This document shows positions 1 to 33,380 of a stretch of DNA of 33,380 nt, one piece after another. The translations under genes were made by a program, and so were the position numbers. The DNA comes from a virus (lineage: Duplodnaviria > Caudoviricetes), in IMG/VR virus record IMGVR_UViG_3300025101_000088, positions 1 to 33,380 of that record. The stretch is one strand, 5' to 3'. Within the stretch, counting starts at the first letter, position 1. Every line of letters starts with the position of its first letter. The notes under the pieces were generated by a model. The model saw only the letters and a list, made by a program, of their open reading frames with translations. It was not told where the DNA came from and searched no databases.

Positions 1-53
1 TTCATCGCCGTTTTAGGGGGGTTGCCCTGTGGCAAAAATACAACAGTGTGGCA

Positions 54-86
54 AACCAGCCGCCAAGTACCTTTTGGCGGCTGGTT
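54..86 (-). terminator. Intrinsic terminator after ORF 95..625
   Basis: 13-bp inverted repeat AACCAGCCGCCAA / TTGGCGGCTGGTT just downstream of the stop codon, with only a short T tail. Confidence 0.7.
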
Positions 87-94
87 GCTAGGGG

Positions 95-625
95 TTAGCT
101 GCTAACCACCAGTTTACATAATGGGTTGCCCCAACCAACGCTGCTGGGGCTGCTGCCGCCAGCCATAGCCTTTAGTATAGGGTTTTGGTTTAGGCTGCTG
201 GTAACGCTGCTGCCGCTGTTGGCGGCAATAGCATTTACCATTGCCAATGGCACGGCGGCTGGCACTTGCGTTGGCACATTAGTTTTAAGCCAGCCAAAGC
301 TAGTTATAAACTTAGGCTTTGGCGCAATGTAGCCTTGTGCGCTAGGCTGCCAATATTTAGCTGGCAAGCCACCATTAACCATAACCCAAAGCATTTGCCC
401 AAAGTGGCCTATTGCCTTGCCGTTGGCTGGCTGCATAGCACGCCAAAAGTTAGCACCGCCCATAAGCGCATTGGCTTGCACGGCGGCTGGCAATAGCTGC
501 ACGTTAATATTGCCAATGCCATTAGCAGTAATAAACGCCTTAATAGCAAGGCTGCAATAAACGCCTTGGCTACCCAAATTTGCGGCTGTAAAAGCTGCCG
601 CTGCTTGTGTGTTTGTGTTACCCAT
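95..625 (-). CDS. Hypothetical early protein with no Asp/Glu; paralog of 1970..2428
   Basis: 176-aa ORF with SD-like AAGGGGT upstream and a terminator downstream. C-terminal GGSSPSSVGWGNPLCKLV resembles GGQSPSAKATWGNAFVELF. Confidence 0.85.
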   Translation of the reverse strand: MGNTNTQAAAAFTAANLGSQGVYCSLAIKAFITANGIGNINVQLLPAAVQANALMGGANFWRAMQPANGKAIGHFGQMLWVMVNGGLPAKYWQPSAQGYIAPKPKFITSFGWLKTNVPTQVPAAVPLAMVNAIAANSGSSVTSSLNQNPILKAMAGGSSPSSVGWGNPLCKLVVSS

Positions 626-678
626 TGGTAAACCCCTTTTTAGTTAATGCCGCCGCCCTATGCGGTGGCTACACCTAT

Positions 679-708
679 TTTATGCCATAGGTGGCATATG
701 CTTGTAAA
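679..708 (-). promoter_or_regulatory. Sigma70-like promoter with an overlapping palindrome
   Basis: Minus strand TTTACA-18 nt-CATAAA. Inverted repeat TATGCCA-TAGG-TGGCATA at 681-698. Confidence 0.5.
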
Positions 709-711
709 CCC

Positions 712-762
712 CTAAAAGCACATTGCTACAAAAATAATTACAAGCACACCTAGCAACCCCAT
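712..762 (-). CDS. Putative 16-aa hydrophobic peptide MGLLGVLVIIFVAMCF
   Basis: TAATG stop/start overlap with the upstream ORF; entirely hydrophobic. Confidence 0.35.
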   Translation of the reverse strand: MGLLGVLVIIFVAMCF

Positions 763-962
763 TAGCATTTGTGCCGCCATGCGCTTAAATAGCCAAAGCC
801 AAACAGCACCGCACCATAAACAAGCATAAAAGCATTTATGTAATGGTGGCTAAAAATAGGTGGCAGTACAAATGCGCCAGTGGCGGCAAACATTAAGGTA
901 ACGCCAGCCACCATGCATAAGGTGCAAAAAAACATATATAAATAAACCATAGTAAACCCCAT
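762..962 (-). CDS. Small two-TM membrane protein with no Asp/Glu (start possibly 950)
   Basis: Two hydrophobic segments; GGGGTTTACT precedes the ATG at 950. Confidence 0.65.
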   Translation of the reverse strand: MGFTMVYLYMFFCTLCMVAGVTLMFAATGAFVLPPIFSHHYINAFMLVYGAVLFGFGYLSAWRHKC

Positions 963-1070
963 TGGTTAGTTGCGTTATGTAAATAGCTAAAAGCTAAACC
1001 ACGCTCCGGCAAGTGGCAATGTGGTCAAACGCATCGCTGCCAGATTTGTTTATGATATGATATTATATAA

Positions 1071-1125
1071 GGGATCATCCTAATGATCGGATGGATAGAC
1101 AGTCAATCCATCCATCCATCCGTCA
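1071..1125. repeat. TC/GA-dense spacer with (TCCA)n
   Basis: TCAATCCATCCATCC at 1103-1117 is repeated exactly at 1917-1931. Confidence 0.8.
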
Positions 1126-1131
1126 GGGTAC

Positions 1132-1165
1132 AAAAAATGGTAGGGCAACCGAAGTCGCCCTACCG
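1132..1165 (-). terminator. Intrinsic terminator
   Basis: Minus strand GGTAGGGCGAC-TTCG-GTTGCCCTACC followed by ATTTTTT; C(UUCG)G loop. Confidence 0.9.
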
Positions 1166-1171
1166 CTGGGG

Positions 1172-1516
1172 TTAGCCTATTTCATGGTACGTCCAATTAC
1201 CAATAGCCATGTGTGGCATGAGGTCTGGCTCGTCACAGCTGCACCATGCCCAGCCGTTATTAGGCCGCTCCTCAAATTGGCTCCAATTACCACGGTCATC
1301 GTACCAGTAAATTATGCAGTCTTGGTTGCTCCAACTTGGCGCATCGTCCTCGTCAAAGAGCTCCTTATCGCTTTGGTAGTTAATGTACACATTACGATAA
1401 AACCGTAACCCCACAATAAGGTTGCCGACCTCTTGTATGCTGGCAGTATGCCCTACCGCCAGCCGTGTCGTAAAACTATTGTGGTGGTCAATTATATAAA
1501 CACCATACTTAGCCAT
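1172..1516 (-). CDS. Hypothetical protein
   Basis: 114-aa ORF with GGAGGT RBS, TAATG coupling to the upstream gene and a terminator after the stop. Confidence 0.8.
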   Translation of the reverse strand: MAKYGVYIIDHHNSFTTRLAVGHTASIQEVGNLIVGLRFYRNVYINYQSDKELFDEDDAPSWSNQDCIIYWYDDRGNWSQFEERPNNGWAWCSCDEPDLMPHMAIGNWTYHEIG

Positions 1517-1728
1517 TACTTGACCTCCTTTTGCTCAAGGTAAAGCATAGCTAGCTTACCTATGACGTCGCCCTTGGGTATGCTTACACTACTAAGGCCA
1601 TGCTGCACCATGAGCTCACTTTGCATAATAGCTTGCACCTGTAGCACGAGCTCGTTTTGGCGCACAGTAAGCGCAACGCCTTTGGTAGCCCCTCGTTTCA
1701 AATTACCATTAGGTATTTTATTTGTCAT
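1516..1728 (-). CDS. Hypothetical protein (small, possibly DNA-binding)
   Basis: 70-aa ORF with GAGGT RBS, coupled to the next gene. Confidence 0.75.
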   Translation of the reverse strand: MTNKIPNGNLKRGATKGVALTVRQNELVLQVQAIMQSELMVQHGLSSVSIPKGDVIGKLAMLYLEQKEVK

Positions 1729-1890
1729 TGTTACCTCGTTTTGTACCCGTTACCATTATTAGCAACAGTATTAAAGTAACACATGGTGCGTCACTGAGTG
1801 TCCTACTTGGTCACTCTGACGTCTTAAGATGTCTGGCTCTGATGTCTTTTGAGTTCATTAGTTATTGTGTATATGATAGTACATATACAC

Positions 1891-1931
1891 GAAGGATCGT
1901 CATCCATCCGTTTCTATCAATCCATCCATCC
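1891..1931. repeat. TC/GA-dense spacer with (TCCA)n
   Basis: CATCCATCCGT and TCAATCCATCCATCC are shared with 1103-1123. Confidence 0.8.
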
Positions 1932-1964
1932 AAAAAAGAAGGGCGACCAATCGGCCGCCCATCC
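1932..1964 (-). terminator. Intrinsic terminator
   Basis: Minus strand GGGCGGCC-GATT-GGTCGCCC followed by TTCTTTTTT. Confidence 0.85.
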
Positions 1965-1969
1965 TGTGA

Positions 1970-2428
1970 TTACTTGGCTGGGATAACGAACAGCTCAACG
2001 AAAGCATTGCCCCATGTCGCCTTGGCTGATGGGGACTGTCCACCATTAAGCGCGTCCAACAAAGCATGGAAGCGACGTGCTTTAATGGCGCGATGCGCAT
2101 TGTCCACGTCTGTTAAGGTGATCGGGTCCATGTGGGAGTTGATCAACTGCCAGACTACCATGCCGCGGAGCGACATTTTGGGCGACCCGTCAGCGTCCCA
2201 TAAGGTTTTCTTCTTTTCCCAAGGGAAGGGGAGCTCCGTAGCAGGGTCAACCTCAACAATGGTGCGGACGCCTACATTGTTTGGATTGCCACCAGCATGC
2301 TGCTGGACAAACGTAAAGATGTCCTCGGCAGTAACGCCTTGGGACTTGCGATCCTCAGGCAACTCATTGATACCACGAAAAACGACTTCTGCCACTTGGG
2401 ACTTTTTAACTACAGCTGATTTAGCCAT
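1970..2428 (-). CDS. Hypothetical protein; paralog of 95..625
   Basis: 152-aa ORF with AAGGAG RBS, its own promoter and terminator. Shares SQGV, G.M.W...N and GG.SPS...WGN motifs with 95..625. Confidence 0.88.
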   Translation of the reverse strand: MAKSAVVKKSQVAEVVFRGINELPEDRKSQGVTAEDIFTFVQQHAGGNPNNVGVRTIVEVDPATELPFPWEKKKTLWDADGSPKMSLRGMVVWQLINSHMDPITLTDVDNAHRAIKARRFHALLDALNGGQSPSAKATWGNAFVELFVIPAK

Positions 2429-2484
2429 AACGATGCTCCTTTCTACGAGCAGTACCGCGACACCATTGCCGCTTTGGTAAGTAT

Positions 2485-2513
2485 AGAGTAGCGCAGTTGA
2501 TGGCTGATGTAAA
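2485..2513 (-). promoter_or_regulatory. Sigma70-like promoter
   Basis: Minus strand TTTACA-17 nt-TACTCT. Confidence 0.6.
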
Positions 2514-2577
2514 CACTTATTTTATCATTTTGAGTAAAAAAGATGCCGCCATATCTGAGGCCAGATGTCTTTTGATC

Positions 2578-3003
2578 TCAGGAATCATCGCTCTTCATCA
2601 GTCGTCCGAGTACTCTTGCCCATCCATCATGGTCAATCGGCCATTCCATCCGATCATCGTAGACTGGATCTCCATCCATCAATCTCTGGCTCAGGTGCCG
2701 ACCATCCAAAAATAATAGCTGGCCTGATGAAGGATGATGAACCAAGTTCCAAACGCATCCACCAACAGAGGTTCTTGAGGTCTGCCATGCTATTTGATGA
2801 GGACGCCACTGTGGGAACTTCTTGTCAGACTTTGTCGTAAGAACCTTTAGCTCAACCCAGAAGTCCTTGCCGTTCAAGCAACCGTTGACGTCAGGCACTC
2901 CTGGACTAGCCCACGACTCCATCCTAGTCCAATGCACCCCGAGGGACTTGGTTCCATCCCGTAGTGATTTCCAAAATTTAGACTCAGGTTTCTTTGTTGC
3001 CAT
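2578..3003 (-). CDS. PD-(D/E)XK nuclease, Holliday junction resolvase/VRR-NUC-like
   Basis: E..FW...RME...GVPD...WVELK...HQIAW motif pattern. Confidence 0.85.
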   Translation of the reverse strand: MATKKPESKFWKSLRDGTKSLGVHWTRMESWASPGVPDVNGCLNGKDFWVELKVLTTKSDKKFPQWRPHQIAWQTSRTSVGGCVWNLVHHPSSGQLLFLDGRHLSQRLMDGDPVYDDRMEWPIDHDGWARVLGRLMKSDDS

Positions 3004-3538
3004 CAGGTAGAACCTCCAAGTTATCCATGTCTATGACAGGGCTGGTTGCTTCTACCAATGCTGGGAACTCTTGCTGGATACGCTTAATTTCATTGACCAC
3101 TTCTTCTTTACTCATTTGGTCAATCTTACCATGCAGTATTTCTTTGCGATCAATGTACAGCCCAGCCGCCTGACCTCTTGACTTTTCAGCTGTGACCGCC
3201 GCCGCATAGTTTCCATTCTGCAAAGCCACATCACGGAGTTGTGCTAACTTCTGCACATGGCTTTCAAAAGTTACCTCATACTTCTGCTGTAACTCTTTTT
3301 TGATTTCACGCACCCTGTCCAAAACCTGTGGATAGCTACGTCCGTTAAGCATATGACTTGCAATAGAGTGTGCATTAGATTCAGCGTACCCTGCCCTGAT
3401 CGCTGCTTCCGTTTGCGTAACCTCTTCTGTAGCATAAATCATTGCAAACTTTTCCTGCATGGGTGTCAGCCCTTTTTCCACCCGAGGGTTAGCTACAATG
3501 TCCAAACTATTTTTATGAGTGACTTTTGCCTTTGCCAT
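2984..3538 (-). CDS. terS: Terminase small subunit
   Basis: LTPMQEKFA..Y....TQTEAAIRAGY...A...AS.ML..PQV HTH signature of Terminase_2. Confidence 0.85.
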   Translation of the reverse strand: MAKAKVTHKNSLDIVANPRVEKGLTPMQEKFAMIYATEEVTQTEAAIRAGYAESNAHSIASHMLNGRSYPQVLDRVREIKKELQQKYEVTFESHVQKLAQLRDVALQNGNYAAAVTAEKSRGQAAGLYIDRKEILHGKIDQMSKEEVVNEIKRIQQEFPALVEATSPVIDMDNLEVLPDGNKET

Positions 3539-3874
3539 AAAGTCATACTACTTTTCTATAATAGGAAGGTAAATAGAAATCGAGTCATTACAAAAAACCA
3601 ACCGCTTCAAGTCGCGTAGCTGTCTAAAGTTTTAGACATAATATATGATTCAGTAACATAACCCTTTGATATGATTGTATAGCCAGATAACATATATTTG
3701 AATATCGGATAGAGTACCATACCCCATATTTCATTTCTGGTACTATATATAAAAGTGATGCAATATCAGAGAGCCATGATCCGTAGACCATGACCCTTGA
3801 CCCTTTTGTTGTTTACAGAAGTTGAATTAGCACAGCGATTATTGTTGGCAATGTATCCCAGATCATATCCATAT

Positions 3875-4279
3875 CTACCACCAACAGTGATACACGACTT
3901 GTGTACCTTCTGCCATTGCTTGCCGAGCGGCTGTTACAAACTGATGGTCATATTCCATATGCTCTTTTACCGACTCCTCTTGGAATTGGTGACCATAGAA
4001 AAAACCACCTTCACTAATATTTTCGGCGTACCCTGTGAGTACAGCTTTTTCAAGCTGGTCAATATCAGATTCGGTAAGTACCATATCATTGCAGTTAAGC
4101 TCAACGTCTGGTCTGCCAGTTTTTTCAACCCACAGTTTCTCCATAAAATCTTGAAGCCGAGCATGTTTACGCCAGTAAAACTCTTGGTCAGCCATTTTTA
4201 CAGTATACTCTTTACCAGTATCTGTATCGGTGCGTTTTTCGGTTTTAACACCAATCATACCATATTGATCAAGTCCCAT
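3875..4279 (-). CDS. Conserved phage hypothetical protein (MGLD...YWRKH type)
   Basis: MGLDQY, YWRKH..L, GFFYG and terminal Y.CWW motifs; AGGAGG RBS. Confidence 0.85.
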   Translation of the reverse strand: MGLDQYGMIGVKTEKRTDTDTGKEYTVKMADQEFYWRKHARLQDFMEKLWVEKTGRPDVELNCNDMVLTESDIDQLEKAVLTGYAENISEGGFFYGHQFQEESVKEHMEYDHQFVTAARQAMAEGTQVVYHCWW

Positions 4280-4291
4280 TGAAACCTCCTT

Positions 4292-4684
4292 CTAACATTC
4301 TGCTTCAAACACGCACTGTCCTTGCTCAGTGATAGACCCTAAAATTTTAGTGCCTAACTCATACCTCGCATACCATTGTAAGATATTCTTAACATCTTTT
4401 TCAGTAAAACGAGTATCACAATGCTTGTTAAGATATTCCATTAAACGTACATCACTGTAACTATCGTTTGCCTTAAAAAATTCGTCCAAATGAGATTTGG
4501 CATCGCCTAATTCTTTAAGACATGTTTCCAAGCCAGTACGAACACTAGGTTTATGCTCCTCATAAAACTCATATTCAAGGTGAGCAGGTTGGTAGCCTTC
4601 TACACCAAAAAAATCCGCATCATCAGATGACTGCACGGCAAACCAAAATTTGCCTTCAATATCGCCTTGGTAATATCTTCCCAT
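4292..4684 (-). CDS. Conserved phage hypothetical protein
   Basis: MGRYYQGDIEGKFWFAVQSSDDA N-terminus; AGGAGG RBS. Confidence 0.85.
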   Translation of the reverse strand: MGRYYQGDIEGKFWFAVQSSDDADFFGVEGYQPAHLEYEFYEEHKPSVRTGLETCLKELGDAKSHLDEFFKANDSYSDVRLMEYLNKHCDTRFTEKDVKNILQWYARYELGTKILGSITEQGQCVFEAEC

Positions 4685-4693
4685 TGAAACCTC

Positions 4694-4930
4694 CTATATA
4701 TCTAATTCTTTGCAACTTGTTTGATAAGCCACATCTTCTTCACAAATAGGACATGGTGTTTTATCCATATCGCTATATACCCGAGCATAATTATTGCCGA
4801 GCATTGGCATACCGCAAAGAGTGGTATGCGCTCCCGGAACACTGAAGTGCTGTTGGCCGAGTTTTTTAGTCCACTCATGCAAGCCAAGATCACTAGCAAC
4901 TTTGGAAACATAATTTATAACTTCACTCAT
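4694..4930 (-). CDS. Small putative zinc-binding protein
   Basis: GGAGG RBS before the ATG at 4930; H...LCG...CPIC ligands. Confidence 0.75.
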   Translation of the reverse strand: MSEVINYVSKVASDLGLHEWTKKLGQQHFSVPGAHTTLCGMPMLGNNYARVYSDMDKTPCPICEEDVAYQTSCKELDI

Positions 4931-4972
4931 TGAAACCTCCATTGGTTGAGTCCGTAAGCAACTGCCTACCCC

Positions 4973-5001
4973 TATATAATAAGGTGTGATGCCCCAAAGA
5001 G
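4973..5001 (-). promoter_or_regulatory. Repeated upstream motif, copy 1 (putative phage promoter or operator)
   Basis: TATATAATAAGGTGTGATGCCCCAAAGAG, near-identical to 5432-5459. Confidence 0.6.
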
Positions 5002-5031
5002 TATAAGTAATTACTCTTTGGGACTATTTTG

Positions 5032-5094
5032 TTAATCGTATACCCACGCAATGATGAGCAGCATTATCACACCTAAAACGGCAAAGAGTATCAT
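5032..5094 (-). CDS. Putative 20-aa membrane peptide MILFAVLGVIMLLIIAWVYD
   Basis: ATGA overlap with the stop of 5091..5390; a single TM helix. Confidence 0.4.
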   Translation of the reverse strand: MILFAVLGVIMLLIIAWVYD

Positions 5095-5390
5095 GCCGCC
5101 CAACGATCAGCTTGTAAGGCTATAATGTAATCGTAAATAGCCTGTTGCCCTTCTTCATCCTGAGCATAGATTACCTTGCGGCAAGTTTCAAACCCATGCC
5201 CGTCAAACTGCACATTGGTTAAAAGATAATGTGTAACCTGACCAACTTCCTGAGGGATATAAACTGTGGTGATGGCAATAAACTGGTCATCACTGATATC
5301 CACGGTGAGGACATTTTCATTGAGGATAGGGTCGCTGAAAAACTTGCCATCAGCGAGGACTTTTACGCTTTTAAGAAATTGAGTAGCCAT
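5091..5390 (-). CDS. Hypothetical protein
   Basis: 99-aa ORF with AGGAGG RBS. Confidence 0.8.
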   Translation of the reverse strand: MATQFLKSVKVLADGKFFSDPILNENVLTVDISDDQFIAITTVYIPQEVGQVTHYLLTNVQFDGHGFETCRKVIYAQDEEGQQAIYDYIIALQADRWAA

Positions 5391-5431
5391 TGCTACCTCC
5401 TTTTGTTGATGTAGCCCCTATTGGCTACCAT

Positions 5432-5459
5432 TATATAATAAAGTCTGATGGGCAAAGAG
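5432..5459 (-). promoter_or_regulatory. Repeated upstream motif, copy 2
   Basis: TATATAATAAAGTCTGATGGGCAAAGAG. Confidence 0.6.
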
Positions 5460-5481
5460 GTTGTTCTAATAACTCATCATG

Positions 5482-5511
5482 AATAAAAAGACGGTCGCCG
5501 TAGCGACCGCC
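5482..5511 (-). terminator. Intrinsic terminator
   Basis: Minus strand GGCGGTCGC-TACG-GCGACCGTC followed by TTTTTATT. Confidence 0.88.
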
Positions 5512-5531
5512 AGTACTCTAAGGGAGGAAGT

Positions 5532-5753
5532 TTATGATTGCTCATCTTTTAACATCGCGCAAGTAGCATCCGCAAGATTCTGTGCGCGGATACCAGTATG
5601 CTCATCTATGAATACTTCTATTTCATCAGGATCCATCAATCCGCATTTATTAAGTTCTTCAGCACAATGCCGTGCATCAATCTCACCATCGATGAATTGG
5701 TTTTGGATATGCTCTGTAACTTCCATCGCCCATGCTTTGACTTTACCCATCAC
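5532..5753 (-). CDS. Hypothetical protein
   Basis: MGKVKAWAME N-terminus common in marine phages; GGAGG RBS. Confidence 0.8.
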   Translation of the reverse strand: MMGKVKAWAMEVTEHIQNQFIDGEIDARHCAEELNKCGLMDPDEIEVFIDEHTGIRAQNLADATCAMLKDEQS

Positions 5754-5961
5754 CCATTACCTCCATTGCTTTTTTTGCTGAAGAAGCCCTCATTGAAATA
5801 TCTGGTATCTCCTCATCAAACAACTGAGAGAATGTATCTTCTAATAAATCCCCAACAGTATCTTGATTATCTGTACCGCCATGAACACGTTTAGTATCTA
5901 ACAATCCGTTTACTTTCAATGTTTTGTAAACATCTATCAGATTAAAATATACCTCATCCAT
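5743..5961 (-). CDS. Hypothetical protein
   Basis: 72-aa ORF translationally coupled to its neighbours. Confidence 0.7.
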   Translation of the reverse strand: MDEVYFNLIDVYKTLKVNGLLDTKRVHGGTDNQDTVGDLLEDTFSQLFDEEIPDISMRASSAKKAMEVMGDG

Positions 5962-6347
5962 TAGTACTCTCCTGGAAGCATAAGTACGCCATCCTGTAAA
6001 AAGAAGCGGTAAGGTGTTTCCATCCGTGGTAAATCAGTATACTCAACATGGCGAGTATGCAGGGTTACTGGACCATCACCTTTATCACCATCTGTAGCTA
6101 CTATCAATGCACCATTAGCACTATCAATAGTTATACTAATAAAGATAATAGGGTCTTCCTCACTTAATAGTTCAAGGAACTCAGTGGCTATAATATCCAT
6201 AAGCCAGTAAGCCCCCATCGTATCAGCAAAATGTTTAGCACCCTCAGTAAGTCGCAACTCTGGTGTGAGTGGCAACTTATGTGAATATTGAGTTAGACCA
6301 CCAGTAAAGGCATCTAAATCAAATATTAAGTCTCTTGCATTATTCAT
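5961..6347 (-). CDS. DUF6876-like protein
   Basis: FTG...Y....LTEGAK..A...GAYWLMDII...DGD...EYTD.P...VLMLP.EY pattern. Confidence 0.8.
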   Translation of the reverse strand: MNNARDLIFDLDAFTGGLTQYSHKLPLTPELRLTEGAKHFADTMGAYWLMDIIATEFLELLSEEDPIIFISITIDSANGALIVATDGDKGDGPVTLHTRHVEYTDLPRMETPYRFFLQDGVLMLPGEY

Positions 6348-6632
6348 TTAATCCTCCAATCCGTATAAAATGTTATGGATAAAGGCTGGCTTACTTTTAT
6401 CAAGTTTAAGTTTGCCATTCACCCAATCATAATAGCCATATATTCGCGGCTTACGACTGCCTTTCATAACAACAATTTCTTGTATATCCTCGGGTGAAAT
6501 ATTTAGGGAGCGGTCAAGTAATCTAGCAATATAATTACTGAGATCCTTGAGTGTAGGAACCATAGGAAGTAGTACCTGTCCCCCCTGTTTACTACGAAGA
6601 ATCATTTGGCCGTGATAACTGATTCGTGCCAT
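6348..6632 (-). CDS. Hypothetical protein
   Basis: 94-aa ORF with AAGGAG RBS, abutting the next gene. Confidence 0.8.
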   Translation of the reverse strand: MARISYHGQMILRSKQGGQVLLPMVPTLKDLSNYIARLLDRSLNISPEDIQEIVVMKGSRKPRIYGYYDWVNGKLKLDKSKPAFIHNILYGLED

Positions 6633-6753
6633 ACCTGACTCCTTTCTGCGAGTTAAGGTTATAGTTTAATAATAAAGTATGACCCTATGATTACAATAAT
6701 AAAAATATCTAAATAATCGTTTAGGTGTTCCACGGATTGTCTTTCAATGTTTT

Positions 6754-6923
6754 AAGGTAGAAAAAGATTTACTCATGCCACTCTGCATATTACTCAGGCG
6801 AGGGACAGAATGGTTAGAGATCCGTGGCCTTGTATTTCACAATCCTTAGGAGCATCCATCCAGATTGCAAGGACGACGTCAAACCTAATACACGCCGCCC
6901 ATCAGAGGTTAACTTCTACCCCC
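6754..6923 (-). ncRNA. Candidate structured RNA
   Basis: Closing stem GGGGTAGAAG/TTTTCTACCTT and internal stems GGGCGGCGT/ACGTCGTCC and TTGCAATCT/GGATTGTGA. G-U pairs work only on the minus strand; lies in an intergenic gap. Confidence 0.45.
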
Positions 6924-6924
6924 T

Positions 6925-7188
6925 CTATCTCGGAACAGGATTAGTATCATCCTGTCCATACAAATACTGTAACCCAAAAAACGAAGATACTTGCTCATCA
7001 CAATCCATAACACGCAACTCTTCATTATCAATAATCCAAACTTGGTTATCAGGACGAAAGCATATCCTAGCATTTAGGTTATCTTTAATATCAAAAGCAC
7101 TGCACTCTGCAACAGTCGGGCTTGCCCAATCAAACGAAACAATTAGTTCCAGATTGCTTGGATCCCTTTCCAAAGCCTTATTATCCAT
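6925..7188 (-). CDS. Hypothetical protein
   Basis: 87-aa ORF with AAGGAGG RBS. Confidence 0.75.
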   Translation of the reverse strand: MDNKALERDPSNLELIVSFDWASPTVAECSAFDIKDNLNARICFRPDNQVWIIDNEELRVMDCDEQVSSFFGLQYLYGQDDTNPVPR

Positions 7189-7236
7189 CGGTCCCTCCTT
7201 GGGGTAGCTGTTAAAATATGTAGACCAACTAGGTGA

Positions 7237-7434
7237 TTAACCCCAGTCTTTGTGGTCCTCTTGGGCATGAAACGCATCATGATACTCCTTTACTTGAGCT
7301 TCGGTCATTTGTGGTGGCACAATACGCTCACCAACATATGTACCCTCAGGATAGTAATGGGGGGAGTACTTACGTTCATAGTAAGCATCTGCCCCACCAC
7401 GATCCGCTGGCGAACCATGCTTATGACACCTCAC
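7237..7434 (-). CDS. Conserved marine-phage small protein (HG.P.DRG.AD.YY type)
   Basis: HGSPADRGGADAYY...PHYYPEGTY...KDWG. GTG start at 7434 after GGGAG. Confidence 0.75.
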   Translation of the reverse strand: MRCHKHGSPADRGGADAYYERKYSPHYYPEGTYVGERIVPPQMTEAQVKEYHDAFHAQEDHKDWG

Positions 7435-7654
7435 GCTCAAGCTCCCTAGCCTCACGGTCTTGAGCAATACGCTCAGCACATAACATAGCTTCTTTATGCA
7501 CTTGCGGATACCGTGCCTCAACATAACCTTGATAAGCAAGTAACTCACCATACAAATAAGATAGATGCGTTATTTGCATGGCAGCATCTGCAATATCATG
7601 ATGAACACGAGTAAACTGCTCAAGATTCTCAATAAAATCTTTATTGGTTGTCAT
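7421..7654 (-). CDS. Hypothetical protein
   Basis: 77-aa ORF with AAGGAG RBS. Confidence 0.75.
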   Translation of the reverse strand: MTTNKDFIENLEQFTRVHHDIADAAMQITHLSYLYGELLAYQGYVEARYPQVHKEAMLCAERIAQDREARELEREVS

Positions 7655-7692
7655 GGCTTGCTCCTTTCTCTAACAATATGCCATAATTAAAT

Positions 7693-8019
7693 TTAAGTAT
7701 TTACAGCCTCATGTGCAAGCCGTAATTTATCACGCCGATAAATATTATAAATAAACTGTCGGCTTACACCATAATCATTTGCAATACTTTGGAAAGTCTC
7801 ACCAGCATCACGTCTATTGCGAATATCAATGCGACGAGCAGTAATCCAATCGGCATCTTGCCGCGTATGTCTAGCATCGGGTATATCTAAATTATATTGC
7901 ATCTTCCATCGAAGAACGGTCGGTGGTGCAATATCAAAATGATCGCGGAACTCTTTATGGCTACCGACGGTAGCTGCTACTTCACGCAATGCTTCTACAT
8001 CAATCGGAGTTTTTGGCAT
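7693..8019 (-). CDS. Double helix-turn-helix DNA-binding protein
   Basis: HKEFRDHFDIAPPTVLRW and GETFQSIANDYGVSRQFIYNI; GGAGG RBS before the ATG at 8019. Confidence 0.8.
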   Translation of the reverse strand: MPKTPIDVEALREVAATVGSHKEFRDHFDIAPPTVLRWKMQYNLDIPDARHTRQDADWITARRIDIRNRRDAGETFQSIANDYGVSRQFIYNIYRRDKLRLAHEAVNT

Positions 8020-8269
8020 CTTGCTCCTCCCAATATCCATCCGGCCTATCGTACGGATGTTTAGGTGTACTAGAATCACCAGACCGTAGCTTTGTCACTT
8101 TACGATCTGTCAGCACAGGATCTTGATGGTATGATCGTATATAGCGTTGCATTTCAGATAAGGAGAAAAAGAGTAATGGTCGCTGAACCATAGGTCCATC
8201 CAATAACCAGACTTTTTGTCCTGTATCAGTTATATTATCCGCGTGATATATTTCCCATATTGGCTTCAT
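8000..8269 (-). CDS. Hypothetical protein
   Basis: 89-aa ORF with AGGAGG RBS and ATGA overlap. Confidence 0.75.
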   Translation of the reverse strand: MKPIWEIYHADNITDTGQKVWLLDGPMVQRPLLFFSLSEMQRYIRSYHQDPVLTDRKVTKLRSGDSSTPKHPYDRPDGYWEEQDAKNSD

Positions 8270-8709
8270 GATGCTAACCTCCTAGCCATTACTGCATTGT
8301 AAGAACGAACACCCTGTGTCGTGATATGATAATAAAAAGGACGCGAACCTTGAAGGCGTTGTAAATCACCACGAGTACAAAGCGTTGATAGTATTTTAGA
8401 GGGGTCACACTCCTCAGCTAAATCATCAAAGTCATGCACACACATTGTTGCTCGTGTCTGTGCAAATTTAGCAAGTATCTTAGAAGTGTAGTTTTCATTT
8501 GTACGCATGGCAGTTCTTTTAACAGATTTTTTCTTACGCTTTATAGGAGCGGCTGGTATCATAGGTTTGAGATCAGCCAGCATTGGCATTTGTTTGATTA
8601 GCCATTGTATCTGACCACCGATACTACGGCACTCATGCTCGGCTATTTTTGCCAAAATATCGTATGTTTCAATATCAATAGAAACAGATTTAAATTTTGT
8701 AGTGTCCAT
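8266..8709 (-). CDS. Ribbon-helix-helix regulator with probable C-terminal winged helix
   Basis: KFKSVSIDIETYDILAKIAEHECRSIGGQIQWLI, a basic linker, then SKILSTLCTRGDLQR...YHITTQG. Confidence 0.75.
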   Translation of the reverse strand: MDTTKFKSVSIDIETYDILAKIAEHECRSIGGQIQWLIKQMPMLADLKPMIPAAPIKRKKKSVKRTAMRTNENYTSKILAKFAQTRATMCVHDFDDLAEECDPSKILSTLCTRGDLQRLQGSRPFYYHITTQGVRSYNAVMARRLAS

Positions 8710-8719
8710 ACTCTTTCTC

Positions 8720-9193
8720 CTATGCACACAAGTCGGTCATAAATTCAGGGATAGGCCGCTTAGTCCATTTGCAGAACTGATGCTTTTCCCCACGATAGTA
8801 ATCGCGATATGCAACCATAACATCATGATGTTTGTATTCATCAGGCATTGCTTGAGGGAAAGGTGTAAACCCTCGTGCTTTTAATGCTGGAGGCGCACAT
8901 CGCACCGCATACAATATTGCTTCGGAGTCATGGACTTTGCCGTAGCGATATGTGTATTCTTTGAATAAGTGATAACCCACACGCCAAGCTAGACGGTAAT
9001 TATCTATTGTCTGGCCTACCCACAGAGTGCAAGGGTGTTTATGATGAACAGGTAAATAAGGTGCTTCATTATTATGATGCCAATGAGTAGTGCATAACAT
9101 TTGCACCATCTCTAATGGCATCTTAACAACATGCTTATCACAGTGCATTTGAGCACACCGCTCTGGGTCTAATGATAACCAAAATATATTCAT
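8720..9193 (-). CDS. Pyrimidine-dimer DNA glycosylase (T4 endonuclease V-like family)
   Basis: MNIF.L..DP..CAQMHCDKHVVKM.LE..QML, HPCT.W, EY.YRYGK.H, QAMPD.YK, AYR.YY. Confidence 0.8.
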   Translation of the reverse strand: MNIFWLSLDPERCAQMHCDKHVVKMPLEMVQMLCTTHWHHNNEAPYLPVHHKHPCTLWVGQTIDNYRLAWRVGYHLFKEYTYRYGKVHDSEAILYAVRCAPPALKARGFTPFPQAMPDEYKHHDVMVAYRDYYRGEKHQFCKWTKRPIPEFMTDLCA

Positions 9194-9432
9194 AGCATAC
9201 GATCCTTGGGCAGTGGTAAGCTGACAGTAAGCAAGCGGTTAGGAGGCTGGCATACAGCGTACATGAGTACCCTGCGGTGCGGCTCCTCAGCTTTTAGTTT
9301 GCGTATTGCCATACTGCAATCCTGTAAATCATCGTAACGCCATGTGCTGTACTTGGCGCGACCATGAAACTCCGTAATTGTGTAATAGACTACATGGCTG
9401 AACATGTAGTCTTCATATTGTTGCCAATCCAT
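9190..9432 (-). CDS. Hypothetical protein
   Basis: ORF with AAAGGT RBS before the ATG at 9432; ATGA overlap downstream. Confidence 0.7.
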   Translation of the reverse strand: MDWQQYEDYMFSHVVYYTITEFHGRAKYSTWRYDDLQDCSMAIRKLKAEEPHRRVLMYAVCQPPNRLLTVSLPLPKDRML

Positions 9433-9520
9433 AAGCAAACCTTTCTACGTTTAGCTTAATTATAGTAACATAACTATTTACAGGATTGCACTCTTGGCAC
9501 TAAAAAAGTTATCTTTTTTA

Positions 9521-10051
9521 TCAAACGCTTAAATTATAATGGGTTAGGACTTTATTTACTGGCTCAAAATCATCTAAATCACTAAATTTTTTGTACAGAT
9601 AATTGATGCCTGTATGCATTATCACTTTCATCTGGTCACTTTGATTTGAATGACGATGGGAATAGAGCACGAGCTCAAGCATATCTGCCATTTTTAATCT
9701 ATTCTTTTCTTCTGGCGATAAAACAAAAGTCAGTCCAAGGTCATCCATCACTTTCTTTTCTGCTCTTTCAAATGCTTTTTGCACTTCAGGATAAGACCAT
9801 TTAGCTGTAGCTGGTATATCCCCTAGTATCAACTCTGGAACATCATGGTACAAAGAAGCCATGATTAGTTGTTTTGTACTATCAGGCCAAAGCTGGTCAA
9901 TCAATATACTTACTGCGTATGAATGTGCTCCCACTGTCTGTCTCTCTGCTTGCATTGCTACTGTGTGGAAGCGCAATAGAAATTGAGCATCCCACGCTGT
10001 TGTCAAAGTTTTAATGTTCGGTATTATCTTGCATTGGCGTCCCGCCATCAC
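9521..10051 (-). CDS. HD-domain 5'-deoxynucleotidase (YfbR-like)
   Basis: RFH...QTVGAHS...LYHDVPE...GDIP...K...LK.AD.LE. Confidence 0.88.
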   Translation of the reverse strand: MMAGRQCKIIPNIKTLTTAWDAQFLLRFHTVAMQAERQTVGAHSYAVSILIDQLWPDSTKQLIMASLYHDVPELILGDIPATAKWSYPEVQKAFERAEKKVMDDLGLTFVLSPEEKNRLKMADMLELVLYSHRHSNQSDQMKVIMHTGINYLYKKFSDLDDFEPVNKVLTHYNLSV

Positions 10052-11930
10052 TTACCCCTCTTGTCCACGGCTTATCACTAAATGTCTTTTTAGCTTCACC
10101 CCAACTTGGACCGAACTCTGCATCTACTACACTTGGTATTTGCATATCAACACAATCCTGCATTATTTCTTTTATTTTCAAACCTACATCGGGTTCAGCC
10201 ACAGATATATCTAATTCATCATGCACTTGTATGAGCGGCACTATCCCTTCTTTATGCAAAGCTACCATCGCAGCTTTAGTTTGGTCAGCCGCGCTACCCT
10301 GTATCAATCTATTAAGTGCTTTATATGTAAAGGAACGTTTGATAGCTGGACCATGTTCAGCGTATGCATCCTCATAACTCATGGGTTTAGCTGTCCCATA
10401 AGCATTCGGTTCCCATTTATTAAACCTACATTTCCTACCGAGCAGTGTGCGTATCACACCTTTATTAGAGGCACGGTTGACTACATAATCTGCAAGCTGT
10501 TGAACAAAAGGAACTTTACCATGATACTCGGCAAATAAATCCTTTGCATCACTAAACTCTAATCCTAATTGTTCAGCCAATTTGTTTTTACCCATCCCAT
10601 AGAATAAACCGAGGTTTATATCTTTAGCTTGTTTACGAGGCACTCCTACAATATCGGCAGCCATTTGATGGAAGTCTGTATTAGCATCTACATTGTACTG
10701 GTCAGCAAACTCTTGTGCGCCTGTCAGTTTTAGTAAACTAGCATAATGAACAACGAGCCGTGGTTCTTGGCTACTATAATCAAAAGCACCCCATAGCTCA
10801 CCCTCTTCAGGTAAAAATAATCCGCGTATCATTGGACCTATCTCAGCATTCCGTGCTGGCACTTGTTGTAGATTAGGATTGCTGTAACTAAACCTACCTG
10901 TCACTGTGCCACCATCATCACTTCGTAAGCTATGCGCTTCAGCATGGATGCGACCATTGTGCTGATGCTTTAGTATAGTATCGATAAAGGTGGTTCTAGC
11001 TTTATTCAGCTCACGAGCTCGAACCACAGCCTGAGGAAGTGCATGGGCATGGTTGGCTAGAAAGTTTTTAGTAAAGCTGGGTTGTCCTGATTTAGGAGTT
11101 TTAGGGTATCGCAACCCTTGTGCATCAAATGCTTTTGCGATACTTGCCGCTGCCCATATATCAATATCCTGACCGCCAGCATCATGTAAAACCTTTTCCT
11201 CTTCTTTTTGCAGATATACTTTTAACTCTTCTGCCTTACCTAAATCAACACGCACACCCTTCTTACGCATCTCAAATACAACTTTGAGTACATTTAGTTC
11301 TAAATCAAATATATCTGCCACATCTTCTTTGAGTATGAGACCCTTGAAGAACTGCCATAATTTCAGTGTAAGTGCTGCATCCTGTTCTGCATACGCACCG
11401 ACAAAATGCGCTGGTAATTTGTACATCTCACTCTTAGCATTTACACCAAATGATTGTGCGGCTTCGTACAAATCACGCTCACTCTTGCGTTCATTAAGAT
11501 AATCTCTACCGAGTGCATTGAGTGCATAACTAAATCTGTTTTCATCCAGTAGTGCGGCTACAATCATTGTATCCACTATTCGGCCTTTTACTTCTATACC
11601 TTCAGCCCACAGCCATCCAAGATCATACATAGCATTGTGCATAATGTAATCACGCTCAACAGAACATACTTCTGCCAACCATCGCATGGTTTGTTTTGGA
11701 TCAAGGTTACTACCATTATCATGTCGTATAGGAAAATACCAAGCTGTACCCTCTACTGCTACGGCTACCCCAATGATGTAACCATCCTTACGAGGCCATC
11801 CGCTACCACGAGATGTGAGATTAGGGTCGCATGTTTCTAAATCAATAGATACTTCCCTAGCTTCTGACAGGTCGGGATAACCATCGGGCATAACCCACTC
11901 AGTCGGCGGTGTGAACAAGGGGAACTGCAT
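10011..11930 (-). CDS. polA: DNA polymerase family A with 3'-5' exonuclease
   Basis: Exonuclease motifs DLET, HNAMYD, YAEQDA; TGRFS..NPNLQQVP; motif A DYSSQEPR; motif B RKQAKDINLGLFYG; motif C VHDEL. Confidence 0.97.
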   Translation of the reverse strand: MQFPLFTPPTEWVMPDGYPDLSEAREVSIDLETCDPNLTSRGSGWPRKDGYIIGVAVAVEGTAWYFPIRHDNGSNLDPKQTMRWLAEVCSVERDYIMHNAMYDLGWLWAEGIEVKGRIVDTMIVAALLDENRFSYALNALGRDYLNERKSERDLYEAAQSFGVNAKSEMYKLPAHFVGAYAEQDAALTLKLWQFFKGLILKEDVADIFDLELNVLKVVFEMRKKGVRVDLGKAEELKVYLQKEEEKVLHDAGGQDIDIWAAASIAKAFDAQGLRYPKTPKSGQPSFTKNFLANHAHALPQAVVRARELNKARTTFIDTILKHQHNGRIHAEAHSLRSDDGGTVTGRFSYSNPNLQQVPARNAEIGPMIRGLFLPEEGELWGAFDYSSQEPRLVVHYASLLKLTGAQEFADQYNVDANTDFHQMAADIVGVPRKQAKDINLGLFYGMGKNKLAEQLGLEFSDAKDLFAEYHGKVPFVQQLADYVVNRASNKGVIRTLLGRKCRFNKWEPNAYGTAKPMSYEDAYAEHGPAIKRSFTYKALNRLIQGSAADQTKAAMVALHKEGIVPLIQVHDELDISVAEPDVGLKIKEIMQDCVDMQIPSVVDAEFGPSWGEAKKTFSDKPWTRGVSDGGTPMQDNTEH

Positions 11931-12072
11931 CTCTTACCTTTATTTTCATAGGTTGATTACATTTAGAACAATGAGGCCATTTATTTTTAAGAGCACGGAA
12001 GGTCATAACTCTGCTATCCCTTCCACACTCACACTCAGCCAATACTTCTTTATCTAGCTTTTCGTTTACCAT
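11899..12072 (-). CDS. 57-aa zinc-ribbon protein (absent from the supplied ORF track)
   Basis: MVNEKLDKEVLAECECGRDSRVMTFRALKNKWPHCSKCNQPMKIKVRDAVPLVHTAD fills the gap and overlaps both neighbours; CxC and CxxC. Confidence 0.7.
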   Translation of the reverse strand: MVNEKLDKEVLAECECGRDSRVMTFRALKNKWPHCSKCNQPMKIKVRDAVPLVHTAD

Positions 12073-12463
12073 TTTGTCTCATGTATACTTCAGCTTCCAC
12101 TAGAAACAGATAACGCCGTAAGTCTCGTATATCATCCAATACACCTTCCTCACGATCATCATAAGTTATAGCTTGAAATATATCATAACCCTGCTCGGTT
12201 ACTTGTTTTTCAAGCCGATCCCATTTACGAGCCAGCATCATAAATGCACCGACACCGCCACGTTGTTTCCAACTATCACCGTAAGATTGCTCAGCTTCTT
12301 CTAACTTTACATGATCTATTACGGTGAGCTTACCAACTTGTTTTATAATAGGGCTTTGTTCTTTTGGTTGTGGTTCTTTATCTTTTACCATTACATCATA
12401 TTCCTTCCAATCCAGCTCACGCATACGGCGAATCATGTATTGTTCGTAACTTTCTCGTCCCAT
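12050..12463 (-). CDS. Nucleotide-modification-associated protein (DUF1599/Nmad1-like, all-alpha NTP pyrophosphatase-like)
   Basis: SYGDSWKQRGGVGAFMMLARKWDRLE...DDIRDLRRYL; adjacent to the thymidylate-synthase homolog. Confidence 0.7.
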   Translation of the reverse strand: MGRESYEQYMIRRMRELDWKEYDVMVKDKEPQPKEQSPIIKQVGKLTVIDHVKLEEAEQSYGDSWKQRGGVGAFMMLARKWDRLEKQVTEQGYDIFQAITYDDREEGVLDDIRDLRRYLFLVEAEVYMRQNGKRKAR

Positions 12464-13461
12464 TTTTCTCTCCTACGCTCAAGCCATTCCCAAGTGGCTA
12501 AATGCCAATCGTCAGGCTTTATGTCTGCACAATGGTCAAAAGCTAAAGCTAATTCTTTAGCTTTCCATGCTTGCCAGACTTTGTGCATAGGTTGTGCCAA
12601 ATCAGAAAAAGTGGAGTTAATATATGGTCTTGGCCTTTCAGGGTCTTCAATAAACCAACTAAGCTCTTCATCAAATGATTCTATATTATTTACAAGAGCA
12701 TCTGGCCTGATCATGCGCGTATTATAGGCTTCATAATCAGGCAGCATACCATCTAGCTTTTTTAATACTTCTGTATAAGCATGAAGATTATTACTAAACT
12801 GTGTGTATATACCAACACTCGCGCCGATACGTGAGGCTATATACTCTTGAAGAATGGACATATGGACAGCATTAGCTCCTAATGCACCCCAGATCATATC
12901 ATTACTGCGGTTGCATACTGTCATATCAAGTATATTGTCGCGCACATTAAAATAAATATGAGTATTACAAGGATGGTCTTTACAGCTATTACTCATTCGT
13001 AAATCACCTTCGGCATCCCACATTGCAAGCACCGCTCGTCTATCATTTGTATGCGTCATCAATCTATGAACGATTACATCAATTTGGTCACGATGGAAGT
13101 AATTACGCCAACGATATCCATAAGCTCCCTGTAATACTTTACCATCATCACTATACTCACTCATCCGTGCATTATAACGCTGTATCCATGCAAGGTCATT
13201 ACGCCCTGCTAACATCCACAGGCTTTCCATAAAATGAAATATAGGATTAGCATCACGCTCAGGATAAAACAGTACACGCTCGCGTGGGCTGTTGTAGACA
13301 ATGGCACATGGCTCACGGAACTCAATCGCTTTACCATTACGCGTCTCTACTTCTACACCATCTGCTTCTAATGCTTGCTTCACAACATACAGTGCTTCGC
13401 TTACATTTGTGACTGTGAAAGTATGTACACCCCTCATAGGTGCTTTACCAAATAATGCCAT
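12433..13461 (-). CDS. Thymidylate-synthase-fold dUMP hydroxymethylase (5-hmdUMP synthase)
   Basis: TRNG, AYGYRW, RRAVLAMWD, catalytic PC, RSNDMIWGALGAN (Asn at the dUMP-specificity position), NLHAY; clustered with a 5-hmdU kinase. Confidence 0.88.
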   Translation of the reverse strand: MALFGKAPMRGVHTFTVTNVSEALYVVKQALEADGVEVETRNGKAIEFREPCAIVYNSPRERVLFYPERDANPIFHFMESLWMLAGRNDLAWIQRYNARMSEYSDDGKVLQGAYGYRWRNYFHRDQIDVIVHRLMTHTNDRRAVLAMWDAEGDLRMSNSCKDHPCNTHIYFNVRDNILDMTVCNRSNDMIWGALGANAVHMSILQEYIASRIGASVGIYTQFSNNLHAYTEVLKKLDGMLPDYEAYNTRMIRPDALVNNIESFDEELSWFIEDPERPRPYINSTFSDLAQPMHKVWQAWKAKELALAFDHCADIKPDDWHLATWEWLERRREKWDEKVTNNT

Positions 13462-13488
13462 ATTAAACCGCCTTTCTATGGGGTTATA

Positions 13489-13506
13489 AAGCCGCTCGAG
13501 CGGCCT
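13489..13506. repeat. Perfect 14-bp palindrome / hairpin GCCGCTCGAGCGGC
   Basis: 13491-13504, in the gap between the radical SAM and hydroxymethylase genes; followed by TTT on the minus strand. Confidence 0.55.
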
Positions 13507-13544
13507 GAATTAACTTGCCCTAACCTACTACTAAAAGCAACCCT

Positions 13545-14564
13545 CTAGCTGTCTGAGTAGCCCTTAATAAAGTCATAATGTTTCTTTACTCTTTTGGTGT
13601 ATGTGCCTCCAGCCAATGCTTCTTTAATTGCAGTATTTGTTTCCTCCGTAGGCTCGGGTAACGTCTTACGTCCCATACGGTCAGGTAACAATCCATTACG
13701 AAGAGTGGTATTGTCACAGCCATTGCAAGGACCGAATTTACGGTCTCCGTTATACAACTTTTGCCGCGCTGCATGAAAAGCCTTCCCCTGCCATACTTCT
13801 TCTATAGGTGTATCAATTACATTGCCACACTTGTACCATCCTACCCAATCATTACAGCATATAGCAACATTACCATCCCAGCGTATAGACATCTCACGGA
13901 AAGGTTTTGCACAACGCTTACCATCTTGTTCATGGTTTAAAGGGAAAGAGTTACCAGCGTGGTTACTGACTTGTGCGTGGGTTCCGCTAGTAGCGAGCGT
14001 AAGATCAAGTCCAACAACGATATGATGTTCTGTAACCTTTCTTCGTCGGTGGGGGTTGGCGTCACGTTCAGCGGGATATTCAAATACGGGATATGGACCA
14101 TTGTATCTCTCCTTTATTTTGTCCACTATTTTTATGCGATCATAATTGTCAAGGAATAAAACATTTAGCCCTGCTTCCATCAACATATTTACACTTTTCT
14201 GTGTATCTCTTAATAAACCACCACCATTACTGGTCATCATCAAAGGTGTTTTAGGTAACTCCTGTCGGAACAGCCGTATCATATCAATAAAGAAGGGGTG
14301 CATGGTTGGCTCACCATGCATGGCAAACTCTAATCGTGGGTTCCATTTAGCTTCTTTAATGCGGCTGCAGATAGCCCTAGCCCTTTCTATCGTAAGATAT
14401 GAGTAAGGAGCAGAGGCTTTACCATGAATGTTTTGTGGACCATCGGCATTATTCTCACGTATCGCTTGTATACCGCAAAAAGAACAAGCAAGGTTACATC
14501 CCTCAGTTAATTCTATTTGTATAGAATTAGGTGGGTCTTGATAATGGTTAGATACAGTTGCCAT
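13545..14564 (-). CDS. Radical SAM protein with SPASM/Twitch domain
   Basis: CNLACSFC, HGEP, TSNG; C-terminal CAKPF..MSIRWDGNVAICCND...GNV...W...PCNGC. Start at 14564 or 14597. Confidence 0.92.
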   Translation of the reverse strand: MATVSNHYQDPPNSIQIELTEGCNLACSFCGIQAIRENNADGPQNIHGKASAPYSYLTIERARAICSRIKEAKWNPRLEFAMHGEPTMHPFFIDMIRLFRQELPKTPLMMTSNGGGLLRDTQKSVNMLMEAGLNVLFLDNYDRIKIVDKIKERYNGPYPVFEYPAERDANPHRRRKVTEHHIVVGLDLTLATSGTHAQVSNHAGNSFPLNHEQDGKRCAKPFREMSIRWDGNVAICCNDWVGWYKCGNVIDTPIEEVWQGKAFHAARQKLYNGDRKFGPCNGCDNTTLRNGLLPDRMGRKTLPEPTEETNTAIKEALAGGTYTKRVKKHYDFIKGYSDS

Positions 14565-15333
14565 CTTTAGCAGCCTTTCGCCATTGTACGCGAACATCCC
14601 AACGTGTTTTCATACCCTCCCAACCTGTTTTAGTTTCTTTCTGTACAGCTTTTACATAATCAGGAAACTTTTCAGCAAGGGCAAGGCTCGCACGTTCTTG
14701 TAACTCTGCATTGCGGTATGAACTACAGCCACCAGCAGCACCTGAAGCACCACGCTGATCCCATGTCCAATCAACAATTACAGCATTACCATGACCATGC
14801 TTAAATAACTCAAGTGTAACGTAATAATCTTCCATAAGCTCCATAGTATCATAACGTATGCCCAACCCATGAATAATTTCAGGACGTATGGCGTGAACAG
14901 CATTTTGTCGCATACCATACTTAACTGTATCAGGGAAGTGCTTATCATTCATTTGCCTTGGGCTAAGTCCCACATGAGTAAAGTTATTCAACAACCACTC
15001 CATGCGCTCCCATAACTCATGCATCTCTTCTTGATTTGTTTTTCTTAAGTTGGGAGCCAGCCCATGTATGCGGCGACCAAATATAAGATCATCATCCAGA
15101 ATAATAATTTTATCATGCTTCTGCTCCACGGCATGTTCTAATATGAACTGCCTTACATTATTGATACCTTTTAAATCACCACGATTTAAACAATACCGAC
15201 CCTGTCTCGTATGCCAGTTTACTTCATCTTGTGGGCATACAAGAACAGCATGCTCTCTGCCCTCAGGACCAATGCTTTGCCAAGTAACTTGGTTATTCAT
15301 CCTGCCCCTAGTTGGAATATATATTGGTATCAT
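14548..15333 (-). CDS. GT-A fold DNA glycosyltransferase (TET-associated / base J glucosyltransferase-like)
   Basis: IYIPTRGR, GI..VRQFI, IIILDDD (DxD), EDYYVTL, GGCS.YR. Confidence 0.82.
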   Translation of the reverse strand: MIPIYIPTRGRMNNQVTWQSIGPEGREHAVLVCPQDEVNWHTRQGRYCLNRGDLKGINNVRQFILEHAVEQKHDKIIILDDDLIFGRRIHGLAPNLRKTNQEEMHELWERMEWLLNNFTHVGLSPRQMNDKHFPDTVKYGMRQNAVHAIRPEIIHGLGIRYDTMELMEDYYVTLELFKHGHGNAVIVDWTWDQRGASGAAGGCSSYRNAELQERASLALAEKFPDYVKAVQKETKTGWEGMKTRWDVRVQWRKAAKDGNCI

Positions 15334-15629
15334 ATCTCATCCTCATCAAACCTTACTTGCCCTTCAAGCACTGCCCTTTCTAATTCTTCATCACTCATGT
15401 AATCGAGCTCAAACATCGTTTGTTTTCTTTTTGGTTTTAACACTCGTTTTCTGGTTTTGGGTTTTGGCTCTGCTTTCGGCTTCGGCTTCGGCGGCTCTTG
15501 CGGCTCTAATAGTTCCAATGTCCGATAATTGTATTTGCATTTCGGACAGTTCCTCTTCCTCCGTATTGTGCCTTGATAAGGACGACTGTCTACGACCTCG
15601 GATTTGCCATTGCATTTTGGACACAACAT
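15330..15629 (-). CDS. NrdR N-terminal-like zinc ribbon protein, no ATP cone
   Basis: CPKC...SEVVDSR.....IRRKRNCPKC...YRTLE, then a Pro/Lys linker and an acidic tail. Confidence 0.8.
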   Translation of the reverse strand: MLCPKCNGKSEVVDSRPYQGTIRRKRNCPKCKYNYRTLELLEPQEPPKPKPKAEPKPKTRKRVLKPKRKQTMFELDYMSDEELERAVLEGQVRFDEDEI

Positions 15630-15631
15630 AA

Positions 15632-16528
15632 TTACGCCACCGTCCCAATCGGAGCCTCCAGCACTGAACTCTGTAGTCCATTATACTTACTACGCGGAGT
15701 GCCTTGACCAAGCCTAACGCGCTCATATTTATCCCACTCGCATAAGCTATGTTCAATACAGCGCATATCCACCGCCAAAGTCGGGATGTGTTTGCCAAGA
15801 TAACGGTGTGAATCTTCGAGTAAATCTTGCATCTCCCTATTGCTTTGATAAGCACCTAATGCTTTTGTGAGCGGCCTATCGTGGATCCTGTTGAGGCCAC
15901 GCTTTGCTCCCGGACCAGCGTTTGCCCATTTGTATTTGTCTTCGGCTTTGGCAAGGACTGGTGTGTAGTTGAGGTCGGTAACAACCTCGTATGACATAAA
16001 ACCTCCCCCTCCCCATCCTTTATATGCCGCCAACGCTTTGTGTACTTCTTCCAACGACTGTGTTTCGGTGGCAATCTGCGCCAACGCTTCTTTGTTTTCC
16101 CATATTGGCGAAAGGAAATGGTCAACAACTACCTCCGATTTAGGTGCTTTGAGTCCTTGGTTAGTGATTATATATGCACCAGTAAAAGTCCGTAAACCCT
16201 GCTTCAACCTTTCTTCAATCAAAGACTTAGTATGCTCAGGATTAAACTCTTCTACCCAACCATGCGCTTCAGCAAACTCACTAGTTCCAACCATACGAAA
16301 CATACAACAGTTAAATATCATCTCACCATGTGGGCGGTTATCATTTGGCTTTGTCCAGTTTTGCCGCATCCAAACAGTTACCCTATCATTCTCACGGAAA
16401 GGATTTGTGAATTTATATTGTTGTAAGATAGTGTCTTCTGTCCAAGGGGCAGGAAGCCCCTTGGCTCTTTTTTGATAAATGGCATGACGCTCATTAATCC
16501 AGTAGCAGAACCTTTCTATGTTCTCCAT
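15632..16528 (-). CDS. 5-hmdU DNA kinase (aGPT-Pplase1 / 5-HMUDK helical domain)
   Basis: ERHAIY..R..G.P.PWTED.ILQQYKFTN.FRENDR, FTGAY, G.FM.YEVVTDL, GPGAKRGL, IEHSLCEWDKYER. Confidence 0.92.
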   Translation of the reverse strand: MENIERFCYWINERHAIYQKRAKGLPAPWTEDTILQQYKFTNPFRENDRVTVWMRQNWTKPNDNRPHGEMIFNCCMFRMVGTSEFAEAHGWVEEFNPEHTKSLIEERLKQGLRTFTGAYIITNQGLKAPKSEVVVDHFLSPIWENKEALAQIATETQSLEEVHKALAAYKGWGGGGFMSYEVVTDLNYTPVLAKAEDKYKWANAGPGAKRGLNRIHDRPLTKALGAYQSNREMQDLLEDSHRYLGKHIPTLAVDMRCIEHSLCEWDKYERVRLGQGTPRSKYNGLQSSVLEAPIGTVA

Positions 16529-16530
16529 AA

Positions 16531-17148
16531 TTATTCTCCTAGCTTGATAGCACCTTTTTCAATAGCAAGGCGAATATCAACACTATTGCCTCCTGGACTT
16601 AACTTTTTCATAGCAGCAAGAGCCTCACCCACTGTATCCGATCTGGTTAAGGCTTCAAAATTATGCCACCGATTACTATTTTTACGATATGGATTAACGA
16701 ACATGCCCATTGATCCTGTAGGCAAAAGTATTTTAGCATTTTCATCATACTTAGATTTTGCCACACGCTTTGGTTTTTCTGTGGCAACAGACGCAATACC
16801 CTGTGGCTCCGGCGTAATATCTACTATTTCAGCAGTCATTTGTTTCTCCTTTAAAACAGGTTTATATTTTTTAGCTCGTTCATGTACAAACTCTGCAAAG
16901 TTTTTATGAAAGCTAGGGAAATTTGGTAAGGCACACTCACCAACTGTAGCGGCAACTACACTCCGCAACTCTTCCTCACTATAGGTATCCTGTAACTGTT
17001 GAACTTCAGCAAACACAATACTATGCTCGTTTAGTTCTTTACACGCCTTTAACTCACGCAAGGATTTGAATACAAAGTAAGAGTAGGCATCGTTACGATT
17101 ACTGGTATTATCATTTTCTAACACCGCATAAGTTTTGATAGCTGCCAT
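16531..17148 (-). CDS. Hypothetical protein with a probable small C-terminal DNA-binding domain
   Basis: 205-aa ORF with AGGAGG RBS; C-terminal NPYRKNS..W..FE.....TVGE....GG...DIR....KG.IKL. Confidence 0.8.
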   Translation of the reverse strand: MAAIKTYAVLENDNTSNRNDAYSYFVFKSLRELKACKELNEHSIVFAEVQQLQDTYSEEELRSVVAATVGECALPNFPSFHKNFAEFVHERAKKYKPVLKEKQMTAEIVDITPEPQGIASVATEKPKRVAKSKYDENAKILLPTGSMGMFVNPYRKNSNRWHNFEALTRSDTVGEALAAMKKLSPGGNSVDIRLAIEKGAIKLGE

Positions 17149-17180
17149 GAGTGCCTCCTTTCTATGGGGCTAATATAAAA

Positions 17181-17209
17181 ACTCTAACTACATATAGGGA
17201 ATCAAGCAA
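17181..17209 (-). promoter_or_regulatory. Sigma70-like promoter heading the modification operon
   Basis: Minus strand TTGCTT-17 nt-TAGAGT. Confidence 0.55.
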
Positions 17210-17224
17210 GCATTAAATACTCCA

Positions 17225-17287
17225 ATGCCCCACTAAAAGTTCTCTCTTAGCAGGGCATCAGGCGAGAGGTGGGCTTCTGCCCACCCC
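17225..17287 (-). terminator. Tandem hairpins after DUF932 (terminator or processing site)
   Basis: Minus strand GGTGGGC-AGAA-GCCCACC, then a 15-bp stem ATGCCCTGCTAAGAG-AGAA-CTTTTAGTGGGGCAT; no long T tail. Confidence 0.55.
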
Positions 17288-17293
17288 CACATC

Positions 17294-18319
17294 TTATGCG
17301 GCGTACTCAAGTGCCTTGGTCATAGCCTTACGTTTAGTAGTAGCGGCTGAACCAAACCATGCAGAGTTTAATGCATGGTCACGAGTCTTGGCTCGCTTTT
17401 GGTGATCCATAACATATGTCACACCATTGAGTGCTCCCCACCAAGTTCCTTTAGCAGATTTAAGGTCATGTCCTGGAGATGTTTCAATAGCCTCCAGTAT
17501 TGACTGTGATGTTTTGCTAAACTCCTCATGTAATGGTGGTAAGTCAGACTCTTTAGACTTAGCACGTTCAATAAGTAATTTAGGCTGGAACAACTCAGCA
17601 ATATAGTTATCTATCTGCTCTTTAGTGGCTCGCTTACTGGCAAGGAACTCTGACTGTTCTTGGAACTTAGCCATTTGCTCACCACTAATACCAAGTGCAG
17701 TCTCAGCGGCTTGCATAATTTCCTCATCAAACATTTGCAAATGTAATACACGGAACTTACCAGTCGTACCCTCTTGGTTGAGAGCCAAGGTAATCGTATT
17801 ATTGCATACTACGCGGATGGGTGTGAACATTACCGTCATAGCTGTGCCAACTTTGTGACTGTTAGCCATAAGTAAGTAACCTTCAATATCATCACCGCCA
17901 GCTAGTTTGAAGCCCTTCTTGATTTTAGCCAAGCCCCAGACACGCTCGCCATCACTTAGGCTACCAGCAGTATCCATCTCCATATGCCCTGCCTCAGTAA
18001 ACTTTTTAAAGAAGGACATTGTTTCATGGTTTTGGAAAGGTATGAACCCCTCACCACAGTGGGATAATACGCGGTTATCTGTATCACGAACAACCACATA
18101 ATGTTCATTAGCGCGAAGCAAATCTGCTTCACCGCGTGGGTCATTAAGATCCCATGTATTTGGTTTATCAGCATAATAAACGGGACGTTTACTTACTGTC
18201 CAATCAAGCCCTGCGGCTTTGAGCATCTCTTCAGGTGTAAGATTATGCTCAACTTTTTCACCAAGCCCATGCCAAGGAACCTGTCCTGCATAAGCCATTG
18301 TTTCTACCATATGTGCCAT
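17294..18319 (-). CDS. DUF932 family phage/plasmid protein
   Basis: MAH.VETMAY....PWHGLG, AGLDW.V.K, ETAGSL-like motif, NSH, TPIRVVCNNT, GTWWGALNGVT. Confidence 0.92.
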   Translation of the reverse strand: MAHMVETMAYAGQVPWHGLGEKVEHNLTPEEMLKAAGLDWTVSKRPVYYADKPNTWDLNDPRGEADLLRANEHYVVVRDTDNRVLSHCGEGFIPFQNHETMSFFKKFTEAGHMEMDTAGSLSDGERVWGLAKIKKGFKLAGGDDIEGYLLMANSHKVGTAMTVMFTPIRVVCNNTITLALNQEGTTGKFRVLHLQMFDEEIMQAAETALGISGEQMAKFQEQSEFLASKRATKEQIDNYIAELFQPKLLIERAKSKESDLPPLHEEFSKTSQSILEAIETSPGHDLKSAKGTWWGALNGVTYVMDHQKRAKTRDHALNSAWFGSAATTKRKAMTKALEYAA

Positions 18320-18343
18320 AATATATCTCCTTTCTACAAGATG

Positions 18344-18607
18344 TTAAGCACTGGTGTCGACCGTTGGCAATACATCAAAGTCGGACAAAGTAATGTCCAA
18401 CCAGCATGTGCTACCCTCGGAACTGGTTGCGATGTGGCAACGCATCTCCACATCATTATGTAGCAGTGTTTCAATAATCGGAAACTTTAAGCCCTCTGAC
18501 AAATTGTCAATAAACTTAGGCTTGACCGTGCGGTTAGCACTACGCTTGATAGCGCGGTTGTTAAGCCGCTGGAACTGCTCTTTGGTAAGGTATTTTACTT
18601 CTGACAT
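18344..18607 (-). CDS. Hypothetical protein
   Basis: 87-aa ORF with AAGGGG RBS. Confidence 0.75.
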   Translation of the reverse strand: MSEVKYLTKEQFQRLNNRAIKRSANRTVKPKFIDNLSEGLKFPIIETLLHNDVEMRCHIATSSEGSTCWLDITLSDFDVLPTVDTSA

Positions 18608-18699
18608 AATAATAAGCCCCTTCTATGGCTGTTTTGGTTATGCCTTTATTTAATAGGTGCAGCTTTTGGAGCGCAACCATAAACAAGTCGCTTTGACAA

Positions 18700-20217
18700 T
18701 TATGCTGGGATTTGATAACCTCTACTGTGCATAGGATGTATCAAATGAAGATGTTGTAAAGCGCGAGTAAGACCCACATAAAACACGCGAGCTTCATCCA
18801 AATGTTCGTTTTCAAACTTACGCCACATAGAATAGGAACGACGCATAGTATCAGTGAGAAGCATAACATTATCTGCCTGTGCGCCTTTAGCTGAATGAAT
18901 AGTAGAGATCCGTATACGAGGTTCCTCTGTTAAAGATTCTCCTTTACGCAGACAAGCCTTTATGTAACGCTTATCTGTTTCAGATATCTTACCTAATCCT
19001 TCATCCCACGGCAAAGTATGTAGCAGACCATAAAAATCTTGTAGGTCTTGCATACTATATCTTTGGTCTGATTGTCCTTTATTAAAGGTCTTGTGTCCGT
19101 ACTCTACTTGGCTACCTAACAGCATCTGACTGTACACGATACGCACTTGTTCTGCTGTGAGGGTACTACCATTACGCATATTTTCCCAAAGCCTCACAGC
19201 TTCAAGAACTTTACCATCAATAGATTTACTGCCATTGTAGACATATAGATGACCTCGTCGGCGTACTTCTTCTTCTATTTGCTTTGCACCTCTTGTTGTA
19301 CGGCTAAGTAAGAGCCATTCGCCACTGGACATATCAACTTGTTCGGAGTGTCTGTGCCAATGGACAGCACCTACCTCATTCCTAGGATTGAACTCTTTGG
19401 GTCTACGGTCGACGACGCGTTGGATAACTTTTTGACTAAGTGTGTGATGGAGGGATGGAATCCTATAACTTTGGTCGAGCACAGTTACACTACCTTCGAG
19501 TCCTATAAAGTAATCTACATCTGCTCCCGCATAACGGAATATGGCTTGATCATCATCGCCAGCCACGAACATCTCTTTAGAATTGGCCTCTAATAAATGT
19601 ACCATCCTCCATTGTAAAGGTGATAGATCTTGTGCCTCATCAATAAATACTACCTCTAATCTTGGTGCTAACTCTCTGTGACAGAACTGCTCTAACATAT
19701 CAGTATAGTCAAATAACTGATATCTATCCTTCCACATTCTTAGACCCCTATCAACATAATCAACTCTTGCCCAATCTGTTTTTAGAGGCACAGTAGATTC
19801 ATTATAGGCTTTGCGTAAAGGCTGTTGCAGTATCCTAGATATATTTATTATCTCTAAAAATTTATCACCATAACCAAAATCTTTATACGGACCTTGGTCT
19901 GTCAGCCCTGAATTAAAAAACCCACCGATCTTTAACCACTCACCAATCTCAGGGAACTTATCAGCAGTCATAATCTGATTATGGTTAATGCCCATTTGCA
20001 TAAATGCCAAGCTATGAAGGGTACGAAAAAAAGGTAAGTCACGTCTATGAAGTTTAAATTTTTCACAAGCACGATCAATAGCTTCACTTGCTGCACGGCG
20101 AGTAAAACCAAAATAACCTATACGATCTGGTGGGATACCCTTTTGTAAATACTCTTCGACCTTGTTTAGTAGATAAGTTGTTTTACCTGTCCCTGGAGGT
20201 CCGAGTATTATATTCAT
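18700..20217 (-). CDS. UvrD/Rep-like SF1 helicase
   Basis: GPPGTGKTT, DEAQD, GDDDQAI, LDQSYR, STIHSAKG, YVGLTRA. Confidence 0.95.
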   Translation of the reverse strand: MNIILGPPGTGKTTYLLNKVEEYLQKGIPPDRIGYFGFTRRAASEAIDRACEKFKLHRRDLPFFRTLHSLAFMQMGINHNQIMTADKFPEIGEWLKIGGFFNSGLTDQGPYKDFGYGDKFLEIINISRILQQPLRKAYNESTVPLKTDWARVDYVDRGLRMWKDRYQLFDYTDMLEQFCHRELAPRLEVVFIDEAQDLSPLQWRMVHLLEANSKEMFVAGDDDQAIFRYAGADVDYFIGLEGSVTVLDQSYRIPSLHHTLSQKVIQRVVDRRPKEFNPRNEVGAVHWHRHSEQVDMSSGEWLLLSRTTRGAKQIEEEVRRRGHLYVYNGSKSIDGKVLEAVRLWENMRNGSTLTAEQVRIVYSQMLLGSQVEYGHKTFNKGQSDQRYSMQDLQDFYGLLHTLPWDEGLGKISETDKRYIKACLRKGESLTEEPRIRISTIHSAKGAQADNVMLLTDTMRRSYSMWRKFENEHLDEARVFYVGLTRALQHLHLIHPMHSRGYQIPA

Positions 20218-21731
20218 CAGAGTATTTCTTCTTGCTCGGGTAAGTCTGGTAACTCCAATGGTTCTTGGCTATCCGCAAAATAACCTTGTGGCAATGACCA
20301 TACATGCACACCTTTATTTTTCACACGCCAAAACATTTTTTCTGCTTCCAACCCTTGAAGTCTTAATGTTATTTTGTTTGAGGTATAATGGTTAAAATCA
20401 TTTACTGTAAGATGCTTTTTAATATCTTTAACTTGAAAAAATACTTTTTCATCAAGCCATACAGCAACGCCTTGTAGTACATCTTCACGCTCTGTGCCTT
20501 TAGCTCTATCAGTACAAAACTGTGATAGTAAATCCTCAAACTCACCTTTTATTGTAGCGTCAGGTGGTACTTCTACAATAGTTAAGTTATCTAACAATAG
20601 CTGTATTCTGGTCTGCCATGCTCTTTGGCTAACAGCTATCGGTAATTTATTTATTTGTGCCACACAATCTTTTTGAAACCTTGTCTGGCTAATCAAACCA
20701 TCTGTACTGAGTTCTACACGCTGACCATCTACATCAAGAATCCATATAGGTGGATCCCCATCTATTTTGGTAAGGCTAGACATCTGGTTTTGCACACCAG
20801 CTGGACCGACACCAAATTTACGAGTAACGCATATATCCTTATTACAAAAAGGTTTGATGGGTTGGTCTTCACATTTATAGTAATAGTCTTTACGTTGTAG
20901 CTGTTTGATTACTGCTCCAACTTCAGTATGACTAAGTGGAGGATGTAAATAATCTACATTGTATCGCTGCACTAATGCCTCCCAATTATCAGAGTCAAAC
21001 ATTCGTGCGTACACACCTAAGTTGAAGAGAGCATTATTGCGTGAGCCTTCACCAAACCCTTGCTCACAAAGCGCATTCAAACAGGGTGGACCATCCTTTA
21101 ACTTTGGTTCTGGTTTAGATATACGATACTTTTCAAAATCCTCAGGCGTTATTAAGTATCTTGCAGCTTTATTTACAAAATCCTTTGGCGACATAAGCTC
21201 GCCCTTAAAATCATAAACAGAACGTGTGCTTAAATCACCTTTGAAGTACGGCATATTTAAACCATTACCAGTATCACCACGGTCAACTAATATAGTTGTC
21301 TGTTTGGGGAATATCTCACCTTCAGCATGGCCTAATGATGCAGCTAACTCAGTGAGTTTAGATTGCACAAACTCAGCTTTCAGCGCATCTTTAAAGAAAA
21401 AATAAATATGAGCACCGCCACTTTTACTGCGACCCACCCAACCAACTATCTTAGCTTCCTTTAATTTATTAACTAATGATTTATGATCTACATCATACGT
21501 ATCAATATCAATCGCACCCCATTTACATAAGCTATCATCTCGTATGGGTATAATACCAAGCCCTTGCTTACCATCTAAATGCTGTTGCCAAAGTTCTTCT
21601 GTGGGTGATTCTTTAATTATTTTATATACGCCTAGACGTTTACCATCACCACGTTGTTCATCAGGATTAAACACACCATGAGCACGTTTATTACCATCAA
21701 ACAGCTTTAAAAATTGTTCAGCTAATGTCAT
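20217..21731 (-). CDS. AEP-type primase with PriCT-1-like domain
   Basis: WGAIDID, RSKSGGAH, EIFPKQ, GN.LNMPY, PPCL, GEGSRNNALF; GGAG RBS before the ATG at 21731. Confidence 0.88.
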   Translation of the reverse strand: MTLAEQFLKLFDGNKRAHGVFNPDEQRGDGKRLGVYKIIKESPTEELWQQHLDGKQGLGIIPIRDDSLCKWGAIDIDTYDVDHKSLVNKLKEAKIVGWVGRSKSGGAHIYFFFKDALKAEFVQSKLTELAASLGHAEGEIFPKQTTILVDRGDTGNGLNMPYFKGDLSTRSVYDFKGELMSPKDFVNKAARYLITPEDFEKYRISKPEPKLKDGPPCLNALCEQGFGEGSRNNALFNLGVYARMFDSDNWEALVQRYNVDYLHPPLSHTEVGAVIKQLQRKDYYYKCEDQPIKPFCNKDICVTRKFGVGPAGVQNQMSSLTKIDGDPPIWILDVDGQRVELSTDGLISQTRFQKDCVAQINKLPIAVSQRAWQTRIQLLLDNLTIVEVPPDATIKGEFEDLLSQFCTDRAKGTEREDVLQGVAVWLDEKVFFQVKDIKKHLTVNDFNHYTSNKITLRLQGLEAEKMFWRVKNKGVHVWSLPQGYFADSQEPLELPDLPEQEEIL

Positions 21732-21745
21732 TGCTTTCTCCAATG

Positions 21746-21821
21746 AAAAAGGTGGGAGAGTAATGTTAGTTGATACCTAGACACTACCCTCCCGAGCAAC
21801 TACAGGGCGATCAACCCCTGC
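21746..21821 (-). terminator. Two hairpins between SSB and primase (terminator, attenuator or processing site)
   Basis: Minus strand GCAGGG..CCCTGT, then GGGAGGGTAGTGT...ACATTACTCTCCC followed by ACCTTTTT. Confidence 0.6.
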
Positions 21822-21829
21822 GGTCGTAC

Positions 21830-22633
21830 TTAAAACGGCATATCATCGTCACCGTCTTTATCTTGTTGAGGAGTGCTTGTTTCAGGTGCAGTTTCCTTTA
21901 CCTCAACTTCACCAGCCTTTACTGATTTAGCAAAGGCAACAGCCATCTCAAAAACATTAGCTTCCTCAGCATCACCAAGGCTAATCGGACCGATCTTAGC
22001 AATATCCCAACCAAACCAATTACCTTTATCATTGCTCTCAGCAACAGTGGTCATTTGGTATTTATGGGACATCATAGGTAAAGTGTACGGACCGTTCTTA
22101 CCTTGAGCAGTGAGTGCTTGCATTTGTGTCACCCACTTACGAGCCTTCTTTAACTGTGTGCTAGACATAGTAATTAGGCAACGCTGTGGACCATCACTAT
22201 CCAGTAGGATTACAAAAAACTGCGCTGTATTTGTAAGAATATTACCATTAGGCAGTATATCCTCACCGCGCTCATTTTTAGTAGTCGTATTGACAATAGG
22301 GTCATCAGGATTGTATGAACCAAAATATCCACCACCTTTTTCCCGAGGAGCCCACTCAACATACCGACGGTTATAATAGCATGGCACAACAGTCACACCC
22401 TTTTCACCATCGTATACTTTATTAGCTACTGTGTTGAACATCATGCCAGCTTCAGCACCCTCTACATACGCACCATCGCGTTTGTTTACCTGAGGACTTA
22501 ACTGTGCCAGTATCCGTAGAAACGGTACTGCCATATCTTGGGATGTGGTTTCTTCAAAACCCAACCCACCAATATCTTCAAACTGTGCAACTGCTACAGC
22601 AGAAGACTCTTTCTTAGCTACTTCTGTTGCCAT
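21830..22633 (-). CDS. Putative single-stranded DNA-binding protein
   Basis: PFLRILAQLSPQ, YVEW, MSSTQLKKARKW, GNWFGW; acidic tail DGDDDMPF. Confidence 0.75.
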   Translation of the reverse strand: MATEVAKKESSAVAVAQFEDIGGLGFEETTSQDMAVPFLRILAQLSPQVNKRDGAYVEGAEAGMMFNTVANKVYDGEKGVTVVPCYYNRRYVEWAPREKGGGYFGSYNPDDPIVNTTTKNERGEDILPNGNILTNTAQFFVILLDSDGPQRCLITMSSTQLKKARKWVTQMQALTAQGKNGPYTLPMMSHKYQMTTVAESNDKGNWFGWDIAKIGPISLGDAEEANVFEMAVAFAKSVKAGEVEVKETAPETSTPQQDKDGDDDMPF

Positions 22634-22635
22634 AT

Positions 22636-23178
22636 CTACCTCCGTATTTTGGCTCGCTGCCCCACGAATATACCCAACAGGTCATACGGCAAATTTTCAC
22701 CCTTTTCTACCTGTTCCTTTACAAAAGACTTGAGTGTCATGGGTTCAACCCAAGTTTTTGTCTGCGTTTGCATACCGCGCTGTCCTAGCTCGGCAAGCAA
22801 ATCTTTGGCAAGGTTATCCTCACCGCGACCAAAAGCCGCTGTAACATGATTCTTGATTAGCGAACCATGCCCTGCCGCAGTAAGCCACTGAAAGGCTTCC
22901 TCAGCTCGGTCTTTGGCAATGCTGGCACTATAATAAGGTGCAACACTAATTTCACTGCCATCGTCCATTTTGAGTTCAGTAACACCATGCTCTTGTAGCG
23001 CAGCCGGAAGTAAATCTTCCGATACTTTACGCAACTCACGCTTGGCTTCCTTTAACTCTAACTCAAGATCAGCGACACGTTGTTCTAACGTAATCTGTTG
23101 CTTACATAGGTTACTAACAGTGCTGATACCTGATTGATTTATGCTGGTTAGGTCTCCAGCTACACTTTCAAAGTCCAT
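22636..23178 (-). CDS. Conserved phage replication-module protein
   Basis: Coiled coil, then LP..L.E.G....K..DG, AF.WL...GHG.LIKN, V.P.TLK.FVKE. Confidence 0.85.
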   Translation of the reverse strand: MDFESVAGDLTSINQSGISTVSNLCKQQITLEQRVADLELELKEAKRELRKVSEDLLPAALQEHGVTELKMDDGSEISVAPYYSASIAKDRAEEAFQWLTAAGHGSLIKNHVTAAFGRGEDNLAKDLLAELGQRGMQTQTKTWVEPMTLKSFVKEQVEKGENLPYDLLGIFVGQRAKIRR

Positions 23179-23500
23179 TACTAGACTCCTTCCTATGGTA
23201 TAGATCTACTTCCAATGGGTAATAGCGTTCCTCTAGCCTGTCCCACTTTAATGCTTTGAACTTACCCATATTCAGGCGAGCTGCTTCTGCACAAGCAATG
23301 CCTATGCATAATGGGTCTCCTGATAGTAATAGGTAGTCATCATCATTAAAGTTACGAAGGCCACGAGCAATCCTACGAACCGTTGGCTGAGTGCTGAATG
23401 AAACCTGTTCCTTGGCTGGAACAAGTATCTGCAAATCACCAAAGGCAACTGCATCTGTGATATCTCTACCACGCACTTCTTGTGTTATGTAGACTGTCAC
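23168..23500 (-). CDS. Conserved phage hypothetical protein
   Basis: VYI.QE..GRDI..A..FG...DYLLLSGDP...LKWDR...YYP. Confidence 0.8.
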   Translation of the reverse strand: MTVYITQEVRGRDITDAVAFGDLQILVPAKEQVSFSTQPTVRRIARGLRNFNDDDYLLLSGDPLCIGIACAEAARLNMGKFKALKWDRLEERYYPLEVDLYHRKESSNGL

Positions 23501-23596
23501 GGCTTTCTACTCCGCTTGCTTTCTAGTCTGGTGTTATTACCAAACAATGCCACCTTACACTTTTATATATAGGGTTAAAACAAAAAAGTTATCTTT

Positions 23597-23637
23597 GTGA
23601 TCCATCCGATATTTTAATATCTGATATCTGATATCTG
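23597..23637. repeat. TC/GA-rich short repeats in the divergent intergenic region
   Basis: GATCCATCCGAT...ATATCTGATATCTGATATCTG. Confidence 0.6.
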
Positions 23638-23760
23638 GGTTTTATTCTTTTACAAATACTTACTTTGAGCCCCTACGCGAGATACAACAAGAACATAAAA
23701 CGGTATACAGGATTTTGTTTCTTGTGCTATTATACAAAGTACCCAATAGAAAGCGGTGTC

Positions 23761-25197
23761 ATGCGTTACAAATTTAAATACCAGCCATATGAGCATCAGC
23801 TCGAGGCTTTGAAAATGTCTTGGAACAAGAAAGAATTTGCTTACTTCATGGATATGGGGACAGGCAAATCAAAAGTTCTTATTGATAATATGTGTGTCCT
23901 CTACGACCGTGGAGAGATTACTGGTGCATTGATCGTTGCCCCTAAAGGTGTGTACCGGAACTGGGAGCAAGGCGAACTGCCCACGCATATTCCTGAACAT
24001 GTTATGTACGATACTGTATTGTGGAATCCTAGCCAGACAAAAACACAGCTAGAAAAACAAAAAATGTTATATCAGGTAGATGATAATCTTAAAATATTTG
24101 TTATGAATGTAGAAGCCTTTAGCACTAAGAAAGGTTGTGGTGAGGCTGAGCGTTTTTTAAATGCACATCAATCACTTATGGCTATTGATGAAAGCACTAC
24201 CATAAAAAATAAAGATGCTAAACGCACTAAGAGTATTGTTAAGATAGGTAAATCTGCTCACTACAAACGTATACTCACAGGCTCACCAGTAACTAAAAGC
24301 CCTATGGATCTGTACACTCAAGCAGAGTTCCTTGATGAATGGTTATTGGGACATAGTAGTTACTTCAGTTTCCAGTATGAATATGCCATTGTGCAACGTC
24401 GTAGCATGGGAGCGCACAGTTTTAATCAAGTAGTGGGTTATCGTAATCTGGATAAGCTAAACGGCATACTTGAGAACTTTAGTTTTAGAGTTAAAAAGGA
24501 GGATTGTTTGGATTTACCAGATAAAGTTTATATCAAGCGTAGTGTAGAACTTACTGATGAACAAAAGTCTGTTTACAGTAGTTTAAAGACATTTGCTTTA
24601 GCAATGCTTGAAGAAGGCTCTGTAACCACAGATACTATCCTTACACAATTACTCAGGCTACAACAGGTATGCTCAGGTCATGTAAAACTTGATGATGGTG
24701 AGATGAAAACATTCAACTCTGCTAAATTACCAGAACTTATGTCGGTGCTTGAGGAAGTAGATGGTAAGGTAATTATCTGGGCTAACTTTACGCATGATAT
24801 AAAAACTATTCAACAAGAAATATCAAAAGTGTATGGCGCAGATTCTGTAGCTACATATTATGGTGAAACAGAGAGTGATGATCGGCAAGCTATCGTCAAC
24901 CGTTTCCAAGATCCTAATGACCCACTTATGTATTTTGTAGGACAACCACGGACAGGTGGCTATGGTTTAACACTTACAGAAGCTAAGACAGTGGTGTACT
25001 ACAGTAATAATTTTGACCTTGAAATACGATTGCAAAGTGAGGATAGAGCACACCGTATCGGGCAAACAAGTAAAGTTACTTATATAGATATTGTAGCAGA
25101 TAAAACTGTAGATGAACGTATTCTCAAAGCCTTACGGAATAAAATTAATATAGCGAGCCAAGTGCTTGCAGAAGATTTTAGAGAATGGATAGTGTAG
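23761..25197 (+). CDS. SNF2-family (SF2) helicase
   Basis: PYEHQ, MDMGTGKS, DEST, LTGSP, LRLQQ, GGYGLTLT, QSEDRAHRIGQ; likely ATG at 23761. Confidence 0.95.
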   Translation: MRYKFKYQPYEHQLEALKMSWNKKEFAYFMDMGTGKSKVLIDNMCVLYDRGEITGALIVAPKGVYRNWEQGELPTHIPEHVMYDTVLWNPSQTKTQLEKQKMLYQVDDNLKIFVMNVEAFSTKKGCGEAERFLNAHQSLMAIDESTTIKNKDAKRTKSIVKIGKSAHYKRILTGSPVTKSPMDLYTQAEFLDEWLLGHSSYFSFQYEYAIVQRRSMGAHSFNQVVGYRNLDKLNGILENFSFRVKKEDCLDLPDKVYIKRSVELTDEQKSVYSSLKTFALAMLEEGSVTTDTILTQLLRLQQVCSGHVKLDDGEMKTFNSAKLPELMSVLEEVDGKVIIWANFTHDIKTIQQEISKVYGADSVATYYGETESDDRQAIVNRFQDPNDPLMYFVGQPRTGGYGLTLTEAKTVVYYSNNFDLEIRLQSEDRAHRIGQTSKVTYIDIVADKTVDERILKALRNKINIASQVLAEDFREWIV

Positions 25198-25681
25198 CTC
25201 TCGCAATAGTTGCAAATAAAAACATGAATAAACCAAGCACGGCTAAAATTACACCAGCCACCATGAAAGCATTTTTTACATTTTCTTCAAACTCTTTTTG
25301 TTTTTGTCTGGCTGCTTTTCTAGCAGCAGCTTGAGCTTCCTTAGCTTCTCGTATACGTTTAGCTCTTTCATCTACTATGCTTCGCCAAGTACCATGACCA
25401 AAACGCATATCCACCATACTAGCTATTTCTTGCATTTGTTCTTTTGCTAATTTGGCATCAATTATTTCTTGCGCTACTGTTTTTATACCAAATTGATCGC
25501 CGACTGATTGTCCAGACTTTTGGTTACGACGTTGTTGGACTTGTTTTTCCCCTTCAAAGAGGTTGTCCAAATAACCAGCAATCTCTCCAACATCATTAGC
25601 TGTGCTTATCGCACCCTTAATACCATCGACCGCGCTTTTAAATAACGCGATACCAGCTAGAGCCGTAGATATGGGTTCCAT
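25178..25681 (-). CDS. Hypothetical coiled-coil protein with C-terminal TM helix, next to the lysozyme
   Basis: GGAGG RBS before MEPIST; RFG.GTW motif; C-terminal hydrophobic segment. Confidence 0.8.
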   Translation of the reverse strand: MEPISTALAGIALFKSAVDGIKGAISTANDVGEIAGYLDNLFEGEKQVQQRRNQKSGQSVGDQFGIKTVAQEIIDAKLAKEQMQEIASMVDMRFGHGTWRSIVDERAKRIREAKEAQAAARKAARQKQKEFEENVKNAFMVAGVILAVLGLFMFLFATIARATLSIL

Positions 25682-25682
25682 A

Positions 25683-26123
25683 TCAGACCTCCCGCATACG
25701 GGAGACCAACCGTTCTGCACGATTAGTTACTTGTCTGTACCATTTAGAATCGACCATCTCATCTGCTGCCTGTTGCCAATCACGTGCATCGACACCAGCT
25801 TTCATGCCTTTGAATTTACTCAAACGCGGATAGCCCATATTGAACATCATATTTGCTATTATTAGTTGCACTTCTTCTGGTAAGGAATCAAAGTCGGCGT
25901 ACAATTTTTCACAGTCTTCGAGGACTGTTCCAACGTCTTTATTAAAGCACTCTGCGACTCTATCTGCTGTGATAGTTGTTCCGACTGGTTGGTTATATTC
26001 TTCGTCAGCTTCAGTGACCAAGTGACCAATCCCAAAAGTAGGCAGACCCAAATGATCCAAGTATATTTCATACTTACACCCCTCATCTGCTTCTATTTGT
26101 TCTCGTAATACTGCAAGATCCAT
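25683..26123 (-). CDS. Phage lysozyme (T4-type, GH24)
   Basis: DEG....IYLDHLG.PTFGIGHL (E-D-T triad), NMMFNMG, AA.EM.DS.WY.QV..RA. Confidence 0.93.
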   Translation of the reverse strand: MDLAVLREQIEADEGCKYEIYLDHLGLPTFGIGHLVTEADEEYNQPVGTTITADRVAECFNKDVGTVLEDCEKLYADFDSLPEEVQLIIANMMFNMGYPRLSKFKGMKAGVDARDWQQAADEMVDSKWYRQVTNRAERLVSRMREV

Positions 26124-29100
26124 TACACTAAACCTCGGATACCTTGGTTACGACGATTTGCTATAGCACCCCCCAACTCATCTTGTGGGAATAAATTAGC
26201 AAAATTAGTAATGCCTGTCCCTGCTGATGGGCTTGGTGATGGTTGTATCTGTGGCAAAGTAGGTGATAATGATGCCATAGGACCCATATCTACTGTACCA
26301 GTGCGCTCACGTTCCTCTGTAGGAGTTTCTTGTCCTGGTGCGACTTTTGGTGCAGTAATATCTGGCGGCACTAAATCTACTTCAAAATTTAAAGTATCTA
26401 ACATATTTTCTAATAAAGCGATGCTTGCCCTAACTCCTCCCGCGCCACTTTTAATTTTTATAGCTCTTTCAAGCTGTTCAACTGAGGGTTCTGCGGCAAA
26501 TACTTTTGATATATATTTATTAGTAAATAAATGTTTTAGAGCACCAACCGATTTTGCCGTACCTACATCTAACAACGAAGCACGGATATTACCTGTTGAA
26601 AACGCACCGCCAATGTCGGGTGTATTCCCTAAAAATGCAGCATAAATTTTAAAATTTTGCAACATATCTAATTCAGATGTGCCAGTAAAAGTCATATCAT
26701 CATTTTGTTTGATTTGTTTATTTACAAAATTACCAGCTTGATCAACCTCACCAAATAAAGGTTTAAAAGCTCTGTATTCCCCTTGGAAAGTCTGAAACTT
26801 TCTCATCTCTTCTGCTAGTTGTATGGGGTTAATTACAGTTTCACTAAAAGATTTTGCTGCCCCCTCTCTTTGTACTTGGGAAACTTTTTCAACAATATCA
26901 TCTAAAATAGCAGCTCTTATTTGTTTTGCTCTATCTCCACTCACACCGCCATTAGCATTAATGAATTTTGCCACGGCTGCATCTTGACCTTTAGCGTATT
27001 GAGCAGCAACATAGATTTTTGCGGTAGCACCGTTCGTTGTGAAACCGTCCATTCCTGCTTGGACAGGATCACTAGCCAATCGCTTTCCAGTTATTTCCCA
27101 AGAATTTAAAGCATCTTTAGTGGGCTTATCAAATAAAGTATTGAACAGTCGTAAATCACGTTTTTTCAAATCAGATATGCGTTTAAATCCCTCATCAGGA
27201 TTATGAATCAGTAAACTCGCAAAAGTATCACCAATATTTTTTATAAAAGCCTGACCAGCTTCTTTTTCTGTTGCGTTCAAAGCAGAGGTATTAGCCATAC
27301 GTTTAATTATGCCTAATGTCTCAAAAGTAATACTGCCATCTAATAGATTTTGTGCAACTTCAACAGGAGTGACTTCGCCTTTCCTACCAAATAGCTGACC
27401 CACTCTTGTAAAATTTTTAGCATCTATACGTTGTTTAACAAGTTCACCTGCTTCTGTGTATGCTTTTCGCCATGCGTCAGAGCCACCTGTAACTTTTCCA
27501 TTTTCAATACCGTTAAGTATTAAATTGTCTATCTGTTTAATAAGGTCTGTAGCACCCTTAGAAGCCTCACCCCCAGCACCATCATTTATTAAATCACTTA
27601 ATTGATCGCGTATATCTTTTAACTGCCTAAAAGAACTTATTAGTTCTGGCTCACCAGAACCTTTTACAGCTTTAAGATTTTTTATTTTAGGATCAAAAAC
27701 ATTTATAAGTTTATTAGTGATATTAGCTAGGTCACCACCAAAATCTCTGGTGCGGACAGTTTGTTCAGGTGCAAATTTTTTATCTTTATCTAGAGCTTTA
27801 CCTGTTGCTGTACGACCTCCTGCTGGTTGTTTAGTAATAGGTATGCCAGCTTTTACACGTTGTGCTTCTGCTACAAGATCAGATATATCAAATACAACAT
27901 CATCTATTCCTGCAACTGTGAAGGCTTCTGTATATTTACGGTCTATAGCATTTTTTATACCATCATCAAATTTTCTTGCACTTGCACTTAAAGCAGCAGC
28001 CGCATCATCTATCTCAGGCAATAAATCTTTTCCACCTGAGTTTAATCTAAATGCATTAAAAACATCATCTGCTAACTGTTTGTTTGTCAGCGCAATATAG
28101 TTGTAAAGTTCATCTTGACTTAATTGTTCATAATTACCGCCTAGTTTTTGCACTTTTGCATTTAAGGCTTGTAAAAGTTTTGATTGTTGATTAGATAAAT
28201 TTTTAGGCAAAGTATCAGCAGTACCCGATACTTGACTTGCAATGCCTCGCATGACTTGACTGCTGCTTAATTGTGATATATTTAAAGCAGGGAGTTTAAC
28301 GCCTGTCTCTCTTGCTATGGTTTGTGCTGCTTTTTGTGCATCAACCGCTTTTGGCACTGTGCTAAAAACACCAAGCTCATACAATAGACTTGTGTTTGGC
28401 TGTCCTTCAAAAATAAGGCCTTCACCTTCTTTAGCGAATCTACGCTCAAGAGATGACAGACCTTGCTTCACCATATGTTTACCAGCGCGTCCAGCTCCTG
28501 GGAGAACTTTGGTTAGTGTTGCATCGATAAGTGATAAAGCTACGCGGTCACCCGATAAAAACTTCATTTTAAAGTCTTTTTCATCACTAAAATATTCGCC
28601 ATCAGGGGTAGCTAAAAAATTAGCAATCGCATCATCTATAGTATTACCTACATAAGCTCCGCTTAGAGTTCCTAAAAAAGGACTGTAAATAGAACCTAGA
28701 ACTGATCCTGCAGTAGTGAAATTAGCAAAAGCTCCTGTGCCACCACCAATATCAGCAAAAGAAAATACATCATCAGATACACGATATGCTTTACCATTTG
28801 GTGATGTTTTGTACATTTCTACAAGGTTGCCATCACCTGTATCCACTCTGAACAGCTCTCCTCTAGGAAATTTATTTTTGAAATAACTTTGTCTTTGCTC
28901 AAATCTCGGCATACGGGATAAACTATCCCTATCCCCAAAACTTAATACTTTAGGATCAACATTAGAACCTTGGTAATCTGGCACTAAATCAAATAATACA
29001 TTTTCTACACGCTCTGCATCTAATACAGATGCTTGTTCGGCAGCATTAATTGTTTCTTGTGAAAGCATATCAGATAAAGATAATGAAAGAGGAGCATCGG

Positions 29101-29335
29101 GCGCGGGCAAAATAAAACCATTAGCTTCTAAATCATTAACTAAATTTACCCCTGCTGCAAAATCGTCTTCAGCAGCTTGTCTGTCTACTGTTGGGTCTGG
29201 CTCTGTAAATGTATCTTGCACTGTGATGGGTGTTAATGACACACCTCCAGGAGTTGTAGGAGGTTGCAAATCAGAAAAGTCCAGACTTGTACCACCAGCT
29301 TTCCCACCACCAATATCAGTAAAATCTAAACTCAT
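26123..29335 (-). CDS. Large putative internal virion (ejection) protein
   Basis: 1070 aa, helical, Ala/Gly-rich, Cys-free; last of three coupled large genes before the lysozyme. Confidence 0.7.
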   Translation of the reverse strand: MSLDFTDIGGGKAGGTSLDFSDLQPPTTPGGVSLTPITVQDTFTEPDPTVDRQAAEDDFAAGVNLVNDLEANGFILPAPDAPLSLSLSDMLSQETINAAEQASVLDAERVENVLFDLVPDYQGSNVDPKVLSFGDRDSLSRMPRFEQRQSYFKNKFPRGELFRVDTGDGNLVEMYKTSPNGKAYRVSDDVFSFADIGGGTGAFANFTTAGSVLGSIYSPFLGTLSGAYVGNTIDDAIANFLATPDGEYFSDEKDFKMKFLSGDRVALSLIDATLTKVLPGAGRAGKHMVKQGLSSLERRFAKEGEGLIFEGQPNTSLLYELGVFSTVPKAVDAQKAAQTIARETGVKLPALNISQLSSSQVMRGIASQVSGTADTLPKNLSNQQSKLLQALNAKVQKLGGNYEQLSQDELYNYIALTNKQLADDVFNAFRLNSGGKDLLPEIDDAAAALSASARKFDDGIKNAIDRKYTEAFTVAGIDDVVFDISDLVAEAQRVKAGIPITKQPAGGRTATGKALDKDKKFAPEQTVRTRDFGGDLANITNKLINVFDPKIKNLKAVKGSGEPELISSFRQLKDIRDQLSDLINDGAGGEASKGATDLIKQIDNLILNGIENGKVTGGSDAWRKAYTEAGELVKQRIDAKNFTRVGQLFGRKGEVTPVEVAQNLLDGSITFETLGIIKRMANTSALNATEKEAGQAFIKNIGDTFASLLIHNPDEGFKRISDLKKRDLRLFNTLFDKPTKDALNSWEITGKRLASDPVQAGMDGFTTNGATAKIYVAAQYAKGQDAAVAKFINANGGVSGDRAKQIRAAILDDIVEKVSQVQREGAAKSFSETVINPIQLAEEMRKFQTFQGEYRAFKPLFGEVDQAGNFVNKQIKQNDDMTFTGTSELDMLQNFKIYAAFLGNTPDIGGAFSTGNIRASLLDVGTAKSVGALKHLFTNKYISKVFAAEPSVEQLERAIKIKSGAGGVRASIALLENMLDTLNFEVDLVPPDITAPKVAPGQETPTEERERTGTVDMGPMASLSPTLPQIQPSPSPSAGTGITNFANLFPQDELGGAIANRRNQGIRGLV

Positions 29336-32095
29336 TTATCGACCTATGAAATCTAAAGCTCGTTCCAGAGCTGCTTGTCTATTTGGACCACGAGCAGGCA
29401 AAGTAGGGAAAATATTAGGATATCTATTCATGAGATTTTGATAATCTGCTTCTAACGCAGCAGTATCAGGGTAAGTACCTGCTAATCCAGATATATCATC
29501 AGTGCGGTCGGATAAAGCATCTGCACGTTCTCTCAAATTTTGCAATACTGAATTTGTTTCAGGATCTGCATACTTAGCATCTAACTTTGACTTCTCAATA
29601 TCATAAGCTAATTTAAGCTCAAATGAATCTGCACCGCCCTCACGTTTACCTGAAATAAAGGTATTCAATTCTTGTGCAACTTTAGTTTGTCTTTCTGATA
29701 TAGCCGTTAAGGTATCTGCTAATAGTTTATTCGCTCCTGGAGTTTTACCGATACCCAACGCAGCTGATTTAAGAATATCAATTTCTGTTTGATTGAGGTT
29801 TCCTGGGAATGCACCAGCCATTGATACAACCATTGCCTCACCAAGTGCTTCTTGCACTCTACCCACATCAGGATTGCCACCAAAGAAGTCTTCTAATGTT
29901 CCATCATCAATACCTAATTGTTTCTCAAGAAGGTTTTCTATACCCATCTCTTTAGCTAAATTAAGCACTGTCAATCTTGCAGAACCAAGTTGACCACCAC
30001 GGAATCCTTGATCACCACTTAATTCTGCTACAACCTGTGCTTGACTTGCAAGATTTGCTGCTACTTGTGCTGTTTCATTAACACCATCAATAGCTTTGAG
30101 TAATGATGTGGATGCAGCTTTTTTCAGGCTCTGCTCAGGATCGTATTGTCCTCCAGGTTTCGTTGTTTTAGCTTGTATATACTCATACAACATAAGTTGT
30201 CGTACTTCATTAGCTCTAGCAGTAGCGTAGGCTTCATCTGTGCCTTCGCCCATAGCATCAATTATACTTGTTTTATAGCCTGTTATGTATTGATCAACAG
30301 CAGCTTCAAATTCTGTTTTATCTTCCGCTGGTATGAGGGCTTTTGTAAGCACCTCTAATTCACCTGTTTCTGCTATAGTCATTGTTCCAGCTTTTGCCGC
30401 CGCTTGCAACTCACCAAACCTTCGCGCTTCCTTCATTCTTTCTGTCAGGTCTCCAGGAGGTGTATATCCAGCTACATTTACTTGTGATATTACACCGTCT
30501 TTGAGACGGAAAAATCCATCTTTAGCATCGCCAAGTATTTGTCCACCGCCCTCACTTATTACTTGATAATTTGATGGGCGATTTGCATCTACAAAAATAA
30601 TATCACCATCCTGAGTTGTTATTTCTTTCCAAGTTGTTTTTTGGTCACCACCTACTGTGCTTGCACCAGTATTCTTATCTGTTGTTACCCATTGAGTATC
30701 ACTAAGTCTAGTGACTTGGAAATTAGGGGCGAGTTTCCCATCTACAGTAAGAGGTTGATATTTCGTACCAGCAGCATTAGCAGCCCTTAATGCATCTTCA
30801 TCAATAACAACTACTTGATTACCTATTGTCTGTGTGGTTATTTTACCCTTTTCAAACATTTTCGGTATAGCGGCTGTGGTGTACGCTTGAATAGATTTCT
30901 TATAATCAGATGATTCTGTAGCTGCACGTTCCATCGCAGCTTTCTTAGCTAATAGATCACCCTGACCTCTAGCTTGTGCCATCTGCAAGATAGGATCACT
31001 TACTGCTTTTATTGTTTCAGGTGCTAAAATAGAGCTAATTAATTCCCCTTCAGGTGCATTAGCAACAGCAGCAGCAAGATTAAGACCTGCTATGTATGGG
31101 TTTAACTCATATGCTTTTGCTGAATCTTTATAAAGTTCTTGATACTGAGGTAGCAATTCAGCAGATGTTTTAGGTTGTGGTAAGCCTTGTACTAGAGCAC
31201 TTAATAATTGTTGTTGACTCGTCCCAGTTTGTGTGGGCGCAAATGCTACAGGGTCTCCTGGGAAAGACATTGCAGCTTGTGCATCATTTTGTAAGCCACC
31301 CTTAAACATTTTTACAGGTTGCTCACCCATCTCCATACGAGCCAAAGCCTCACCTTGCTCACCAGCTTTACCTAATGCAGATAATATATCCTCATCCATA
31401 ACAGGTTCAGGGGAATCTGGAGAGCCTTGGTCAGTGGCTTCTAGTAAAGTAAGCGAGGGCTGTATAAGTGTAAGCGCAGATTCAGGTGTTTTTTCAGCAT
31501 CTGATTTACCAATCAATTGTGCTAACTCACCACGACGCTGGTCTATACTTTGTTCATCACCACGGATAGCATTCATAATACCAGCATAATCACTAGCATT
31601 ATCAATACCCTCAGCCATACTTTGCATCATACCTGACATATCACCCATAACTTCTTCCATTTGGGCTTCTTGTTCTGGTGATGTTTCAAGTCCAGATGTT
31701 ATACCTTGTCCATCTGCTTTAGGTGCTTGACCACTAAACATAGTTCTTTGTAGTACAGGATCACTATAGGTTTCATTAGGTCGTAACATCGTAGCCTCCG
31801 GACCTGCCATATTACCTGAAGGCACAACCATACCAGCAACAGCTCCTGCTGGACCAGCAAAACGTCCCAAAGTTGATAAACCACCACGCCCTGCCGCTGG
31901 AGTTGCTTGTCCAAACCTAGCATCTAATTTTGCTTTTCTAGCAGCTTGCCTATTTGCTAACTCATTTGCTTTTGATTTTTTATCAAGCGACCCTTTTATT
32001 GCGCTCGCTACAAATGGCGCAGCACCTACCGCTGTCCCTCCACCGAGTAACAGAGCTCTAAGTCTTGGATCTTGTACTTCGCCTGGACCAGCCAT
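29336..32095 (-). CDS. Putative internal virion (ejection) protein
   Basis: 919 aa, low-complexity N-terminus, no Cys; position in a podovirus-type ejectosome module. Confidence 0.7.
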   Translation of the reverse strand: MAGPGEVQDPRLRALLLGGGTAVGAAPFVASAIKGSLDKKSKANELANRQAARKAKLDARFGQATPAAGRGGLSTLGRFAGPAGAVAGMVVPSGNMAGPEATMLRPNETYSDPVLQRTMFSGQAPKADGQGITSGLETSPEQEAQMEEVMGDMSGMMQSMAEGIDNASDYAGIMNAIRGDEQSIDQRRGELAQLIGKSDAEKTPESALTLIQPSLTLLEATDQGSPDSPEPVMDEDILSALGKAGEQGEALARMEMGEQPVKMFKGGLQNDAQAAMSFPGDPVAFAPTQTGTSQQQLLSALVQGLPQPKTSAELLPQYQELYKDSAKAYELNPYIAGLNLAAAVANAPEGELISSILAPETIKAVSDPILQMAQARGQGDLLAKKAAMERAATESSDYKKSIQAYTTAAIPKMFEKGKITTQTIGNQVVVIDEDALRAANAAGTKYQPLTVDGKLAPNFQVTRLSDTQWVTTDKNTGASTVGGDQKTTWKEITTQDGDIIFVDANRPSNYQVISEGGGQILGDAKDGFFRLKDGVISQVNVAGYTPPGDLTERMKEARRFGELQAAAKAGTMTIAETGELEVLTKALIPAEDKTEFEAAVDQYITGYKTSIIDAMGEGTDEAYATARANEVRQLMLYEYIQAKTTKPGGQYDPEQSLKKAASTSLLKAIDGVNETAQVAANLASQAQVVAELSGDQGFRGGQLGSARLTVLNLAKEMGIENLLEKQLGIDDGTLEDFFGGNPDVGRVQEALGEAMVVSMAGAFPGNLNQTEIDILKSAALGIGKTPGANKLLADTLTAISERQTKVAQELNTFISGKREGGADSFELKLAYDIEKSKLDAKYADPETNSVLQNLRERADALSDRTDDISGLAGTYPDTAALEADYQNLMNRYPNIFPTLPARGPNRQAALERALDFIGR

Positions 32096-33039
32096 TAACT
32101 AAATGCCTTCTGTGCTGCACCATATAGGCTAAGACCACCAATACCAGCACCTAATAATTGATTTAAAACACTAGGCTGTGGAGCCGCACCTGTCGTAATA
32201 ACAGATTGACTTGTTGGAGCACCACGCAATATATCACTGTAGAAACCAAGTCGTTGATATGGTTCATAGATTTGTTGCATTTGTGTTTGTCTTGCCGCTT
32301 CATCTTGTGCTTGCAATATACCACGCTCTTGTTCACCAAGTGCCGCCAGATTAGCCGTATCTGCAATATTAAGTTTAGTAGCAAGCTCGCCCAGACCAGC
32401 CTGTTGTAATCCTAATGCACCAATGCCTTGTGCTAACTGTCCTTGTGTTGCCCCTAATTGGCCTAACCCTTGAGCAGCTTGTAATGAACGTTGCATTTCA
32501 TTTTGTGCAGCTTGCTGAGCTTGCAAAAAGTTTTGCGCTTGTGATTGAGCTAACGCCTGAGCACGATTACGACCTATTTCAGCTTGTTGTATTGCACCTC
32601 TACTACCACCAAATGCACCAGCTCCTGCAGCAGTCAAACCAGCTTGTGCTGATTGTTGATCAAAAGAACGATTAATTTCATCTTGTATAGCTTGCTGATA
32701 CGGATTCATATAGGCATCCATTTGCGCCTGTGTTGGCGCACCTGTACCCATACCATAAGTCGCTTGTGCTTGTCCTAGGGCTGCTTGTCCAGCCTGAAAA
32801 GTAGGTAATGCTGCACCCATAGTAGTTGAGCCAGCCTGTAAATAAGGTTGATATGCCCCTAATCCTGTTTGAGCAGCAGTAAGCGCATCTTGCCCTGCTT
32901 GCGTCATACCTTGTGATGTTATTCCAGGAAGACCACCTGTGGGCGGTGCTGAAGTCAGAGCTTTAGCTTGCTCCATAAGCCCAATTTTATAGGCTTCAAT
33001 ATCAGGAGCTTCTCTGGTAATTACCTCTTCGACAGCCAT
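32095..33039 (-). CDS. Putative DNA pilot/ejection protein
   Basis: Gln/Ala/Gly-rich; YMNPY, GAFGGSR, EPYQRL motifs and a C-terminal GxGxGG helix. Confidence 0.75.
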   Translation of the reverse strand: MAVEEVITREAPDIEAYKIGLMEQAKALTSAPPTGGLPGITSQGMTQAGQDALTAAQTGLGAYQPYLQAGSTTMGAALPTFQAGQAALGQAQATYGMGTGAPTQAQMDAYMNPYQQAIQDEINRSFDQQSAQAGLTAAGAGAFGGSRGAIQQAEIGRNRAQALAQSQAQNFLQAQQAAQNEMQRSLQAAQGLGQLGATQGQLAQGIGALGLQQAGLGELATKLNIADTANLAALGEQERGILQAQDEAARQTQMQQIYEPYQRLGFYSDILRGAPTSQSVITTGAAPQPSVLNQLLGAGIGGLSLYGAAQKAFS

Positions 33040-33380
33040 TATGCCATCCTTTCAAACTTACGCATCATATCATACATGCGTTTTGCACCAGCTCTACGGT
33101 CGCCATCACCTGCGCCACGAACAGCTTTTGCATTCATAACAAATTCACCATCACTCAACATAGCTGGTATAGAATCACTGGTAGAGGTTCCTGGACCATT
33201 TATTTCACCACCGCCTCTAGCAAACAATGCTCCAGGAGTAAAAGTAGAATCTTGGTAATAAGGGTTATCACCGTAAAAATCCCTGCCATAACCATATTTT
33301 TCTGGCTGGTCTTTATAAAGCATCACACCTGTTGTATCATGATATCCATCTTGATCTTCATCATCAGGGTTATCATCAGG
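33039..33380 (-). CDS. Virion protein, C-terminal part (truncated by the window edge)
   Basis: Frame is open to the window end; FARGGEINGPGTSTSDSIPAMLSDGEFVMNAKAVRG motif. Confidence 0.8.
   Translation of the reverse strand, partial: PDDNPDDEDQDGYHDTTGVMLYKDQPEKYGYGRDFYGDNPYYQDSTFTPGALFARGGGEINGPGTSTSDSIPAMLSDGEFVMNAKAVRGAGDGDRRAGAKRMYDMMRKFERMA

Follow-up and report, generated by a model that had tools for sequence, protein, structure and literature searches.

A TC/GA-free gene unit beside terL in an ocean phage with a predicted thymidine-glycosylation pathway

The first kilobase of a 33,380-nt window of phage DNA (the whole stretch that was analysed) raises the question of why coding DNA should do without the dinucleotide TC on either strand. 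Between the TC at 5-6 and the TC at 1005-1006 lie 998 nt (7..1004) with no TC and no GA, against 104.3 expected at the rate of the rest of the window (log10 P = -47.8; P ~1e-48) and 124 expected from the zone's own base composition; the minimum in 2000 base shuffles of the zone is 95. Elsewhere in the window, stretches without TC/GA reach 65 nt at most, and for other dinucleotides no gap comes near the size of the void. The initial annotation, which reported about 1 kb of coding DNA free of both dinucleotides, is borne out (0 in 998 nt vs ~104 expected), as is its remark that TG, TT, CT and AG stay abundant (80, 61, 52 and 56 in the zone; CA 84); the G+C content of the zone is 48%, and no trinucleotide finer than TC stands out as the avoided motif. 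The void is real, conserved and shaped by selection. No paper on a motif-free recoded unit was found in the literature searched, mostly as listings; the accessible text of the CAjan paper has no passage on motif-free regions.

Anatomy of the void and its duplicate gene

The core void is a single unit consisting of a promoter-like site, a ribosome site, gene B and a hairpin; a C-run and then terL follow. The features of the zone and of the paralogous gene A are:

7..1004, no strand: TC/GA-free zone, from dinucleotide counts
15..23, minus strand: conserved C-run at the 3' edge of the void, where the window's contig ends
54..86, minus strand: GC-rich hairpin past the stop of B, probably a terminator; several relatives have both hairpin and T-run
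95..625, minus strand (ORF 625-95): gene B, 176 aa with a net charge of +9 and no Asp or Glu, a recoded paralog of A
633..641, minus strand: GA-free ribosome-binding site of B, AAAAAGGGG; the counterpart of gene A is GTAGAAAGGAG
677..708, minus strand: putative sigma70-like promoter of B, -35 TTTACA and a -10-like element
712..762, minus strand: hydrophobic ORF of 16 aa, coupled to the preceding stop (TAATG)
762..950, minus strand: hydrophobic ORF of 62 aa, or of 66 aa if begun at the ATG at 962; lies inside or outside the void depending on the relative
991..1019, minus strand: TTGCCA and TAGCTT 17 nt apart, a weak candidate promoter for the hydrophobic ORFs, read by eye
1970..2428, minus strand (2428-1970): gene A, the paralog of B with normal composition, 1.3 kb away in ordinary DNA
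2436..2513, minus strand: promoter-like and ribosome sites of A (TTTACA, TACTCT, GTAGAAAGGAG), laid out as in B but with TC/GA

Gene B is protein-coding, with 32/22/114 variable columns per codon position in a six-sequence alignment. Its Ser is written only as AGC (15) and its Phe only as TTT (6), and the ORFs 950-762 and 762-712 follow the same rule; the codon cost first described for the zone (no Asp or Glu, Ser as AGY, Phe as TTT) therefore holds for all three ORFs. Promoters were judged by the alphaproteobacterial consensus. The -35 element of B, TTTACA, is a GA-free variant of TTGACA, and GGGGTTTAC(A) at its promoter-like site is kept in closer relatives; the upstream regions of B and A share one layout, of which B has GA-free versions, even for the ribosome site. 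Of the elements originally assigned to the zone, the genes and a promoter-like site stand, and the terminator does so in part: the hairpin at 86-54 is present, but a terminator scan of the window does not list it, and no T-run directly follows it there.

In relatives, a second hairpin and then terL come past the C-run. The void ends 78-99 nt past the stop of B in 18 of 22 strict units, in which its reach is at least 13 nt upstream of B (median 127.5) and at least 31 nt downstream (median 83.5); the comparable TC/GA-free reach around 49 A genes is only 3 nt upstream and 3 nt downstream (medians). The void continues 40-50 nt beyond the hairpin, a stretch that transcription of B would not need. 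It starts within the spacer of the possible promoter at 991..1019, and the small hydrophobic ORFs lie inside it in some relatives only.

The zone carries genes, as originally described; the point overlooked was that the void gene is a recoded duplicate of gene 2428-1970. Gene A has 18 Asp/Glu codons, 24 GA and 28 TC (counted in the 99%-identical L001 copy). The direct match between A and B is weak (E 3e-4) and becomes clear via relatives; AlphaFold models of the two have their main helices and strands in common order, that of B with a pLDDT of 86.9. The non-redundant set of genes lying no more than 800 nt from terL numbers 61, of which 36 contain two GA+TC or fewer and 30 lack Asp/Glu altogether, and 46 of 86 full-length family representatives have 0-1 Asp/Glu; the median net charge is +11 for B and +7 for A. 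Membership of the A class required more than 20 GA+TC, a cut-off that left out one gene (L495), and a false family member (L065:10927) was removed from the alignment. On a quick tree built from few columns, the A and B labels cluster, with 3 changes.

The A/B family has no Pfam or PHROG match, no solved relative and no match in the Atlas other than unnamed viral clusters; it was not found in cultured phages. Foldseek gave no match, and no clear fold emerged; fold comparison gives a faint likeness to the winged-helix domains of Fur, MCM and BlaI (Z 2-3.5; best Z overall 4.9), with Z 3.5 and rmsd 2.8 over 56 residues for 2ma3, and no likeness to MotA appeared in these searches. In one protein, P0082 (420 aa, from a single 9.7-kb contig), an A/B domain is fused to an HNH_2 nuclease, making it a candidate modification-dependent nuclease by its domains; it is a singleton, and no further A/B-nuclease fusions were found. 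In G021 the void gene (L077:11963-12628) encodes a 221-aa protein without an A/B profile match, and a normal copy of the family lies 5.9 kb from terL. The void can also sit away from terL, as GA/TC-free family genes of the more distant phages L551, L553 and L495 lie 2.7-4.5 kb off.

Predicted thymidine modification and the spread of the void

Genes recognised in the window include polA, helicases and a primase, terS and an HD nucleotidase, besides TS-family, radical SAM, TAGT and HMUDK_hel genes. Those that concern the modification, with terS, are:

2984..3538, minus strand: terminase small subunit
9521..10051, minus strand: HD 5'-deoxynucleotidase-like gene
12433..13461, minus strand: protein of the thymidylate synthase family; YuA gp17, annotated as dUMP hydroxymethylase, is 44% identical
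13545..14597, minus strand: radical SAM/SPASM protein, confined to TAGT-bearing genomes
14548..15333, minus strand: TAGT glycosyltransferase
15632..16528, minus strand: aGPT-PPlase1/HMUDK_hel helical protein, not a P-loop kinase

An M6/ViI-type dUMP hydroxymethylase is counted as present, a prediction from the 44% identity to YuA gp17; the Asn of the protein at 12433..13461 presumably makes it uracil-type, by the Asn/Asp rule of TS-family enzymes. Of the 5-hmdU kinase pathway that had been regarded as established, the hydroxymethylase stands and the kinase does not, the Pfam name 'HMUDK_hel' belonging to the helical aGPT-PPlase1; kinase activity is assigned to the P-loop protein (Lee 2021, PMC8989533). 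The P-loop 5-hmdU kinase YuA gp13 is unmatched (tblastn E 0.01) across 12 near-whole records plus 20 partial stretches, and no Pfam kinase occurs in 48 window ORFs or 21 further G001 ORFs, a very divergent kinase being possible. The PPlase2-like gp10, PLP enzyme gp11 and radical SAM protein gp12 of YuA are unmatched in the same 12 records and 20 stretches; gp10 is taken to be PPlase2 (amino acid:DNA transferase) from gene order, and aGPT-PPlase2 has no Pfam match in the window or the further G001 ORFs scanned. The ORF 17148-16531 was considered as a kinase or as an A/B relative and rejected, with no Walker A motif and a profile match probability of 0.1%; its position before PPlase1 is kept in the relatives inspected, and its C-terminal domain resembles, by eye, phiJL001 gp18, which has the same position.

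The kinase/glycosyltransferase/radical SAM operon of the initial annotation also needs revision: the glycosyltransferase is constant, as one of three interchangeable types or candidates, the kinase was not found and the radical SAM gene is optional. At 80 PPlase1 loci the glycosyltransferase is TAGT in 30, GT4 in 33 and a 330-aa candidate without a Pfam family in 14; none is in view at 3, two of which have a GT4 7 kb off, the third being a cut-short sequence. The three modules swap in one slot: L262:1624-2940 (GT4), L297:1547-2518 (the 330-aa candidate, whose module occurs with or without an FkbM methyltransferase) and the window's 13545-15333 (TAGT plus radical SAM). This swapping suggests that different sugars may be placed on one TC context. 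With TS and TAGT, the window holds a base J-type gene set, an hmU source and a DNA glycosyltransferase; since the 5-hmdU kinase was not found, the modified base is probably glycosyl-hmU at TC and not an M6-type amine.

Hypermodified T has been inferred at TG/TC from restriction data for M6, ViI and phiW-14 (Flodman 2019, PMC6449724), and the modification of phage 15599 is described as mainly at TG (PMC13458397). The present phage resembles M6, YuA, ViI and phiW-14 in its predicted dUMP hydroxymethylase, PPlase1, HD protein and context-specific modification of T; unlike them it has a glycosyltransferase in place of the kinase, PPlase2, PLP enzyme and gp12-type radical SAM protein, and its predicted context is TC only. 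YuA, unlike the window, has no void. Base J of kinetoplastids is described as marking RNA polymerase II initiation and termination sites, being placed at chosen sites and acting with a J-binding complex (PMC4150806). The product predicted here is likewise a glycosyl-hmU; unlike base J it would be genome-wide, and the functional mark would be its absence.

Searches with terS and gene B gave 88 loci, and TC/GA gaps of 500-1026 nt recur among them directly upstream of terL. A void was called where the best 400 nt before terL held at most 8 GA+TC, and the operon was defined by the dUMP-hydroxymethylase, PPlase1 and glycosyltransferase genes, in 36 records on a terL tree. Of the 27 operon-bearing records, 20 have the void, 2 a leaky one (9-11 GA+TC) and 5 none (28-33), against 0 of 9 without the operon (19-39 GA+TC in the best 400 nt; in four cultured controls, counted over the first 50 kb only). 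Dinucleotide counts in relatives with and without the operon had been proposed at the outset, and they favor the suggested link: the void tracks the thymidine-modification genes, operon-less relatives have none, and genome-wide TC is mildly low in operon-bearing records (rho 0.85, range 0.74-0.93 in 8 records, vs 0.97, range 0.92-1.04 in 9), TG being equal. The TCN share of Ser codons is 0.40-0.60 in 24 operon-bearing records and 0.65-0.70 in 6 without. All void-bearing records form one terL clade, so the void-operon link is not independent support and amounts to about one event. Strictness of the void and genome-wide TC avoidance are uncorrelated (rho 0.19, p 0.36, n 24).

The void-less operon-bearing records are G022, G035, G043, G055 and G058, in all of which a glycosyltransferase was found; no enzyme residue was seen to tell void-less from void-bearing records. 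G022 has the operon, is placed outside the void clade and carries one family gene with just 3 Asp/Glu, possibly a relic of B. G061, which is off the tree, has an 856-nt void. The A/B family was not found in the 9 operon-less records, and no void was seen in YuA, phiJL001 or Sonora (50 kb examined for the latter two); phiJL001 carries TS, PPlase1 and a TAGT match, yet has no void in those 50 kb. Dependence of the void on TAGT/radical SAM is ruled out, as the void occurs with all three glycosyltransferase types. Library amplification of the unmodified zone alone was also rejected: runs with about a quarter of the words represent relatives across the whole stretch.

The phage is assigned to the HTVC023P type by terL, GroES, portal/capsid and a polA module akin to those of HTVC023P/027P. 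For terL, the comparison went through L086 and G001, two relatives with a gene B 97-100% identical to that of the window, and a relative's terL is 58-63% identical to those of HTVC023P, HTVC027P and 023Pt_psg01. The G+C content is 42% here and 35% in cultured HTVC023P-type members. GcrA in G022 suggests that the host would be alphaproteobacterial. As in the HTVC023P-type phages described by Wittmers 2022 (PMC9599517), TS, PPlase1, a glucosyltransferase and a deoxynucleotidase adjoin polA; that paper reports TS and aG/PT-PPlase1 in Podoviridae clades V, VIII and IX of the lineage, and its main text has 0 matches for 'dinucleotide', 'depleted' or 'terminal repeat'. Unlike the window, the cultured members have neither operon nor void in the 50 kb examined.

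Loss and return of TC, and the possible causes

The 11 pairwise alignments show TC giving way to TT (44 of 208 changed sites), TA (32), GC (29), CC (20), AC (20), TG (20), AG (12) and others, with Ser switches from TCN to AGY among them; so many routes point to selection. TpC is a known deaminase context and TT is the commonest single replacement, but the small share of TT and the Ser switches led to the rejection of a TC-context cytosine deaminase as the agent that wiped out the sites by mutation; such an origin is scarcely credible, as frames are intact, Asp/Glu codons are selectively spared and the zone keeps its 48% G+C. Of 35 B genes that are otherwise clean, 15 keep GA in Asp/Glu codons only.

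Background codons sufficed for a synonymous expectation in 52 of 70 B genes and in 38 of 49 A genes. All B genes together have 20 synonymous GA vs 708 expected and 236 TC vs 950 expected; in 16 leaky B genes sense GA is 18 vs 200 and sense TC 232 vs 304, and three near-normal units have sense GA at 0.39-0.49 and TC at 0.76-1.08 of expected. The A genes share this lean (GA 356 vs 607 expected, 0.59; TC 996 vs 706, 1.41; 38 of 38), so that the strand bias after correction is ~3.5-fold. Sense GA is TC on the template strand, and in decaying voids template-strand TC returns last; strict units are purged of TC on both strands, and leaky B genes are nested in strict clades several times.

The void is probably a unit kept free of the phage's own modification for first expression by host RNA polymerase. 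The phage would glycosylate its own thymines at TC and leave one unit readable on DNA entry: 5-hmdU would be put into the DNA and then sugar-capped, as in base J, to judge from the genes; the capped context would be 5'-TC, to judge from the avoidance; and a capped T would hinder the host's polymerase, above all when it lies on the template strand, as the borders of the unit and the strand bias suggest. The original description of the void as a feature of a transcription unit gains from its covering one unit and from the late return of template-strand TC. Bulky major-groove groups are reported typically to inhibit bacterial RNA polymerase, and T7 polymerase is more sensitive to them on the template strand; glucosyl-hmC DNA is still transcribed (PMC11550810), which counts against a polymerase block. 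Also counting against the explanation are the preference of the known enzymes, as described so far, for TG over TC, TG being kept here; the five void-less operon-bearing records and void-less phiJL001, YuA and Sonora; and both the two-strand purge in strict units and the non-correlation of strictness with avoidance. Contigs of one RNA run cover L082 2455-2996, which is gene B, a weak signal in which DNA in the library is possible; contigs of the same run also cover terL, common to many relatives. Missing RNA cover beside B has no weight, assembled contigs giving no measure of ends, strand or expression level.

Protein B, which is basic, might be a DNA-binding protein made first and enabling transcription of the remaining modified genome, twin A included; this is put forward tentatively, and the unlocking of modified DNA by B is the weakest step of the explanation. 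T4 MotA is a phage activator that works on modified DNA. It is rather doubtful that the two copies form a complete bootstrap, in which every TC would be sugar-capped and unreadable to the host except in the recoded unit, and B would be a reader of the modified base that unlocks the genome before twin A takes over. In T5 and T7 the first-entering regions are free of defence sites and have an early take-over role. The likeness proposed here is that of an early region with a special composition serving take-over; those regions avoid host motifs of 4-8 nt, whereas the mark here would be a self-made dinucleotide, avoided by recoding a duplicate gene.

The purge of both strands in strict units would also suit nuclease evasion: with no modified base in the zone, a modification-dependent nuclease of the host could not cut it before B, as an inhibitor or DNA shield, is made. 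The existence of type IV nucleases and of phage inhibitors of them counts for this reading, as does the fusion of a family member to HNH_2 in P0082; that fusion is a singleton with no others found, and the late return of template-strand TC is not predicted, so that nuclease evasion is judged improbable. A host factor attacking unmodified TC/GA motifs, the alternative offered in the initial annotation, is very unlikely: TNTC, GATC, GANTC and GAAC are indeed absent from the zone, but they make up only 41% of TC sites, and 61 other sites would be expected where 0 are seen, all TC contexts being lost. Moreover, the TC sites that return lack no context (TNTC makes up 35 of 148 such sites for B, and 304 of 1283 TC sites for A), and the void is absent from operon-less relatives.

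The position of the zone between terS and terL, with its 3' edge fixed at C-run and hairpin, would fit a packaging or genome-end signal left unmodified for terminase or end formation, with gene B as a passenger. Of 178 loci, among them some duplicates between collections, 17 have a contig end within 200 nt past the stop of B vs 4 within 200 nt before its start, and in G001 the void contains a 370-nt terminal overlap; the HTVC023P preprint, in its accessible text, has no passage on termini. The 5' edge of the void follows the promoter of B, and an entire gene is recoded despite an unrecoded twin nearby, neither of which suits a passenger gene. C-runs and hairpins alone break assemblies, 129 more distant terL loci (mostly relatives of HTVC027P) also break before terL (35 vs 10 within 1 kb), and one DNA contig spans the void unbroken. 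Such a signal has little probability as the cause of the whole zone, and may account for the last 50 nt of the void.

If the bootstrap reading holds, motif-free zones would reveal the modification context of phage DNA from sequence alone. How first genes are read in heavily modified phages is underexplored, as are the effects of modified bases on transcription (PMC11550810, PMC6449724). Genes A and B offer a paired test set up by nature, and the lineage that carries them is very abundant in the ocean. From the locus a glycosyl-thymidine at TC is predicted that has yet to be characterised; its new protein family is a candidate for the reader or activator, and is an example of a folded protein family without any acidic residues, owed to a constraint at the DNA level.

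Repeated and depleted stretches elsewhere

GATG/ATCC repeat tracts at 1106-1121, 1913-1931 and 6853-6862 of the window lie in spacers upstream of units, are TC-dense on the template strand, and are possibly roadblocks or binding sites; they occur in 6 of 36 records, all operon-bearing, and were rejected as a family-wide signal on that count. A 15-mer containing TATAAT is repeated on the minus strand at 1053-1067, 3667-3681 and 8322-8336 and is a possible phage-specific promoter motif. In G049, 11573-15427 looks by eye like the curli/T8SS cluster described for the lineage. The longest and third-longest TG/CA gaps of YuA, L089 600-681 (82 nt) and 33156-33220 (65 nt), follow two annotated sigma70 promoters but lie on low-complexity repeats. 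In HTVC027P (L091), an 834-nt CG-free stretch at 47295-48128 crosses an annotated glycosyltransferase gene and may be due to low G+C only. Tandem repeats of ~20-30 nt lie beside gene B in L597, L534 and L612, at contig ends.

Follow-up and report, generated by a model that had tools for sequence, protein, structure and literature searches.

Why would a phage keep one of its genes free of every GA and TC dinucleotide, at the cost of two amino acids in the product, and also carry a related gene of ordinary composition in the same region? We analyzed a 33.4 kb stretch of DNA (hereafter, the window), which corresponds to half of the genome of an uncultured marine phage with a total length of about 58–62 kb. 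A near-identical relative was found in record G001 (59.6 kb), and the primase was closest, among annotated phages, to those of DSL-LC04, 023Pt_psg01, and the pelagiphages HTVC023P/027P. The two genes, here referred to as V and N, have the positions and the Asp/Glu counts given for them in the original prediction, which was made from the letters of the window and a list of its open reading frames (ORFs). Both lie on the minus strand. The features of the locus are collected in Table 1.

Table 1. Coordinates of the V/N locus and of the thymine-modification genes in the window.
Feature	Position	Strand	Details
V gene	95..625	-	176 aa, 0 Asp/Glu; ORF list
N gene	1970..2428	-	152 aa, 9 Asp + 8 Glu = 17; ORF list
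GA/TC void (TC on neither strand)	6..1004		999 bases; flanking TC at 5 and 1005
Small hydrophobic ORF within void	762..962	-	ORF list; type present in 45/58 V loci
Hairpin 3′ of V	54..86	-	strong; 13-base arms 54-66/74-86; only three U after
Likely V promoter	679..708	-	TTTACA (708-703), 18 bases, CATAAA (684-679); GA/TC-free; conserved in relatives
Likely N promoter	2485..2513	-	TTTACA (2513-2508), 17 bases, TACTCT (2490-2485); conserved in relatives
TC-N5-GA palindrome (TC on both strands)	2525..2533		about 11 bases upstream of N -35 hexamer
N intrinsic-terminator-like hairpin	1941..1960	-	terminator scan (1960-1941), canonical
GA-dense patch (TC-dense template)	1070..1125	-	9 sense GA/56 bases; after terminator 1164-1139, just upstream of void
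GA-dense patch	1885..1935	-	9 sense GA/51 bases; directly after N terminator; conserved in many relatives
Thymidylate-synthase (TS) homolog, YuA/PaMx11 type	12433..13461	-	41-45% identity to YuA, PaMx11, phiJL001, Sonora TS
Radical SAM/SPASM protein	13545..14597	-	family search
TAGT-family glycosyltransferase (PF20691)	14548..15333	-	family search
aGPT-PPlase2-type protein (PF18723)	15632..16528	-	family search, E 5e-52

V lies within a void that contains neither GA nor TC. The largest GA/TC gap elsewhere in the window is 65 bases, and base shuffles of the void (n = 2000) contained on average 124 GA+TC, with a minimum of 100. In the five relatives G001–G005 (50–69 kb), each genome showed a single void, located on V each time, and a comparable void was absent from nine named phages, six of which carry PPlase2-type genes. 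Across relatives, the void mostly ends 75–110 bases 3′ of the V stop codon (about 88 bases here). Small hydrophobic ORFs of this type are entirely GA/TC-free in some lineages and lie outside the void in others, showing that the void is able to extend over a second gene. The ordinary gene adjoining the void (1172–1516) is partially depleted, with 4 sense TC versus 16 expected. In phiW-14, a stretch of 1585 bases (153109–154694) lacks TTG on one strand; this T-poor region is probably compositional. Full-text literature searches, which have incomplete coverage, found no publication on modification-context voids; PMC12686479 and PMC13326640 deal, in the parts consulted, with other systems.

Kinship of V and N was evaluated at the profile level. 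BLASTP of V against N alone gave a weak match (12/26, E 3e-4), and an early profile from close V relatives matched N with a probability of only 71 over 27 columns. The V profile was later widened with distant V genes gathered from N neighbourhoods. HHalign of the V and N family profiles gave a probability of 94.3 (E 1e-7, 129 columns), compared with 0.07 for the reversed profile and no more than 2.1 in 100 block shuffles. The three blocks that the original prediction had aligned by eye were all recovered in this alignment, and the V profile ranked N directly below V in 5/5 genomes. Paralogy was thus confirmed: V and N are true paralogs of one protein family. Database searches with either family never returned the other, indicating that the kinship is distant.

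The structure models agreed with this relationship. When compared by element order, the V and N models showed an identical order of helices and strands, and in fold searches both hit the same small domains over the same target ranges. Winged-helix matches of both models were weak. A winged-helix-like fold is predicted for both proteins; in V, a loop is inserted at roughly residues 85–124. V is basic, with 9 Lys/Arg and no acidic residue. Family and fold searches returned no function-defining match for V or N, MotA was not among the listed matches, and a J-binding-domain match was found for neither protein.

A total of 160 loci were retrieved via N, in two overlapping and thus non-independent collections, and V was present in 120 of them. 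Among the 40 N loci without V, 39 end at most 1381 bases from N, and the remaining one offers just 52 bases of upstream sequence. V starts 373–2497 bases after N, except in two loci (L073 and L307), where it sits upstream of N in the opposite orientation; the void is retained in L073. This arrangement suggests that the V unit moves as a cassette. Asp/Glu is absent from 52/61 V-family proteins, and 64/64 N proteins contain 8–19 such residues. The pair is conserved in this phage family, always together with thymine-modification genes in complete records. V is located a short way upstream of the large terminase gene. Between the two, just past window position 1, lies a conserved element (L001, 3170–3260, and relatives) consisting of a TGTAC...GTACA inverted repeat plus a C-run/T-run; 10 of the 73 loci stop 94–139 bases after V. 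This element is possibly a packaging or promoter site.

Which strand carries the rule was determined from 62 distinct complete V genes, with the expectation calculated from each locus's own codon use. Neither GA nor TC occurs in 45 of these genes. Sense TC is at most 3 in 50 genes and 8–30 in the remaining 12, which we term relaxed. Of these 12 genes, 5 have as much sense TC as expected and 7 remain below expectation; synonymous sense GA is 0 in 12/12 versus 9.7–15.9 expected (0/1500 recodings each). On the V tree, the relaxed state requires five changes, of which four or more are forced by well-supported branches, and the reverse pattern (GA regained, TC absent) was seen in none of the 62 genes. 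As sense GA is template TC, the fixed rule is that TC does not occur on the template strand. TC gain on either strand takes the same mutation type, which argues for strand-specific selection. The relaxed genes contain 10 sense GA in total, all in in-frame Asp/Glu codons, showing that a loosening of the rule first brings back acidic residues; one strict V gene has a single out-of-frame GA. Because every Asp/Glu codon starts with GA, the absence of these residues is a by-product of a DNA or RNA rule. Over whole genomes, codon-junction TC was 0.69–0.79 of expectation in four family genomes versus 0.94–0.97 in three relatives of like layout, and codon-junction GA was 0.77–0.85 versus 0.85–1.0. This depletion showed no gradient across gene classes.

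The promoters of the two genes differ in the same respect. The original prediction had placed each gene behind a TTTACA-type promoter; such hexamers precede both genes and are conserved in relatives, but neither promoter was listed by a consensus scan, so both are assigned from conservation. GTTTACA is conserved before V and N, and of its 7 matches in G001, only the 2 at V and N immediately precede a gene in coding orientation. Of 75 distinct N promoters, 53 contain TACTCT or TATTCT at 17-base spacing. The TC-N5-GA palindrome is present in 63/75 N promoters and 0/44 V promoters, and the density of GA/TC per 61 bases is 0.64 in V promoters (28 in 44) and 4.9 in N promoters (371 in 75). Thus, unlike the V promoter, the N promoter retains TC at fixed places, namely the -10 hexamer and the upstream palindrome. 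The sequence TAGAAAGG often precedes the start codon of other genes, and the V ribosome site is mostly a GA-free G run, with GGAG kept in 6/62.

Each gene had also been claimed to end in its own terminator. For N, the scan called a canonical one, but the V hairpin, although strong, was not called, and its U tail is poor in this clade. Both GA-dense patches exceed the mean sense GA of the window (3.3 per 50 bases) in a raw-count comparison, and are possible modification-dependent stops. A third GA-dense patch (2560–2690), upstream of the N promoter, is likewise a possible stop of this kind.

The genes for TS, radical SAM, TAGT, and PPlase2 proteins were all present in 12/12 genome stretches examined. 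PF18723 was detected in 5/5 and 14/36 records, and in 6/6 records that are at least 90% complete. Judging by its sequence, the TS homolog is likely a dUMP hydroxymethylase. Searches for a P-loop 5-hmdU kinase in 5 and then 12 genome stretches, with three known kinases as queries, gave a best E of 0.11; a very distant kinase could escape this search. Of the 5-HMUDK-type system, whose co-occurrence with the pair had been proposed for testing, the TS and PPlase2 genes are present, and the 5-HMUDK kinase itself was not found. The operon at 12050–16528, with no recognisable P-loop kinase, could mean that both the pathway and the modified base are new. Beside the PPlase2 gene, an ORF of 205 aa (16531–17148) has a highly conserved C-terminal segment of 55 residues; it is absent in 2/12 genome stretches.

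TS and aGPT-PPlase2 genes are shared with the phages described as carrying 5-hmdU hypermodification, including M6/YuA, PaMx11, ViI, phiW-14, and SH-Ab 15599 (PMC8989533; PMC6449724; PMC13458397). In known 5-hmdU-type thymidine hypermodification, restriction data locate the hypermodified T in TG or TC (PMC6449724; PMC13458397), so that TC, the context proposed here, is a reported target. Conversion of virion DNA is reported to take place in particular sequence contexts, prior to packaging (PMC8989533). The present phages differ in that no P-loop kinase was found and TAGT and radical SAM/SPASM proteins occur instead. Six isolates of the 5-hmdU type that we checked showed neither a void nor a V match.

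How could these observations be connected? The void probably reflects a requirement of transcription linked to the T mark that the phage itself makes. We propose that T residues within TC are modified by the phage and that, on the template strand, such marks would hinder host RNA polymerase, by stalling or failed initiation. The V unit, with a template free of TC from promoter to end, would be the sole unit readable on entry and would be made first. Its product, a predicted winged-helix protein, would act on DNA or polymerase and thereby make the decorated genome usable, the N promoter included. N, as the unconstrained and better version, would take over once expressible. We give this whole chain, in which the mark blocks polymerase and V comes first and licenses the rest including N, a probability of about 55%. 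The earlier interpretation is supported in part. The paralogy, the void with its strand bias, the pairing, the modification genes, and the promoter contrast are all observations.

Published data on modified templates bear on this proposal from both sides. In reported assays, bacterial RNA polymerase tolerates plain 5hmU but is blocked by U with bulky groups at C5, and phosphorylation of 5hmU turns transcription off (PMC4838386; PMC11550810). However, an elongation block was not seen with the synthetic groups described in PMC4838386, which counts against the proposal, and according to PMC6449724, how modified T affects transcription is still to be studied. Three further observations also speak against the proposal: other hypermodified phages do without a void, the usual kinase was not found, and the non-template strand is also void in 50/62 V genes, beyond what a template rule asks for.

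Three known systems resemble parts of this proposal. The region of a pioneer gene purged of a motif for its first expression recalls T7 and T5, where the first-entering DNA is free of restriction sites. There, the purged motif is a 6–15 base site of a host enzyme. In the present phage, the purged motif is a dinucleotide linked to enzymes that the phage itself encodes, and the purge is strand-biased and costs two amino acids. For T4, we know of no recoded modification-free twin. The early T4 proteins MotA/AsiA let host RNA polymerase use promoters on bulky modified DNA, as is proposed for V, but MotA is described as a double-wing saddle (PMC6755090) and was not among the sequence and fold matches listed for V/N. 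Base J of kinetoplastids is formed by a glucosyltransferase acting on hmU and is linked to transcription termination, but it is eukaryotic, sparse, and read by JBP proteins (PMC8616854), and V and N gave no match to a J-binding domain. The parallel lies in the TAGT-family glycosyltransferase and the TC-dense template patches after terminators. The TAGT family is presumably kin to JGT. A tentative extension of the proposal, which we regard as possible but doubtful, is that decoration acts as a genome-wide transcription lock: only the V unit would be open on entry, V would read decorated TC-N5-GA, allow host polymerase to initiate at decorated T and to continue past it, and turn on N and the rest, and the TC-dense template patches would be decoration-dependent stops, a counterpart of base J.

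V could also be made first for the same reason of readability and perform another job, namely counter-defence, coating or protecting the incoming DNA, or removal of the mark. Phage proteins made first often counter defence, no family or fold match pins down the function of V/N, and the void sometimes covers a membrane peptide too. However, such a job leaves the transcription of TC-rich genes unaccounted for. The 45 window proteins included no recognised member of an RNA polymerase or sigma family; moreover, the fixed TC sites of the N promoter suggest a regulatory link, and V lacks the Asp/Glu used in the usual metal catalysis. We consider this alternative rather unlikely.

A rule acting on RNA, in which a GA-cutting ribonuclease destroys other messages and spares that of V, would fit the invariant avoidance of sense GA (62/62 V genes, bar 11 single sites) and the recoding of most V ribosome sites from GGAG. 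It is nevertheless improbable: the void includes the promoter, upstream of the likely transcript start, sense TC is depleted as well in 50/62 V genes, and codon-junction TC is under-used genome-wide. Sense GA and template TC cannot be separated from sequence alone, and the marked base might instead be the G or A of GA, effective on the non-template strand. There is precedent in phage CAjan, where preQ0 is reported at GA and GGC (PMC7544227). However, no DpdA or deazaguanine synthesis family was found among the 45 window proteins, which represent half of the genome, and genes of the thymine pathway are present, making this very improbable. A translation-level rule, under which V is made while Asp- or Glu-tRNA supply is cut, would explain the acid-free state of V beside the acidic N proteins, but is largely refuted and hardly credible because GA is also missing from the two other frames and outside the ORF, and only Asp/Glu-codon GA come back in relaxed lineages.

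The locus offers a candidate answer to the question of how heavily modified phage DNA is transcribed by the host enzyme early in infection, and names a candidate factor in two versions. From sequence alone, it indicates in which sequence context and on which strand the modification probably lies. V and N also represent a natural protein-design experiment, in which the same predicted fold occurs with and without Asp/Glu, across relatives down to 27% identity. If the proposal is true, a factor enabling polymerase to read modified DNA could serve as a useful reagent.
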